Assembly (NCBI GenBank): GCA_963768055.1
Contig: CAVYGN010000002.1
Coordinates: forward strand, 1,344,001 to 1,408,000
DNA length: 64,000 nt
Direction of reading: 5' to 3'
From: an uncultured Spirochaetota bacterium
GTDB taxonomy: Bacteria > Spirochaetota > Brevinematia > Brevinematales > JAOACQ01
A model generated the notes under the pieces. That model was not told the DNA's origin. It made no database searches and saw only the letters and a program-made list of their open reading frames with translations. Position 1 is the first letter of the stretch; every line of letters begins with the position of its first letter. This document shows, one piece after another, positions 1 through 64,000 of this stretch. The position numbers were made by a program, and so were the translations under genes.

Positions 1-132
1 GCCCTTCACCAGTCGGAGGATTACAATGCGGCGGTGAAAGAACTGGAACAGGCTTTGAAATTTCCGACCAAAAATAATGAGCTTATTAATGAACATCTGA
101 ATATGGCGCTAAAGAAAAGGGATAAGGAATGA
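1..132 (+). CDS. 3' end of a TPR-like protein (partial)
   Basis: Frame 1 is open from base 1: ALHQSEDYNAAVKELEQALKFPTKNNELINEHLNMALKKRDKE*. It has a TPR-like helix pattern, and the stop overlaps the argC start (ATGA). Confidence 0.6.
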   Translation, partial: ALHQSEDYNAAVKELEQALKFPTKNNELINEHLNMALKKRDKE

Positions 133-1076
133 AAAAAATATTCGTTGACGGACAGCATGGGACAACCGGGATAAAAATCTTTGAAAGGCTCTCAAAGCAT
201 GATGGGGTTGAAATAATAGAAATTCCGGATGAGATTAAAAAAGAAACTGCAGAAAAGGAGAAGAGGTTCGGAGAAGCCGACCTTGTTATTCTCTGTCTGC
301 CTGACGACGCTTCAAAAGAAGTAATGGAAACCCTTAAAAAAGTCAGGGCGAAGGTCATCGATACGAGTTCCGCTTACAGGGTAGATCCGGGGTGGGTATA
401 TGGTATGCCGGAACTGGAGAAAAACAGCCGTGAAAAAATAAAAAATGCGAAGTGGGTATCGAATCCGGGCTGTTATCCGACAGGTTTTTTACTCGCCCTT
501 TCACCCCTGGTAAAAATCGGAGCGGTTCCGAGAGATTATCCCGTAACATCATACGCCGTTACAGGCTATAGCGGCGGCGGGAAAAAAATGATATCCGATT
601 TCGAATCATATGGCAAAGACCGCTCGATGGAGATTTGCTGCAGGCCGAAAAATCTTGACCTGAGGCATAAGCATCTGCCCGAGATGAAAAAATATGCCCA
701 TTTAAAACAATATCCGCACTTTGTCCCTATTGTCGGAAATTTTTATAACGGTCTTCTGGTTTTCCTTCCGCTTATTCCAGCGTTATTGTCAAAGAAATTC
801 CACCCTGACGATATCAGGGAAATTCTAATGGAACGCTATGAAAAAGAGCCTTTCGTGAAAATTGTTTCAAAGGAAGAGACGGAAGTGATCAGCAGCGGTT
901 TTATTTCGCCGGTTGAGCTGAACGGGACCAACAGGATCGATATTTTCGTAACGGGCCATGAGGAACAAATCCTCGTTATATCGCGCCTGGATAATCTGGG
1001 CAAGGGCGCTTCGGGAGCGGCCGTCCAGAATATGAACATCATGCTGGGTTTCGATGAAAGCATGGGTTTATCCTGA
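129..1076 (+). CDS. argC: N-acetyl-gamma-glutamyl-phosphate reductase (type 2)
   Basis: N-terminal FVDGQHGTTG, catalytic SNPGCYPTG, GYSGGGK and DNLGKGASGAAVQNMN motifs. Confidence 0.95.
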   Translation: MKKIFVDGQHGTTGIKIFERLSKHDGVEIIEIPDEIKKETAEKEKRFGEADLVILCLPDDASKEVMETLKKVRAKVIDTSSAYRVDPGWVYGMPELEKNSREKIKNAKWVSNPGCYPTGFLLALSPLVKIGAVPRDYPVTSYAVTGYSGGGKKMISDFESYGKDRSMEICCRPKNLDLRHKHLPEMKKYAHLKQYPHFVPIVGNFYNGLLVFLPLIPALLSKKFHPDDIREILMERYEKEPFVKIVSKEETEVISSGFISPVELNGTNRIDIFVTGHEEQILVISRLDNLGKGASGAAVQNMNIMLGFDESMGLS

Positions 1077-1094
1077 ACCTTGCCCCCTGCCGCC

Positions 1095-2813
1095 CTATAA
1101 GCTGACCTGGATCTTGAAAAGTTTTTGATAGATTCCGCCCTGGTCGAGAAGCTCTTTATGCGTACCTATCTCGATAATTTTTCCATCCTCAAGGACGACT
1201 ATCCTGTCGGCGTTCATAATAGTAGAAAGCTTATGCGATACTATGAGGGTCGTTTGATTTCCCAGTATCTTTTTCATCGCATTTTGTATAAGCTGTTCCG
1301 ATTCGGCGTCGAGGGAACTCGTGGCCTCGTCCAGAATCAATATTTTCGGTTTTCGGAGTATCGCTCTGGCCAAGGCGATCCTCTGCTTTTCTCCTCCTGA
1401 AAGCCTTACCCCCCGCTCTCCCAGTACAGTGTCGTATCCTTGGGGCAGTTTGCCTATGAATTGCTCGGCATTGGCTATTCTGGCAGCCTCGATAACCTCA
1501 TGCCTTTCAGCCTCCGGTTTTGAAAGCCTGATATTTTCAATGATAGAACCTGAAAAAAGTATGTTCTCCTGGGTAACAAGGCTTATCTGGGAACGGATTG
1601 AACCCGGATTGTAAACCGATACATTTTTACCGTCGATTAAAAATTCCCCTTTGACCGGAAGATAAAAAACCGGAATAAGAGATATTAATGTAGATTTACC
1701 GGCGCCGCTGGGCCCAACGACAGCCACAGTCTCGCCCTGTTTTATGAAAAGATTTATTCCGTAAAGCGCTGTCCTTTCATTTTCATATTGGAAGAAGAGG
1801 CTTTTCCATTCCAGATCACCCTTTATATTGCCGATGGCCGGAAGGGTAGTATTTTCTTTTTCATTTGAATCGATAAGTTCGAATACCCTCGCTCCGGCGG
1901 GCTGGAGTTTACGCAGCACCATTAAAATATCGGAGGTCCGGCTTAGCGGCTGCGATAGTACGAATGCCGCGAAAAAGAAATTAACGATATCCTGCGAAGT
2001 CGCTATGCCCTTTTGAACGCTTAAAGCGCCCAGGAAAAGGATCAAAAGTACGGCGACCACGCCGAAAAAATTCGAGGCCGGTGTTCCCAGGAATCTTATC
2101 CTCATCTCCCTTTTAACTGCCTTTAAATGCAGATCGTTCGACTCAGAGAATTTCTGCTTTATGGCCTCCTCGACGCCGTAGCCCTTTATGATCTCCATTC
2201 CGTATATAGCTTCCTGGATGCCTGAGGTTACATCGGATATATTTTTCTGAACGCCGAGACTGAGTTTCTGCACGATCGAACCCAGCCCTCCCAGAATAAG
2301 AGCAAGGACAGGCCCGATCGAAAACATATAAAGCGATAATTGACTGTTGATCACGAACATCAGGATAATAATGGATATAAGTGTCATAGGCTGTAAAAAA
2401 AGATCCATGGCTATATTCATGAAAAAGTTCTCGATAACACCGACATCGTTTAGAATACGGGACATGATCTCCCCTGTCTTATTTTTTTTATAATAAAAAA
2501 CAGGCATATCGACAAGTTTCTTGAAGATCTCGTATCTTATATCATGCATAACATTTACGGCAAGCAGATTGGAAAAAAGATATATGAAATATATGGAAAG
2601 GGCCCAGGTGAAACCGATACCGAGGAGAGCGGCTATGACGGTGAGATTCACCTTCTCGAAATTCTTTCCTATGAAAGCGTCGGAAAACAATCTCCCGATT
2701 CCCAGGATACCGCCGATCTGGCTCCCTACAATAATAACCACGAAGAACAGACAGACAGCGAAATGGATTTTATATTTAAATGCGTAACTTGAAAGACGGG
2801 AATAGACCTTCAT
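1095..2813 (-). CDS. MsbA-like ABC exporter (fused TMD and NBD)
   Basis: N-terminal membrane domain, Walker A GPSGAGKST, signature LSGGEKQR and Walker B ILILDEATSSLD. Confidence 0.9.
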   Translation of the reverse strand: MKVYSRLSSYAFKYKIHFAVCLFFVVIIVGSQIGGILGIGRLFSDAFIGKNFEKVNLTVIAALLGIGFTWALSIYFIYLFSNLLAVNVMHDIRYEIFKKLVDMPVFYYKKNKTGEIMSRILNDVGVIENFFMNIAMDLFLQPMTLISIIILMFVINSQLSLYMFSIGPVLALILGGLGSIVQKLSLGVQKNISDVTSGIQEAIYGMEIIKGYGVEEAIKQKFSESNDLHLKAVKREMRIRFLGTPASNFFGVVAVLLILFLGALSVQKGIATSQDIVNFFFAAFVLSQPLSRTSDILMVLRKLQPAGARVFELIDSNEKENTTLPAIGNIKGDLEWKSLFFQYENERTALYGINLFIKQGETVAVVGPSGAGKSTLISLIPVFYLPVKGEFLIDGKNVSVYNPGSIRSQISLVTQENILFSGSIIENIRLSKPEAERHEVIEAARIANAEQFIGKLPQGYDTVLGERGVRLSGGEKQRIALARAILRKPKILILDEATSSLDAESEQLIQNAMKKILGNQTTLIVSHKLSTIMNADRIVVLEDGKIIEIGTHKELLDQGGIYQKLFKIQVSL

Positions 2814-2921
2814 AATTTAACCTGCCTGAATCAAAAGTTGAAACCGAGAGAAAACCATATAAATTATAGCAGAGTTTAGGAGGTTTTGCATATAATAATA
2901 TATCATGATAAAATACATGAA

Positions 2922-2993
2922 GGGGCTTCCTATCCGAAGGGTTTATGACCATAGGGTGCTTGTGCCCGTAGGGCCGAAGGGTTAGAAGCTCCC
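2922..2993 (-). repeat. Partial copy of the GGGC MITE-like repeat with nested mini-hairpins
   Basis: The reverse strand reads GGGAGCTTCTAACC...GGATAGGAAGCCCC, matching the first module of the family. It contains the CTTGTGCCCGTAGGG unit also seen at 47003-47034. Confidence 0.55.
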
Positions 2994-3022
2994 TAAATTT
3001 ACTTTAACCATGCGAGGGGTTT

Positions 3023-3946
3023 ATGAAAATGATTATAAGCGTCCTGATCATAATAGCGGTACTGATGATTTCTTTATTCCTGCTCAATACCAGTCCTCTC
3101 TTTTATTCCGAACCCTCGGCATATAACAGGAATGATGAGCCGTCCCTGTTCGACGGGAGGGCGCATGAAGAGTTTTATGAAAACAGGAAATCGTCAAAAC
3201 TCGTGATTCTCGTCCATGGCTTCCCCAGCACTCCTTTCGAATGGAAAAAAATCGGCGTTAAATTATCGAAAGATTATAATGTTCTTATCCCGCGTTTGTA
3301 CGGTTTCGGCACAAGTCAGGAATTTTTTAAGAAAACTTATTTTTCCCAGTGGTATAAAAGCCTTAAAGACGTTTACATGGAATACAGAAAAAAATATGAA
3401 GATGTGACAGTATGCGGTCTTTCGTTCGGCGGGATGCTTACCCTACGTCTCACCGAGGATTTCGGAAACTCGAAGGGAATGGCCATGAAAAGGATTGTAG
3501 TTATTTCAGCGCCGGTTTTTTTGAATAACCTGAAGATTGGCCTTCTTTTTGATCCGAGGCTTTATCTGGTAAGGACGATTTCATGGTTTAATGACGAACT
3601 CTCCTCTGCAGGCAAATCCCAGGATAGCATAGACAATGACGGAGGAGAATGGGTGGGTTTCCATGAGATCTTTCCGGTTCAGATCTACAGCATGCTTATG
3701 GGTATGAGGACCACGAGGCATGATCTGGCCAAAATCAAAACACCGGTTCTTCTGATGCATGCAGAGGGCGATAAAACAGTTCCTTTCGAGAATATGGATT
3801 ATATATTCCACCATATTTCTTCAAAAGAAAAGAGCAAATATGCTTTCAATCTTACCGGCTGGAAACACACGAAACACCTTTTAACAATGTACAATACCAC
3901 ATCGGACACCGTTTATACGAATATCGTCAATTTTATAGAAAAGTAG
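3023..3946 (+). CDS. Membrane-anchored or exported alpha/beta hydrolase (carboxylesterase-like)
   Basis: N-terminal hydrophobic segment, HGF oxyanion motif, nucleophile GLSFGG, acid in EGDKTVP and a C-terminal His (KH). Confidence 0.85.
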   Translation: MKMIISVLIIIAVLMISLFLLNTSPLFYSEPSAYNRNDEPSLFDGRAHEEFYENRKSSKLVILVHGFPSTPFEWKKIGVKLSKDYNVLIPRLYGFGTSQEFFKKTYFSQWYKSLKDVYMEYRKKYEDVTVCGLSFGGMLTLRLTEDFGNSKGMAMKRIVVISAPVFLNNLKIGLLFDPRLYLVRTISWFNDELSSAGKSQDSIDNDGGEWVGFHEIFPVQIYSMLMGMRTTRHDLAKIKTPVLLMHAEGDKTVPFENMDYIFHHISSKEKSKYAFNLTGWKHTKHLLTMYNTTSDTVYTNIVNFIEK

Positions 3947-4125
3947 CTTTAGGGATTACTCCTATGCCGCCGACAACAAATAATGGCAACCCAACACAAT
4001 ACCCGGAAAATTGTCGGGTTAGTTTATTTTTATTTATTTTCCGCTAAAACTTTATTGATCATCAGGTCGTTAAAATTCTGAGCTTCCTCGAAATCGGCAT
4101 ATGAGCGGAATTCTCAAACTTTAGC

Positions 4126-4152
4126 TAAAATAAAATCTGTTTCTTCCGATCA
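4126..4152 (+). promoter_or_regulatory. Candidate sigma-28 (FliA) promoter of flgG
   Basis: TAAA-N15-TCCGATCA compared with consensus TAAA-N15-GCCGATAA, 25 nt upstream of the start codon and its GGAGG RBS. Confidence 0.55.
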
Positions 4153-4177
4153 TAATTACGTAGGGAGGAAGAAATTT

Positions 4178-4972
4178 ATGATGAGAGCTTTATGGACGGC
4201 TGCTTCGGGAATGATAGGCGAGCAGTTTCATATCGATACGATTGCAAATAACCTGGCAAATGTAAATACAACAGGCTTTAAAAAAACAAGGGCTGAATTC
4301 GAAGACCTGCTTTACCAGACCCAGCGCCTGGCAGGTACGCCCTCGTCAGAGATAAGCCAGTATCCGATAGGGATACAGACGGGCCTCGGGGTCAGGCCGG
4401 CGGCAACCCAGAAGTTCTATACCCAGGGGAGCCTCCAGAATACAGGCAACAAGCTTGACATCGCCCTTGAAGGTGAGGGTTTTATCGGTGTTACCCTTCC
4501 CGATGGAAGCAGCGCCTATACAAGGGATGGTTCCCTTAAGATAGACAGCAATATGGAAATTGTAACCTCCCAGGGTTACAGGCTCAACCCTCCGATCGTC
4601 CTTCCTGAAAACTTCGATGTCGGGTCCTTATCGATAGGCAAAGACGGCCGTGTAACCGTGAAAGTGGCAGGCAGCGATGAAGATACGGAGGTCGGGAGGA
4701 TATCACTTTACCGTTTTATCAATCCGGCAGGCCTGACTAACCTCGGCGAAAATTATGTCAAAGAAAGCCCGGCCTCGGGACCTGCAGTCGAGGGTACTGC
4801 ATCCCTTGCAGGCTACGGCATGGTCCATCAGGGTTTCCTTGAAATGTCGAATGTCAACGCGGTCCAGGAAATGGTGGATATGATCGTGGCCCAGAGGGCT
4901 TACGAGTTCAACTCCCGCGCAATCCAGACAAGCGATTCGATGCTGGGGACCGCGAACAGCCTCAAGAGATAA
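4178..4972 (+). CDS. flgG: Flagellar basal-body distal rod protein FlgG
   Basis: MMRALWTAASGM...IANNLANVNTTGFKK, YTRDGS and LEMSNVNAVQEMVDMIVAQRAYEFNSRAIQTSD motifs; 264 aa. Confidence 0.95.
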   Translation: MMRALWTAASGMIGEQFHIDTIANNLANVNTTGFKKTRAEFEDLLYQTQRLAGTPSSEISQYPIGIQTGLGVRPAATQKFYTQGSLQNTGNKLDIALEGEGFIGVTLPDGSSAYTRDGSLKIDSNMEIVTSQGYRLNPPIVLPENFDVGSLSIGKDGRVTVKVAGSDEDTEVGRISLYRFINPAGLTNLGENYVKESPASGPAVEGTASLAGYGMVHQGFLEMSNVNAVQEMVDMIVAQRAYEFNSRAIQTSDSMLGTANSLKR

Positions 4973-5222
4973 TATACTGATCAATTTATGAAGAAAATTT
5001 TCCCCGCGTAGTATTCGACAGCTTGAGCTGCTAAGGCTTAAAACAGCAGCAAGCGCTGATTGAATTCTTTTTTAATTAAAGATTATTTTAATATTTTCAA
5101 GTATCAATTGAATTAAATAAACAGTTTTTGATAGCGCTTGCCGTTGTTTTTCGCCTTGCGGTCTCTGCACTGTCTCATAAGACCGCGGAAAAATTTTCTT
5201 CAAATAGAATTGTATATTATCT
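4967..5222. repeat. Long imperfect inverted repeat (about 90-bp arms), MITE-like
   Basis: The left arm AGATAATATAC...TGAAGAAAATTTTCCCCGCG...AAAACAGCAGCAAGCGCT (to 5057) mirrors AGCGCTTGCCGTTGTTTT...CCGCGGAAAAATTTTCTTCA...GTATATTATCT (from 5133). Confidence 0.8.
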
Positions 5223-5290
5223 TTATTCCGGCGGAAATGTATAGATCTGGGAAAAACAGTGTAATCCGGATAATCCGTGAAATCTGTTTT

Positions 5291-6370
5291 TCAGTTTCCA
5301 GGGAAAAGCAGGCCTTCTTCGGGCTTGCGCTTTATTTCCTTCCTTCCGAAATTCGACATCGATATGCCTACGAGGCGGATCTTTACTTTCCCTGCTTCGG
5401 TTTTATCGAGAAGCAGGAGCGCGGTTTTCAAAATATCCGCGGATTTATAAACAGGTCCGGAAAGCGTAATGCTGCGGGTTATGAGCCTGAAATCGTAATA
5501 TTTGATTTTGAGTGTTATTGTCCTGGCGCCGTTTTCAGACCCGATGCTTTTCAGGATGCCCTCTTCTTCCTCGGATATCCCGGCCAGAAGTCCCTTGATT
5601 TCATTAAGGTCGAGTATATCCCTGGGGAGGGTTATTTCCCTCCCGGCCGACATTCTTTTATGGTAAGGAGTTACGGGGGAATCGTCGATACCCCTGGCCA
5701 GGTTGTAGAACCATTCGCCTCCTTTTCCGAAGATCGACGTCAATTCCTCGAGGCTTCTTTGACGCAGATCGGCTCCTGTTTTAATTCCAAGCTCTTTCAT
5801 CCTTTTTTCCGTAACCTTCCCTACGCCGTAAAAAGTGCCAATAGGAAGGGAATCGATAAAACCGGCGGTATCCCGTGGAGTTACAACGGTTAAGCCGTCC
5901 GGTTTATGATAACCCGATGCGACCTTAGCCAGGAATTTATTATACGATACTCCGGCGGAAGCGGTGAGCGATGTTTTTTCGAATATTTTTCGCTTGATGT
6001 CTTTAGCTATGCGGTAAGCGGTCATGTATTTCGTAATATCGGTTACATCGAGAAAAGCCTCATCGAGGGAGAGGCCTTCGACAAGGTCGGTATATTCATG
6101 GAATATGGAATTAATTTCTTCAGATACTTGCAGGTACAATTCAAAATGAGGCTCGACAAGTATTGCCTGGGGGCAGAGGACAAGGGCCCTGGAAGTCGCC
6201 ATTGCGGAATGTACGCCGAATTTCCTCGCCTCGTAAGAGCATGTAGCGACTACGCCCCGCCCCGAGGGTGACCCTCCTACTATGACTGGTTTTCCTTTTA
6301 ATTCAGGGTGTTCTCTTTGTTCAACCGAAGCATAGAAAGCGTCCATATCGACATGTATTATCTTTCTCAT
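5291..6370 (-). CDS. dinB: DNA polymerase IV
   Basis: RKIIHVDMDAFYASVEQR, CSYEARKFGV, SLDEAFLD and KFLAKVAS...KPDG motifs. Confidence 0.97.
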   Translation of the reverse strand: MRKIIHVDMDAFYASVEQREHPELKGKPVIVGGSPSGRGVVATCSYEARKFGVHSAMATSRALVLCPQAILVEPHFELYLQVSEEINSIFHEYTDLVEGLSLDEAFLDVTDITKYMTAYRIAKDIKRKIFEKTSLTASAGVSYNKFLAKVASGYHKPDGLTVVTPRDTAGFIDSLPIGTFYGVGKVTEKRMKELGIKTGADLRQRSLEELTSIFGKGGEWFYNLARGIDDSPVTPYHKRMSAGREITLPRDILDLNEIKGLLAGISEEEEGILKSIGSENGARTITLKIKYYDFRLITRSITLSGPVYKSADILKTALLLLDKTEAGKVKIRLVGISMSNFGRKEIKRKPEEGLLFPGN

Positions 6371-7473
6371 TATCCCATATCAATAAGCTCATAATCCTGG
6401 GTCCCCAGACCCAGCTTTTCGGCGTAATCGAGGCATATTTCCCAATCGGTGCCCGGATATAAAATAGAAAACTTGTCGTTTTCCCCGGTTTCTATCCCGC
6501 CGATGGCGCTGTCCCTGCTGACAGGGGCTTTATTCACGAGATCGACGCTTGCCCTGTCGAGCGCGACAGGGTCGAAAGAGGCCAGGATACCTATATCCGG
6601 AACGATCGGAGCATCGTTGAAAGCCCAGCAATCGCAATTAGGAGACACATCCATGACAAAATTTACATGGAAATGCTTTTTACCATGAATAACCGCGTAA
6701 GCGTATTCGGCTATTTTTTCCAGGGTGTTTGCCGCGCCCCAGACTGCCTGGGCTGAATCGTAGTAACAGACTGCGATACACTGCCCGCATCCGACACACA
6801 ACTCGTAATCGATCACGGCTTTCCTGTTGCCGTCAATATGGATCGCGTTTTGGGCGCAATGGTTAACGCATTGCCCGCAAGCTGTACAGTTTTTCCTTAT
6901 TATTTGAGGCTTGCTGTCCGAATGCATTTCAAGTTTCCCGCCGATAGATCCGGAGCCCATTCCAAGGTTTTTCAGGGCACCCCCGAAACCGGTGAGATCA
7001 TGCCCCTTAAAATGATTGAGGGAGATAATTATGTCGGCATCGGCGATCGCGGATCCGATTTTAGCGGTTTTGCAGTTTTTCATATTCAATTCTATTTCCC
7101 TGTAATCGGTTCCTTTGAGGCCGTCCGCGATAATGACATTGCATCCCAGGGTAAGTGCGTTGAAGCCGTTCCCAGAGGCGCTCATCAGATGATCTACGGC
7201 GTTTCCCCGGCCCCCCTTGTAAAGAGTATTTGAATCGGTAACGAAAACATAGGCCCCGTTTTCCTGGAGAATTTTTACTATCCTGGCAACATAATTAGGC
7301 CTTATATAAGAAAGATTGCCCGGTTCGCCGAAATGGACCTTGACGGCTGAAAATTTCTTATTCAAATTTAAATTCCTGATGCCGGCTTTTTTTACAAGCT
7401 CTTCCAATTTATCGAGAAGGTTTTTCCCCGATGCCGCTCTCATGTTCGTAAAATAAACCCTTGATTTTGACAT
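6370..7473 (-). CDS. DUF362-family protein with a 2x[4Fe-4S] ferredoxin domain
   Basis: KVHFGEPGN, HFKGH...GGALKNLGMG, CTACGQC...C and CVGCGQC...C, PNCDC and DPVALD motifs. Confidence 0.9.
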   Translation of the reverse strand: MSKSRVYFTNMRAASGKNLLDKLEELVKKAGIRNLNLNKKFSAVKVHFGEPGNLSYIRPNYVARIVKILQENGAYVFVTDSNTLYKGGRGNAVDHLMSASGNGFNALTLGCNVIIADGLKGTDYREIELNMKNCKTAKIGSAIADADIIISLNHFKGHDLTGFGGALKNLGMGSGSIGGKLEMHSDSKPQIIRKNCTACGQCVNHCAQNAIHIDGNRKAVIDYELCVGCGQCIAVCYYDSAQAVWGAANTLEKIAEYAYAVIHGKKHFHVNFVMDVSPNCDCWAFNDAPIVPDIGILASFDPVALDRASVDLVNKAPVSRDSAIGGIETGENDKFSILYPGTDWEICLDYAEKLGLGTQDYELIDMG

Positions 7474-7491
7474 ATCCGCTCCTTGTATCGG

Positions 7492-8937
7492 TCAATATGC
7501 TCCCTTTCCCCATAGTACGGCCCCAATGGTCTTGAAAAGGATCATAATGTCAAGCCATGCAGACCAGTTTTCGACATACCATGTATCGAGCTTCAGCCTT
7601 TCGGTAAAGATAAGTTCGTTCCTGCCGGATACCTGCCATAACCCGGTAATCCCGGGTTTTGTCATAAAAATGACATCCATGAAATCCTCAATTTCACATT
7701 TTTCAGAAGGAAGATATGGCCTAGGGCCGATCAGGCTCATCTCGCCTTTTATTACGTTGAAAAGCTGAGAGATTTCATCAAGAGAAGTCTTTCTGAGTAA
7801 AGCCCCGATTCTGGTCACCCTCGGATCGTATCCCCTCAATTTTTTATAGGTTTTCCACTCGATTTCAGCGTCTTTATTATTAATTAAATGATCGTTCAGA
7901 ATGGCTTCCGAACCCATGTACATTGTTCTGAATTTGATGCAGTTGAATATTTTTCCCTTCCAGCCCAGCCTTTCCTGGATTATAAATGCCGGGCCGGGCG
8001 AGTCGAGTTTGATCAGAACGCTTATAATAGCCACCAGCGGAATGAAAAAAGGCATTACTAAAATGACCATAGCGATATCGAAAATAGTCTTAACTAAACG
8101 GTTGAAAAGCGAGTGCAGATTATTTTTTATTTTCAGCAGGAATAATTTCTGCATGAAAAGATAATGCAGTTCTGTATTTATCTGCGCTATGCCTACGAGG
8201 TCGGGGACCAGGACCACGTTTTTAGCGTATTTCTGAACATGGTTGGTAAGCCTGGTCAACTCGTCGCGGGACAGATCGGGAAGCGAGATTATCACCGTTG
8301 AAATCTCAAGCATACTAATGAACTTGGTAAAATTTTTTATTCCGTTGAATACAGGGTATTTTATGCCTTCTATATCGATCTCCTTCAAGTCTTTGACATC
8401 GTCAAGAAATCCCACAACGCTGTATCCAAGCTGTTTTTCATTTGTCAGTCCCCTGACGGTGCCTATGGCGCTCTGTCCTGTGCCTAGAACGAGCGCCTTT
8501 TCCTTCCATAGACCCAGTCCGTAAAGAGCCCTTTTACCCCAGTATCTGAATATTATCATGGCTGCCGCGAGATAAACCCATAGAAGAAGTAAAACAAGGC
8601 GCGAGATATTCCCGTACATATTCCTTACAGTGATCATGAAAAAAATAAAAATTACGGTGATCGAAACTGCCTTCAAGAGGGATTTGATCTCTTCCCAGAA
8701 TGGATAACGGGTCGTGTAAAGTCTTTCGAAAACGATGATCGTTATGAATATCGCCGGCATCCACCATATAGAAAGATAATATTCATAGGAAAAGAAATAA
8801 TAAGGCTTGTCCCTTGTAAGGAAAAAGACAATGTTTTCCCTGGTGAATATTGCGACAAACAAAGTGGCGTAATATGATGCCAGGTCGATAATAAATAGTG
8901 CGGCTATCCGGCCGGTGCCTCTCCATCTTTCTTTCAT
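7492..8937 (-). CDS. wbaP: Undecaprenyl-phosphate sugar phosphotransferase (WbaP/WcaJ type)
   Basis: N-terminal TM helices and a C-terminal domain with KFRTM, DPRVTRIG, LRKTSLDE, MSLIGPRP and KPGITGLWQVSGRN. Confidence 0.9.
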   Translation of the reverse strand: MKERWRGTGRIAALFIIDLASYYATLFVAIFTRENIVFFLTRDKPYYFFSYEYYLSIWWMPAIFITIIVFERLYTTRYPFWEEIKSLLKAVSITVIFIFFMITVRNMYGNISRLVLLLLWVYLAAAMIIFRYWGKRALYGLGLWKEKALVLGTGQSAIGTVRGLTNEKQLGYSVVGFLDDVKDLKEIDIEGIKYPVFNGIKNFTKFISMLEISTVIISLPDLSRDELTRLTNHVQKYAKNVVLVPDLVGIAQINTELHYLFMQKLFLLKIKNNLHSLFNRLVKTIFDIAMVILVMPFFIPLVAIISVLIKLDSPGPAFIIQERLGWKGKIFNCIKFRTMYMGSEAILNDHLINNKDAEIEWKTYKKLRGYDPRVTRIGALLRKTSLDEISQLFNVIKGEMSLIGPRPYLPSEKCEIEDFMDVIFMTKPGITGLWQVSGRNELIFTERLKLDTWYVENWSAWLDIMILFKTIGAVLWGKGAY

Positions 8938-8955
8938 AATATATTCCGGTCCATT

Positions 8956-10095
8956 TTACATGAAAAATGATTTCATCTTTTCCTCGACAAAATCCTTGTA
9001 TTTCCTTTGAAATTCCTTACGGGAGAACCTGAGAGCGTTTTGCCTGATTACAGAGGGGTCCAGGTCCTCTTCAATCTTTTCAAATCTTTGTACCGCTTCG
9101 ATCAGGCTGTCTTCATCCTGGGAATTAAAAAATATCCCGGTTTTGCCTTCAATAACGGTTTCCGAGACGCCACCCCTGCCATAGGCGATGACAGGCGTTC
9201 CGCATGCCTGAGCTTCGACCGGCATCAGGCCGAAATCCTCTTCCGCGGCGAAAACGAAGGCCCTGGCCTTTTGAAGATAATCTTTTAAAGATTCCCTGTT
9301 CTGGTAACCTATCATTTCAATGTTCGGGCTCTTTGCCGACAATCTTTTTATCTTTTTTTCCTCGGGACCGTTCCCGATGACAATCAATTTCCTGTCTTTC
9401 ATCCGTGTGAAAGCCCGAACTATCATGTCCATCCTTTTGTACGGGACCATATGCGACGCCGCCATATAAAAGTTTTCCTTTTTTTCAAAAAGGCTGTAAT
9501 AATCCGTATCAGCCGGTCCGAATATTACCTCCGCATCCCTGTTATAGATTTTTTTTATCCTTTTAGCCACATAAGAGGAATTCGTGAGGTAATGATCGAC
9601 CCTGTTCGCTGAAATAATATCCCAGGTTCTAATATTATGGAGCCAATTTCTAACTATCGCTCCGAGAATTCCCTTGTCCAGGCCTGATTCTCTCAGATAT
9701 TGAAAAGTCAGATCCCATGCATATCTCATCGGGGTATGCATATAACAGATGTGAAGCTGGTTCGAATTTGTCAGGACCCCTTTAGCCACCGCGTGGGAGG
9801 TAGAAAGCACTACGTCAAACCCCGAAAGGTCGAATTCCTCTATGGCCTTGGGAAATAGGGACAGGAGAAACCGGTAAAATTTCCCTGAAAACGGGAATTT
9901 TTGGATCGACGAAGTGATAATTTTAGAGTGATCGATAATATCGCTCTTAAAATTTCTTGTACATAAAAGCGTATATACAGGGGAGGGATAGAGTTCGTAA
10001 ATTGCTTCCAGCGCCCTTTCGCCGCCTCTCATTCCTGTAAGCCAGTCATGAACGAGGGCCGTTTTTATATTCGACTGTCCTCCGGTTCTATCCAT
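8956..10095 (-). CDS. GT4 glycosyltransferase (WbaZ-like)
   Basis: ALVHDWLTGMRGGER, HTPMRYAWD and EEDFGLMPVEAQACGTPVIA motifs. Confidence 0.92.
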   Translation of the reverse strand: MDRTGGQSNIKTALVHDWLTGMRGGERALEAIYELYPSPVYTLLCTRNFKSDIIDHSKIITSSIQKFPFSGKFYRFLLSLFPKAIEEFDLSGFDVVLSTSHAVAKGVLTNSNQLHICYMHTPMRYAWDLTFQYLRESGLDKGILGAIVRNWLHNIRTWDIISANRVDHYLTNSSYVAKRIKKIYNRDAEVIFGPADTDYYSLFEKKENFYMAASHMVPYKRMDMIVRAFTRMKDRKLIVIGNGPEEKKIKRLSAKSPNIEMIGYQNRESLKDYLQKARAFVFAAEEDFGLMPVEAQACGTPVIAYGRGGVSETVIEGKTGIFFNSQDEDSLIEAVQRFEKIEEDLDPSVIRQNALRFSRKEFQRKYKDFVEEKMKSFFM

Positions 10096-10121
10096 GATGT
10101 ATAAGCTCCTTTATATCAAAT

Positions 10122-10230
10122 GGGCGCATCTAATTACCTACGGATAGGCAGCCCCCATAGGGCGAATATAGTTAGTTTTAAATCAAGCTGTCAGTGCAAG
10201 TTAAATATTCTTGAGCTATTTGAACCGCCC
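10122..10230 (+). mobile_element. GGGC...GCCC MITE-like element, diverged copy
   Basis: GGGCGCATCTAATTACC...GGATAGGCAGCCCCCATAGGGC...GCTATTTGAACCGCCC; 109 bp with the same layout as the copies at 10269 and 63755. Confidence 0.6.
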
Positions 10231-10268
10231 TGATTATCATAACATTATTTCAATGGATTGTAAACTCA

Positions 10269-10379
10269 GGGCACTTCTAAAAAACCGGCTTTTCAAGCCG
10301 GTAAGGTAGTGCCCATAGGGGCAATATTATTAAATTAGAATGTTGATTGTTAATAACATAATTGGTTTTTAGAACGCCC
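10269..10379 (+). mobile_element. GGGC...GCCC MITE-like element
   Basis: Terminal inverted repeats GGGCACTTCTAAAAAACC and GGTTTTTAGAACGCCC, internal hairpin CCGGCTT-TTC-AAGCCGG, flanks CTCA/CTTA; 111 bp. Confidence 0.75.
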
Positions 10380-10380
10380 C

Positions 10381-12090
10381 TTATTCGTAATGGCGGAGAG
10401 CTTCCGATGGGGAAAGCCCTGCCGCCCGCCTTGCCGGGAAATAAGCCGAAATAAACGCTATAATGATAAGTATAAGGATATAAAATAATATTTTGACCGG
10501 CAGTGTGACAAAGTGTATATGGCTGTCCAGAATGAAAATCGAGAAGGCTTCACTTGAAGTGTTGAAATAAATCGAAGAAATAAGTCCCATAGCGATATAA
10601 GCAAAGCATATGCCGAGAATAGAGGCAAAAAAAGTCAGCATTATAGTCTCTCCCAGGAAAAGATTCCTGATCTCTTTTTTTTGCATTCCGATGGATCTCA
10701 TTGTTCCGATTTCCCTGGTTCTTTCCCTGACCGACATCCTGAGAGTGTTGAGTACGCCTACCTGTGTAATGATGAAGAGTATAATGACACTGACCAGGCT
10801 GATAATCTGAGCGATCGAAGCCCATTGCAGGAGGCCGTAATTATCTTCATAAACCGTGGTAAGTATAAGATAAGCGCCGTTTTTAGCGCTTTTTATCAGG
10901 TTATCGTAGAGCCCTTCTATTTCATCCGAACTATGGACCCTGGGCATAAGCGTCCATTCTTTAACAAGGACGGACAGGATAGATGAATTCAGCCATTTAT
11001 TGGTGTCGACGGCCGGCAGATTTTTATAATAAAGGTTCTTGAAATCATTTTCATTTATTAAAACGGCATTACCGAGCGAGGCGTCGGCGGAGGTGAATAT
11101 TCCACCGATTACGAAGGAGAATGTTTTATCAGTTTTATCCATCAGGGGGTAAGAGAAGTTCAGTATCATCCCGGGGGCCAGACGTTTGTTCAAAGCTAAT
11201 TTTTCAGGGATCATAATGCTGTTAGTGCCAACGGTTTTATCCCAATCCCCCCGAAAAGATCCCAGGTTGCTCCTTAAAAACTGCAAATCAGATTCGTTAG
11301 TCGAAAAGCCCAGAATGCTGAAATCGGATACAGCGCCATTAAGCGGAATAAAAGCAGTCGCGGGTTTGAGGGCCTTGTACAGGGCGTCGGCCTGTGTGCG
11401 TGTCGTCTCGAGGTCTTTTAATATAATCCGAAAGCTTGAAGTTTCATTATCGCTGTATCCCATCATACTTTTCAGATCCCTTGTTTTTATATAGACGGAA
11501 TAATTATTCCAGAGTGTCCCCGATGTCCTGTTTATACCTGTTACCCGTAATTTCGCAGTCTGTACCTGCCCGTTTATTGTTTTAAGGCTTACATTAATAG
11601 TGTCGTTCACCCTAACCCTTAATTTTTTTGCATACTGGGCGCTGATGATAACCGCATTATCGATAAGAGAATTTGTAAAATCGTGCGGATCGCCGCTTTC
11701 GAGCCTTAAAGTCCCGAAAAATTCGTTTGAGGGTTCGACGCTTGCAAGATAGATGTCTGCCGCCCTGCCGTTTCCGATAACCCTTGTCCAGAGATCGAAA
11801 CTTTCCTTTATCGTCGTTACGTCATGGAGGTTTTTCCTCAAAAGGGTTATTAGATTTTCCTTGTTGCGTATGACCGGTCCGTTTCTTTCAAGTTTTTCAA
11901 AAATTGTAACCTGAATATGGCCGACCCAGTTTACCAGCATCTTGTTGAGCATAAGATCGGTCATGCCGTCGCCTATCGATCCAGAAAGGATAAGCACCGC
12001 CATCCCGAAAGCGATTATAACGGCGAGAAGGAAATTCCTTCTTTTCTGGCGCAGAAGGTTCCGGAGGATTAAAAGCAGAGTGGTCCTCAT
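10381..12090 (-). CDS. FtsX/LolE/MacB-type ABC permease
   Basis: LRNLLRQKRR N-terminus, a large periplasmic loop, then SVRERTREIGTMRSIG followed by 3 TM helices and PARRAAGLSPSEALR. Confidence 0.88.
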   Translation of the reverse strand: MRTTLLLILRNLLRQKRRNFLLAVIIAFGMAVLILSGSIGDGMTDLMLNKMLVNWVGHIQVTIFEKLERNGPVIRNKENLITLLRKNLHDVTTIKESFDLWTRVIGNGRAADIYLASVEPSNEFFGTLRLESGDPHDFTNSLIDNAVIISAQYAKKLRVRVNDTINVSLKTINGQVQTAKLRVTGINRTSGTLWNNYSVYIKTRDLKSMMGYSDNETSSFRIILKDLETTRTQADALYKALKPATAFIPLNGAVSDFSILGFSTNESDLQFLRSNLGSFRGDWDKTVGTNSIMIPEKLALNKRLAPGMILNFSYPLMDKTDKTFSFVIGGIFTSADASLGNAVLINENDFKNLYYKNLPAVDTNKWLNSSILSVLVKEWTLMPRVHSSDEIEGLYDNLIKSAKNGAYLILTTVYEDNYGLLQWASIAQIISLVSVIILFIITQVGVLNTLRMSVRERTREIGTMRSIGMQKKEIRNLFLGETIMLTFFASILGICFAYIAMGLISSIYFNTSSEAFSIFILDSHIHFVTLPVKILFYILILIIIAFISAYFPARRAAGLSPSEALRHYE

Positions 12091-12100
12091 TAATGTTCTC

Positions 12101-13627
12101 CTATTCTTTTGAGAATGCTTCGAGGGGTTTAACTTTCATGGCCAGCCTCGCCGGCAGAATCACCGAAAGTAATATGAAAAAGAACAGCTCGGCAGTTGAA
12201 ACGATTATTCCGGACAGGCCGATAAAAGGGCAGAAATGATCGGAAGCGAAAAATGTCGGAGCGACTTCCCCTGTGGTGATCGTAATGTTCATTTTCGATA
12301 AGAGATCGACGGCTATTACGCCGAATAGGATTCCGGCACCTCCGAAACAGACTGTCAGGAGAAAGGTTTCGGCGTAAAAAATTTCAGAGATAAGCCCTTT
12401 TCTTGCACCTATTGAGCGCATCATAGCGATCTCGCCTGTCCTTTCGATGACAGACATATTGAGCGTGTTCATGATTACGATTATGACCACGAAAAACATG
12501 AAAAAGACGAAAACCCTTATTATGTCCATGAAAATGCTGGTACCGTCGAAAAGCTGGCCTGAGATCCTCTGCCAGGGAACGGCCCTTGCGTCAAGGCGGG
12601 CGTTGGAAAGAGCCTCATTTAAATTTTTTATCACAATGGCCTGGTCGAACCCTTTTTTCACTTTCAGGGCGATGTAATTGTAAGCGCCGTTGTCCGGGTC
12701 CCGATCGGCTGCGGCGGAGGTTTTTCCCCTCTTGAGGGTTTTTAATATTTCTTTATTATCCGCAGCAATGTCGGGCTTCATCAGGGCAGAGGAGGAGCCG
12801 AACATCGAGTCGAACCCCGCCTCGTTCATATCGAAAATTTTTTTCTTTTCAGCCGATACCTTTGCCGAAGAATCATCGGCCGTGATGTAATTAAAACAAT
12901 CCCTGAAAGATTCTATATCCATGATAGAAAAATAGCCCCAATTGTAGTTATAATCTTTATAACGCAAAATCCCTTTAACATTGACCCTGATATCGTTGCC
13001 TGTATCCTTCGAATAGCCCATAAAAACCAGGTTGGTTTTTATTATAGCTCCTTTAAGGCTGTTAGTAAGGCCTTCGGATGAAACGGGGTTTCCGGCAGGC
13101 CTATCCTGCGGCGAGATCCAGTATCCTGTTTTGTCATAAATATGCTCCCGCCATCTATCTGAAAAAATTATACCTCTGTCGCCCCTTTTTAATTCCTCTC
13201 CTTCGGTTATTATTATATTGGAAGAGAAAATTTTTTGATAATCCTCAAATTTTACACCGATGAGATAACACCATGCCGGATGGTCCTCTTCAAGCACCGT
13301 TGAAGCTCCGATCGCCATCGGCATGAACGCGGCTATGTCATCCCGTTTTTCAAGAAAATCCTTAATATTGGTATAAGAACTGATGATCTCAAGGTTGTTC
13401 AGGTTATCAAAGAACAGGTCCTCCGCCTCCTGGTTGGTCGATAGAAGCGCTATGTCGCCCAGGAAAGAAGCCGCAAGATTTAAATACAGGCCTTTATTCA
13501 TGCCGTTGATAACGCCGTTGCCCATTGTCATGAAAACCGCTGCAAAGAACAGGATCGTTCCGATGATCAGGCTTTTTCCCCTGTGGCGGAAGAGGTTCCG
13601 CCAGGCGAGTTTTATTATAAATAACAA
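12101..13627 (-). CDS. FtsX/LolE/MacB-type ABC permease
   Basis: AWRNLFRH, SVIERTGEIAMMRSIG and PARLAMKVKPLEA motifs, with the same topology as its neighbour. Confidence 0.88.
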   Translation of the reverse strand: MLFIIKLAWRNLFRHRGKSLIIGTILFFAAVFMTMGNGVINGMNKGLYLNLAASFLGDIALLSTNQEAEDLFFDNLNNLEIISSYTNIKDFLEKRDDIAAFMPMAIGASTVLEEDHPAWCYLIGVKFEDYQKIFSSNIIITEGEELKRGDRGIIFSDRWREHIYDKTGYWISPQDRPAGNPVSSEGLTNSLKGAIIKTNLVFMGYSKDTGNDIRVNVKGILRYKDYNYNWGYFSIMDIESFRDCFNYITADDSSAKVSAEKKKIFDMNEAGFDSMFGSSSALMKPDIAADNKEILKTLKRGKTSAAADRDPDNGAYNYIALKVKKGFDQAIVIKNLNEALSNARLDARAVPWQRISGQLFDGTSIFMDIIRVFVFFMFFVVIIVIMNTLNMSVIERTGEIAMMRSIGARKGLISEIFYAETFLLTVCFGGAGILFGVIAVDLLSKMNITITTGEVAPTFFASDHFCPFIGLSGIIVSTAELFFFILLSVILPARLAMKVKPLEAFSKE

Positions 13628-13645
13628 TGTTACCTCCGGGTATAT

Positions 13646-13850
13646 CCACAGAATGCACAGATTAAGCGGATTACGGAATTTTCTGTGAAATCCATATGAA
13701 ATTTTGGAAATATGAACTTTTATCTTCTGCTATTTTTCTCGATTAATTGCATAAATAATAATTTAATCTGATTTCACAGATATTTCAAAAACAAAATCTG
13801 TGATTTCCGTGGATCCTCCAGGACTTAATCTTGGTTCCAATCCGTCCCTG
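13646..13850. repeat. Cluster of CACAGAT/ATCTGTG-type repeats
   Basis: CCACAGAATGCACAGATT, TTCTGTGAAATCC, GATTTCACAGAT, ATCTGTGATTTCCGTG, and TGGTTCCAATCCGTCCC (reverse match to 27144-27162). Confidence 0.6.
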
Positions 13851-15254
13851 TCATTGCGGTTGAAATTCAGAAACGAATTTTCCAAGCTTTGAATAAATGG
13901 AATTCCGGTCATTTTTTTCGGCCGCATCGGCCAATTCAGTCACCATAGATATTATATCCTCACGGCAAAGGGGTATGAAATCCTCCCGGGACAGGAAAAG
14001 CTTTTCATAAGCCGAGGGTTTGAGCTGCTCATGAGAATAACTGAGTTCCTCGTGCATCTTCTCTCCCTTTCTCAAGCCCGAGAAATCGATCGGAAAATTT
14101 TTCTCATTGTAACCGTATATCGATAGCAGGCTCTTCGCAAGATCGAGTATCCGTATAGGCCTGCCCATATCCATGACGAAAATCTTCCCCAGCGGTTCGG
14201 TAGCCGCTTTCAACATAAGCCTCGCCGCTTCCGAAACTGACATGAAATACCTTGTCATATCGGGGTGGGTGACTGTAAGGCGTTCCCCTTTTTCTATTTG
14301 CCTGGTAAATACGGGGATGACACTGCCCCTCGAACCCAGGACATTCCCGAATCTTGTCAGCCTGAAGTTCGTGACGCTCTGCATCCTGTTAAGTGAAAGG
14401 ATTATCTTCTCGGCCGCCCTCTTTGTTGCTCCCATTACCGAAGTCGGGTTTACGGCTTTATCGGTAGAAACGAAGATAAAATCATGAACACCGGCCTGGA
14501 TTGACGCAAGGGCTGTATAATATGTCCCGACAATGTTGGTTTTGACTGCTTCGTCAGGATAGTCTTCCATGAGAGGAAGGTGTTTATGGGCCGCAGCGTG
14601 GAATACTATGTCAGGCCGGTATCGTCCGAATTCAAAGATCAGTTTTTCGATGTCCCTGACGTCGCCGATACAGTAATCGAATCGCTTATCATGGCCGATA
14701 TCGACAATCAGGGAATGTATAGAATTCTCGCCATGCCCGAACGCTACAGCTTTTTTTATAGGAAGTTTGAATAACTGCAGAAATAACTCACGTCCGATAG
14801 ATCCGCCGGCTCCGGTTACAAGCACTGTTTTTCCGTTGTAGAAGGGAAAAATTTTGTCGAAGTCATAACCCACCTCCTCCCTTCCCAGGAGGTCTGACGG
14901 CTGGATCGCCCTTATCTGGCCGTAATTGACCGATCCTTCGATGATCTCGTATATGCCCGGCACAATTTTTATAAGAGCTTCCGCGCCCGATAAATCGGAA
15001 ACGATTTTCTGAATAACGTCTTTTCCGGCAGAAGGGATCGCGATTATCACTTCGTCAATTCCGTTTGAAACAATCGCTTCCCTGGCGCCCGACAATGGAC
15101 CGAAAACCGGCAGCCCCAAGCAGGAAACCAGTTCTTTATTATCATCAAGAAACCCGACAACGGTGTATTTTAGTGAAATATCCTTTTTATTCCTTATTTC
15201 CGACGCGACCATTTGCCCGGCGCTGCCGGCTCCTATAATAAGAACCCTTTTCAT
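13851..15254 (-). CDS. Nucleoside-diphosphate sugar 4,6-dehydratase, CapD/PglF family
   Basis: GAGSAG domain, DLLGR, TGAGGSIG, HAAAHKHLP, STDKAVNPTSVMGATKR and RFGNVLGSRGSV motifs. Start placed at the ATG at 15254 after GAGGACGGAG. Confidence 0.92.
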   Translation of the reverse strand: MKRVLIIGAGSAGQMVASEIRNKKDISLKYTVVGFLDDNKELVSCLGLPVFGPLSGAREAIVSNGIDEVIIAIPSAGKDVIQKIVSDLSGAEALIKIVPGIYEIIEGSVNYGQIRAIQPSDLLGREEVGYDFDKIFPFYNGKTVLVTGAGGSIGRELFLQLFKLPIKKAVAFGHGENSIHSLIVDIGHDKRFDYCIGDVRDIEKLIFEFGRYRPDIVFHAAAHKHLPLMEDYPDEAVKTNIVGTYYTALASIQAGVHDFIFVSTDKAVNPTSVMGATKRAAEKIILSLNRMQSVTNFRLTRFGNVLGSRGSVIPVFTRQIEKGERLTVTHPDMTRYFMSVSEAARLMLKAATEPLGKIFVMDMGRPIRILDLAKSLLSIYGYNEKNFPIDFSGLRKGEKMHEELSYSHEQLKPSAYEKLFLSREDFIPLCREDIISMVTELADAAEKNDRNSIYSKLGKFVSEFQPQ

Positions 15255-15325
15255 AAACTCCGTCCTCAATTTTGTAATTTTAGAGCAGGGAGATTGATTT
15301 ATCAAGATTTCAAGGGGAAATTACA

Positions 15326-15412
15326 GGGGGAGACTGTGGATTGCCCGCGAAGCCACACGATACGAAGGGAGGGGGACGGAAATCACAGGGAGACACGGGG
15401 AGACGGAGAGCG
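15326..15412 (+). repeat. Purine-rich CACAGGGAGACACGG repeat, left boundary of an accessory islet
   Basis: TCACAGGGAGACACGG (15383-15398) matches TCACAGGGAGACGCGG at 27124 at 15 of 16 positions. Confidence 0.55.
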
Positions 15413-15417
15413 GTATT

Positions 15418-15758
15418 GACTATGAACCTCCGTGATAAGCTTGTCAAGATCGGGGTGAAGGTAATAAGTCATGCGCGGTACACGATATTTCAGATGGCTG
15501 AAGCAATACTCGAAAGGATAGAACGGTTCAGGTCTTTGGCTTTGGAAGCAATGTAAGGATTGATTGTAATGAAAAAAACAAGGGGTTACATGTTGTTGAA
15601 TTTTATGAAAGGAATGAATTTTACTGTTTTTCAGCCCAATTCAGGCCTATGAAAGATGGAATTTATGTTGACATGGCAAAATAACTTCTATAAAATATTG
15701 GTAGAAAGCATCGTGAACTGGATTTTTGGAGTTCCAGAATGCTAAATGGGAAATCCCG
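15418..15758 (+). mobile_element. IS1380-family transposase C-terminal remnant with probable right end
   Basis: The peptide LRDKLVKIGVKVISHARYTIFQMAE resembles the C-terminal motif of IS1380-type DDE transposases. ATGGGAAATCCCG at 15746-15758 resembles their right terminus. The N-terminal part is absent. Confidence 0.7.
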
Positions 15759-16054
15759 ATTAAAATGGTTGCCGTGAAGCAGTCTATTGAAAGAATCGAT
15801 ATGGCCGGCAAGTCAATCGAAGTTCAGAAGATAAAGCTGTCATTGAGAGGTTTAATGCCCGCATTCTGGTAAATGAGTTTTTACTATCGTTGTTCGGACG
15901 GCATCAGACCTGTACATAAAGGATAGATAGATTATAGTAATTTTAAGATTGAAGTAGAAGTAATTGAATGAATGGGAGAATAACATATTCCCTGAAAGAT
16001 ATTTCGAACGCTATGCTTTCAAAATTGCTTCAATAATAAAATTGGAGATGCTTT

Positions 16055-16756
16055 ATGAATAATAACAAGATAATACACTGGACTGGAATATTCGGATTGA
16101 TCGGGGGAATCTTACTTCTTCTTGAGATACCGCTCTGGATTATACCCGGAGACCCGGGGCAAATTAGTGATGCTGTAGCGCATGCAAATTATTTAGCAAA
16201 TATTAGAATAATTGCATTAACCCGGATACTTATTGATTTGTTCATGTATATGAGCTGGATGATATTATTTGCCGGTTTGAGGCATTTGATCATTATTACA
16301 AAAAAAGAATGCGAATGGATTGCATCCCTAAGTTTTGGAGCGGGGATAGTCTGGTGGACCATAAGTCTTGTAGCTGATGGATTGGAAGGCGGGGCAATTT
16401 TGCTTACGCTCGGTGGTAATACGGATCCGGCATTAGTTAAATCATTAGTTTATGGAACACTCCTTATTTATAACGGTTCCATTGCTTTTGCGATAACCGG
16501 TTTCTTTATGGGAGTTATAGGATATGCGATTATTACAAAAGGTATATTACCAAAGTGGATGGGATGGTTAAGCTGGATCAGCTTTTTTATGTGTATAATC
16601 GCAATTCCTGCAATGTATAGCGGTTTAGTGGATACTAAAGGTTTTTACAATCCTGCCGGATGGGGCCCGGTAATTATTGCCAATATCCCGCCGCTCATCT
16701 GGGTTTTCGTCGTCAGCATCGGGATGATTCGTAAAAGTTTTAAAGAAGATCTTTAA
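16055..16756 (+). CDS. Integral membrane protein (about 6 TM, DUF4386-like)
   Basis: 233 aa with alternating hydrophobic helices, the motif GILPKWMGWLS and a GGAG RBS. Confidence 0.7.
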   Translation: MNNNKIIHWTGIFGLIGGILLLLEIPLWIIPGDPGQISDAVAHANYLANIRIIALTRILIDLFMYMSWMILFAGLRHLIIITKKECEWIASLSFGAGIVWWTISLVADGLEGGAILLTLGGNTDPALVKSLVYGTLLIYNGSIAFAITGFFMGVIGYAIITKGILPKWMGWLSWISFFMCIIAIPAMYSGLVDTKGFYNPAGWGPVIIANIPPLIWVFVVSIGMIRKSFKEDL

Positions 16757-17034
16757 TTTTTTCAGCCATGATCCGTGCATTTGGGAAATATGATCGGAGG
16801 GGAGATGTAAATGCTGCGTAATTCATTATATATTAATCAGTTATGGAAAAATTTCTTTTGTTCTCGCTAGGACATCGAAATTACATCTGCATTTATCTGA
16901 GTACCCTACGGGCATAAATAATCTGCGGATCCTTTTCATCCATCCCTCCTCGGCATCCTCACCCTTCGGGCCTTTTGCGTACTCAATCCTTTGCTGGCGG
17001 CTCCGCGGTAATCCTCGATACCCCCGAAAGCGGA

Positions 17035-18012
17035 TCAGTCTAAAATCTGTCTTCTTGAAGCGGTACTATCCGATTCGTTCAGGTCGAATCCGATGCGGTT
17101 AAACGGGAAATACCTGAAAACAGGCCTGCCGATTATATTGTCTTCCGGTATGAACCCGAAATACCTGCTGTCGAGGCTGTCGTCCCTGTTGTCGCCCATG
17201 CCGAAATAATAATTCTGTGAGACCTTCCATTCGGAAATCTCCCTGCCGTCCTTATAAAATTTTCCGTTATCGATAACAATATTTGTATCCCCGGATTCTC
17301 TCTGTACCAATAGAAGCAGCAACTCCTGGTAATATGGATTTTGCTTTAAATTTATAATATCTCCTTTTTTAGGAACATAAATCTCGGGAAATTGATTTAC
17401 CAGTGTATTTATAGATAATAATTTTCCGGAAATATGCTGGACCACTCTCTTTATTCCATTGCATGACTCGTTATAAAGATCATAATCTCTAAAATAGTTT
17501 ATTTTATTTCCATTTTCATTATACTGTATTTCCTGAATGGATTTGATGTAATTCTGCCGGAGAATTTCCCCGTTAATTGTAAGGATCATGTTCGTCATGG
17601 AGATATGATCACCCGGCAATCCAACCAGGCGCTTTACAAGGTTTTTAGGGTTTTCAATGTTATTATCGAGAGTAATCGTCGACAGGGTAACAAGGGATAG
17701 AATTTCCTGAAACTTGCCCTGATTCTTCCATTGAGGGCTCTGAAAGGCGAAAATATCGTTTCTATTCGGTTTAAAAATTCCGGGTATCTTTATATCAATT
17801 AAAGGAATCCTCGGTCCCAGTGTTATTTTCTCGACCATCATTATATCCCTTATGAGAAGGCTCGGGATCATGGAACCTGTAGGAATCTGGTATGCTTCAA
17901 GTAAAAACAACCGGATTACAAAGGCTATGGCATAAGCCGATAAAATTACATAAATATTTTCGATAATCTTCTCTTTAAGGGTCAGAGTTTTCTTATCTTT
18001 TTTCCGTTTCAA
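17035..18012 (-). CDS. lepB: Signal peptidase I
   Basis: IPTGSMIPSL (catalytic Ser), LVKRLVGLPGD (catalytic Lys) and GDNRDDSLDSRYFG. TTG start after AGGAGAGG. Confidence 0.93.
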   Translation of the reverse strand: MKRKKDKKTLTLKEKIIENIYVILSAYAIAFVIRLFLLEAYQIPTGSMIPSLLIRDIMMVEKITLGPRIPLIDIKIPGIFKPNRNDIFAFQSPQWKNQGKFQEILSLVTLSTITLDNNIENPKNLVKRLVGLPGDHISMTNMILTINGEILRQNYIKSIQEIQYNENGNKINYFRDYDLYNESCNGIKRVVQHISGKLLSINTLVNQFPEIYVPKKGDIINLKQNPYYQELLLLLVQRESGDTNIVIDNGKFYKDGREISEWKVSQNYYFGMGDNRDDSLDSRYFGFIPEDNIIGRPVFRYFPFNRIGFDLNESDSTASRRQILD

Positions 18013-18056
18013 TTGCCTCTCCTTTAAATTTTATACTTTATTACATAGCCGGGCTT

Positions 18057-20009
18057 TTAGCGGTCGCTGCCTTTTAGATAAATCTGCAGTGTTTGAAGAG
18101 CGGCCGGGGTTACACCGGATATGCGTGAAGCCTGCCCGAGACTTGCGGGTTTGACGAGGGTAAGCTTTTCTATTTGTTCATTTTTCAGGCTCAGAACGCT
18201 TTTATAATCAAAATCCTCGGGTATTTTTATTTTTTCCATATCTTCGAAACGCAAGACCATCTGCCTTTCCTCACGCATATACCCTTCGTATTTTATTTCT
18301 ATTTCGACCTGTTCAATTTCATCAGGAGATAAAACGTGCGGGGGGGTGTAAAAGGGGGCAAGTTTCTCATAAGTTACATCGGGGCGGCGGAGAAGTTCAG
18401 CAAGAGTAACCGATTTAGCTATCTGGAAACTTCCTGTTTTTTTAAGGATTTTCATGGTTTTACCGGAAGGGTTTATCCTTATGCCGCTGAGCCTGTCGAT
18501 CTCCTCATCGATTTTTTTATATTTTCTTTCTACCCGGCTGTAAAGATCTCCTGGGAGTAAACCAAGCTCATAACCCTTTTTCGATAACCTTCTGTCTGCA
18601 TTGTCCTCTCTCAAGATCAGCCTGTATTCCGCCCTTGAAGTGAACATCCTGTAAGGTTCTGTCGTCCCTTTGGCGGTAAGGTCGTCGATCAAAACTCCGA
18701 TATATCCGTCGGACCTTCTCAGGACAAAATCCTCCTTTTCCGCGGCACTGTTCGCCGCATTTATGCCCGCGATTAGCCCCTGTGCCCCTGCCTCCTCGTA
18801 TCCGGTAGTTCCATTGATCTGTCCGGCAAAATATAAATTTTTTACAAGTTTCGTCTCCAGTGTCGGCTTGAGTTCGGTAGGGTCGACATAATCATGCTCC
18901 ACGGCGTATGCAGGGCGCATCATCAAAGCCTTTTCAAGGCCCGGTACGCTGTGGATTATATCCGCCTGGATATCTAGCGGGAAGCCGTTAGAAAGGCCGT
19001 TAGGATAATATTCAACTGTATCCCTGCCTTCGGGTTCTATGAACACATGGTGGCTTTTTCTATCGGGAAATTTCATCACTTTGTCCTCGACAGAGGGGCA
19101 GTAACGTACGCCGGTAGCCTTGATCCTGCCTGAATACATTGGTGCCTGATTGATATTAGCCCGGATAATGGCATGAGTTTGTTCGGTTGTATGCGTCAGG
19201 AAGCAGGGGAGCTGGGTCTGCTGAAAAAATTTATCCGACTTTTCAGTCCAGAATGAAAACGGCTTTATGGGAATATCGCCCGGCTGTTCTTCCATCCTGG
19301 CGAAATCGATAGTCCTACCGTCAAGCCGTGCAGGCGTTCCGGTCTTGAAGCGCCCGGTCCTGAAGCCGTATTCCTTCAATTTTATCGAGATCGGGATGGC
19401 GGGGCCTTCTCCAAGCCGTCCTGCTGGAAAACATCGGGAGCCGATATGAATGATCCCGTTCAAAAAGGTTCCGGGTGTTATGACAACGGTTTTCGAAAAA
19501 TAGCTTATACCCAGGGCGGTTATGACTCCCGACGCCAGGCCGCCGGATATTATAATATCGTCGACATTGTCCTGCCTGACTTCCAGGTTTTTCTGGTTCA
19601 GGACAGTTTTCTGCATATATGACCTGTAAAGGGGTTTATCGCACTGGACCCTTGTAGATCTGACAGCGGGGCCCTTCCTCATATTGAGGGTCCTGAATTG
19701 AACCATGGTGGCGTCCGCAGCTCGGCCCATTTCTCCCCCTAGCGCGTCTATCTCCTTAACAAGCTGGCCCTTGCCTATTCCGCCGATAGATGGGTTGCAG
19801 GGCATCTGGCCTATCAAGTCGATGTTCGGGGTAACAAGGAGCGTCCTGGCCCCCATTCTTGCGGCTGCAAGAGAGGCCTCGATCCCGGCATGGCCTCCTC
19901 CCGCGACTATCACGTCGAATTTTACCGGGTAATGAGCATTATGCGAATTATGAGCATTATGCGAATTATGAGCATTATGCGAATTATGAGCATTATGCGA
20001 ATTATCCAA
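18057..20009 (-). CDS. mnmG: tRNA uridine-5-carboxymethylaminomethyl modification enzyme MnmG/GidA
   Basis: [45 protein letters not shown] and [12 protein letters not shown] motifs. The start is probably the TTG at 20009 (6 nt from GGAGG), otherwise the ATG at 20015. Confidence 0.96.
19932..20003. repeat. Perfect tandem repeat, 4 x 18 bp (ATGAGCATTATGCGAATT), inside the 5' end of mnmG
   Basis: Read directly from the sequence; it encodes (NSHNAH)x4 on the minus strand. Confidence 0.97.
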
Positions 20010-20154
20010 ATGCATCCTCCATTATAGCAATACATGGGTTTTCCCTAATATTGAATTATAGCAGAGATTGGGACTTACCGCAAAAGGAGCCGAGTTTTGC
20101 CATAAAATGAAATAAAACTTAAAATGTATCATGCATTGAAAATTGGGGGGTGAT

Positions 20155-20784
20155 ATGTCTGTGATGGATAAGATAGCTTCGTCCCTGGGCCGCAATGATG
20201 AAATCCCTAATCAGGAATTGGCAAAAGAGATCTGCCGGACAAAAGACAGGGAAGGTGTCAAGGAATTGGTGCAGGGTCTTTTCAACGGGAGCTCCGCGGT
20301 CAAAAGCGACTGCATTAAAGTCCTTTATGAAATAGGTGGAATTCAGCCTGACCTGATATCATCCTATGCCGATGATTTTATTAAGTTGTTGAAAAGCAGG
20401 AATAACAGGCTTGTCTGGGGAGCAATGATGGCATTGTCTGCAGTTGCTGATAAAAATCCCGGCAGTATTTTTAAAAATCTTGATTTGATATTCTTTGCAA
20501 TAAAAAACGGTTCTGTGATAACCATGGATAACGGGATTTCTGTGCTGGCAAAGTCAGGTTCGGCTAACAAAGAATATGAAAGGAAAATCCTGCCTTTTTT
20601 GCTGAAACATCTTGAAACCTGCCGTCCGAAAGAAGTCCCTCAGCATTCGGAACGAAGTATTGTCATTGCAAATCCGGAGAATAAAATGGGATTTCAACGG
20701 GTCCTTGAGAAACGCCTTGATAAACTTACCGATTCCCAGCAGGCAAGGGTAAAAAAGGTGTTGAAAAAATTGAGCAGCCTGTAA
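20155..20784 (+). CDS. HEAT/ARM-repeat-like conserved hypothetical protein
   Basis: Helical protein with ASSLGRNDEIPNQELA, KSDCIKVLYEIG and NNRLVWGAMMAL; GGGGGTG RBS. Confidence 0.7.
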   Translation: MSVMDKIASSLGRNDEIPNQELAKEICRTKDREGVKELVQGLFNGSSAVKSDCIKVLYEIGGIQPDLISSYADDFIKLLKSRNNRLVWGAMMALSAVADKNPGSIFKNLDLIFFAIKNGSVITMDNGISVLAKSGSANKEYERKILPFLLKHLETCRPKEVPQHSERSIVIANPENKMGFQRVLEKRLDKLTDSQQARVKKVLKKLSSL

Positions 20785-20817
20785 AACTTTCTTCAAGTCT
20801 TATTCGGGAGAATTTTT

Positions 20818-22701
20818 ATGAAACATGCGGAAGAGCGGAGTATTTTACGTAATACTATAATAATTAACCTGGTAATACCGTTTCTGATGTTTATGCATAA
20901 CCAGATAATAACAAATGTTTTTAATCCGTATGTAAATGTTGGCGCCGCTGAAAGGCTTTTTGATGCTGTATTTAAAAATATATATATATTTATTTTTCTG
21001 GGCCTGGGAATACCGGCCGCCCTGTTCATTGGATATTTCATAATGCCGGTCAGGAAGGCCTTATCAAACAGCGAGCTGATATCTAAAGCCCAGCAGAGGA
21101 TAATCCGCCTGCCATGGATAATTTTTTTGATTTATATAACCGGTTTTTTATCAGGTCCGATCGTCGCCTATTTATTGCCTAGCGATTTAAAATTAAATGA
21201 ATTCGAATATGTTTTCCCCGTTTCTTTTTTCGGCGGGTTTTACGCCCTTTCCTTTTCCCTTATCCTGATGGATACAATACTGTTCCCGGTTAAAAAATTA
21301 TGGGGAATGCATATTCTTTCGGAAAAGCAGAAAGAACTTTCCCTGACCGTTAAATATGTGATCGCAGTCATTGCAATCGGAGGGCTGATTTACGCCGTAT
21401 CGCAGAGCATAGGTTATTTTTATTATGTGAAAGGCGCTGCGGCGGATACCGGTAATTTGTTCTTGATAATGCTGGTCAATATAGGCCTTCTTCTTATGTT
21501 AGGGATCTTGCAGGTCTATCTTATTACCGGCAATTTAATATCGATGATAAAGTATATGAGGAACTCGCTTGATGATATAATTAAAGGAAAAGGCGATTTA
21601 ACCAGTAAAATCAGCATAATAAGTTTCGATGAAATAGGAATGCTTACCTCTGATTTTAACAGGCTCTTCGGATTCCTTGATAATATGATAGGTAAAATCA
21701 AGCAGATATCGATTAATATCAATAAATCCCGGGATATTTTAATCGATTCGATCGGGAATAACAGGCAATTATTCGAAAGCTTCATCGACTCGACAAACAA
21801 AATAATAAACGAAATAAACATGGAATTTACGCAATCGAATATTTTGAATGAAGCCGCTCAAAAAACCCTGGACAGTTCGAATCTTATTAAAAACTCGGTT
21901 GAAAAGCAAATGAATTCCGTTGATTATTCGGTTTCATCGGCCCAGCAGATCGTCCAGAGCATCAGGAACGTAAATTCCATCACACAGTCCCTGAAGAACA
22001 GTATTAAAGGCCTCCTTGATAATATTAACCAGGGCAAAAAAAGCCTGAAGGACTCCATCGAGTCGATCCATCTGATCAATGATTCTTCAAAGTCCCTCCT
22101 TCAGTTCAACCGGTCCATCTCAGACGTTTCGGAAAGGATAAAGATCCTCTCCATCAACGCTTCAATTGAAGCGGTAAACGCCGGAAGAGCGGGGCTGGGC
22201 TTCGGCGTGGTAGCCAGGGAGGTGAAGAAGCTTTCGGATTCAAGCGCCGATAACGTTAAAAATATTGAGAAGATGATAGCCGGCATGAACGCTAAAATAT
22301 CCGAGGGAACCGATCTCATCAATAAAACGGCTGAAATGCTCGAATCTATATTCGAAAGGATAGAATTTTTCATTCAATCGCTTGAAAATATTTCCGTTTC
22401 TATGGAAGAACAGGAGACCGGTACAAATACGATTATACATGCGACTGACGATGTTTTAACACAAAGCAAATCGCTATTCGAACTCTCTCATGCAGGCGAC
22501 GAACAAAGCCGGCAGATGAAGGGGATAGCGGATAATTTTGTCGATATGTCGAACAGGATTTTCAGCCTCGCGGAAACCCAGAAAGATAAAAATCAGATCC
22601 TTAACGAAGTGAATAGCAATTTCACGCAAATATCCGACACAATCAGGAAAATATTTGACGAGCTTAATACTATTATGAGCGAATTCGTCATAAGCAAATA
22701 A
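20818..22701 (+). CDS. Methyl-accepting chemotaxis protein with a 6-TM sensing region
   Basis: About 6 TM helices, a HAMP domain (GDLT...DEIGML) and the signalling tip ILSINASIEAVNAGRAGLGFGVVAREVKKLS. Confidence 0.92.
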   Translation: MKHAEERSILRNTIIINLVIPFLMFMHNQIITNVFNPYVNVGAAERLFDAVFKNIYIFIFLGLGIPAALFIGYFIMPVRKALSNSELISKAQQRIIRLPWIIFLIYITGFLSGPIVAYLLPSDLKLNEFEYVFPVSFFGGFYALSFSLILMDTILFPVKKLWGMHILSEKQKELSLTVKYVIAVIAIGGLIYAVSQSIGYFYYVKGAAADTGNLFLIMLVNIGLLLMLGILQVYLITGNLISMIKYMRNSLDDIIKGKGDLTSKISIISFDEIGMLTSDFNRLFGFLDNMIGKIKQISININKSRDILIDSIGNNRQLFESFIDSTNKIINEINMEFTQSNILNEAAQKTLDSSNLIKNSVEKQMNSVDYSVSSAQQIVQSIRNVNSITQSLKNSIKGLLDNINQGKKSLKDSIESIHLINDSSKSLLQFNRSISDVSERIKILSINASIEAVNAGRAGLGFGVVAREVKKLSDSSADNVKNIEKMIAGMNAKISEGTDLINKTAEMLESIFERIEFFIQSLENISVSMEEQETGTNTIIHATDDVLTQSKSLFELSHAGDEQSRQMKGIADNFVDMSNRIFSLAETQKDKNQILNEVNSNFTQISDTIRKIFDELNTIMSEFVISK

Positions 22702-22844
22702 TCGTTTCCCGCTTTCCGGGAATTTCTATAAACCAGCGTAATGATCGCAGATTTAAACAAAGATAAAAAAAACGTCCTTTACGACAACACTTTTAATTAT
22801 TATTATTTTTAAAGGTAGTGAAAGAGAGTTCTAAAGGGGGAATT

Positions 22845-23222
22845 ATGGATAAAGTTGTTCATTTTGAAATTCCGTTCGATAACAAGGCGAGGGCATCGAA
22901 ATTTTATTCGGAAATTTTTGGATGGAAACTAATGGATATTCCCGAAATGGAGTATGTAATGGCTTATGCCGCTAAGACCGATAAAGACCATATGGTGACG
23001 GAAAAGGGTGCAATAAACGGCGGATTGTTCAATAGGAACTCTTCCGCTAAAGCTCCAATTATTGTCATCGGCGTTAAATCGATCGATGAAACGATAAAAA
23101 AGGTGATATCACAGGGAGGAAAGGTGGTTACACCCAAGCAGTCCATACCGAACGGTTCGTACGCCCGCGTAGCGGATAGCGAAGGCAATGTCATCGGTTT
23201 GGCCGACTACTCAAACTCATAA
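22845..23222 (+). CDS. VOC/glyoxalase family protein
   Basis: VVHFEIP...FYSEIFGW, GAINGG and DSEGNVIGL motifs. Confidence 0.9.
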   Translation: MDKVVHFEIPFDNKARASKFYSEIFGWKLMDIPEMEYVMAYAAKTDKDHMVTEKGAINGGLFNRNSSAKAPIIVIGVKSIDETIKKVISQGGKVVTPKQSIPNGSYARVADSEGNVIGLADYSNS

Positions 23223-23277
23223 TATCCTGATCGTTATCAATGTGATATTGTCATTTACCGGCTGCCGGGGGTAAGCA

Positions 23278-24912
23278 TTAGCAAATTCCGGCAGTTTCAT
23301 TCACCTTGCTGACCATAATGTTGTAAAATTCAGCTTCGCCGCCGTTATCTTCAACATGTTTTATCATTCTTTTCATAGAGGTCACAACATAGCTTTTCTG
23401 TTTTTGAAAATGAATAAACATTGCGGTTAGGTTTATGGCGGCTTCTATCGCCTTAGTATTCCTGAATAAAATGGTAAAGAACATTTTCCAGAAGAGGTAT
23501 CCGGTATGTTTATTAAACCCGACCTTTCTGCAAACTCTCAGAAATGAGAGCAGGTTCGCGAATATTTTGCCGATCCCGGGCTTGTATTTGTATTCTATCT
23601 TGAGATTGAGGCCGTTATAAATAATTCTTTTATAGTAGTTTGCCGGTTTATAAATGTGCTCAATTACCTTCACAAAATTATTTATAATTTCCGTACGGTG
23701 TTTTTTTGTTATAAAATTCAGGCCGCTTGTCGATTGATCAATATCGAATTCAGTAATTGTTTTCGCCGCATTCTGGAACAGTCTCCCTTCAGCCTCGAGC
23801 CGGCGTGTAAGCTGAGTATTAGGCAGTGCGTATAGCAACCCCAGCATAGCCATGCATATTCCGGAATTTTGTATTGAAGTTATCATATTTTCCGCTATTC
23901 TCGGGCTTTCGGTGTCAAAACCGATTATATAACCGCCGTTTACAACTATTCCGTATGACATTATTTTCAGCACCGCATTGTTAATAGATTTATTTACATT
24001 CTGACTTTTCTTACTGACTGCCAGCGTCTCGTTTTCGGGAGTTTCGATACCAAGAAATACGTACCTGAAGTCTACATCTTTCATAAGTTGAAGCAGCTCG
24101 GAGTCATCAGCGAGATCAATGGATGCTTCGGTAGAAAAGTAGAAAGGATATTTATGTTCAATGGTCCATCTCTTGATTTCCTGAAGCAGTTCCTTGGCCT
24201 TTTTTTTATTTCCTATAAAATTATCGTCAACAAAGTCTATATGCCCCCTGTATCCGAGGTCGTACAGGCTTTGCAGCTCTTTAATAACCTGTTCTGTGGT
24301 TTTAAACCTCGGTATGCGCCCGAATAGTTCTATGATATTACAAAATTCGCAGCTGTAGGGGCACCCGCGAACGAACTGCAAACCGATCATTATATAATCG
24401 CGAAAACGGATGAGGTCGTATCTGGGCACGACGGCTTCCGACATCTCCGCTCTTTCCTCGGAAGTAAAAATTCCTCTCTCGGCCCCATTCTGTAGAGCAT
24501 GGAGAAACATTGGAATAGTTACTTCGCCTTCTCCAAGAACTAAAAAATCGGCATCTTTATAGGTATCCGGCTGAGATGTAGGATCCGGACCGCCGACAAT
24601 GACAGTGCAATTTAAATCGTGAGCCCTCTTTATAAACTCGAGCATGCTCTTTTGCTGGGGCAGCATGCCCCCCGTGCAGACGATATCAGCCCATTTCAGA
24701 TGTTCATCAGTTAAAGGCTCGACGTTTTCGTCTACCAATTTAAAATTCCAATGCTGGGGTAAAAGCGCAGCCAGGGTCAGCAGGCCGAGCGGCGCCGCAG
24801 GATACTTGGCTCCTACGATTTTACATACATCCTGGTAATTCCAGAAACTATAGGCTGAAAATTTTGTTTGAACGATCAAACAATTATTAATTCTTCTATA
24901 AAGATCCTTCAT
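23278..24912 (-). CDS. B12-binding-domain radical SAM protein with DUF4070-like C-terminus
   Basis: PLGLLTLAALLP, VGGP...GEGE, RGCPYSCEFC, FVDDNFIGN and GIET motifs. Confidence 0.9.
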   Translation of the reverse strand: MKDLYRRINNCLIVQTKFSAYSFWNYQDVCKIVGAKYPAAPLGLLTLAALLPQHWNFKLVDENVEPLTDEHLKWADIVCTGGMLPQQKSMLEFIKRAHDLNCTVIVGGPDPTSQPDTYKDADFLVLGEGEVTIPMFLHALQNGAERGIFTSEERAEMSEAVVPRYDLIRFRDYIMIGLQFVRGCPYSCEFCNIIELFGRIPRFKTTEQVIKELQSLYDLGYRGHIDFVDDNFIGNKKKAKELLQEIKRWTIEHKYPFYFSTEASIDLADDSELLQLMKDVDFRYVFLGIETPENETLAVSKKSQNVNKSINNAVLKIMSYGIVVNGGYIIGFDTESPRIAENMITSIQNSGICMAMLGLLYALPNTQLTRRLEAEGRLFQNAAKTITEFDIDQSTSGLNFITKKHRTEIINNFVKVIEHIYKPANYYKRIIYNGLNLKIEYKYKPGIGKIFANLLSFLRVCRKVGFNKHTGYLFWKMFFTILFRNTKAIEAAINLTAMFIHFQKQKSYVVTSMKRMIKHVEDNGGEAEFYNIMVSKVNETAGIC

Positions 24913-25205
24913 AAATAGCAACTCTTTTATTTTATTTATTAAAGTACCGGCGGGTCAACTCTAATATATCTGCTTTCTTCCGAATAATTTTTCAGCAAAA
25001 AAGCTGAATTCTGCACTTTAGCTTTTCTGCTTCCTAATTTTAACTCGCAAAAGGTAAAAAAGCAATAGAAAATTTAAAAAATAAAAAATATTTTAAACTA
25101 TTTCACCACTCAAATGATATTGCAACAGGAATCTTTGGAATAATAAGTGAAATCATATTATAATTATGCTTATATTTTCAGTAAAATATATTACAGGGAA
25201 GTATT

Positions 25206-27116
25206 ATGGGTAAAAAACATAAAAATAACCGGTATCCCTTTAAACTTCATCGGAGGATCGGGTTTCGGCTTACTTTTTCTTTCATCCTCTTCGGCTTATA
25301 TATAGGTTTATTTGTTTATATTCTGACCATGGTATTGGACACAAGCGCCTTCGCCGCTTCTCTCGGTTCGTCCATCTATAGCCATATCAATAAATTTTAC
25401 AATAAACGGCCTGATAAAACCCTGCACAATATAAACAGTTCGGAGCCGAACAGGAATGGCGTGCACCTGGAAATTTACTTTTATTCCACTAACGAAGCAT
25501 GGGTAAAGGTGATCCTGTCTGCCGGCAAGGAACCGGCATTTACCAATATCAATCCCGTATTATACCCGCTTCTGGAACGGGTGCGCATATCCACTACGCC
25601 TGACAAGAACGGCCGTTCTCAATTGCCTTTTTATTTTAATTACAGCAAATCCGGGTCTTCCATGCCCTCGAATCATTCCGGCATTTTAGATCTTTTTATC
25701 CTTATTAAAAATCATGACCAGGATGTAAGCCCTGTAAAGGGAAGCCCTGTTAAGTACCTTTTTCTAAGGATCGCGATCGACAGCGGTTTTATTTTTTCAA
25801 GGCTCTCGGCCGACAGGGACCTTCTGATAGGTTATTCAGTCATTCTTATTCTCTTCTCTCTTGTTTTAGGGAAAACTTTTGCGCATAAGTTAACCAGGCC
25901 CCTTGAAACACTTACGGAGGCGGCCTATCAGGTCGCTAAGGGAGATTATAAGTTCAGAAATACTATTCATGGCAAGGATGAGTTCGGGTTTCTGGGGAAA
26001 ACGCTCAACTACATGGCGGAACAGGTAGACAGGCATATCGATGAGATCAGTTACAGGGAAAAAACCATGGAAGCGATGAATCTTATTGATAAAACGGTCG
26101 TATCGGAACTGCTCAATCCTAAAGTGGTTGATATGGTCGCTGAAGTCGTGGCTTCATTTATGCCGGGCGGAATGGTCCTGCTGGTGATACCTGATTACAG
26201 TGCCAGGGTATTCAAATTGTCAGTTTATCAATCTTCCGGGTTTTTTAGTACGCGGGTTAAGAAAGATCCCCTGCCCTTCGAATCGCTCGATATGCAGGAG
26301 ATAGTTAATAAAAGGGAAATGGAGGAGATAATACTGGACCGTGAAGGCTGCAAATTGCCGGAATGGCTTTCCCTTTTCATTGAAATGCCCAAAGGGACCC
26401 TTTTCCATGCCCCGCTATTCAGCGCAGGGATTTATCAGGGTTCCTGCATAATTATTGAAGAAAAGCGGCTTGGTTTTAATGAAAATGAAAAGCAGTCCAT
26501 CGGAATGCTGGCCGACCAGGTTGGTGTTGCCCTCCAGAATGCGAGGATCTATAGGGAAAAGGAAGAGCTGCTGCTGAACCTCCTCCTTGCCCTTACCCGC
26601 GCGATAGATGCGAAATCGAAATGGACAGGAGGGCATAGCGAACGCGTAGCAGACTACTCGGTGAAATTAGCAAAAGCGCTGGCTATGCCGGAAAAGGAAT
26701 TGGAAACGATCAAGATTTCAGGACTGCTGCATGACATCGGTAAAATAGCGACCCCTGAAACCATATTGGACAAGCCCGGAAAACTTACCGTGGAAGAATA
26801 CTCAATAATCAAAAAACACCCTGAGGAGGGCGCCCGTATTATCGGCACTATCGCTAGTTATGAGACAATAGTTCCCGGTATTCTTTACCACCATGAGCAT
26901 TGGGACGGATCCGGCTACCCGAATGGCCTTAAAGCGGATGAAATACCGCCCATCGCGCGTATAATGGCTATTGCCGATGTCTATGACGCCATCATCGCCG
27001 ACAGGCCTTACCGTGAGGGTATGGGGCGGGAGAAAGCCCTGGTTTTCATGCAGGAGAACAGCGGTGTGCTTTTCGACCCTGAAATGGCGGATGTTTTCAT
27101 AAAGAAGGTGCTGTGA
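25206..27116 (+). CDS. Membrane HAMP-GAF-HD-GYP cyclic-dinucleotide phosphodiesterase
   Basis: 2 TM helices, HAMP (GDY...DEFGFL), GAF-like end LADQVGVALQNA, HSERV, LLHDIGK, HHEHWDGSGYP and ADVYDA...RPYR. Confidence 0.92.
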   Translation: MGKKHKNNRYPFKLHRRIGFRLTFSFILFGLYIGLFVYILTMVLDTSAFAASLGSSIYSHINKFYNKRPDKTLHNINSSEPNRNGVHLEIYFYSTNEAWVKVILSAGKEPAFTNINPVLYPLLERVRISTTPDKNGRSQLPFYFNYSKSGSSMPSNHSGILDLFILIKNHDQDVSPVKGSPVKYLFLRIAIDSGFIFSRLSADRDLLIGYSVILILFSLVLGKTFAHKLTRPLETLTEAAYQVAKGDYKFRNTIHGKDEFGFLGKTLNYMAEQVDRHIDEISYREKTMEAMNLIDKTVVSELLNPKVVDMVAEVVASFMPGGMVLLVIPDYSARVFKLSVYQSSGFFSTRVKKDPLPFESLDMQEIVNKREMEEIILDREGCKLPEWLSLFIEMPKGTLFHAPLFSAGIYQGSCIIIEEKRLGFNENEKQSIGMLADQVGVALQNARIYREKEELLLNLLLALTRAIDAKSKWTGGHSERVADYSVKLAKALAMPEKELETIKISGLLHDIGKIATPETILDKPGKLTVEEYSIIKKHPEEGARIIGTIASYETIVPGILYHHEHWDGSGYPNGLKADEIPPIARIMAIADVYDAIIADRPYREGMGREKALVFMQENSGVLFDPEMADVFIKKVL

Positions 27117-27123
27117 GTTTTTT

Positions 27124-27188
27124 TCACAGGGAGACGCGGAGGAGGGACGGGGATTGGAACCACAGATTCCACAGATGGACACAGACGT
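27124..27188 (+). repeat. CACAG/CACGG-type repeat, left boundary of an AT-rich islet
   Basis: TCACAGGGAGACGCGGAG...GGGACGGGGATTGGAACCACAGATTCCACAGATGGACACAGA. Confidence 0.6.
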
Positions 27189-27314
27189 GCTCTGTAACGG
27201 AATAATTGCGGATGTATCCCTAAGTAACTCAATATAATGCGAAGTAAATTAGTCTAGAAATCATGGTGAGAATAATGTTTATTAATTCTCAAAGGCAACA
27301 TACGGAGGAATATA

Positions 27315-27950
27315 ATGAAGGATTATATTGGTTTAATCACTCAAATATTATTGTTAATTTCTGCAGTAATAGGATTAATTGTTGGAGCATTTGAAATATT
27401 TAAAAAAAGGAAATTTAATATGGAAAAGCAAACTAATACAATAAAAAAAGACTCTTTTCTTAAAGAAACTTTTAAGCCTATGCTTGGTATGCTCGGTGTT
27501 ATTGGATTTATGTTAATTTTTCCATTATTTATTTTTATTTTTAGTCTTTTGATGAAAGCCACATCTTTTGTTTCTAATATTAATGAAAACAAGCATAATT
27601 TAATTTCTTCAATTAGCATTACAAATTTTACTACAAATGATATAAAATATCTAAACTTAATAAATATTGCAGACAAAATAAGTTCATCTTATGACAAAGA
27701 CAAAGCATTAGAGAATATTATTAACAAATTATTAGATTAAAAATCGTATAAATTGTCTTTTTATGCAGCATCAAAAGTTAATTCGGCTAATGAAAAAGAT
27801 ATATTAATAATTAGAATCATTAGCAATTCTTTGGTAGATAAAAACTATTATGATATAGCTGATGCTTTGAATAATGTTAATTCATCCTTTACAAAAGACA
27901 AATGGGCAGTAATATCCATTAATTCAATCATATCAAATTTAACAAATTGA
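27315..27950 (+). pseudogene. AT-rich membrane-anchored helical-repeat protein interrupted by an in-frame TAA
   Basis: ORFs 27315-27740 and 27753-27950 share one frame. The repeat pattern (KISSSYDKD / KVNSANEKD / NVNSSFTKD) continues across the stop at 27738-27740. Confidence 0.6.
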
Positions 27951-28069
27951 TCAAGTAAACCTCTTATATTTGATGATGAACATCCGGGTGGAGTTAAACA
28001 TACTCATCCGTTAAATAAAATCGTAGCCTGGGATAAATAACTTCTTACATCTGCCGTTCTTCATAAATC

Positions 28070-28231
28070 AATCTGTGAAATCCGTAACAAATTATCACAG
28101 CTAGTCATTATTCATATTGATTAGAGTATATGCCATTATCTGTGTAATCCGTGTTTCCGTCTCCCTACCCTCCGTCTCCGCTCTTTCCGTGTACTCTACT
28201 ATTCTTTGTGCCTCTACGGTGATCCCCCGTC
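28070..28231 (-). repeat. Inverted CACAG/CACGG-type repeats, right boundary of the AT-rich islet
   Basis: ATCTGTGAAATCCGT, ATCTGTGTAATCCGTGTTTCCGTCTCCC, CTCCGTCTCCGCTC and CTCTACGGTGATCCCCCG. Confidence 0.6.
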
Positions 28232-28239
28232 AGTTTTGA

Positions 28240-29139
28240 TCATGACATAACCAACTCATGAAGCAATCCGTCCACCGAAGCAGGGGGTGCTCCGGTAGCC
28301 CGCTCTACGGTATCGGAAACAGGACCTTCAAACAATTGAAACCCTCCGCAGTAATCGACAATTTGCTGCGCCGATTCCAAGGTCATACCGTTCGCCGCCA
28401 ATCTTTCCACTACTTCCTTGCCGGGCAGGATTTGAGCCTCTAATTTACGCCCATGCAGGCTTGACCATCTCTGCGCTAAGTCGGCAAGGCCGAGCGCTTC
28501 AGGACCTGTTACTTCTACGGCCCCGTTAAACAAAGCCTTACCTGTCAAAACATAAGCTGCTGTGCGGGCATAATCCTCATGCGAAACCCAGCAGGGCCTG
28601 CCGGAACCTTCCGGTACGAGCAATTGATCGCCTATGCGCAAAGCATTAAGAAAATACGGTACTCCATCCATCCAGATATTCATACAAAGCGCCGTCCAGG
28701 CGGCGCCGGAACGGGCAAGTTCCTGCATAGTTTGCCCATGGCCCCGCGTCCAGGGATTTTCATCATCTTTATTCGCCGCATCCGGCAAAGCTGTACTCGT
28801 GATATGCCGTATTCCTGCTTTGATTGCGGCTGCGATTGCAGCCCTTTGCTGAGCAGAGCGTTTTTCCATTGGATATTCATTAGTACCGATAATCAGCAGC
28901 CTCGTTGCACCGGAAAATGCTGCTGGCAAGGCCGAGGGATCGTTGAAATCGGCTCTTCGAACAGTAACCCCTTGAACTGTAAAATCCGCCAACAGTTCAG
29001 GATTCCGAGTCGTTGCGAGGATTTGCTTTGCCGGCACAAGATCCAGTAAATAAGTAACAACAAGACGGCCAAGGCGGCCATTAGCGCCGGTAAGACAATA
29101 AATATCGTCCGGGTTGACATTTCCGTTATTATTTAACAT
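28240..29139 (-). CDS. NmrA-like NAD(P)H-binding oxidoreductase (QorB/TMR-like atypical SDR)
   Basis: TGANGRLG, VRRADFNDP, VSHEDYA and VTGPEAL motifs. Start at the ATG at 29139 after AGGAGG. Confidence 0.85.
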   Translation of the reverse strand: MLNNNGNVNPDDIYCLTGANGRLGRLVVTYLLDLVPAKQILATTRNPELLADFTVQGVTVRRADFNDPSALPAAFSGATRLLIIGTNEYPMEKRSAQQRAAIAAAIKAGIRHITSTALPDAANKDDENPWTRGHGQTMQELARSGAAWTALCMNIWMDGVPYFLNALRIGDQLLVPEGSGRPCWVSHEDYARTAAYVLTGKALFNGAVEVTGPEALGLADLAQRWSSLHGRKLEAQILPGKEVVERLAANGMTLESAQQIVDYCGGFQLFEGPVSDTVERATGAPPASVDGLLHELVMS

Positions 29140-29265
29140 AAAACATCCTCCTATCCATTTGAAATAAATTATACACCCTGTTGTATAGAACAGTGTCAAG
29201 CTTTTATTAAGAAAGGATAGTTTTTTTTTCAAGGTTTGCCTTGGTTTTCACAGGTGTGGTTTCCA

Positions 29266-31704
29266 TTACCCCGCAATATCGTATACGCTTCTCACCCTCA
29301 AAGCCTCTCCCGCTTCGTCAAGCGTCATACCCCTCGACATCCCCGCCTTCTCCGCCCTGATCTCCCTTGTCATGCCCGGAGAGATATCGAAGTAATTGTC
29401 GCTGAAAACCGCGTCGACCCCTTTAAAAGAAACTTCAACACATTTAGCCGGCGCCCCGCAATCGACCTTTATTATAAAACAGTCTTTTTTCTCCTCGGTG
29501 TCGCACCTGAGTAAAGGTTTTAAGAATTGAAAATGCTTGGGCTTTACGAAAAGGAGCATTTGATAGGACTCCGCATCTCCTTCCAAGAAGCATTCAAAAT
29601 AATTTTCCCGTGAAGTAGAAAAATTCAGCTCCCCCGCATGAGCGGACGAGAATTCCGGGCAGGCGGATTCGATCCTGCCCTCCGATATAATATTTCCGTT
29701 ATTTGACCTGTGCCTCCAGTGGATGGTTTGATTTATCGGCAAGGCTGTTTCATTTGCGACAATTAGCGAGATTTGTCCGTTCTCCTCCGAAGCGCATAAA
29801 AGCACACGCGAGAAAAACCTCTTTGCAAAATAATGGAGGGCCTTCCAGCGGCCGAAATAATCTATGGATGACCAGGAAGCGCCCGGCCAGCAGTCGTTAA
29901 GCTGCCAGTAAAGTGCCCCCATGCAGCGGCCCCTGTTAGTCCTCCAGTGTTCGACCCCCGTTCGCATGGCTTCGGCCTGGAGGAGCTCCGACGCGTAAAT
30001 CAGGGACGGAAAATCCTTCGGATAAAGGAAATATTCCGACAGGTAATACATGATCTTTCCGTTGGCCGACGAGTTTTTCTGGTGCTTTTCCATTACATAC
30101 GAGAAAATGTTCCTGTCCTCAGGGATTGTGAAACTTTCTATTGTTGTAGCGCAGGGGAAAGCTTGAAATCCGAATTCGGATAGAAATCTGAAATAGTGTT
30201 TCCGGTACTCTGAAAAAGGCTTTCCCCCATGCCAGACCTCCCAGTAATGCGTATCGCCCCTGTTTTCGTCGTTAGGATTGTCGAATGACCCCCCGGAAGA
30301 GGGCGAAGAGGGATGGTAACAAATATCCGGCGCAAGGCGGCGGCAGACGGCGGGCAGGACTTCTTCGAAGAGTTTTATATAATCGGTCTTCTGCTTATCC
30401 GTTTTTGGGAAGTCCCATGAAAAGAGCGCCGATTCGATCTCGTTATTGCCGCAGAATAGGGCTATGCAAGGATGATGCCTTATCCTCCTGACATTATATT
30501 CGGCCTCCGCGGTCACGTTTTCAAGGAAACCCTCGTCGAGTTTGTAAATACCGCATGCAAACATGAAATCCTGCCATACGAGGAGGCCGTAACGGTCACA
30601 AAGCTCATAAAAATAGTCGTCGGGATAGAATCCTCCCCCCCATACCCGCAGGAAGTTGAAATTCGCCAGTGCGCAGTCCCGGACCAGGTTTTCAAGTTTA
30701 TCGATTGTATTACGGCATACAAAGTTGTCCTGGGGAATGATATCCGCGCCCATCGCGAAAATTGACTTGCCGTTAACGCTGAATTCGAAGCTTTCTCCCC
30801 ATTCGTCTTTCTCCCTTTTTAGTTTTACTGTCCTGAAACCTACCGTAATATCTCTGTTATCGATAATGTTTCCTGAAGGGTCGAGGAGTTCCAGAGTGAG
30901 GTTGTAAAGGGGCTGGCTGCCGTATCCGTTGGGCTGCCAGAGTTTCACATCCGGCACCTCTATTTCGGCCTCTAATTCGCCAAGTTTTATTTCAACTGTA
31001 AGAGAAGAGCGGTAAAAATCCGGTCCGGAAAGCATAACCCGGCATGAATATATAGATTGGCGGAGCATTTTTAACCTTGCCATGACCTTGAGCCGGCCGT
31101 TCTTTTCCTCCAATATCTGAGAGGTTTCTATATCCGTAAAATAAGCACCCGCTGGGGCGATAAATCCAATTCCGCGCCAGATCCCCGAATCCGGAAGTTT
31201 CGGGCCCCAGTCCCAGCCGAACATATAATGGGCTTTACGCAGGCGGGGAAATCCGGCTGAAGCTTCTGCAGCCCCCCAGACCGGCTCCGCTTTCTGTTTT
31301 TCCTCGATGTATTTTACAGGGGATTTTAATCTTATTTCGATCCTGTTGGTCCCGGCTTTAAGAAAACCTGCGCATTCGAATTCGTATTTTCTGTGCATGT
31401 TATCCGTAGCCGCAAGGAATTTTCCATTCAACAGTATTTCCGACAGCGTGTCGATGCCCTCGCAATACAGGCATATGGAATCCGAAAACAAGAAAGCATC
31501 ATCCAGAACGAATTCCCTAAAATAAACGAAATCCTCGTTGAACAGAAAACAGAGTTTATCCTCGTTATCGCGGTAAAAAGGGTCGGGGATTTTTCCGGCT
31601 TTCACAAGCGTATCGAGCACAGTGCCGGGAACTTCGCATGGGATTATCTCCCCTGTCAATTCCCGGAGAAGAGACCAGGGGCCGTCGAGCTTGAATGTTT
31701 TCAT
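29266..31704 (-). CDS. GH2 beta-mannosidase-like glycoside hydrolase
   Basis: GWDWGP, LRVWGGG, VWQDFMFAC, CGNNE (acid/base), FLSEFGFQ (nucleophile) and YWQLNDCWP motifs. Confidence 0.93.
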   Translation of the reverse strand: MKTFKLDGPWSLLRELTGEIIPCEVPGTVLDTLVKAGKIPDPFYRDNEDKLCFLFNEDFVYFREFVLDDAFLFSDSICLYCEGIDTLSEILLNGKFLAATDNMHRKYEFECAGFLKAGTNRIEIRLKSPVKYIEEKQKAEPVWGAAEASAGFPRLRKAHYMFGWDWGPKLPDSGIWRGIGFIAPAGAYFTDIETSQILEEKNGRLKVMARLKMLRQSIYSCRVMLSGPDFYRSSLTVEIKLGELEAEIEVPDVKLWQPNGYGSQPLYNLTLELLDPSGNIIDNRDITVGFRTVKLKREKDEWGESFEFSVNGKSIFAMGADIIPQDNFVCRNTIDKLENLVRDCALANFNFLRVWGGGFYPDDYFYELCDRYGLLVWQDFMFACGIYKLDEGFLENVTAEAEYNVRRIRHHPCIALFCGNNEIESALFSWDFPKTDKQKTDYIKLFEEVLPAVCRRLAPDICYHPSSPSSGGSFDNPNDENRGDTHYWEVWHGGKPFSEYRKHYFRFLSEFGFQAFPCATTIESFTIPEDRNIFSYVMEKHQKNSSANGKIMYYLSEYFLYPKDFPSLIYASELLQAEAMRTGVEHWRTNRGRCMGALYWQLNDCWPGASWSSIDYFGRWKALHYFAKRFFSRVLLCASEENGQISLIVANETALPINQTIHWRHRSNNGNIISEGRIESACPEFSSAHAGELNFSTSRENYFECFLEGDAESYQMLLFVKPKHFQFLKPLLRCDTEEKKDCFIIKVDCGAPAKCVEVSFKGVDAVFSDNYFDISPGMTREIRAEKAGMSRGMTLDEAGEALRVRSVYDIAG

Positions 31705-31832
31705 TGAAAACCCCCGGCTGATATTATAATAACCGGCTTTTGAATAATCCATAAAAAAATAAAAAGGAATTCCTGTTGACAGGGAGTAAAACCTGTGTTA
31801 GTTTTATGTTAGTTTTGGAAAGGGAGGCGTGT

Positions 31833-32798
31833 ATGAAAGCCATTGTGATCCATGAATTCGGCGGGCCGGATGTATTAAAATATGAAGAAACAGCCCTGCC
31901 CGAAGCGCCTGGGGAAGGACAGGTGCTTGTGAAGGTATATGCCGCGGGAGTGAATCCCGCCGATACATATACAAGGGCAGGCAATTATGCGGTTAAACCG
32001 CAATTGCCTTATACCCCCGGCACAGACGGCGCCGGAGTCATTGAAACCGCCGGAAAAGGCGTTACAAGATTCAAACCCGGGGACCGGGTTTATATTGGAA
32101 GGTCGGTTTCCGGGACATACGCGGAATACTCCCTGGCCCTCGAGTCCCAGGTCCATCCCCTGCCTGAAAATATAACTTTTTCACAGGGTGCCGGTATTTA
32201 TGTTCCGTACGGCACTGCTTTTCATGCCCTGAAACAGGCTTCAAAAGCAGAAAAGGGCGAAACCGTCCTGATCCATGGAGCCAGCGGCGGAGTCGGGATC
32301 GCTGCGGTACAAATAGCCGGGGCCATGGGGCTTAAGGTATTTGGAACGGCCGGCACCTCGAAAGGCAGGGAACTTGTAAAAGAGGAGGGAGCGCATGAGG
32401 TTTTCGACCATACCCGCGAGGGATATCTGGAAGATATCATGAAAGCATTCGGCGGGAAGGGGATCGATATAATCCTCGAGATGCTCGCTAATGTAAACCT
32501 TAGCAATGACCTTAAGCTTCTGGCTATGAACGGCAGGGTAGTAATTGTAGGCAGCAGGGGGGACGCAACTATAACTCCCCGCGACCTGATGGCCAAAAGA
32601 GGAAAGGTGATGGGTATGATGCTCTGGAATATTACTTTGGAAGAAGCCGCTGAAATTCATGAGGCCCTGCAGTCGGGACTGGTTAATGGGGCTTTCAGGC
32701 CGGTGGTAAGGTGCGAAATGCCTCTTTCCGACGCGGACCGTTCCCACATCGAGGTAATGTCTCCCGGGGCTTACGGAAAGATCGTGCTTATACCATAG
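31833..32798 (+). CDS. NADPH:quinone reductase (zeta-crystallin-like MDR)
   Basis: GVNPAD, PYTPGTDGAG, HGASGGVG and GKIVL motifs; GGGAGG RBS. Confidence 0.92.
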   Translation: MKAIVIHEFGGPDVLKYEETALPEAPGEGQVLVKVYAAGVNPADTYTRAGNYAVKPQLPYTPGTDGAGVIETAGKGVTRFKPGDRVYIGRSVSGTYAEYSLALESQVHPLPENITFSQGAGIYVPYGTAFHALKQASKAEKGETVLIHGASGGVGIAAVQIAGAMGLKVFGTAGTSKGRELVKEEGAHEVFDHTREGYLEDIMKAFGGKGIDIILEMLANVNLSNDLKLLAMNGRVVIVGSRGDATITPRDLMAKRGKVMGMMLWNITLEEAAEIHEALQSGLVNGAFRPVVRCEMPLSDADRSHIEVMSPGAYGKIVLIP

Positions 32799-32803
32799 GG
32801 GCG

Positions 32804-32939
32804 TTCAAACAATGTCCGGCTTGCATGGGGTCAATTTTTATCCCGCTGGATTCGAAAACGTTTTTCGATGGCAGTTCTGGCGTTTTCTCATAATACGGGA
32901 TAAAAATTGACCCCCATTAAAACTGGATATTGTTTTGAA
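32804..32939. repeat. Nested inverted repeat (MITE-like)
   Basis: Perfect 19-bp inverted repeat GGGGTCAATTTTTATCCCG (32827-32845) / CGGGATAAAAATTGACCCC (32896-32914) inside an imperfect outer repeat TTCAAACAATGTCCGG / CTGGATATTGTTTTGAA. Confidence 0.8.
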
Positions 32940-33191
32940 TCCGGCGGGGAAGAACGGGGACTTTCTAACTACCGTTTTTCAGCGGCAGTTCTTACGCTTA
33001 CTTCATAATGTGCGTAAAAAATTAACTTCAAAGAGAATTGCATATTGTCTTAATTTCGGAAGCAATGGAGTGGTGTTTTTTTAGAGCTACTTTTTACCTA
33101 TAGGTTTTAATAGAAATGATCGATCTTTTATTAGAAACTGCGGCGGAAATGTTCTATAATATTGTCAAAGCAATTTCAGGAGGGAATTTAT

Positions 33192-34865
33192 ATGCGCAGC
33201 GATCTTGCAAAAAAGGGATTTCAAAGGGCGCCGAACAGATCTTTATTCAGGGCAATGGGTTTCGATGACTGGGAGACAAAGCGCCCGATCATCGGGATCG
33301 CTAATTCTTTCAGTGAATGCATTCCGGGGCATATACACTTGAATAAACTGGCGGACTCCGTGAAAAGGGGGATTTACGCGGCCGGAGGAATGCCGATGGA
33401 ATTTAACACTATAGGCATTTGTGACGGTATAGCAATGGGGCATTCCGGTATGAAGTATTCACTCCCGACCCGCGAACTTATTGCAGATTCTGTCGAATCG
33501 ATGGCGCAGGCCTATCAGTTTGACGGCCTTGTCCTTCTTTCCTCCTGCGATAAGATAATACCGGGTATGATGATCGCCGCGATGAGGCTCAATGTTCCTT
33601 CCATATTCCTGACGGGTGGGCCTATGCTTCCCGGTAATGTAGGTAAAGATAAGGTGCTCGATCTCAATGATGTTTTCGTCGGTGTAGGCAAAAAAGCGAT
33701 AAACGCCATAACAGACGAAGAACTTTACCAGCTTGAATGCGACGCCTGTCCGGGGGCCGGATCATGCGCCGGCATGTTTACCGCGAATACTATGTCGAAC
33801 CTCAGCGAGGCCCTCGGAATAGGTTTATTTTTTAACGGTTCCATTCCTGCTGTATTTTCCGAAAGGGAAATGCTGGCAAAAAAAGCGGGCTGGAAGATCA
33901 TGGAACTCGTCGAAAAAAACATAAAACCCCGCGACATTATGACGCGCAAGGCCTTTGAGAACGCTATAACGCTGGATATGGCCCTGGGAGGGTCGACGAA
34001 TACGGCGCTCCATCTTCCTGCCATCGCTTATTACGGCGATGTCGAACTTGAGCTTAAAGACTTTTCATATTTCTCCCAGAGGGTTCCACACCTTACGAAT
34101 ATGGTCCCCGCAGGCCCGTACAGCATACTCGACCTGTATTACGCGGGGGGCGTACCGGCGGTTCTCTCCGAACTGGCCAAGAAGAAGATGATTCACCTTG
34201 ATACGATAACCGTATCGGGTAAAACCCTTGGCGAGACCCTCAAGGAGTACAAGGCTGAAGTGAAAGATTATGATATCATTCATCCCATCGATAATCCGGT
34301 CCATGAGGCCGGGGGCCTGGCCGTTTTGACCGGGAACCTCGCTCCTGACGGGGCAATAGTCAAACAGGCTGCGGTAGCTCCCGAAATGATGCGCCATAGC
34401 GGCCCTGCAAGGGTATTCGATGATGAGGAAGATGCCGTAAAAGCTATATTGGGCAATAAGATCAAAAAAGGCGATGTTATTGTAATCCGCTACGAGGGCC
34501 CTAAAGGAGGCCCCGGAATGAGAGAAATGCTCTCTCCGACGTCGTCTATTGCGGGAATGGGCATGGACAAAGAGGTCGCTCTTATTACAGACGGCCGTTT
34601 CAGCGGCGCTACAAAGGGAGCGTCTATCGGGCATATATCGCCTGAAGCCGCTGTCGGAGGGCTGATCGGCCTTGTTGAAGAAGGCGATACGATCGAGATC
34701 GATATACCGGGCAAGACCGTTAACCTGAAGGTTTCCGATTCTGTTATAGAAAGTAGAAGGAAAAAATGGGTGCCCCATCCACCGAAAATATTGAACGGGT
34801 ACCTGGCGAGGTATTCAAGGATGGTGACATCCGCCAATAAGGGCGCGGTGTACGATTCGAAGTAG
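33192..34865 (+). CDS. ilvD: Dihydroxy-acid dehydratase
   Basis: [41 protein letters not shown] and TDGRFSG motifs. Confidence 0.97.
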
Positions 34866-34883
34866 GCTTTTTTCACCGGCAAT

Positions 34884-34980
34884 GTCATTTTGAGGATAAC
34901 AGCCCCTAAAGGGGCTGTATGACGAGAAATCTTCCATCGGGGAGGATTTCTCGCCCCGCAGGTGCAGGGCTCGAAATGAC
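34884..34980. repeat. Palindromic GTCATT...AATGAC intergenic element
   Basis: Outer stem GTCATTTTGAG/CTCGAAATGAC with inner hairpins ACAGCCCC-TAAA-GGGGCTGT and CGAGAAATC...GATTTCTCG. It lies between the convergent ilvD and argD genes. Confidence 0.75.
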
Positions 34981-35029
34981 GACTTCCATATTGTTCGATA
35001 AAATTGGGATAGGACGACTAACTTAAGGA

Positions 35030-36226
35030 TCAAATACTTTTAAAAGCGTCTCTCAAAACAGACAGCCCTTTTTCCATATCACACATGCCGATCGTCAGGG
35101 CGGGGAATATCCTGACCACGTTTCCATGGGTTACATTGATGAGGACCCTGTTCCTTAGGCAGAACTCCTTGACTTTTATCGCGGTATCGGCAGAAAAAAG
35201 CTCGAGTGCGAGAAGAAGTCCTTTTCCCCTTACTTCTTTAATTATATCGGCGAATTCATTTTTCATATTTCTCATTATGTCCAGGCTGATTCGGCCTGTC
35301 TTTTCGACGTGTAAACCGATGTCATGATCAAGCATAAATTTTATAACATCATGAGAGACTGCGCAACCGAGTGGATTGCAGCAATAAGTTCCTCCATGAT
35401 CCCCTTCTGAAAGCTTATCCATGATTTCCCCGCTCATTGCGAAAGCGGCAAACGGGAACCCGCCGGCCATTCCCTTGGCCATTGTGATAATATCCGGCCT
35501 TACATTTTCATAAAGACAGGCGAAAGCCCTGCCTGTCCTGAAGAATCCTGTTTGTATTTCATCCGCAATGAAATAAGCCCCAGACTTTCTGCATATTTCC
35601 GAAACTTCCGCGAGGTAGCCCTCCGACGGGACATTTACACCCCCTTCACCCTGGATGGGTTCGAGTATTACGGCCGCAACGCTTTCGTCGACGGCTTTTT
35701 CCATCGACCCTGCGTCGTTAAAGGGGACAAAAGTGAAACCGTCGACCAGGGGCCTGAACTTGCCCCGCAGGTTTTCGTTTCCTGTGGCTGAAAGCGTACC
35801 GATAGTCCTGCCATGGAAACTACCGTGCGTGGACACTACCTTTAACCTGCCCGAAGCCTTCCTGGCCAGCTTTATCGCTGCATCATTGGCCTCGCAGCCG
35901 CTGTTTTGAAAAAAGATATATTGAAGATTTTCTGGCAGGACTTTTTCCAATATCTCAAGAAGTCCGGACCGGGCTGGATTATAGTTTTTCCATGAATCCG
36001 GGCACTGGATGATCTTTTTACTCTGGCGGGAAAGGGCATTTGTTATTACCGGGCTGGCATGGCCCAGGGAAGTAACACCCCAGCCGGCAATCAAGTCGAG
36101 ATATTTTTTCCCTACCTCATCCCATACGTATACTCCCCTGCCTTTTTTGAAAGATATGGGGAATTTTTCTGCAAAGTGAGCCATATGTTCATTTTCGATA
36201 AAAATAGTTCCACGTTTAATTTTCAT
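35030..36226 (-). CDS. argD: Acetylornithine aminotransferase (class III PLP enzyme)
   Basis: NSGCEANDAAIKLA, SFHGRT, EPIQGEGG, DEIQTG, MAKGMAGG and HGGTY motifs. The start overlaps the hisS stop. Confidence 0.85.
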   Translation of the reverse strand: MKIKRGTIFIENEHMAHFAEKFPISFKKGRGVYVWDEVGKKYLDLIAGWGVTSLGHASPVITNALSRQSKKIIQCPDSWKNYNPARSGLLEILEKVLPENLQYIFFQNSGCEANDAAIKLARKASGRLKVVSTHGSFHGRTIGTLSATGNENLRGKFRPLVDGFTFVPFNDAGSMEKAVDESVAAVILEPIQGEGGVNVPSEGYLAEVSEICRKSGAYFIADEIQTGFFRTGRAFACLYENVRPDIITMAKGMAGGFPFAAFAMSGEIMDKLSEGDHGGTYCCNPLGCAVSHDVIKFMLDHDIGLHVEKTGRISLDIMRNMKNEFADIIKEVRGKGLLLALELFSADTAIKVKEFCLRNRVLINVTHGNVVRIFPALTIGMCDMEKGLSVLRDAFKSI

Positions 36227-37496
36227 AAGCGTTTCCTGAATCAAGCTTTCTTGTAAGCATTTCAAGGCTTCCCGAGCTCTGTACCCCGGTTGAAAGGTTT
36301 CTCAGGGTATAATTTCCGCTCGATACCTCGTCGGAACCTACAAAAAGGGCGTACCTGGCTTTCATGGAGTCGGCGGATTTCAGGTGTTTTTTAAGCGAAG
36401 AAAACCTGTATTCGGTAACCGAGGTCAGTCCGAGAGACCGGAGTTTTGCGATTATATTTACAGCATGTGAACGGTTTTCTTCGCCGATAAATGCTATGTA
36501 GATCATAGGCGGCTTGTAATAATCTTTTTTCGAAAGCCCTGCCTCAGCTTCAAGGACTGCCGCCAGCCTTTCCATTCCAAATGCGAATCCGGCTGCCGGC
36601 GTCTCAGGGCCCCCGAGTTCTTTAACAAGGTAGTCGTACCTTCCACCGGCAGATACCGTGCTTTGCGCTCCAAGTGTCGAGGATTTAATTTCGAACACAG
36701 TCCGGTTATAATAATCGAGTCCCCTTACAAGTTTTTCATCTATTTCATAAGGAATTCCCGAAAATTCAAGGCCTGACCTGACTTCATTAAAATGCGAAGC
36801 GCATTCTGGGCATAGAGAACCAAGAGGCGACGGAGCGCCGGCTATATCCTGCGCGCATGCTTCATCCTTGCAGTCGAGGATACGGAGCATGTTCGTTTCA
36901 TAACGCGACAGGCAGTCGGAACACATATTTTGAATACGGTCTTTGAAATAATCTTTGAGGGCGCTATAATAAACAGGTCTGCATGCCCTGCAGCCGATGG
37001 AATTTATGTAAATCAAAACACCCTTTATTCCCAGGGTTTTAAAAAAATCATAGTTCAGGTTTATAAGCTCGACATCGATTTCGGGCCTGCCGTCGCCTAT
37101 GTATTCGACCCCGTACTGGACGAACTGGCGGTATCTTCCGGCCTGCGGGTTTTCAGCCCTGAACATGGGGCCGCTGTAGTACATCCTTGCCGAATAACCC
37201 TGCATCGAAAGTCCGTTCTCAATGTAAAGCCTCACTGCCGATGCGGTTCCCTCGGGCCTCAATGCGATGACTCGCCCGCCCCTGTCCTTGAAAATATACA
37301 TTTCTTTTTTTACAACAATATCTGAAGAATCGCCTACCCCTCTCTTGAAAAGATCTGCATACTCGATAATCGGGAAGGATATGCTTTTATAACCGTATCT
37401 GTGAAGGATCTTTTCGACAACAGTGCTTATGTGAGAGTAAAAATCGGATTCAAGCGGCTCTATATCGTAAGTTCCTTTCAGTTTAGTGTAGTCCAT
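36216..37496 (-). CDS. hisS: Histidine--tRNA ligase
   Basis: LRPEGTA, FRAENPQAGRYRQF, LVRGLDYY, GGRYD and GFAFGMERL motifs. Confidence 0.97.
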   Translation of the reverse strand: MDYTKLKGTYDIEPLESDFYSHISTVVEKILHRYGYKSISFPIIEYADLFKRGVGDSSDIVVKKEMYIFKDRGGRVIALRPEGTASAVRLYIENGLSMQGYSARMYYSGPMFRAENPQAGRYRQFVQYGVEYIGDGRPEIDVELINLNYDFFKTLGIKGVLIYINSIGCRACRPVYYSALKDYFKDRIQNMCSDCLSRYETNMLRILDCKDEACAQDIAGAPSPLGSLCPECASHFNEVRSGLEFSGIPYEIDEKLVRGLDYYNRTVFEIKSSTLGAQSTVSAGGRYDYLVKELGGPETPAAGFAFGMERLAAVLEAEAGLSKKDYYKPPMIYIAFIGEENRSHAVNIIAKLRSLGLTSVTEYRFSSLKKHLKSADSMKARYALFVGSDEVSSGNYTLRNLSTGVQSSGSLEMLTRKLDSGNAYEN

Positions 37497-37830
37497 GACA
37501 GCGCCTCCTTAAGACAAATATTATAACTAAAATAATTGATTTTACATAATTTTCCCGGACTCTATGTTTATAAAAAGATCTTTTTGGTATAAACAGTGTC
37601 AATCCGGTTAAAAAAATGATGGTAATTTAATGAAAGTCCTCAATTATTCTATATCCTGATTTATTATTTAAGACTTTATTTTATATGATACAAACATATA
37701 TTAAAACTATCATGTCCCGTTTAAAAGGATTTGTAATTCCGGCTGCAATCAGACTATTTGTTGTTTTTTTTAGCCGGATTTTGTATAATTACCTTTAACA
37801 AGAAAGGAATAAGGAAGAGGTTTTATTATT

Positions 37831-38853
37831 ATGATTATTGTCCTTAAACCCTCAGCCTCGAAAGAGGAAATCGATCATATTGTTTCAATGATAGAAAAAG
37901 CAGGCCTTAGAACTAATATTTCTATGGGGGAGACGCAGTCCATTATAGGAGTGATCGGGGATAAAACAAAGCTTGCCAATACTCCGTTAGCGTCGCTTGC
38001 AAGCGTCGATTCCATCGTTCAGGTTTCAAAACCCTATAAGCTTGCCAGCAGGGATTTTCACCCGGACGATACAGTGATTAATATAAAAGGCGTGAAGATC
38101 GGTAATGGAAACCTCGGTATTATCGCCGGGCCCTGCACTATTGAAAATGAACTTCAACTTATGACCATAGCCAAATCCGTAAAAGAGTCGGGCGCTAATA
38201 TACTCAGGGGCGGCGTCTTTAAACCCAGGACTTCTCCTTACTCCTATCAGGGGATGGGGGATGAAGGCCTGAAACTATTAAAGAAAGCCGGTTCGGAATT
38301 CGATATGCCCGTGATAACCGAGATTATGGATACCTCCATGGCCGGTTTGATAGCGGAATATTCCGACATACTGCAGATAGGGACGCGCAACGCCCAGAAT
38401 TTCAGCCTGCTACGAGAGGTGGGAAAAATAAATAAACCGGTGGTGCTTAAACGGGGCATGGCCCAGACTATAGAAGAATGGCTGATGTCGGCTGAATATA
38501 TCATGTCCGAAGGGAATAGGGAAGTGGTTTTATGCGAAAGGGGGATCAGGACTTTTGAAACGGCCACCAGAAACACTCTTGACCTCATAGCTGTTCCTGT
38601 AGTAAAAGAAAAAACTCACCTTCCTATAATTGTCGATCCCAGTCATGCCGCTGGTAAATGGCAGTATGTAATACCGATGGCGCTTGCTGCCGTTACTGCC
38701 GGCGCCGACGGTATCATGGTCGAAGTTCATAATGAGCCTGAAAAAGCCGTTTCAGACGGTGCGCAATCTCTCAAGATGGAAAAATTCGCATCATTGATGG
38801 GAGAGATAAAAAAGATAGCGCCTGTAATCGGCGTGGGGATCAATCTTAACTAA
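37831..38853 (+). CDS. aroF: DAHP synthase, class I-beta with N-terminal regulatory domain
   Basis: IAGPC, KPRTSPYS, QIGTRN, LKRG, CERGIRTFE and VDPSH motifs. Confidence 0.93.
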   Translation: MIIVLKPSASKEEIDHIVSMIEKAGLRTNISMGETQSIIGVIGDKTKLANTPLASLASVDSIVQVSKPYKLASRDFHPDDTVINIKGVKIGNGNLGIIAGPCTIENELQLMTIAKSVKESGANILRGGVFKPRTSPYSYQGMGDEGLKLLKKAGSEFDMPVITEIMDTSMAGLIAEYSDILQIGTRNAQNFSLLREVGKINKPVVLKRGMAQTIEEWLMSAEYIMSEGNREVVLCERGIRTFETATRNTLDLIAVPVVKEKTHLPIIVDPSHAAGKWQYVIPMALAAVTAGADGIMVEVHNEPEKAVSDGAQSLKMEKFASLMGEIKKIAPVIGVGINLN

Positions 38854-38864
38854 CTGGAGATTAA

Positions 38865-39713
38865 ATGAACAGAAAAATTTTTGGGATATACGGGCTCGGG
38901 TTGTTAGGAGGTTCCCTGGCTCTTGCTATCAAGAGTTTTATACCCGGTTCGAAGATCGTAGGATTCGGCAGGAATATAGAAAAGCTGGATTCGGCAAAAA
39001 AATTAGGCATAATTGATAAAGTCGCTCAGGAGGATTCCGAGATTGTCGGGGAACTTGATTGTTTTATTATCGGTACTCCGATCGAGATGGTGGCGAATGT
39101 GTTCGCCAAGTATATGAAGAGCCTGCCGGATGACGTCATTATAATGGATGTCGGATCTGTAAAAAGGCCTGTACTTAATGAAATCAACAGGATAAATTCA
39201 AGGGGCTTGAATTTCGTGAGCACTCATCCTATGGTAGGAGGGGAGAAATCAGGCCTTGAATTTGCAAGAGCGGACCTTTTCGACAAAAAAATAGTTGGGG
39301 TGATAGGAGAAGGTCCCGAGGAAATTTTAACTGAAGTCAGAGATTTCTGGAAAATCCTGGGAGCCCAAATTGTCCTCGTTTCGGCTGATTTTCATGATGA
39401 AATCGTTGCATCGACCAGTCATGCTCCCCATCTGATCGCTGCGACGGTTTCCCGATGTCTGGAAAAGGACGGGTGGGCGGATGTGAGATTTTTTGGTTTG
39501 TATGGTAAAGGCCTGCTCGATACGACGAGGATAGCTCAGGGAAACCCTGAAATGTGGGCGGGCATCACTATTATGAACGCTGATAATATTGAAAGATCGC
39601 TGATTGACTTTTCCAGGGAAATCGATACGCTTATCCATATCATAAGGAATAAAAAGAGAAAAGAGCTTGTCGATTATCTGGAAAAAGCTAAAGAGTTTCG
39701 TGAAAAATTGTAG
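38865..39713 (+). CDS. tyrA: Prephenate/arogenate dehydrogenase
   Basis: GLGLLGGS, DVGSVK, HPMVGGEKSG, HD...SHAPH and DTTRIA motifs. Confidence 0.92.
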   Translation: MNRKIFGIYGLGLLGGSLALAIKSFIPGSKIVGFGRNIEKLDSAKKLGIIDKVAQEDSEIVGELDCFIIGTPIEMVANVFAKYMKSLPDDVIIMDVGSVKRPVLNEINRINSRGLNFVSTHPMVGGEKSGLEFARADLFDKKIVGVIGEGPEEILTEVRDFWKILGAQIVLVSADFHDEIVASTSHAPHLIAATVSRCLEKDGWADVRFFGLYGKGLLDTTRIAQGNPEMWAGITIMNADNIERSLIDFSREIDTLIHIIRNKKRKELVDYLEKAKEFREKL

Positions 39714-39802
39714 TAATTTACTTTTTGTTAACAATGAGTAACCAAGATTTCACAGATGGTACAGATAAGCCCCGCCCTTCAAAGAGCAGGACTTTAAAAT
39801 TA

Positions 39803-40717
39803 TTATTTAGAAATAGCAGCTACCCTGAAGCCGGTATCCCTCGAACTATAAGTAGGATCTTCAGGTACTCTGACTGCGGTTCTGAAATCATCCGTGGTTG
39901 AATTGAAACAGCCCCCCCGGATAATTCTGACCGATCCTGAAGCCGGGCCGGCAGGCTGAACTTCGTCCTGGGCTTTGTAATCGCCGTAAGCGTCAAAGCA
40001 CCACTCCCATACATTTCCGATAATATCGTAAAGACCCCAGCCGTTCGGGTTTTTCGTACCCGTTTCATGGGTTGAATTCATACTATTTTCCTTAAACCAG
40101 GTAAAGTCGGCGCTGTCGGCCGGATTACTTCCCCAAAAATATTCATTAGTAGAGGAAGCTTTGCAGGCATATTCCCACTGCGCCTCGGTTGGAAGCATGT
40201 ACCCGTCTGCGTCCCACTTGACATTTTTAATATTAACATCCGTGTCGCCTGTCCTGTAAACTTTTGAAAGTTTAGCATCAATATAATAAACGGGTGTTTT
40301 CTTTTCCATTTCAGAAAGGGCGTTGCACCATTTTACCGCGTCGTACCAATTAACAAAAACAACGGGATTGCTGCCTTTCAGGCCCTTAGCGTTATAACCC
40401 ATAGAACCTTCGTTTGTAAACGAATAGCCGTTAGCTATAGCCCAATCATAAACCTTTACCCAGTTAGAGTATGTGGTATCGAATTTTGAAATCATAAAAT
40501 TTGTAAGAGTTACCTTGTGCGCCGGCTGCTCATTGGATATTCCCTGGTTGTCTCCCATTATGAAAGAACCGGCAGGTATTCCGTTAAAGATCATGCCGAT
40601 GGAGTTTGTAGAAACGGTATAAAGGACCGATGCCGTTACGGTTTTCCCGCATCCGGAATATGATATAATACAGGCAAGTAAGATAAACGCTGTAAAAATC
40701 TTTGAACAGGTTTTCAT
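39803..40717 (-). CDS. Lipoprotein with an FGE-sulfatase (SUMF1/CLec-fold) domain
   Basis: Lipobox YSGC, PAGSFIMG, PVVFVNWYDA, LPTEAQWEYAC, NGWGLYDIIGNVWEWC and RGG...GFR motifs. Confidence 0.9.
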   Translation of the reverse strand: MKTCSKIFTAFILLACIISYSGCGKTVTASVLYTVSTNSIGMIFNGIPAGSFIMGDNQGISNEQPAHKVTLTNFMISKFDTTYSNWVKVYDWAIANGYSFTNEGSMGYNAKGLKGSNPVVFVNWYDAVKWCNALSEMEKKTPVYYIDAKLSKVYRTGDTDVNIKNVKWDADGYMLPTEAQWEYACKASSTNEYFWGSNPADSADFTWFKENSMNSTHETGTKNPNGWGLYDIIGNVWEWCFDAYGDYKAQDEVQPAGPASGSVRIIRGGCFNSTTDDFRTAVRVPEDPTYSSRDTGFRVAAISK

Positions 40718-40797
40718 TTTTTCCTCCCGATATAATTTTATAATAGTAATTATATAAGAGCCTTGGGAATAATTCAAGCCATTACAGGTTAGCGCTC

Positions 40798-40826
40798 TTG
40801 AGAAAGAAGGGAAAATCGGGTATAAT
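40798..40826 (+). promoter_or_regulatory. Sigma-70 promoter, probably producing a leaderless mRNA
   Basis: TTGAGA-N17-TATAAT, with the ATG at 40834 lying 7 nt after the -10 box and no RBS in between. Confidence 0.55.
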
Positions 40827-40833
40827 ATGGCAT

Positions 40834-41784
40834 ATGAAAATGATATGTTCAAGCATACTATTGATAATTTGCTCATATCCCTGTCATGCCAGGATGTACT
40901 ACACTTATTTAACCGGAAATTTCGAGGTAAAAAGCCCGAAGAATTTGAATGTGGTGAATGAATTTACAAACCGGCTGTATAAAGAGCTATATGCCAGGAA
41001 GTTTTACCCTGAAGAAGAAATACAGAATGTCTCGGTTCATCCGGATTTTATTATAAGTGGTGAGATAGATTCAACTTCAGAGAAATATGAATTTCATATC
41101 ATCGTTTCGGAATATACAAATAAGTTTAAGGAATGGTCCGACGACGTGTACACTGAGGATATTTTCGGGCTGTCGGGAACAAGGGATGCAGCAAAAGCTG
41201 CCGCAGACAGGATTGTCCGTATGACCAGGAATGAAAATCTCATTCCGTACAAGGAGCAGCATGATTATAAAAAGGATTACGCTATGAAAATAACGGCATC
41301 CGGAAGTCCGGAATCTTCCCTTATATTCAATTTTATCGATGTGCAGATGAAGTATCCGTACGGATTTATGTATGATTTTCCGCTTGCTTTCGGCATTGAT
41401 TTATTTGAGTTCGGTTATTCCATATTCATACCAGGTACAAGCCTGGGTATAGGATTCGGGACAAAGGTGATCGATATCCACGGTCCTACTGCCGGGAGTT
41501 TTTTGCCGATAATAATATTCGTTCCCCTGTATATTTCCCCCGGAGAATACAACTTTAAAAGGAACGATTTGTATTTGACTGCCGAATGGGGTTTTTTCCT
41601 TTCCCAATACAGTTACATTGATTTAAGCCTTGAATTGATGTTGAATGGAATTACCTTAATGGCCGGGTGGCTGATCCTGCCTCCTTACTCTGACAGTACA
41701 TATTCCAGGCCTTTATACAGCTCCTTTTACGCCGGAATAAAATTCAATTTTGGAGAATATAAAGTCAAACGAGGAGAAAAATAA
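40834..41784 (+). CDS. Hypothetical exported protein, possible C-terminal beta-barrel
   Basis: Signal-peptide-like N-terminus, a CsgG/TolB-N-like segment (DFIISGEI) and aromatic amphipathic strands ending in FYAGIKFNFG. Confidence 0.6.
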   Translation: MKMICSSILLIICSYPCHARMYYTYLTGNFEVKSPKNLNVVNEFTNRLYKELYARKFYPEEEIQNVSVHPDFIISGEIDSTSEKYEFHIIVSEYTNKFKEWSDDVYTEDIFGLSGTRDAAKAAADRIVRMTRNENLIPYKEQHDYKKDYAMKITASGSPESSLIFNFIDVQMKYPYGFMYDFPLAFGIDLFEFGYSIFIPGTSLGIGFGTKVIDIHGPTAGSFLPIIIFVPLYISPGEYNFKRNDLYLTAEWGFFLSQYSYIDLSLELMLNGITLMAGWLILPPYSDSTYSRPLYSSFYAGIKFNFGEYKVKRGEK

Positions 41785-41865
41785 CAGTTTGTAATCTTAT
41801 TTGTGATAATTCCGACTATTATTATAGCGTCCCTTTAAGGAGTTAAGAATCGGAGGATTAATTAA

Positions 41866-43431
41866 ATGATAAGAAATTTGTTACCATTTGCTTTTTTATT
41901 ATTAATCGGGCTATCACCGGTATTTGCCGATGAAGCCGGCGCACCGGGATCGGTCCTCTGGACTTATAATTCGGATAAGGCTGTAACCACAAGCCTCTCA
42001 GCAGTTAACGGCAGGCTGTATTTTGGCGGATTGTCGGATAATTTGTATTCGCTTTCCGCATCTACAGGTGAAAAGTTTTGGTCCTTTAAATCCGGGAACC
42101 CCGGGAATTCTTTTGTTTCCAGCCCGTTTTATGCAAATGGAAATATATTTGTAGGTGCGAATCAATCGAAAACGATATACTGTATTGACGGATCTGCCGG
42201 CGCTGCCGTTTGGAATTTTACCTCGGGCGGCGGGATCGAATCCAGTCCTCGTGTTTTCGGGGGAAGGGTATATTTCGGGGCCGATAACAATACCCTTTAC
42301 TGCCTCGATACGGAGTACGGCGGTAAAATCTGGGAATTTATGGCAAAGGGTGTCATTCGTTCCAGTCCTCTAATTATTAGCGGAAAGGTTTATTTTGGCT
42401 CGGAAGATGGGGTCTTTTATTGTATCGATGCCGGCGACGGCCATAAGGTCTGGGAATTCCAGGCCGGAGGCCCGGTCAATTCAAGCCCCTCTTTTTCCGC
42501 TGCCAGGGTTTATTTCGGCTCAGAAAAGGGGAAAATGTTTTGCCTGGATTATATGACAGGGCATGAAATCTGGGATTTTACAGCCCGCAACGGGATTATT
42601 TCAAGCCCGGCCGTCGACGAGGGAAAGGTTATTTTCGGAAGCCTTGATAATAATCTTTACTGCCTTAATTTTATTTCCGGGAAGAAGATCTGGGAATTCA
42701 AGACAGAGAGTAATATTGTTTCTTCTCCAAGCATAGCCGACGGCAAGGTATATTTCGGAAGCCTCGATAAGAAATTCTATTGCCTGAACGAAGATACAGG
42801 CACAAATCTCTGGGAATTGGAGACAAGCGGCTCCGTCAGGTCAAGCCCTGTTATATACGACGGTAAGATTTATTTCGGGAATGATGCGGGAAGGGTTTAC
42901 TGCCTCGATAGCGGTTCGAGGGATATCGAGGGAGTAAATACCCTGGGCGGGCAGGATTATTTTATAACGGAAACAATCCTGGACACGAACTCCAATGAAG
43001 TGACAGCTGAAGATACAAATGCAGAAAATACCAATATTTCGGAAGAAACTAATACTGAAACAAATACTAATGCCGTGGAAAATACGGCTGTTGCTCCTGT
43101 AACCGTTACTAATTACATTACAAATTTCGTGACAAATTTCATAACGGTGACTGTTAAAAATAAAAGCCTTGAATCAGGTTTATCCAACCCCTCTCATTAT
43201 AAATATACGATACAGGCCGGTTCATTTAAGACTTTGAAGAACGCGAAAAAGCTGTACAATATTCTCAGGAAAAACGGCTACAACGCTTTCTATTCAGATA
43301 TCAAAATTGGAAAAACAAGGTATTACAGGGTCAGAGTCGGAAAACTGCAAACCCTGCCTGATACCGAAATATTGATACAAAAATTGACTGACGATGGATT
43401 TAAACCAGTTCTTGTTAAAATTGTCAATTAG
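41866..43431 (+). CDS. Exported PQQ-like beta-propeller repeat protein with Thr/Asn linker and C-terminal SPOR domain
   Basis: Signal peptide VFA-D, about 8 repeats of SSP...GKVYFGS.D..YCLD..G..WEF, and YTIQAGSFKTLKNA...YRVRVG. Confidence 0.9.
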   Translation: MIRNLLPFAFLLLIGLSPVFADEAGAPGSVLWTYNSDKAVTTSLSAVNGRLYFGGLSDNLYSLSASTGEKFWSFKSGNPGNSFVSSPFYANGNIFVGANQSKTIYCIDGSAGAAVWNFTSGGGIESSPRVFGGRVYFGADNNTLYCLDTEYGGKIWEFMAKGVIRSSPLIISGKVYFGSEDGVFYCIDAGDGHKVWEFQAGGPVNSSPSFSAARVYFGSEKGKMFCLDYMTGHEIWDFTARNGIISSPAVDEGKVIFGSLDNNLYCLNFISGKKIWEFKTESNIVSSPSIADGKVYFGSLDKKFYCLNEDTGTNLWELETSGSVRSSPVIYDGKIYFGNDAGRVYCLDSGSRDIEGVNTLGGQDYFITETILDTNSNEVTAEDTNAENTNISEETNTETNTNAVENTAVAPVTVTNYITNFVTNFITVTVKNKSLESGLSNPSHYKYTIQAGSFKTLKNAKKLYNILRKNGYNAFYSDIKIGKTRYYRVRVGKLQTLPDTEILIQKLTDDGFKPVLVKIVN

Positions 43432-43463
43432 ACGAATGCAAGGGGTTGGAAATATAAGGAATT

Positions 43464-44057
43464 ATGAGTATTTTTAATTCGGATAAAACAAACGAAAATC
43501 TTTTGAATGCGGTAATTGAGAAGGATGAAGGGCGGGTCTCGGCATTTCTGTCAAAGGGAGCAAATGTAAATTTTTCCGATGATGAGGGAGAGACTCCACT
43601 CATAAAAGCCTCCCGTGTTTCGAAAAGTATGGTCGAAATTCTTCTTAATAACGGTGCCGATATCAATGCCAGGGACAAGGACGGCTGGTGTGCTTTGATG
43701 TGGGCATCTGAGGCTAAAAAAAAAGATATAGTATTATTTTTGCTTGAAAAAGGCGCAGATATAGATAATCCCAATAATGATGGATGGACCCCTCTTATCG
43801 AAGCGATAATCAGCAGGAATAATGATATGGCGGGGCTTTTTATCAATAGAGGATCGAATATTGAACATGCCGACAGCGATGGAAAAACCCCGATATTCCA
43901 TTCGGTTGAAAACAGGAACATTGATGCATCCAGACTCTTAATAAGTGAAGGCGCGGCCCTGGATAAGAAAGATAATGACGGCAGGACCATCCTGTCAATT
44001 GCACAGGATAATAACGATACCAGAATGTTAGAACTGCTGAAAGGGCTGTTAAGCTGA
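43464..44057 (+). CDS. Ankyrin repeat protein
   Basis: Repeated G.TPL..A...LL..GADIN units. Confidence 0.92.
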   Translation: MSIFNSDKTNENLLNAVIEKDEGRVSAFLSKGANVNFSDDEGETPLIKASRVSKSMVEILLNNGADINARDKDGWCALMWASEAKKKDIVLFLLEKGADIDNPNNDGWTPLIEAIISRNNDMAGLFINRGSNIEHADSDGKTPIFHSVENRNIDASRLLISEGAALDKKDNDGRTILSIAQDNNDTRMLELLKGLLS

Positions 44058-44111
44058 ATCCCCGTTCCTCGATATTTTGACATATTTTGTCTTTGTTTCT
44101 ATAATTTTCCG

Positions 44112-44138
44112 CAAGTTTTATTAATACTCAGTCGATAA
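44112..44138 (+). promoter_or_regulatory. Candidate sigma-28 promoter
   Basis: CAAG-N15-GTCGATAA upstream of the AGGAGG RBS of the gene at 44188. Confidence 0.45.
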
Positions 44139-44187
44139 ATACTGTAATCTTAACATACGCCTATATTAGCGTTTAGGAGGTTAAATT

Positions 44188-44817
44188 ATGGTCATTCAGG
44201 ACCTATACAAATATGAACAAACCGGCTGGAAAAATGAGAATACTCTCCTCTTAAAGCTTGAAGATGAAAAAGAGATCCAGATAAAACAGACATCCAGGGT
44301 CGATGATAACCATATTCTTTTTAATACGCATGGGATGTATTACAAAGAATTCCCGAGCGATTTTTCGAAAGTCAGGGCCTATACCTCATATATTATCCAA
44401 TATGCGCCTGAATTATATAAGGAAATAAACCTTCTTGAACAACAGATTAGCGAAATCGTGAAAAACGGGATAGAGCATGGTAACAAAATGGACCCCAATA
44501 AGAAAATAAAGGTGTGGTTTGATTTTAACAAAAGGGCGAAAATAATCGTCGAAGACGAAGGAAAGGGTTTCCATGTTATGGAAGATTGGAACAAATTCGC
44601 TTTGAACAGGACTATATGCCTTGTGAAACAGGATTTCGAGCATTTTGCCGAACTTGTGGCATGGTCCGGCCCGGACTCCAACGAAATGGACGGTGGCAAC
44701 GCCCTATTTGCAGCCCTCGAATACTGGAACGGCGGTTTCCTCTACAATCTCAAAGGTAATAAAGTAGCTGCAGTAAGGTATTTCCCGGATAATGTCGAAT
44801 ACAAAAATTATATTTAA
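44188..44817 (+). CDS. HATPase_c protein (RsbW/anti-sigma-factor kinase-like)
   Basis: N box EIVKNGIEHGN, G1 box VEDEGKGF, GG and YNLKGNKV motifs. Confidence 0.75.
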   Translation: MVIQDLYKYEQTGWKNENTLLLKLEDEKEIQIKQTSRVDDNHILFNTHGMYYKEFPSDFSKVRAYTSYIIQYAPELYKEINLLEQQISEIVKNGIEHGNKMDPNKKIKVWFDFNKRAKIIVEDEGKGFHVMEDWNKFALNRTICLVKQDFEHFAELVAWSGPDSNEMDGGNALFAALEYWNGGFLYNLKGNKVAAVRYFPDNVEYKNYI

Positions 44818-44830
44818 CTTCTAGGAATCC

Positions 44831-45859
44831 TTAATTAAGGACCTCGAAGCCTATTATCACCACATCATCCATTATCGGCGAAGGTCCCCGGAACCGGTCG
44901 AGCTTTTTCATTATATTTGTAAGCATGTCTCCGAGAGTCAGCCGGCTCTCTCCCGCTATTATATCGCAAAGATTCCTGATACCCAGGAGATTGTTGTCGG
45001 GATCGGTCATTTCATAAGCCCCGTCGGTATAAAGGAAAAGCCTGTCTCCTTTCTGGAGGTACAGTTCATGCTCTTCATAAGTCATTTTATTGGAAACTCC
45101 AAGTATTCCGCCTCCGGAGTTGAGAATTTCGATCTGGCCTGTGTTTTTCCTGAATAAAATCGGCGGCGGATGCCCTCCCTTGGTAAAATTGAAGATAACG
45201 CCCTGGTCTTTCGGGTTAAAATGGAAATGACCATAAACGGCTGTCAGAAAATGAGTTGTCATATTATTCAGGAGGCTGTTATTGAGGCGGGTCATAAATT
45301 CACCTGGTTTGAGCCCGTAATGCCGGCATGCCCTGTCTGCAAAAGCCTTCACGAGAGCGAGGAAGAGTGCCGCTGAAACCCCATGACCCATGATATCGCC
45401 CAGGAATACGCCCAGCCCTCCCTCCCTGAATAGGGTAAACGAGAAGTAATCCCCTCCGACAGTTTCCAGAGGAACATACCTGTAGTCTATTTTAAGTCTT
45501 TCAAAATTGGGGATGTGGCTTGGAAGCAGCGCGTTCTGTATCAATTGGGCGTTTTTTAGGTCCTGTTCGATCATCTCCGTCCTGTGCATCAATTCTTTTT
45601 CGCTTTTAAAGAGGGCCTCTTCAACCGATTTATCGGTGCAGACTGTTTCAAGGTATAATTTACCGTCATCCCGGGCACCAAGAACGATAATATCGAAGCC
45701 CTCGTTCTTCATTTTACTGAGGGCTTCCGAGTAGTTGCTTACCTTGTCCAGCCTTTTAATCGTAAATGAAACAAGGGGCTGAAGGAGGTTTTCAGCCATA
45801 GAATCTCCTTCGATATACACCACAGATAACATCTTTTTAAAATTATCGTTTGAGGCCAT
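44831..45859 (-). CDS. PP2C/SpoIIE-family Ser/Thr phosphatase (RsbU-like)
   Basis: AQLIQNALLP, VGGDYF, GDIMGHGVSAAL, GGHPP, LYTDG and DDV motifs. Confidence 0.92.
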   Translation of the reverse strand: MASNDNFKKMLSVVYIEGDSMAENLLQPLVSFTIKRLDKVSNYSEALSKMKNEGFDIIVLGARDDGKLYLETVCTDKSVEEALFKSEKELMHRTEMIEQDLKNAQLIQNALLPSHIPNFERLKIDYRYVPLETVGGDYFSFTLFREGGLGVFLGDIMGHGVSAALFLALVKAFADRACRHYGLKPGEFMTRLNNSLLNNMTTHFLTAVYGHFHFNPKDQGVIFNFTKGGHPPPILFRKNTGQIEILNSGGGILGVSNKMTYEEHELYLQKGDRLFLYTDGAYEMTDPDNNLLGIRNLCDIIAGESRLTLGDMLTNIMKKLDRFRGPSPIMDDVVIIGFEVLN

Positions 45860-45870
45860 ATTAATCCCCT

Positions 45871-45930
45871 GGCACTACTTATCCGGCCCTCACCAGTTTG
45901 CCTGGTGAGGGCCGGTTATTAGAAGTGCCC
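45871..45930 (-). repeat. Partial GGGC MITE-like element (first module only)
   Basis: The minus strand reads GGGCACTTCTAATAA-CCGGCCCTCACCAG-GCAAA-CTGGTGAGGGCCGG-ATAAGTAGTGCC. It abuts a TTAA that contains the upstream stop codon. Confidence 0.75.
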
Positions 45931-46536
45931 TTAAATTATAATTGATTTTGAAGGATAATCAAGTCGAATATCATAACGGTTTGCAGGCGGCAGGCGGACT
46001 TCTTCAGGGTTTATTTTTATACCGCTGCCGGTAATACCCAGGGAAAACTTTTCGTTTTTTCCGTTTCTGTTGACAGAGACGACGACCTTCTCTTCACCGA
46101 GGTCGAAAACCTGGCCATTATAAAGGCTTTCAACTCCATCCGTGTTTCCTGAAACGAGCCTGTAAAATCCGGGCACATATCTTTCTTCATGCTGGAGGAC
46201 AGTATCCTCGATATAGGCGATATCTTTCGGAGGGGCGAAAAATCTCGCTTTTTTATTCCGGTACTGGATTATTGAATTAAGCCCGATATGTTCAGGCCTT
46301 GAGGACATATTTACCACAAAATCAAGATCGGAATAATTCAAGCCGGCAGTTTCAAAAAGCGCTTCGAGGTCGCTCTGGCTTTCAATTACACCTGAATTAA
46401 CGAGCATTTTTCTGGTATAACCGAGCAGTACGAAATACGAACTCTTTGACAGGGACTTCCCGTAAGGGAGAATAATCCTGTAGCTGAACACAGTGTAAAA
46501 GACGCTTTCATTTAAACCCGTTCTCAGGAAAACCAT
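45931..46536 (-). CDS. Degenerate, shortened metallo-beta-lactamase-fold protein
   Basis: MLVNSG...LDFVVNMSSRPEHIG aligns by eye with the MBL pattern LIDxG...THxHxDHIG, with the metal ligands replaced. GGAGG RBS present. Confidence 0.6.
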   Translation of the reverse strand: MVFLRTGLNESVFYTVFSYRIILPYGKSLSKSSYFVLLGYTRKMLVNSGVIESQSDLEALFETAGLNYSDLDFVVNMSSRPEHIGLNSIIQYRNKKARFFAPPKDIAYIEDTVLQHEERYVPGFYRLVSGNTDGVESLYNGQVFDLGEEKVVVSVNRNGKNEKFSLGITGSGIKINPEEVRLPPANRYDIRLDYPSKSIII

Positions 46537-46568
46537 AACAGCCTCCGAATATTAAATTGGATTAGAAC

Positions 46569-46608
46569 AAAAAAAAACCCGCGGGCGCCTTGCGGGCCTG
46601 CGGGTTTT
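46569..46608 (-). terminator. Intrinsic terminator in a 5' leader (attenuator)
   Basis: The minus strand reads AAAACCCGCAGGCCCGCAAGGCGCCCGCGGG-T9, about 30 nt upstream of the 46536 start and downstream of a promoter. Confidence 0.8.
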
Positions 46609-46625
46609 ATAATATTTTAAGCCTT

Positions 46626-46739
46626 TTATGGGCATAAAATATTACTTTCCGGGAACAGGCCGCCCATTTCAAAATCGACATAAATAAGCGCTGACTTGCA
46701 GATAAGCATTGCTACAAAAGATCTGTTCACGGAAATCAT
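46626..46739 (-). CDS. Putative 37-aa leader peptide
   Basis: AGAGGT RBS followed by an ATG; MISVNRSFVAMLICKSALIYVDFEMGGLFPESNILCP*. It lies between the promoter and the terminator. Confidence 0.6.
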   Translation of the reverse strand: MISVNRSFVAMLICKSALIYVDFEMGGLFPESNILCP

Positions 46740-46767
46740 AATATACCTCTAATATTATATCGGAAAT

Positions 46768-46796
46768 ATTCTACCACCAATAAATTATTTTGTCAA
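46768..46796 (-). promoter_or_regulatory. Sigma-70 promoter with extended -10
   Basis: TTGACA-N17-TAGAAT with TGG preceding the -10 box. Confidence 0.75.
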
Positions 46797-46835
46797 ATAG
46801 CGATTGTAAAAAATAATTTTATTATTTATTCTTAA

Positions 46836-47082
46836 GGGCGGTTCCAATAACTACGAATGTTGTTAACAATTAACATTCTAATTATTTATAATCCGTCCAA
46901 TGGGCCCTAGTGCCTGTCCTGGAGCCAGTCACCAGGACAGGTGCATTTATACTTGCGTATAAACGCAAGCACTACCTATCAGCCTTGCCTGTACCGGCTC
47001 TTGTGCCCGTAAGGGTACTTGTGCCCGAAGGGTATGTCCGGTAAAAAGGCTATGTCCTGTAAGGAGGTTATTAGAAGTGCCC
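46836..47082 (-). mobile_element. Expanded GGGC...GCCC MITE-like element with nested hairpins and TTAA flanks
   Basis: The minus strand runs GGGCACTTCTAATAACC...ATAGGTAGTGC...AATTAGAATGTTAATTGTTAACAACAT...AGTTATTGGAACCGCCC; 247 bp with TTAA on both sides. Confidence 0.8.
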
Positions 47083-47153
47083 TTAAATTATTTTTTATTC
47101 AATGTTTGATAAAATTTATCCGTTTGATACTTTATAAATATTATTTTAAAAGA

Positions 47154-47193
47154 TGTTTAATTATTTGACATAGATATTAATAAATGATATAAT
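47154..47193 (+). promoter_or_regulatory. xylA sigma-70 promoter with overlapping candidate operator
   Basis: Consensus TTGACA-N17-TATAAT. TGTTTAATTATTTGACAT is shared with the sugar-binding-protein promoter. Confidence 0.75.
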
Positions 47194-47222
47194 ATTTTAC
47201 TTTATTATGAAGAGAAGATTAA

Positions 47223-48545
47223 ATGGATGAATATTTTAGAGATGTGAAAGTTATTCAATTCGAAGGCCCGGGGTCGAAAAATCCGCTGAGTTTCAAGTAT
47301 TATAATGCCGAAGAAAAAATCGGCGGAAAAACTATGAAAGACCATCTAAGGTTTTCCGTAGCTTACTGGCATACCATGACAGGAGCGGGCACCGATCCTT
47401 TCGGTTCCGGGACGATGATCAGGCCATGGGATGATGTAAGCGACCCGATGGAAAAGGCAATGGTCAGGATGCGTGTGAATTTCGAATTCATAGAAAAGCT
47501 TGGCATCCCTTTCTACTGTTTTCATGACCGTGATATAGCACCTGAAGCTGATACGCTGACTCAATCCAACCTGCGCATTGACGAAATAGTCAAACTTGCA
47601 GGGGAATTACAAAAAGCATCGGGGATAAAACTTTTATGGGGAACAGCGAATTTGTTCAACAATCCCCGCTACGTACATGGAGCGTCGACCTCCTGTAATG
47701 CTGATGTTTTCGCATTTGCTGCGGCCCAGGTAAAAAAAGCCATTGAAGTTACAATGGAACTTGGAGGCGAGAACTATGTCTTCTGGGGCGGCCGCGAAGG
47801 ATACGAAACACTTCTCAATACAGATCTCAAGCTTGAACTGGATAATTTTGCACGATTCCTTGGTATGGCTGTAGATTACGCTAAAAAGATAGGCTTCAAG
47901 GGACAATTCCTTATCGAACCGAAACCGAAGGAGCCGACAAAGCACCAGTACGATTTCGATGCTGCTACAGTGATCGGTTTTCTAAAAACCTACGGGCTGG
48001 ATAAAAACTTCAAGCTGAATATTGAAGTAAATCATGCCACCCTTGCAGGGCACACTTTCCAGCATGAACTGAACCTTGCCAGGATCAATGGAATGCTTGG
48101 TTCTATTGATGCAAACCAGGGTGATCTGCTCCTTGGCTGGGATACAGACCAGTTCCCTACCGATTTGAATACTACCGCCCTGGCAATGGTAGAGATTTTG
48201 AAAAACGGAGGGCTGGGCTCCGGAGGGACAAATTTCGATGCGAAGGTCCGGAGGGGTTCGTTTGAACCCATCGATCTTTTTTATTCCCACATAGCCGGAA
48301 TGGACACTTTCGCCAGGGGCCTTAAAGTGGCGAAAAAGCTGATTGATGATAAAGTCCTCGATCAATTTATTAATAATAGATACTCAAGTTACAAAACTGG
48401 CATAGGCAGTGACATAGTAAACGGTAAAGCGGATTTCTCAACTCTTGAAAAATATGCCCTTTCAAATGAAAAGATCACAAACATATCCGGAAGGCAGGAA
48501 ATGCTCGAGGCTATCGTTAACCAATATATTCTCGAAACAAAATAG
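47223..48545 (+). CDS. xylA: Xylose isomerase (class II)
   Basis: [37 protein letters not shown] and GWDTDQF motifs. Confidence 0.97.
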
Positions 48546-48575
48546 TATCAAAGCAAAATATTTTCCGGAAGGCAT

Positions 48576-49745
48576 TTGATGATTTCGCCTGTCATAAACC
48601 ATGAAGCGATCAAAAATTATAACCGTAGGAAGATCTTAAGTCTTTTATCTGTCAAAAGGGAATTGACAAGGCATGCTATTTCTTTAAGTACGGGCATAAG
48701 TATACCAACGATCACCATTAACATACAGGAATTGATTGAAGAAGGTCTTGTCGAGGAAGCGGGTAAAGCGGCGTCAACCGGAGGCCGAAAGGCGCGCATC
48801 GTGCGTTATCTGCCTGACGCGCTTGTTTCGTTCGGGGTTGAAATTAAGCCGGAAAAAGTCAGAATTCTCCTTTCTAACCTGGATCTGGAAGTCCGCTTTG
48901 AAACAGAGCTTAAAATGGAACCCTTCGGCCGTATCGACGATGTTTTGAAACAGACCTCGGCCGAAATCGAACGGATTCTGCTATCGCAGCAGATACCGGC
49001 TGAAAAGGTCCTTGGCGTCGGCTTTTCGCTTCCAGGCACTGTAAATCAGGAAAAGATGACGCTGGAACTGGCGCCCAATCTGGGAATGAAAGACATCCTG
49101 TTCAAGCCGTTTGAAAATGTATTCCGCTACCCGATATTTATCGAAAATGAAGCGAACGCAGGCGCGCTTGCTGAAATGAAACTTGGAAAATCAATAAAAT
49201 CGGACGAACTGGTTTATGTCTCGGTTGCCAGGGGAATCGGAACCGGGATCATTATTCATGGAAATTTATATAAGGGAAAAAACCAGCGCGCGGGCGAGTT
49301 CGGGCACATGATGATCATCCCCGGAGGAAAACTTTGCAATTGCGGCCGTAAAGGCTGCTGGGAGCTTTATGCCTCGGAAAAAGCCCTTATGGACCGCTTT
49401 ATTGCATCCTGGGGCGTACAGAATTCAACCGCTTATTCCATTTCAGATTTAGTCAAATCTTTAAAATCAGGTGAAAAAGCGACCCTCAGTTTATGGAACG
49501 AATACCTGGATTATTTCGCTTTCGGAATTCAAAACATCATGCTGGGGCTTGACCCTCAGGCTATTTTGATAGGCGGGGAAATAGGATCATTCGGTGATAT
49601 GCTCATCGAACCTCTGAAAGAGAGGGTGTTTACACCGCGGGGATTCGAGGGGGCCGGTGATGTCTTAATTACCCTTTCGAAACTCGGATCGCGGGCGCCG
49701 GCGCTCGGGGCAGCTTTACTTCCCATCCAGGAATACCTGAAATAA
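48576..49745 (+). CDS. xylR: ROK-family transcriptional repressor (XylR-like)
   Basis: N-terminal winged HTH with STGGRK, IENEANAGALAE and GEFGHM...CNCGRKGCWE motifs; adjacent to xylA. Confidence 0.82.
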   Translation: MMISPVINHEAIKNYNRRKILSLLSVKRELTRHAISLSTGISIPTITINIQELIEEGLVEEAGKAASTGGRKARIVRYLPDALVSFGVEIKPEKVRILLSNLDLEVRFETELKMEPFGRIDDVLKQTSAEIERILLSQQIPAEKVLGVGFSLPGTVNQEKMTLELAPNLGMKDILFKPFENVFRYPIFIENEANAGALAEMKLGKSIKSDELVYVSVARGIGTGIIIHGNLYKGKNQRAGEFGHMMIIPGGKLCNCGRKGCWELYASEKALMDRFIASWGVQNSTAYSISDLVKSLKSGEKATLSLWNEYLDYFAFGIQNIMLGLDPQAILIGGEIGSFGDMLIEPLKERVFTPRGFEGAGDVLITLSKLGSRAPALGAALLPIQEYLK

Positions 49746-49768
49746 CTGACGCGATAAGAGCGGAAATA

Positions 49769-50959
49769 TCAAGCAAGCCCGGATTTGCGGCGGGTGTAGA
49801 TATCGTATAGAACGGCCAGCAGAAGAACGCTGGCCTTGACGACATACTGCCAGTGAGCGCTGATATTCATCAGCGACATCCCGTTGTTTATCGACGCCAT
49901 TACAAGCCCGCCGGTTATTGCCCCTATAATAGTGCCGATTCCGCCCGAAGTCGACGCCCCCCCTATAAAACAGGCGCCGATGGCGTCGAGCTCGAAAAGG
50001 TTCCCGGCCTGCGGCAGCGCGGAATCCATGTATGCGGCGAAAATAACACCGGCCAGTCCGCAAAGCCCGCCCATTATAACATGTACTGTGAAGACCACAC
50101 GCTCTGTATTTATGCCCGACAGCTTTGCCGAACGCGCGTTCCCGCCTACAGCGTAGATGTAGCGGCCGAGAATCGTATTATTTGAGATAAAACTAAAGAG
50201 CGCAATGGTTATTCCTAAAAAAATTGCAACTATAGGCATGCCGCGGTAAGTAGCGAACTTCCAGGACAGAGCCCCTATAAAAAGGCCGATAAATAGAATT
50301 CTCGCCATAAATAATCCGATAGATATCACAGCAAAATTATAACGTTTCTTGTTATTTCGTGAAATGATTTCAAAAATTATATAAACGATGAAAACCAGGG
50401 CGCCTATGAGCAGCGCGGTATAATATACGTTATCTATTGTAAGCTCCGGTATATTGACCATGCCGGTAGCGATCTGTTTGAACTGGTCATCCTTGAGGGA
50501 GATCGGTGTTACATTGGTTATGATATATGTCAAACCGCGGAAAAGCAGCATTCCGGCGAGAGTTACAATAAACGCCGGTATCCTGAGATATGCAACCCAA
50601 TAACCCTGGAATGCGCCGATAAGAACACCGATGAAAATAGTCAGGACTACCGTGGAGAACATGCCGATTCCGGTATTATATAGAATGGCGCCTATCGCTC
50701 CGGTCATCGCGCAGAAGGACCCGACAGAAAGATCGATATTCCCGATAATGATAACCAGCATCATTCCTACTGCAAGCAGCAGGATATAGCTGTTCTGCAT
50801 AAAGATATTTGTTATATTGCGCGAACTCAAATTTATGCCGTTTGTCAAAAATGCAAAGCCGATCAGAATCAACGCTAACATTAGGATCATGGAATAATTA
50901 CGGATATTGCTTAAGAGCAATGAGCTTAATGAGGTTTTTTGCGATCCGCCGTCACTCAT
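49769..50959 (-). CDS. Monosaccharide ABC permease (GguB/XylH type)
   Basis: IDLSVGS, IPAFIVTLAGMLLFRG, GRYIYAVGGN and ELDAIGACFIGG motifs. Confidence 0.93.
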   Translation of the reverse strand: MSDGGSQKTSLSSLLLSNIRNYSMILMLALILIGFAFLTNGINLSSRNITNIFMQNSYILLLAVGMMLVIIIGNIDLSVGSFCAMTGAIGAILYNTGIGMFSTVVLTIFIGVLIGAFQGYWVAYLRIPAFIVTLAGMLLFRGLTYIITNVTPISLKDDQFKQIATGMVNIPELTIDNVYYTALLIGALVFIVYIIFEIISRNNKKRYNFAVISIGLFMARILFIGLFIGALSWKFATYRGMPIVAIFLGITIALFSFISNNTILGRYIYAVGGNARSAKLSGINTERVVFTVHVIMGGLCGLAGVIFAAYMDSALPQAGNLFELDAIGACFIGGASTSGGIGTIIGAITGGLVMASINNGMSLMNISAHWQYVVKASVLLLAVLYDIYTRRKSGLA

Positions 50960-52497
50960 ACAGTTACTTCCTCCTGTTTGACTAATGCCATGTGCATTAC
51001 TTTTTCCTGGGTCGCTTCTTCGCGCATCAGCATGCCTTTGATCCTGCCTTCATTCATGACGTAGATGCGGTCCGCCATTGAGAGGGCTTCCGGCAGTTCC
51101 GATGTAATTATAATTATGCTTTTTCCCTCCTGAACAAGATTATTCAGGATGGAATGTATCTCGAACTTGGCGCCTACGTCAATTCCGCGCGTCGGTTCGT
51201 CAACAATAAAAATATCCGGATTGACAAGAAGAGTCCTGCTCAAAATAACCTTCTGCTGGTTTCCGCCGGACAGGTTCCGAGCCAGCTGGTTTATGGAAGG
51301 CGTCTTGATGCGCAATGTGTCACGGAATTTTTCGGCCGCAAGGATTTCTTCATGCGAACTGACAATTCCCATCTTCGAAAGTTTGCTTAAACTGGAGATG
51401 GAAATATTTGTCCTGACGCTCTGTATCAGAATCAAACCGAGAGTTTTACGGTCTTCAGTAACATAACCGATGCCCGATTTAAGGGCCATCATAGGAGTTG
51501 TAGTGTGGACCCGTTTCCCATGAAGATATATTTCCCCCTTGCAGGATGAACCGTAGGATTGCCCGTAAATGCTCATCATCAGTTCCGTCCTTCCTGCGCC
51601 CATGGGCCCGCAGAAAGCAAGGATTTCGCCCTTCCTAAGATAGAACGAGACATTGTCTACAACCTTCAGCGAATGATAATCGGGGTGATAAACAGTCCAG
51701 TTTTTAACCTCGAGGACTTTCTCCTCAGTTTCTACAGGATGTTTTTCAAGGCGTGTATCCAGATCGCGGCCTACCATATCCCTGATGAGCATCGTTTCGT
51801 TAAGAGAATCTTTTTTAACATCGTATGCCGATACAGACTTTCCATCGCGCAATATAGTAACGCTGTCGGCAATCTTGAGCACTTCTTTGAGCTTATGCGA
51901 AATCATAATGGAAGTAATTCCCTGCTTTTTAAGCTCCCGGATGAGGTCGAGCAGCTTGTCGCTTTCATCATCATTAAGAGATGAAGTCGGTTCATCAAGA
52001 ATAAGCAGCTCTACTTTTTTTGAAAGAGCGCGGGCAATTTCCACTAACTGCTGTTTTCCGACCCCCAGCTTGCTGACGATCGTTCCGGGGTTTTCCTTCA
52101 AACCGACATAATCGAGATATTTCCTCGATTCGACAATATATTTGTCCCAGTTTATTATGCCCATCCTGGTTTCCATATGCCCGAGGAAGATATTCTCATA
52201 AATAGACAGGTAAGGGCTCAGGGACAGCTCCTGGTGGATAATGGCAAGATTTTCCTTTTCGCTGTCCTTCACACTCAAATAGTGAGTTTCCCTTCCCTTG
52301 TAAAAAACCTTGCCCTCGTAACTCCCTTTCGGGAATACTCCGCTGATCACGCTCATAAGGGTGGATTTTCCGGCGCCGTTTTCTCCAACCAAGGAATGTA
52401 TTTCGCCCTTTTTAACCTTCAGATTTACCGAATCAAGAGCGCGCACTCCGGGAAAATCCTTGGTGAGATTCTGAATTTCAAGTAAATATTCGCTCAT
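50956..52497 (-). CDS. Monosaccharide ABC ATPase (GguA/XylG type, tandem NBD)
   Basis: GENGAGKST, LDEPTSSL, LSGGNQQKV and DEPTRGIDVGAK motifs. Confidence 0.94.
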   Translation of the reverse strand: MSEYLLEIQNLTKDFPGVRALDSVNLKVKKGEIHSLVGENGAGKSTLMSVISGVFPKGSYEGKVFYKGRETHYLSVKDSEKENLAIIHQELSLSPYLSIYENIFLGHMETRMGIINWDKYIVESRKYLDYVGLKENPGTIVSKLGVGKQQLVEIARALSKKVELLILDEPTSSLNDDESDKLLDLIRELKKQGITSIMISHKLKEVLKIADSVTILRDGKSVSAYDVKKDSLNETMLIRDMVGRDLDTRLEKHPVETEEKVLEVKNWTVYHPDYHSLKVVDNVSFYLRKGEILAFCGPMGAGRTELMMSIYGQSYGSSCKGEIYLHGKRVHTTTPMMALKSGIGYVTEDRKTLGLILIQSVRTNISISSLSKLSKMGIVSSHEEILAAEKFRDTLRIKTPSINQLARNLSGGNQQKVILSRTLLVNPDIFIVDEPTRGIDVGAKFEIHSILNNLVQEGKSIIIITSELPEALSMADRIYVMNEGRIKGMLMREEATQEKVMHMALVKQEEVTV

Positions 52498-52518
52498 CGC
52501 TATATTTTCCTGTCATTG

Positions 52519-52557
52519 AAAAAAATAAAAACAGGCTGAGCCTTTACAGGCCCAGCC
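52519..52557 (-). terminator. Intra-operon hairpin with U-tract after the binding-protein gene
   Basis: The minus strand reads GGCTGGGCCTGTAAAGGCTCAGCC followed by TGTTTTTATTTTTT. Confidence 0.65.
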
Positions 52558-52572
52558 GGATAAAACTGGAAA

Positions 52573-53658
52573 TTATTTGATTTCGTCTTCTTTGTAGTAA
52601 CCGCTGTCGATCAAAACAGCCTTGTAATTTTCTTTTGTAACACTAACGGGTTCAAGGAGATATGCCTTGACAAGTTTCTTCCCTGTATTATAGGAAGTTG
52701 TATCAAGACGTGCGCCCTTGATATTAGGAGTCTGATGTTTAAGTAAAGCATCGGCAAGTTCAATAGTTGCAGCCGCAAGGTTACGCGTATCCTTGAAAAC
52801 TGTCATATTCTGCTTTCCATCGCGGATAAATGCGATTGAAGCGGCTTCTCCGTCCTGGCCTGTTACAACAGGAAGCTTTGTAGCATATTTTGCATCGGAT
52901 GAGCAGGCTTCGATAATTGCACGGGCAAGAGTATCGTTAGGAGCAAGAATACCATCGAGAACTACATCTTTGCAATCGCCGCTGAGCAGGTTTTCCATAC
53001 GGGTCTTAGCAATATTCGGCATCCAGTTTTCTGTAGTGATCTTCGTGAAAGCCGCATCGGTATCTTTAAGCGGAGCAGGGCCGACGATCTTAAGTGATCC
53101 TTTCTCTGCATACGGGCGGAGCACGCTCATAGCGCCGTCAAAGAAAACCCTTGAATTATTGTCCGTAGGAGACCCTGCAAAAAGGGTAATGATCTTCGGT
53201 TTAGCCTTTGTCGCTCCGGGAAGATCGAGCGCTTTCTCGAGGGCCTTGCCCTGGAATTGTCCAACCTTGAAATTATCAAAAGTGATATAGTAGTCATAAT
53301 CCTTCGAACCGGTAATCAAACGGTCGTAAGCTATGACTATCACACCGTCTTTAGCGGCATCAGCTACTACAGGAACAACGCCTTCGTTAACATCACCGAT
53401 AACAATAAGCTTTGCGCCTTTTGTCAGGAAATCCTGAATCTGTTCATTCTGCTTGCTCTGATCCGCATCGCCATAAGCGACCTCAGACTTATAGCCTTTG
53501 GCTATCGCATCTGCAACAAGCGAGGCGCCGTCTTTGTACCAGCGCAGGACATGGGTTTCCGGCATGGCAACGCCGATAAACTGAGTACCTGAATCAGCCG
53601 CATAAAATAGCCCGGCTGTCGCTATAAGAACAGCCGCTGTCAAGAGATACTTCTTCAT
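52573..53658 (-). CDS. Sugar ABC substrate-binding protein (ChvE/XylF type)
   Basis: Signal peptide, GVAMP, VIAYDRLI, FDNFKVG, GSPTDNN, VTGQD and MTVFKDTR motifs. Start at the ATG at 53658 after AGGAGGAG. Confidence 0.92.
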   Translation of the reverse strand: MKKYLLTAAVLIATAGLFYAADSGTQFIGVAMPETHVLRWYKDGASLVADAIAKGYKSEVAYGDADQSKQNEQIQDFLTKGAKLIVIGDVNEGVVPVVADAAKDGVIVIAYDRLITGSKDYDYYITFDNFKVGQFQGKALEKALDLPGATKAKPKIITLFAGSPTDNNSRVFFDGAMSVLRPYAEKGSLKIVGPAPLKDTDAAFTKITTENWMPNIAKTRMENLLSGDCKDVVLDGILAPNDTLARAIIEACSSDAKYATKLPVVTGQDGEAASIAFIRDGKQNMTVFKDTRNLAAATIELADALLKHQTPNIKGARLDTTSYNTGKKLVKAYLLEPVSVTKENYKAVLIDSGYYKEDEIK

Positions 53659-53696
53659 AACTACTCCTCCTATAAAATTTTCCATTTAATGTAATG

Positions 53697-53736
53697 ATAT
53701 TATCATTTTTTTTGTTTCATGTCAATTAATTAAACA
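53697..53736 (-). promoter_or_regulatory. Promoter and candidate operator of the sugar ABC operon
   Basis: The minus strand reads TGTTTAATTAATTGACA-N17-TAATAT. Confidence 0.65.
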
Positions 53737-53847
53737 AAATATTAAATGTTATTTAAAAAGTTTCAACCGTAGCCCCGCGGCAACCAGTCTTACTGACGAT
53801 AAAGACCAATATAAAATTCTTGCTGTAACACAACAAGATAAAACAGC

Positions 53848-53876
53848 TTGACAATAAGGCATTTAGGGATTAAAAT
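53848..53876 (+). promoter_or_regulatory. Sigma-70 promoter of the RR/HK pair
   Basis: TTGACA-N17-TAAAAT. Confidence 0.65.
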
Positions 53877-53907
53877 TACAAATATGCGTGTTCAACAGGG
53901 AGGTCCG

Positions 53908-54279
53908 ATGCACAGGATTCTCGCGGTCGATGATTATCAGGAAATTCTCAATATTGTAAAAACAAAACTTACCAGGAGCGGGTATGAGGTCGAAACCACG
54001 AATAATTCATCGGAAGTTATGGAACTGATCAAGAAATTCAATCCCGAGGTTATATTGATGGACATTATGATGCCAAAAATAACCGGTTTTGAACTATGTA
54101 AAATTATCAAGGATAATAAAAATCTTAAGCAAATAAAAGTTATTTTTTTAACGGCAAAGGATCTTGATTTTGCCCGAAAAAAGGCGGAGGAAGTTTGCGC
54201 CGACGGGTTTATTGCAAAACCCTTTTCACCCAATGAACTGGTTGAATACATAGACGCTCTCTTCAAAAAAGAGGAATGA
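53908..54279 (+). CDS. Single-domain response regulator (CheY-like)
   Basis: ILAVDD, LMDIMMP, FLTAK and FIAKPF motifs; GGGAGG RBS. Confidence 0.92.
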   Translation: MHRILAVDDYQEILNIVKTKLTRSGYEVETTNNSSEVMELIKKFNPEVILMDIMMPKITGFELCKIIKDNKNLKQIKVIFLTAKDLDFARKKAEEVCADGFIAKPFSPNELVEYIDALFKKEE

Positions 54280-55043
54280 TGACCGCGATATCCTATATCT
54301 TCGACAGATTTCTTGAAAAACACGACAGGATGCTTGAAAAAAAAATTCGCCGCCAGCTTGAGGTAAGCCTTACCCATGAGCTTAAAACCCCTCTTACCTG
54401 TATACTGGCTTATTCTGAAATGCTGACGGAAAACCTCGGCAAGGGTATTAACAAGGAATATGCCGAGCTAATTAATAAAAAAAGCGTAGAGCTATTGCGC
54501 CTTATCGATAATGTGGTCAATATATCGATTCTGGAATTGAATCCTCAGATCGTCAGCCTGACAGTCATTAATGTAACCGAACTTTCAAAAGAAATTATTT
54601 CGGAGTTTAAAAAGATATATGATAAAAATGACTATATAATTACAGCGGAATTTGACGAGGCGGTACCTCTTTACGGAAATGAAAAAATGTTCAAAAAAAT
54701 GGTCCAGGAGATCCTTGTAAACTCGTATTTATATTCGAAGGAATACGAACATTCTTTAATAAACTTAAAGGTTAAAAAGAACGACAACGGTGTATTTATA
54801 AATATTAAAGACAATGGAATCGGGATCGAAGGGAAATACCTGAACAGGATATTCGATAAGTTCTATAGGGTAGGGGAAATAGAGACGGCCAAAATTCCGG
54901 GCCTCGGCATCGGATTGCCGCTTGTTAAGAAGATTGTCGAATTGTTTAACGGAGAAATTACAGTAAACAGCAAAGTAAATGAAGGGACCGTAGTAAACCT
55001 TCAATTTCCTCCGGCCCGTCCCCATCCCGTATACAGGCAGTGA
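54276..55043 (+). CDS. Histidine kinase (HisKA plus HATPase) without a sensor domain
   Basis: THELKTPL, N box EILVNS, DNGIGI, IFDKFYR and GLGIGL motifs. Confidence 0.88.
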   Translation: MMTAISYIFDRFLEKHDRMLEKKIRRQLEVSLTHELKTPLTCILAYSEMLTENLGKGINKEYAELINKKSVELLRLIDNVVNISILELNPQIVSLTVINVTELSKEIISEFKKIYDKNDYIITAEFDEAVPLYGNEKMFKKMVQEILVNSYLYSKEYEHSLINLKVKKNDNGVFINIKDNGIGIEGKYLNRIFDKFYRVGEIETAKIPGLGIGLPLVKKIVELFNGEITVNSKVNEGTVVNLQFPPARPHPVYRQ

Positions 55044-55121
55044 TTTTCAATCCGAATTCTTTACAATAACGATCATTATTTTTATAATTAACGTCTATTT
55101 TAATATCTTAAAAAACGGGGA

Positions 55122-55580
55122 ATGATTATGAAAATTGCAATTGCCGGTGATCACGCGGGTTTTAAATTAAAGGAAGAGGTCAAGGTCTACCTTAAGGAAA
55201 AGGGGCATGAGATTGTCGATTTCGGTGCATTCTCCGAGGACCATACGGATGATTACCCGGACACTATAAAACTCGCAGCAAGGGCCGTCTCAAGGGGCGA
55301 ATGCTCCCAGGGAGTCGTCGTTTGCGGTTCAGGGGTCGGAGCTTCGATCACAGCTAATAAGATCAAGGGTGTGAGGGCGGTCCTCTGCATGGATGAATAC
55401 TTAGCCGAACATTCCAGGGGCCATAACGATGCTAATGTCATTGCACTTTCAGGTAGGAGAATGACCATGACCGATGTGTCGCGTTACCTGGATATCTGGT
55501 TTAACACGCCCTTTGAAGGCGGCAGGCATAAGAGAAGGGTCGATAAAATATCTGAAATAGAAAAAGAGGAATGCAGGTGA
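55122..55580 (+). CDS. rpiB: Ribose-5-phosphate isomerase B
   Basis: DHAG, DYP, CGSGVG, ANKIKGVRA, HNDAN and FEGGRH motifs. Confidence 0.95.
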   Translation: MIMKIAIAGDHAGFKLKEEVKVYLKEKGHEIVDFGAFSEDHTDDYPDTIKLAARAVSRGECSQGVVVCGSGVGASITANKIKGVRAVLCMDEYLAEHSRGHNDANVIALSGRRMTMTDVSRYLDIWFNTPFEGGRHKRRVDKISEIEKEECR

Positions 55581-56440
55581 TCGATGCAAAAACATCGGTA
55601 TACTGTATAATAGGCAAACCTGTCAGGCACTCTTTTTCTCCTGCTATCCAGAATGCCGCCTTTATGGATAAAGGCATAAATGCGGTTTACACCGCTTTCG
55701 AGGTAGGCGATGCCGGCGATTCGGTTCGCGCTATAAAAGCGCTCGGTATTTCCGGGGCAAGCGTGACTATTCCATACAAGGTCGATGTGATTCCTTTTCT
55801 GGACGGTATTTCTGAAATATCGGGTATGATCGGTTCGGTCAATACACTGATTTCGAGAGACGGGAAGATCTTCGGGGACAATACTGACGCCAGAGGCTTT
55901 TACCGTGCGCTTACCGGAAAGACTTCAACTGACGGCAAAAAAATAGCCTTATTCGGTGCGGGCGGGGCCGGAAGGGCGATTATTTTCGCCCTGTTTTATT
56001 ATTCGGAACCCTTTGAAGTTTATCTGATCGATCCGGATAAGCAAAGGGCTATAGATCTTGCTGAAAATATCAGGAGATCTATCCCGCAAGCCGGCAGAAA
56101 GAAAGCGGCTCAAATAGAAATTATCGGCAGGGATAACTGGCGCGATATAAAAGATACGACAGATATAATTATCAATGCCACACCGATAGGAATGGAGCCG
56201 GATACCGGATCGTCGGTCCTCGATGAGGATGAAATCCCGGAAGGCCGTGTGCTGATGGACATAGTATACCATCCCCATGAAACGGCCCTGATAAAATCCG
56301 GAAAAAACAGGAATTGTGAAATTGTTTATGGAGCGGATATGCTCCTTTACCAGGGGGCCATGCAGTTCGAGTTATGGACAGGCCTTGAAGCGCCGGTAGA
56401 AGTAATGCGAAGTGAATTGGAAAAGAAAATTTACGGCTAG
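55571..56440 (+). CDS. aroE: Shikimate dehydrogenase
   Basis: HSFSP, SVTIPYK, NTD, GAGGAGRA, INATPIGM and MLLYQG motifs. Confidence 0.95.
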   Translation: MQVIDAKTSVYCIIGKPVRHSFSPAIQNAAFMDKGINAVYTAFEVGDAGDSVRAIKALGISGASVTIPYKVDVIPFLDGISEISGMIGSVNTLISRDGKIFGDNTDARGFYRALTGKTSTDGKKIALFGAGGAGRAIIFALFYYSEPFEVYLIDPDKQRAIDLAENIRRSIPQAGRKKAAQIEIIGRDNWRDIKDTTDIIINATPIGMEPDTGSSVLDEDEIPEGRVLMDIVYHPHETALIKSGKNRNCEIVYGADMLLYQGAMQFELWTGLEAPVEVMRSELEKKIYG

Positions 56441-56526
56441 GGTGGATGAGTTGGCCTGTTGAAGCTCCTAGCCTTTCCTGCCGATTTCAAAACAATATTC
56501 ATCCGGAAGGATGTTGTTTGAACGGC

Positions 56527-58176
56527 TCAATCCCTTGGCTTGCCATATCTCTTTTCGACGGTTTCGAGAAGATCAGGGATTCCATGGGTATTAAAATATG
56601 TTTTCATTTCCTCATAAACTTCCCTGCTGTTTCCTGATAGCAGGTATGCTGTTATATAGTTATAAACTGCGTCGGGATTTTTAACAATTTCCTGAAACTC
56701 GGCCAGGGCTAGATAATTTCTATACTCTTCAGGATAGACCCACATTATCGAATTTATATAATACGAAGCTTTATTGTAATCATGCAAGGATATGCTATCG
56801 TTAATGATCCTGTTGAAGGCGGCGTCTTCACTCAAACCCGATATCGAGCGGTCTTTAAAGAAAGGGTTTGAAAGGGGGGGCCTTGATACAAAGGGTATCC
56901 GCATTGTGCTGAATGGAGGCTGGGCGGCTAAAGCAATTATAGCATTGTAGGCGTAAAATTCATTGAGGGGTGTAAAAAATATCCTCTTTTTAACATTTTC
57001 CGGGTCATTAAAAAAAGCGGTTAATCTGTTCATTGTCTTTTTATCAAAATGAAAAATATCGGCCAGTTTTCCGGCAAGGATTTGAGCCATTATAATATGC
57101 CCGGTAATATTAAAGTGCACATGGTCGAGGAATATTGTATTTCCAAGGATTCCCGGCCCGTATTTCCCGGTGAGGAGGCCCTGGAGCGGAATAAAATGGT
57201 AATATGGATTTGCTTCCTCACGGTGCGAAGAATAATTCGAAATAGCGGTATAAATTTCGCTTCTGGCGCGGAAGGGTATCACATCGTAATCCCTGGCGGC
57301 GATATAATTCGACAGGCCGGAGCCGTTATTCTTCTCATCAAAGAGCTTCGCTTCCCTATACAAATCGCCGGCCCGGTCTCCTCCGAACGGCGGAAAGTCA
57401 ACAAGGTTGCAGGCAGGTTCGACAACAATTACATGGACTCTCCTGGATGAACAGGCTTTAACGATTATATCGAGGTTTTTTATAAAATCTCCGGCTATGA
57501 GGGCGTCCTTCTCATGGTCCCTGGGTAATGTTTTCCGGTTAAACTGTTCAGCCATCATAGTTGTCTTCCCGTGCATTACCGGCCTGGTCAGATCACCGAA
57601 TAAATTGAATAAAAGCTGAAAAATCCTGAACTCTTTCAGACTGAGATAGAGCTTTTTTATAAAAAAATTCCCGCCTGTCGTCGCGCTTACGGTACCGTAA
57701 TATTCATTATGCCCGGAAAAAATTATTATAAAATCGGGGTCGTAATCGAGGATTTTCAGGGCCGTATCGGCATCGTAAAAGCTTGACATAGCGGAGAATC
57801 CCATATTGAGGATTTCCACTCCGTTGTAATGCCCGGTAGTCCTTAGTGCAGTTTCAAGGACCTTTGAAAAAGAGTGATTTGAATAATAGGGGAATCCCTC
57901 GGCGGTGGAACCGCCGATCACAAACCCGCGCAGGACGCCGTTCATTTTTCTATAAGAGAAAAAGTTCTTGACCGGCTGCTTTGAAAAGTCTATAAAGCGG
58001 TTATAGTACTTGTTCCTGTACTGCCGGTTGTCAATATAAAACTGTCCCATATAAGGGTGCCGGATAAAAGGCTTTGTATCGAACCCCGCGCCTGAGAGTC
58101 TCAAAACGGCTTCAAGGAGGACAAACGCAGAAAGAACAATGAATGTAAATACAGCCGCAAATAAAATCCGCTTCAT
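56527..58176 (-). CDS. Membrane-anchored SGNH/GDSL hydrolase-like protein with C-terminal TPR-like helices
   Basis: N-terminal TM (LEAVLR), block I GGSTAEG, block III GHNEY and block V DHVH. Confidence 0.8.
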   Translation of the reverse strand: MKRILFAAVFTFIVLSAFVLLEAVLRLSGAGFDTKPFIRHPYMGQFYIDNRQYRNKYYNRFIDFSKQPVKNFFSYRKMNGVLRGFVIGGSTAEGFPYYSNHSFSKVLETALRTTGHYNGVEILNMGFSAMSSFYDADTALKILDYDPDFIIIFSGHNEYYGTVSATTGGNFFIKKLYLSLKEFRIFQLLFNLFGDLTRPVMHGKTTMMAEQFNRKTLPRDHEKDALIAGDFIKNLDIIVKACSSRRVHVIVVEPACNLVDFPPFGGDRAGDLYREAKLFDEKNNGSGLSNYIAARDYDVIPFRARSEIYTAISNYSSHREEANPYYHFIPLQGLLTGKYGPGILGNTIFLDHVHFNITGHIIMAQILAGKLADIFHFDKKTMNRLTAFFNDPENVKKRIFFTPLNEFYAYNAIIALAAQPPFSTMRIPFVSRPPLSNPFFKDRSISGLSEDAAFNRIINDSISLHDYNKASYYINSIMWVYPEEYRNYLALAEFQEIVKNPDAVYNYITAYLLSGNSREVYEEMKTYFNTHGIPDLLETVEKRYGKPRD

Positions 58177-58781
58177 TACATACTGGAGGGCGAGGAAAAA
58201 TAGAGCCCCTTGGGCACAATAATCTTATTTGTAAGCGATATAAACTCGAAACCGCCTGTTTTACCGTTCTCCCTCCCGAGGTCTGAAATATCAGATGGCA
58301 AGGTATTCGTTCCGGAGGAAGCGCTTATCATGATATTGCCGAGAACATCGCTTGTTAGCAGGAGCGTTAGTCTTCCCATGCAGGCTATTTGCCCGTTTGT
58401 TACTGTAAAGAAAAAGTTGTGCATACTGGAAACAGTCATATTCTGGTTCATCGAATGGAGTAAAAGTTCTTTCACCTTGTAATTTCCCTGTTTTAATGAG
58501 TAAAGAAACGAACCATCTTCTTTTACCATGTTTATGTAAAAGGGTTTTTCGCCGGGATTATCGGCAGGTTCGATAAGAAGGGACAGATAGCCGATATCGT
58601 TACCGAAAAGTGAAGTCGATTTTTTCTCATAACCATATGAACCGAATAGATAAGCGGAATTTGTAGCATCCATCCGTGATAATACCTGGGGGTCGATATT
58701 CGGCTTATTTAAAGAACCGCCGCATGCCGCCACCAGAGCCAGCATGAAAAGCGCACTGAGATATTTAATAAAGCTTTTCAT
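58176..58781 (-). CDS. Hypothetical lipoprotein
   Basis: Basic N-terminus, hydrophobic core and lipobox VAAC. The stop overlaps the next start (TAATG). Confidence 0.75.
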   Translation of the reverse strand: MKSFIKYLSALFMLALVAACGGSLNKPNIDPQVLSRMDATNSAYLFGSYGYEKKSTSLFGNDIGYLSLLIEPADNPGEKPFYINMVKEDGSFLYSLKQGNYKVKELLLHSMNQNMTVSSMHNFFFTVTNGQIACMGRLTLLLTSDVLGNIMISASSGTNTLPSDISDLGRENGKTGGFEFISLTNKIIVPKGLYFSSPSSM

Positions 58782-58795
58782 AAACACCCCTGGGG

Positions 58796-59350
58796 CTATT
58801 CTGTCTTAAAACGGCCGTTAGTCACGGGAACGTTTATAAATTCCATGTTGGATAACGAGGGAAATAAATCGAGTATCTCGAGTTTGTCATGCGCAAGCGT
58901 ATTAGTAATATACAATGTATCCCAGCTTGCCTGGGTGTTGTCCTGCTCAAGGACAAATCTGCCCAGATAATTTATCTTGTTCGATTCAAGCTTGAATTTA
59001 CATACGGGATCGAACCAATCTGACGGGACCTGTGTCTCGAATACTACGCCGGTCCGTCCTATGCCCGTACAGCCGAAGGGAACATCGAGAAGTACATAAT
59101 TCACATCATTCGGAGTATAAATCGTATAACTTGCCGTGTCTGAAAACATCAGCATAAAGGTCGTCGCCGACATGTACTTTTCCCTGTCGATCGATAAAGC
59201 GACAATGGCCCCCCTGGGTTCATAATGTTTGCTTTCTTCAGGCCTGATCACTTTGCCTATCGCAAGAGTCGCTATATTCATACATCCGCTGAATAGCGCA
59301 GTTAAGGCGATAAGAACGATTATAACACGGAACCGTACTAAAATACTCAT
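58796..59350 (-). CDS. Hypothetical lipoprotein
   Basis: Start after AGGAG and lipobox FSGC. The segment NKINYLGRFVL resembles GQIACMGRLTL in the neighbouring lipoprotein. Confidence 0.75.
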   Translation of the reverse strand: MSILVRFRVIIVLIALTALFSGCMNIATLAIGKVIRPEESKHYEPRGAIVALSIDREKYMSATTFMLMFSDTASYTIYTPNDVNYVLLDVPFGCTGIGRTGVVFETQVPSDWFDPVCKFKLESNKINYLGRFVLEQDNTQASWDTLYITNTLAHDKLEILDLFPSLSNMEFINVPVTNGRFKTE

Positions 59351-59447
59351 CTGTTTCTCCTTTGAAATAAATTCAATATATATTTTATATTTGTCTTTCA
59401 ATTAACGCAAGTAACGCAAGGATTCGCGCGGATATCGGGTAGAAAAT

Positions 59448-59483
59448 AAAAAAACGGCGGAGAAAAAACTCCGCCGTTTTTTT
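59448..59483 (-). terminator. Strong intrinsic terminator
   Basis: AAAAAAACGGCGGAG-AAAAAA-CTCCGCCGTTTTTTT, a perfect stem with A/T tracts, just after the OMP stop. Confidence 0.9.
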
Positions 59484-59500
59484 AAAAGTACTATGTTACG

Positions 59501-61051
59501 CTAGAACTTGATACCAACATCGATTGCACCGAAGAGACCGAGAAGTCCGCCGGGGCCGCCGCCGTTGCCGAAAGCAGTCCAGCATTTAACAGAGAAGTTG
59601 TCTTTCGAGTATCCGATGTAGCAAGAAGATCCGCCGAGTCCATCCCAGTCGCCTATGTTATTGAAGCTAAGCCAGTTGTAAGAAGTCATATAAGCGATTG
59701 TAGAACCGTTAGCATTATAAGTAGAAGTGGTCGAGTTCTGCTGGTTGAAAGCGTCCCATCCCTGGAGGTAAGGGCCGTCGTCGCCGGTACCTGCGATGGA
59801 GTTAAGATAAACAATGAATCTCAGACCTGCACTCCAGTCTCCGGCAAACTTTGTGTCAGCCGAGAGGCTTACGAACGGATGATGGTAGCCATGGATTTCA
59901 TACCAGTCATACTCGGTTTCAGGAACAGAACCGTAAGAAGTTGTCTGGTTTAAATTAGTAGCTCCGGCTGTAGTATTAAGAGTGGTAGAAGTATAGCCGA
60001 GGGAGAACATATAGCCGTAACCGAGGTTGATAGTCCATACGGGAGCGGGAGTCAGCGTGATGCCGAAAATAGTAGGAACAAGAGCTCCGCTGTAAGAACT
60101 GGTGTTGGTTGTGCCATGGTCGCCGTCGTTAAGAGATGATCCACCGGAAAGATAAACGATACCTACATCAACGTAAACACCGAAGAGTTCGCCTGCAACC
60201 AGGTTCATCTTTGCAACAGCGCCTAACTGTGAATCGTTATAACTTCCGATAAGACCGTTCTGCCAGTAATTCTGGCCGTCAGCGATCCATTTGGCCTCAA
60301 TAGTAAGACTGAAAGGCCCGAAAGCCATGTCAATGTTCAAAGGAACGATTGCACCCCAACCGTTAACTGCTGAATTGTAGTTATTGGTTGATAATCCGCC
60401 TGCTGTGCCGTTATTCGTTCCACCAGCGCTATTCATAGAATCTTCTGCGCCTGAATAGAAACAGAATGTCACTTTGTTCCAAGGATCAGCATGGAAGCGA
60501 AGATTGTCTCCGGCAGCTATGCTGTAGGTTAAGTCGAATGCGACAAGGTTGTAAGAACCTGCGCCCGAAACGGTACTGCCATTTGTGCTCTGGACAAGAG
60601 AGTTGGTAAAGATAGTGGTGCTGTTATCACTGGAAGATACGCTGGCATTCCACCATGATATACCGATAGACCAGTCAAGAACGCCCGCCTTTAGGCCGTT
60701 AAGCTGAAGGTAACCGGGAGAAGTTGCTGTCATGCTGGGCAGTGCGCCGCCGAGAGCCAACTTGTCAAGACCCTGCACGCCACTAAGGGTTTCGCGCAGT
60801 TTGTAGGTCAATGTAAAGGTGTCGAAGTTGAGGTCGACGCCTGTGCCCTGACGCCCAACCCTAAGGTCGGCGAGAGGTGTCTGGCTTCCTGCAGCCCAAG
60901 GTTCTGCAAGATAGAATCCGCCGCCGGATGCGGGGGTTTCGCCGCCGCCGCCAGTGTTTCCTGCTTCAAGTCTGGTGTAAACCTGGCCGCTGACAGAAAA
61001 GCCGAGAGACGCAACCGCGACAAATAAGAGAACTACTAAAATCCTCTTCAT
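59501..61051 (-). CDS. Probable abundant outer-membrane beta-barrel or surface protein
   Basis: Signal peptide, Gly/Ser/Thr/Asn/aromatic-rich strands, C-terminal IDVGIKF, a strong promoter, its own terminator and AAC/TTC/TAC-biased codons. Confidence 0.75.
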   Translation of the reverse strand: MKRILVVLLFVAVASLGFSVSGQVYTRLEAGNTGGGGETPASGGGFYLAEPWAAGSQTPLADLRVGRQGTGVDLNFDTFTLTYKLRETLSGVQGLDKLALGGALPSMTATSPGYLQLNGLKAGVLDWSIGISWWNASVSSSDNSTTIFTNSLVQSTNGSTVSGAGSYNLVAFDLTYSIAAGDNLRFHADPWNKVTFCFYSGAEDSMNSAGGTNNGTAGGLSTNNYNSAVNGWGAIVPLNIDMAFGPFSLTIEAKWIADGQNYWQNGLIGSYNDSQLGAVAKMNLVAGELFGVYVDVGIVYLSGGSSLNDGDHGTTNTSSYSGALVPTIFGITLTPAPVWTINLGYGYMFSLGYTSTTLNTTAGATNLNQTTSYGSVPETEYDWYEIHGYHHPFVSLSADTKFAGDWSAGLRFIVYLNSIAGTGDDGPYLQGWDAFNQQNSTTSTYNANGSTIAYMTSYNWLSFNNIGDWDGLGGSSCYIGYSKDNFSVKCWTAFGNGGGPGGLLGLFGAIDVGIKF

Positions 61052-61082
61052 CAGAAAATCCTCCTATAAAAATTTTTATATT

Positions 61083-61111
61083 ACTATACCAAAGTTTTTC
61101 GCAATTGTCAA
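61083..61111 (-). promoter_or_regulatory. Sigma-70 promoter with extended -10 for the OMP gene
   Basis: TTGACA-N17-TATAGT with TGG before the -10 box. Confidence 0.75.
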
Positions 61112-61183
61112 GAGAAAATCTTTTATTTAAAAAATAAATTTCCTCAATGAAATACAATGCTTTGTGAGGATATTATCAGCAAA

Positions 61184-61723
61184 TTAAAAAGAAAACCCGG
61201 CATTAGCGCCGATAAAAAAAGCCCAGGTTGCATAAAAGCCGTTAGTAATGTCTATCTTGGGCAAAAGTACAAGTTTAGCCGCCGGCTCGAGATAAAATCC
61301 GGATGCATCGTCCAGGATATATTTATATCCCATCTCTATAGGGAGAATGAAATGTATATATGGTACGTTCGTATCCACGTTCAACAAATCCTCCCGTATT
61401 CCCAGGCCAAGGCCTGCCCATGGCCCTGCCAGAGCGTCATATGTGAGATAATACCTGAAACCGCCGTAAATGTAATAAAGCTGGCTGTTGGTAATACCTG
61501 TATATATATTCTGGTAGCCCCCGTCTACGAAAAAGGACAAATTTCCCAGAAAGCAGATCTCGCCAACCAGGCCCGCTCCATAACCGCTGTTAAAGGCCGA
61601 CATCAGCGTATATCCGGTATCTATACCTATCGCGTAATTCTTGAAATTGCCCTCGTAAGAGACGCTGGAAGCGGTCATAACTATGAACAAGGCCGATAAG
61701 CCTGCGAGATATATCTTTTTCAT
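61184..61723 (-). CDS. Small outer-membrane beta-barrel protein (8-strand type)
   Basis: Signal peptide, GFRYYL...GPWAG, GYKYIL...FYLEP and C-terminal GANAGFSF. Confidence 0.75.
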   Translation of the reverse strand: MKKIYLAGLSALFIVMTASSVSYEGNFKNYAIGIDTGYTLMSAFNSGYGAGLVGEICFLGNLSFFVDGGYQNIYTGITNSQLYYIYGGFRYYLTYDALAGPWAGLGLGIREDLLNVDTNVPYIHFILPIEMGYKYILDDASGFYLEPAAKLVLLPKIDITNGFYATWAFFIGANAGFSF

Positions 61724-61749
61724 GGCAATCCTCCGTTTTTATTGCATTA

Positions 61750-63534
61750 TTATTGTTTTATTCCGTTCTTTACGGAATCAGCCTCCCAGGGATAAGACAG
61801 CGCAAATTCACCGTATATTTCGGGGTTTTTATCGGATAGAAAATAAGACGTTTCATAAAAATAGACTGTCAGCTGTTTATCGGAACCTGTTTTCCTGTAA
61901 AGCCGGGCAAGGTAGAGGTAAGGCCAGTACGACCCGGGATAAAGTGTCAGGCATGCCATCATATAGTCATGCATTTTCTTGAGAGCATCGTTTCCGCTGC
62001 TGAAGTATTTCAGGATAGTTTCTTCAAAATTCAAAGGGCCTGAGTCGCCTGCGCCGGCCGGAAGACTTGCAATAAGCCTGGCCAGGGCCGGGTCTTCTTT
62101 TATTATAGAGTTATTGGACAGAGCCGACATATCGAATTTATAGGGGATCAGCATTCCACGGTAGGGATAATCTGCCGTAAGTGCATTGACCCGGTGCAGG
62201 GCGAGAATTTCGTTGACGGGAGAAAAATACATGCTCCGTAGAAGGCCTGCTTCGTTCGTAAAGATATTAGACATGCGGGAAATCATAGCGGGTCCGAGCT
62301 GAAATATCTGAGCTATTTTATCGGCCAGGATTTGAGCCACGGCTAATTGCCCCTTCATATTGAAATGAACATGTTCGGCGAAAATGGCGTTCCCGAAGGC
62401 CCTTTCGCCGTAACGGTTGGTCAGTTCGTCAAATAAAGGAATATAATAAAGATTGGGATAGATTTTTGAGTTTTTGATGATGTAATCCCTTAAACTATTA
62501 ATAAGGGTGCTCCTGGCCCGGAACGGGACCGTATCGAGGTCTTTTGCCGTAATAAGGCCGGGAATGACCGAGTTCGTCCAGAGGACCGACCTGTACAGGC
62601 TGTCAAGGTAAGATATGTTGGCGTTGCAGTCATATTCGCCGTGTTTTATCCTCTCGTTGTATATTGAAGCCATAAGTTTTTTATCTTTAGTCAGATATGT
62701 TTTGTAATACTCCGCGATAAAATTTGAATAAATATCATCCTTCTCACCGGCGAAGGGCGGCAGGTCGTAAAGATTGCAGACCGGTTCCATAATTATAACG
62801 GGTATATTTTTGTCCTTATAGATCCTCACGACCTCGTCGATGTTCTCAATAAAATCATTCGCGACCCTGCCGTCCGCAGCATCGTTTTTCAGGAAGTGCC
62901 TGCTTTTAGAAAGTGTTTCCATGAGGGTCCTTCTGCCCTTGTCGGCCTGCACCGGCAGAATTGAAAATATGAGCTGGAAGATTTTGAACTCTTTAAGCCC
63001 CAGAAACATTTTTTTTAAAAAACGTCCGCCTCCCGTCGATGAACTTACCGTCCCGAAATATTCGTTATGGCCTGCGTATATTATAATGAAGTCGGGGTCG
63101 TAGGCGAGTGCTTTTCTTGCCGCGTCGCTTACATAGTAACTGGACATGGCTGTGTAGCTGAGGTTGACGATCTCAAAAGCCTGCCTGTTCTCGCTCCAGT
63201 TCAGGGCGTTTTCGGCAATCTTCCCGAAGGCGTTATTCGATTCGAAGGGGTAACCCTGCGGGGTGGATTCGCCGATAAGAAAGCCCCTGCCATGACTCTT
63301 ATTCGAGTCGAACATGTTCTTTCTGCGAAGGGAGCTGTAACTTCTTGTTTCAGTAGTGTATTTATTAAGGAAATCATAATTGTCCACATATACCGACTGG
63401 TAGAAAGCGGGCTTTACAAAGGGCCTCGTGTCGTAACCGTAATGGAAAAGCCTGAGAACAAGTTCAAAACAAACGAGAACGGCAAGTATCATAGCTATAT
63501 ACGTTATAAGAAACAGGCTTTTTTTACCCATCAA
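61750..63534 (-). CDS. SGNH/GDSL hydrolase-like protein, paralogue of 56527-58176
   Basis: GESTPQGYPF, AMSSYY, YDPDFIIIYAGHNEYFGTVS, DTVPFRARS and EHVHFN motifs are shared with the paralogue. Confidence 0.8.
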   Translation of the reverse strand: MMGKKSLFLITYIAMILAVLVCFELVLRLFHYGYDTRPFVKPAFYQSVYVDNYDFLNKYTTETRSYSSLRRKNMFDSNKSHGRGFLIGESTPQGYPFESNNAFGKIAENALNWSENRQAFEIVNLSYTAMSSYYVSDAARKALAYDPDFIIIYAGHNEYFGTVSSSTGGGRFLKKMFLGLKEFKIFQLIFSILPVQADKGRRTLMETLSKSRHFLKNDAADGRVANDFIENIDEVVRIYKDKNIPVIIMEPVCNLYDLPPFAGEKDDIYSNFIAEYYKTYLTKDKKLMASIYNERIKHGEYDCNANISYLDSLYRSVLWTNSVIPGLITAKDLDTVPFRARSTLINSLRDYIIKNSKIYPNLYYIPLFDELTNRYGERAFGNAIFAEHVHFNMKGQLAVAQILADKIAQIFQLGPAMISRMSNIFTNEAGLLRSMYFSPVNEILALHRVNALTADYPYRGMLIPYKFDMSALSNNSIIKEDPALARLIASLPAGAGDSGPLNFEETILKYFSSGNDALKKMHDYMMACLTLYPGSYWPYLYLARLYRKTGSDKQLTVYFYETSYFLSDKNPEIYGEFALSYPWEADSVKNGIKQ

Positions 63535-63754
63535 GTTTCTCCTTACATATGAAAAGGAATGCGAACTTTCATTATATTGATTTCATCACATTGTGTCAAA
63601 TAAGAGTCAATTAAATGATTTTGCAATGACAAATTTCGAATGATGAAGGGGAATTTAATAATTCATACTATTAATATGAGTGAAATAATACTAAAAGTCT
63701 ATATAATTTTTTATATTTATTTTTATAATAAAAAAAGATTGTTGTATAATATTA

Positions 63755-63864
63755 GGGCGCTTCTAAAAACCGCCTTTATCAAGGCGGATAGGTAGCGCCC
63801 ATAGGGCAAATTTTAAGAATTATTATGTCGATCATTAACAACGATATTAGTTATTGGATTGCCC
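63755..63864 (+). mobile_element. GGGC...GCCC MITE-like element with ATTA flanks
   Basis: GGGCGCTTCTAAAAA-CCGCCTT-TATC-AAGGCGG-ATAGGTAGCGCCCATAGGGC...AGTTATTGGATTGCCC; 110 bp with ATTA on both sides. Confidence 0.8.
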
Positions 63865-63892
63865 ATTAATAAATTTTTTATAGGAGGAACTA

Positions 63893-64000
63893 ATGGAGAA
63901 AGTTATGAAGTTAGGGACTGCGGTTCTCTGCTTCGCAGTGATGCTGGCTTTCGTGTCATGCGGAGGCGCGAAAGGGGCCGCTGAAAAGCTGGGCGACGAA
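63893..64000 (+). CDS. Lipoprotein, N-terminus only (runs off the window)
   Basis: AGGAGG RBS; MEKVMKLGTAVLCFAVMLAFVSCGGAKG with lipobox FVSC. Confidence 0.75.
   Translation, partial: MEKVMKLGTAVLCFAVMLAFVSCGGAKGAAEKLGDE

Follow-up and report, generated by a model that had tools for sequence, protein, structure and literature searches.

A putative trp-type attenuator, conserved in three genera, upstream of a degenerate MBL-fold gene in uncultured Brevinematales

Leader-peptide attenuation is the textbook mode of control for the amino-acid operons of Proteobacteria (trp, his, leu, thr, ilvGMEDA, ilvBN, pheA). Stalling leaders also precede genes outside biosynthesis, such as Salmonella mgtL/mgtA, Bacillus subtilis bmrB-bmrCD, erm, cat, and Escherichia coli tnaC and speFL. 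In these cases both the signal (proline or magnesium, antibiotics, tryptophan, ornithine) and the reason for regulating the gene in question are understood; Rho, and not an intrinsic terminator, is the target of tnaC and speFL. Our full-text searches found no paper on leader-peptide attenuation in Spirochaetota or on the element described here. The comparative evidence presented below points to such control in one uncultured Brevinematales family of this phylum. The element, which we call the MBL leader after the metallo-beta-lactamase (MBL) fold assigned to the protein encoded downstream, is like the enteric attenuators in having a promoter, a short ORF, a 1:2 helix that overlaps this ORF, a 2:3 helix, a 3:4 terminator and a structural gene close downstream. 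It differs from them in that it lacks a run of one codon and in that what it would control is not a biosynthetic gene. The stop codon is also placed differently: in the MBL leader it follows region 2 and sits inside a hairpin (P1) nested in the antiterminator, whereas in enteric leaders it lies between regions 1 and 2. With mgtL, bmrB, erm/cat, tnaC and speFL it would share the principle that translation of a short ORF decides the expression of a non-biosynthetic gene.

The window, which is the whole analysed stretch of 64,000 nucleotides, carries on its minus strand, in this order, a promoter, a ribosome-binding site, a 37-codon ORF encoding the peptide MISVNRSFVAMLICKSALIYVDFEMGGLFPESNILCP, an AU-rich hairpin at the stop codon, a GC-rich terminator with T9 and the gene for a 201-aa protein (Table 1). 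The original prediction, made from the sequence alone, had named the promoter, the ribosome-binding site, the ORF, the terminator and a gene ATG at 46536, and each of these parts is present where it had been placed. In all seven orthologous loci the promoter is immediately 5' of a short ORF that has a Shine-Dalgarno sequence and a start codon. The TTGACA is invariant across the seven leaders, a purine-rich Shine-Dalgarno sequence recurs in every one, and the ORF has 34-38 codons throughout, with every indel a multiple of three. An invariant CCGATA, which by its spacing to the -10 element presumably marks the transcription start, is missing from the paralogous leaders of asd and of an Fe-S gene (see below).

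Table 1. Features of the MBL leader, the genes downstream and other leaders of the same genome (G000); positions refer to the window unless a contig is given
Feature	Position	Strand	Basis or detail
Sigma-70-type promoter TTGACA-N17-TAGAAT, TG before -10	46768..46796	-	consensus scan, 11/12; TTGACA 46796-46791, 17 nt, TAGAAT 46773-46768
Invariant CCGATA at presumed transcription start	46758..46763	-	columns C34-A39, alignment A2, 7/7 MBL leaders
Shine-Dalgarno AGAGG, 6 nt 5' of leader ATG	46746..46750	-	
Leader ORF, 37 codons + TAA	46626..46739	-	ATG 46739, TAA 46628-46626
Region 1, UUUCCG-U-GAACAG (codons 2-6), 5' strand of 1:2 helix	46723..46735	-	MFE fold, RNAalifold, pair counts
Region 2, antiterminator strand and region 1 partner	46646..46661	-	folds, pair counts; GGCCUG 46661-46656 = antiterminator strand, CUGUUCCCGGAAA 46658-46646 = region 1 partner
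P1, AU-rich hairpin; last leader codons = 5' arm, stop codon 46628-46626 in loop	46609..46645	-	fold
Intrinsic terminator, A-tract + arms + T9	46569..46608	-	fold, own scan, pair counts; 5' arm with region 3: CCG 46603-46601, CAGGCC 46600-46595; 3' arm = region 4, 46589-46578; T9 46577-46569
Gene for 201-aa truncated, ligand-less MBL-fold protein, under the putative attenuator	45931..46536	-	fold model, Foldseek, profile, alignment
Strong hairpin between MBL-like and PP2C genes, 17-nt arms 94% complementary, no T-run	45880..45918	-	
Gene for 342-aa protein, SpoIIE/PP2C phosphatase domain at residues 146-339	44831..45859	-	PF07228, 4.7e-40, 138 bits vs cut-off 25
asd leader, Thr/Lys-rich, TKTTMKKT	G000 C1:1704805-1704987		asd = NF011456, 337 bits
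trpE leader, WWW	G000 C2:249210-249423		trpE = TIGR00564, 593 bits
ilvB homologue leader, LLLAVVVLL	upstream of G000 C2:1116515		

The leader RNA is predicted to be strongly structured. Over 206 nt it folds at -63.5 kcal/mol, as compared with -45.7 +/- 4.0 for 200 shuffles (z -4.4), none of which folded as well, and the minimum free energy (MFE) structure contains both the 1:2 helix and the terminator. The 1:2 helix joins codons 2-6 with codons 28-32, so that its 5' strand lies within the translated ORF. The mutually exclusive stem that had been drawn between GGCCTG (46661-46656) and CAGGCC (46600-46595) is borne out: the two are complementary, they enclose the AU hairpin, and they form the conserved antiterminator 2:3, which is incompatible with the terminator. 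The antiterminator strand of region 2 and its region 1 partner have CUG in common. The terminator, which follows the leader ORF and precedes the first structural gene, scores -18.6 kcal/mol in a dedicated scan and -23.0 kcal/mol with its flanks; a simple terminator scan of the window missed it on the minus strand, and on the plus strand listed no more than a 6-pair piece, at 46589-46604. Within the ORF, AAGUCAG is a conserved element. An inner ORF hairpin that might account for the conserved AAGUCAGCGCUU amounted to just 3-4-bp helices with little covariation. We also considered, and rejected, a pairing of the 5' end (CGAUAUAA) with the mid-ORF (UUAUGUCG), which has 8 bp in G000 and G002 and is broken in G001, G004 and G003.

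The 201-aa gene is present in seven of the 41 genomes searched, all of them from one Brevinematales family and together representing three genera: G000 and six of the 11 other genomes of the family carry it, as do 0 of the 29 genomes beyond. Leader and gene go together, since both occur in these seven genomes and neither was found in the other five of the family. Promoter, Shine-Dalgarno sequence, ORF, stop-codon hairpin and terminator lie upstream of the gene each time, a recurrence (7/7) that takes the layout beyond chance. Within the genus of G000, the DNA of the leaders is 70-81% identical, and the 1:2, 2:3 and 3:4 helices are kept with compensatory changes. For 1:2, P1 and the terminator combined, 88.9% of cells are paired, against 30-56% when the partners are slid, and both partners have changed in 10 of 36 pairs, where shuffles give 4.6 and 0/500 reached this count; these shuffle counts overstate independence because the seven genomes are relatives. 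Considered singly, the terminator stems are paired in 97.6% of cells and the 1:2 helix covaries at six of 12 pairs. The antiterminator is paired in 97.6% of cells and covaries at two of six pairs (GG/CC to AG/UU to AA/UU), although just four base-pair positions account for the bulk of the covariation seen in 2:3 and in the inner part of 1:2. The pairing of 2:3 is kept while the residues encoded there vary from Gly-Gly to Gly-Ser to Cys-Asn. Upon inclusion of three paralogous leaders (10 sequences), 2:3 remains paired in 96.7% of cells, versus 2.6-56% with slid partners, and 1:2 in 92.2%, with four of nine pairs covarying. RNAalifold predicts 1:2 and the terminator unaided; on the MAFFT alignment it does not predict P1, where all seven leaders have a hairpin whose sequence differs in two distant genera. 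The attenuator architecture of the original prediction is thus kept across three genera, and the anti-antiterminator 1:2, the antiterminator 2:3 and P1 all show compensatory changes.

How might such a leader respond to translation? We folded transcripts of the seven genomes, cut before region 4, with a 28-nt mask in place of the ribosome. Placing the P-site at codon 1 or 5 makes 2:3 around P1 the MFE structure in every genome; at codon 25 or 30 this structure is gone from all of them. A mask at codons 15-22 allows 1:2 to return in two of the seven (G004, G003), and the borders of the sensing window are therefore soft. The two competing helices yield similar gains (-5 to -12 kcal/mol for 1:2, -4 to -11 for 2:3), and ribosome occupancy can therefore tip the balance. 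When no ribosome is present, the cut transcript adopts 2:3 instead of 1:2 in five of the seven genomes, and termination of untranslated leaders must hence rest on the order of synthesis and not on energy.

Based on this comparison of sequences and folds, we consider it probable that the element is a trp-type ribosome-mediated transcription attenuator controlling a lineage-specific, catalytically dead MBL-fold gene. Most likely it turns this gene on when ribosomes slow, and we read it as a reporter of slow translation of codons about 7-21. We infer an order of events and a direction of control as follows. The strong promoter would fire, the 37-codon leader would be translated, and four RNA segments would compete. 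The upstream half of region 2 (GGCCUG + CGG) could pair with region 3 (CCG-CAGGCC) in the 5' arm of the terminator, and P1, nested in this pairing, would draw the two regions close. A ribosome that reaches the stop codon would unwind region 2 and P1, whereupon the terminator would form and the transcript would end 33 nt before the gene. If there is no translation, 1:2 would form first and the outcome would again be termination. If, on the other hand, the ribosome is still held within the first ~21 codons when region 3 is being transcribed, it would cover region 1 and leave region 2 free, 2:3 would form and the polymerase would read through into the MBL-like gene. In the classical case, a pause hairpin that the ribosome melts synchronises the two machines (PMC1183508).

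What the attenuator would control is the gene for a protein with an enzyme-like fold that lacks the metal ligands. The predicted structure of the 201-aa protein has a mean pLDDT of 65. Searched against the PDB with Foldseek, it gave 461 matches at E <= 0.001, and those listed are MBL-fold or related flavodiiron/ODP folds; the top matches are all MBL-fold (E 1.8e-7, TM about 0.5). A profile of the family reaches proteins of about 280 aa, and 11 of the 16 matches scanned exceed the Lactamase_B threshold. In alignment A3 the HxHxDH motif is replaced by S-x-R-P-E-H and the third His motif, TPGHSAD, by NRNGKNE. The 'dead MBL-fold' identity proposed for the gene has thus been upheld on both counts, fold and missing metal ligands. 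Compared with the metallo-beta-lactamase superfamily (Lactamase_B PF00753; ODP PF19583), the fold is alike, and the ligands and the C-terminal 80-100 residues are missing. Neither this protein nor the 37-aa peptide has a match in Pfam or NCBIfam. The product of the controlled gene is hence a degenerate MBL-fold protein and not one that makes or uses a sensed amino acid.

The same genome has leaders of the plain kind. Those of asd, trpE and an ilvB homologue have the leader ORF and terminator layout of the MBL leader, together with plain regulatory runs and matching biosynthetic genes, neither of which the MBL leader has. The terminator core CCCGCAGG...CCUGCGGG is common to the MBL leader and the asd and trp leaders, and the asd leader also has region 1, region 2 (AGCCUGUUUGCAGG) and a stop-codon AU hairpin as in the MBL leader. 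A model built from the seven MBL leaders only scores the asd and Fe-S gene leaders at 60-82 bits and the trp and ilv leaders at 44-55. A search for more copies of the scaffold with model R1 found none in 24 genomes of the order beyond the family. One scaffold, consisting of region 1, region 2, the stop-codon hairpin and the terminator core, thus stands before three genes that are unrelated to one another, each time with another middle cassette, and these differences amount to a natural experiment in the swapping of sensing codons. Conceivably, though we regard this as unlikely, the MBL leader is a general sensor of translation speed on a modular scaffold that is re-used with exchangeable cassettes (Thr/Lys for asd, mixed hydrophobic for MBL, a third before a QueG-like Fe-S gene), and the dead MBL protein, induced when ribosomes slow, is an adaptor that feeds a partner-switching pair of the PP2C phosphatase and an RsbW-like protein. 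If true, the state of the ribosome would be passed on to a stress sigma cascade by a path that bypasses (p)ppGpp. More generally, a leader that has no codon run and stands before a dead-enzyme-like protein beside a PP2C would, if our reading is true, tie translation status to signalling and not to biosynthesis.

That the attenuator gates a partner-switching module, as the original prediction supposed, can be said only conditionally, because the PP2C gene adjoins the MBL-like gene just in the five genomes of one genus and not in the two other genera that have leader and gene, and because the two genes are separated by a strong hairpin and a promoter-like site (45962-45935). The PP2C gene may or may not be co-transcribed with the MBL-like gene. 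The product of a convergent neighbour (209 aa) gives RsbW/SpoIIAB matches of 23-25 bits, below the thresholds of 135-155; the look for a STAS gene was confined to the ORFs of 42000-50000. A predicted complex of PP2C with the MBL-like protein scored 0.18 against a mark of 0.32, which is uninformative on binding either way.

Which signal might the leader read? Of the 37 codons, 11 are for Ile, Leu or Val, as the original prediction had counted and as a recount confirms, and its remark that no clear regulatory run is present agrees with the peptide alignment and the codon check: a run of codons for a single amino acid is absent. The sensing stretch has no rare codons by codon usage. The sensitivity of attenuation rises with the number of regulatory codons (PMC1183508). 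In the absence of a run of one codon, we rank first a general slowing of elongation over the mixed, Leu/Ile/Val-weighted codons 7-21, a specific branched-chain sensor second and nascent-peptide arrest third.

A branched-chain sensor, in which the ribosome would stall for want of charged Leu, Ile or Val tRNA at [AV]-L-[IV]-x-V (codons 17-21) and at Leu12, strikes us as unlikely, yet it has some appeal. Leu18 is found in all seven leaders by way of three codons (CUU, CUC, CUA), all seven have Ile or Val at position 19, and Val21 is kept in six. Leu, Ile and Val account for 5-7 of the 14-16 codons of the sensing stretch in each orthologue, against 24.2% of the proteome. The putative stall codons lie 9-16 codons 5' of the region 2 CUG, the same offset as that of the Thr/Lys codons in the asd leader, whose run TKTTMKKT occupies codons 9-16. 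However, over the leader as a whole the three residues (11/37, or 30%) scarcely exceed the background of 24.2%, and the codons used are the common ones. True ilvB leaders, by contrast, carry unbroken runs, LLLAVVVLL in G000 and VVVVVVVVLL in a sister genome, which indicates that this lineage builds its branched-chain sensors otherwise. The MBL-like gene, moreover, has no tie to branched-chain metabolism.

Slightly less credible still is arrest by the nascent peptide in the manner of TnaC, SpeFL or the Erm and BmrB leaders, whereby K-[SRM]-[AV]-L-[IV]-x-[VY] would stall near codon 21 with a small molecule or an antibiotic and so free region 2. Lys15 (AAG) and Leu18 are invariant in all seven leaders of the three genera while flanking residues drift, and the motif ends at the last P-site that leaves region 2 uncovered (codon 20-21). 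It presumably resembles the hydrophobic motifs of Erm leaders. Against arrest, the motif shows no surplus of synonymous change, and its conservation could in part be that of RNA, as RNAalifold draws small inner helices there (CUU/AAG, GCUU/GGGC). In the variable mid-ORF, 8, 8 and 8 of 11 columns vary at codon positions 1, 2 and 3, respectively; third-position change is not in excess and so gives no sign of selection on the peptide itself. The peptide has no Pfam family match, and the MBL-like gene has no resistance or catabolic role for any evident ligand.

It is improbable that the locus contains no switch at all, with the ORF an independent micro-protein gene and the MBL-like gene served by constant low read-through of a leaky terminator. 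The kept ORF length and the strong promoter and Shine-Dalgarno sequence would suit a micro-protein gene; the terminators, at -20 to -28 kcal/mol, are much stabler than 1:2 or 2:3; and G001, G006 and G008 have 90-190 nt between terminator and gene, where a second promoter could fit. But a plain terminator needs neither 1:2 nor 2:3, and compensatory changes preserve both. The peptide is poorly conserved save at a few positions, and leader and gene occur together, as described above. In G003 the T-run directly adjoins the GGAGG of the gene and leaves no space for a promoter, and the 33 nt between T-run and gene in G000 hold no promoter-like site on the same strand; the gene thus depends on read-through. 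Least probable of all is factor-dependent antitermination, with a protein or small RNA that binds either the 5'-terminal CCGAUA or the mid-ORF AAGUCAG and an ORF that is incidental, because, even though CCGATA is invariant in the seven MBL leaders, missing from the asd/Fe-S paralogues and left by us with no alternative explanation, ORF, Shine-Dalgarno sequence and frame are kept in all seven and in three paralogous leaders, Rfam has no family match to the leader, and the nearby genes (MBL-like, PP2C, RsbW-like, xylA) offer no candidate binding protein.

The attenuator reading lends itself to cheap reporter tests, and a covariance model may serve to annotate leaders of this kind. At a permissive E-value, the best Rfam hit to the leader is Leu_leader, whose 23.6 bits fall short of the threshold (50) and which spans only the hairpin and the terminator. 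A search for related loci with the single 201-aa protein as the query gave nothing; with an alignment it gave four genomes, all among those known. A metagenome search yielded three near-identical relatives and one 21-residue fragment, which are left out of the seven-genome counts. The DNA of the stretch itself, with no RNA run listed, occurs in eight DNA sequencing runs from two studies, of peat and of freshwater sediment.

The architecture of the leader in front of the 201-aa MBL-like gene and the covariation of its helices together suggest, with moderate confidence, a working ribosome-mediated attenuator. Its promoter, ribosome-binding site, 37-codon ORF, terminator with nine T and the gene start at 46536 were all read on the minus strand where the original prediction had placed them. 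The 206-nt leader folds at -63.5 kcal/mol, compared with -45.7 ± 4.0 in shuffled sequences (0/200 as good), and the postulated alternative stem pairs as drawn. The terminator is absent from the minus-strand list of a simple terminator scan and present in both the fold and a separate scan of our own, and no Rfam family came near threshold (best Leu_leader, 23.6 bits against 50, over the hairpins only). A 17-nt inverted repeat (82% complementary, window 46782-46819) overlaps the -35 box and is by eye unconserved in relatives.

The window is C2:1344001-1408000 of a two-contig genome of 3.69 Mb. The 201-aa protein was found in seven of the 41 related genomes searched, namely the window's own, all four others of its genus and two of seven from other genera of the family, and in none of the 29 outside the family. 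Leader and stems, whose conservation the original prediction had proposed to check, are kept in every genome that carries the gene. All seven share the order of promoter (TTGACA-N17-TAnAAT-like), CCGATA, SD, 34-38-codon ORF, stop-codon hairpin and terminator, with the terminator core ACCCGCAGG...CCUGCGGGU. Within the genus, leader DNA is 70-81% and the protein 59-74% identical, and in the seven-leader alignment ORF-internal indels are multiples of three. Because the T-run abuts the GGAGG of the gene in one relative (G003), and the corresponding 33 nt in the window hold no promoter-like site on the gene's strand, the gene can be transcribed only by read-through. CCGATA, which lies where transcription presumably starts (window 46758-46763), is invariant in the seven MBL leaders and absent from the paralogous asd and Fe-S leaders.

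Features of the MBL leader, its gene neighbourhood and other leaders of the family
Feature	Position	Strand	Remarks
-35 TTGACA	46796-46791	minus	17 nt before -10
-10 TAGAAT	46773-46768	minus	promoter scan 11/12; TG precedes -10
SD AGAGG	46750-46746	minus	
Leader ORF	ATG 46739, TAA 46628-46626	minus	37 codons
P1	46645-46609	minus	AU-rich hairpin, stop codon in loop
Terminator	46608-46569	minus	GC-rich hairpin, A-tract 5', nine T 3'
201-aa ORF start	46536	minus	ATG
Promoter-like site	45962-45935		between MBL-like and PP2C genes
Hairpin	45918-45880		17-nt arms; between MBL-like and PP2C genes
PQQ-repeat/SPOR-like protein	within 41866-44817		521 aa
Ankyrin-repeat protein	within 41866-44817		197 aa
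HATPase ORF	within 41866-44817	convergent	209 aa; weak RsbW/SpoIIAB likeness, sub-threshold matches
Leader peptide MKLPFFFANNWWWRVKLSFSGDKY			before trpE (TIGR00564, 593 bits, above cut-off)
Leader peptide MTFSTRFNTKTTMKKTHSCIFRRSLFAGNYIFMLK			before asd (NF011456, 337 bits, above cut-off)
Leader peptide MKPGILFSNLLLAVVVLLNSVDRLCPRG			then terminator; before ilvB homologue
trp leaders	G000 C2:249210-249423 (L060); also L051, L047, L052, L056, L053, L058		
ilvB leader, window's genome	G000 C2 upstream of 1116515	minus	LLLAVVVLL; terminator
ilvB leader, relative G004	L064:1559-1745		VVVVVVVVLL; terminator

The GGCCUG stem originally drawn as mutually exclusive with the terminator proved to be a conserved antiterminator (2:3), 97.6% paired in the seven orthologues. 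In constrained folds it also pairs CGG (46651-46649) with CCG (46603-46601) and thus takes up almost all of the terminator's 5' arm. To the structures first listed, the minimum-energy fold adds an anti-antiterminator (1:2) between codons 2-6 (UUUCCG-U-GAACAG, 46735-46723) and codons 28-32 (CUGUUC-C-CGGAAA, 46658-46646). Since the latter strand has CUG in common with the GGCCUG antiterminator strand (46661-46656), the leader has four regions paired as 1:2, 2:3 and 3:4 (the terminator), as in the trp attenuator. In pair counts over the seven orthologous leaders, the structure of the terminated state (1:2, P1 and terminator) has 88.9% of cells paired, against 30-56% with slid partners; both partners differ in 10 of its 36 pairs, compared with 4.6 in shuffles (0/500 reach this number). 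Helix 1:2 covaries at six of 12 pairs (for instance GAACAG/CUGUUC to AAACAG/CUGUUU and CCG/CGG to CUG/CAG), and 2:3 at its two outer pairs (GG/CC, GG/CU, AG/UU, AA/UU, UC/CA). Because the residues encoded at the antiterminator strand change (Gly-Gly, Gly-Ser, Cys-Asn, Lys-Ser), it is the RNA, not the peptide, that is kept there. With three paralogous leaders added to the seven, 2:3 is 96.7% paired (2.6-56% when slid) and the inner part of 1:2 92.2%, with 4/9 pairs covarying (0-1/500 shuffles). RNAalifold unaided predicts 1:2 and the terminator; P1 is missing from its prediction, the 3' arm of P1 being badly aligned. In the two distant genera P1 stands in the same place with another sequence (UAUUAUAUUU/AAAUAUAAUA and ACUGUUU/AAACAGU).

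How might a translating ribosome set this switch? When each leader was cut just before region 4 and folded with 28 nt masked as ribosome, the antiterminator enclosing P1 was the best fold in all seven with the P-site at codon 1 or 5; it was still there in all at codon 20, started to fail at codon 22 and was lost in all at codon 25 or 30. The direction of control that we infer is that a ribosome held up somewhere in the first 21 codons or so would let the antiterminator stand, and that one finishing the ORF would dismantle it. The stop codon lies 19-22 nt ahead of the terminator stem in all seven leaders, and a terminating ribosome would melt P1 and leave the terminator untouched. Ribosome-free cut transcripts prefer 2:3 in five of seven leaders and 1:2 in two, so termination without translation relies on 1:2 forming first, as it presumably does during synthesis. 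The two helices bring similar energy gains (1:2, -5.3 to -12.3 kcal/mol; 2:3, -4.0 to -10.8), far exceeded by the terminator (-20 to -28 kcal/mol), as in classical attenuators. In four of the seven orthologues the leader ends in Pro-stop (CP*, CP*, HP*, YP*; window 46626-46631). A C-terminal Pro slows peptide release; such an ending might keep the ribosome sitting on P1, with less basal read-through as a result.

What might hold the ribosome is harder to say. Thr/Lys/Met codons of the asd leader lie 9-16 codons ahead of the region-2 CUG, an offset matched in the window by codons 12-19 (L-I-C-K-S-A-L-I); the orthologues follow L..K.[AV]L[IV].V, with K15 and L18 invariant in all seven and L18 written with three different codons. 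As first noted, the window leader has no codon run. It also has no rare codons, and the true branched-chain leader of this genome, that of ilvB, looks quite different. Among the candidate signals, we rank a general slowing of elongation first. A passage in PMC1183508 has sensitivity to one amino acid growing with the number of regulatory codons, a relation with which a weakly specific sensor without a run would fit. A branched-chain amino-acid sensor comes second. Ile, Leu and Val make up 11 of the 37 codons (30%), barely more than the 24.2% counted over 1019 long ORFs in this genome, and the dissimilar ilvB leader speaks against it. Peptide-dependent arrest ranks third; variable columns number 8, 8 and 8 of 11 at first, second and third codon positions, an even spread.

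Leader-peptide control is used elsewhere in this Brevinematales lineage, before trpE, asd and ilvB. A terminator-core search of the window's genome returned three loci, which are also the strong ones among nine candidates from a crude scan that looked for a short ORF with a promoter-proximal terminator. A covariance model (R1) built on the seven MBL leaders, two asd leaders and one leader before a QueG-like Fe-S gene matched in eight of 12 family genomes and in none of 24 others of the order, with no score above 115 bits outside its ten training sequences. Of nine low-scoring matches inspected, seven proved to be trp leaders, with WWW or WW, in front of trpE-like ORFs; another is an ilvB leader that carries VVVVVVVVLL (TIGR00118, 617 bits), and the last shows a terminator alone on the strand read. 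A second model (R2), built on the MBL leaders alone, scored the Fe-S leader at 82.4 bits, the asd leaders at 78.1 (G006) and 60.0 (G000, the window's genome), and trp and ilv leaders at 43.6-54.9; by BLAST, asd and MBL leaders are 72-76% identical over about 90 nt (region 2, P1 and terminator). The MBL leader is therefore one of a small family of paralogous scaffold leaders, and these differ between copies in their middle part. By its sequence, it would be a trp-type switch that lacks a codon run, shares its scaffold with the asd leader and precedes a non-enzymatic MBL-fold gene; literature searches found no report of such a leader switch in the phylum Spirochaetota.

The asd leader (G000 C1:1704805-1704987, L002:1355-1539; outside the window) is Thr/Lys/Met-rich, shares region 1, region 2, stop-codon hairpin and terminator core, and lies 40 nt before the aspartate-semialdehyde dehydrogenase gene; of the 12 family genomes, only G000 and G006 yielded this gene and leader. 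The trp leaders, with terminator before trpE in seven family genomes, carry WWW (WW in G008). A third scaffold copy, MYSAADRILRTTSKPAHKIVNQNRRSLSAWSPVL (L031:1415-1593; G004 C2:1867683-1867864), precedes a gene for a 227-aa QueG/reductive-dehalogenase-like 4Fe-4S protein (sub-threshold matches).

The description of the regulated gene as a dead MBL fold is borne out. The protein has no Pfam or NCBIfam match, and its AlphaFold model, of middling quality (seven-sequence alignment; pLDDT 65, pTM 0.68), has 461 structural matches at E <= 0.001 (best E 1.8e-7, TM about 0.5), of which those listed all have the MBL fold or the related flavodiiron and ODP folds. Searching 1.84 billion representatives with a profile gave 117 proteins at E <= 0.001 (six at <= 1e-30); among 16 scanned, 11 pass the Lactamase_B threshold, one falls just under and four have no match. 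Among 5.8 billion clusters, a word-indexed search turned up only 16 relatives. Against full-length relatives both His motifs are replaced (INTHSHPDHIG by VNMSSRPEHIG, TPGHSAD by NRNGKNE) and the last 80-100 residues are missing.

The phosphatase predicted downstream is present as well (45859-44831, SpoIIE/PP2C domain, 4.7e-40). All five genomes of the genus have it directly after the MBL-like gene, and there the PQQ-repeat protein, the ankyrin-repeat protein and the RsbW-like HATPase ORF are syntenic with the pair; in the two other genera with leader and gene it is not adjacent. With a hairpin and a promoter-like site between the two genes in the window, the PP2C gene may or may not be co-transcribed; translation status might conceivably gate partner switching.

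The spacer from xylA (47223, plus strand) to the leader promoter (window 46830-47105) is a dispersed repeat, found by BLASTN as 61 pieces over both contigs, with ends resembling imperfect inverted repeats (GGGCGGTTCCAATAAC / GGTTATTAGAAGTGCCC). Upstream of the ilvB leader there is another element of similar kind. One end of it recurs as a 34-nt direct repeat (91% identical; window 45914-45947 and 47066-47099), of which the former copy provides the last codons and stop of the MBL-like gene. The C-terminal tail of the protein differs in every orthologue.
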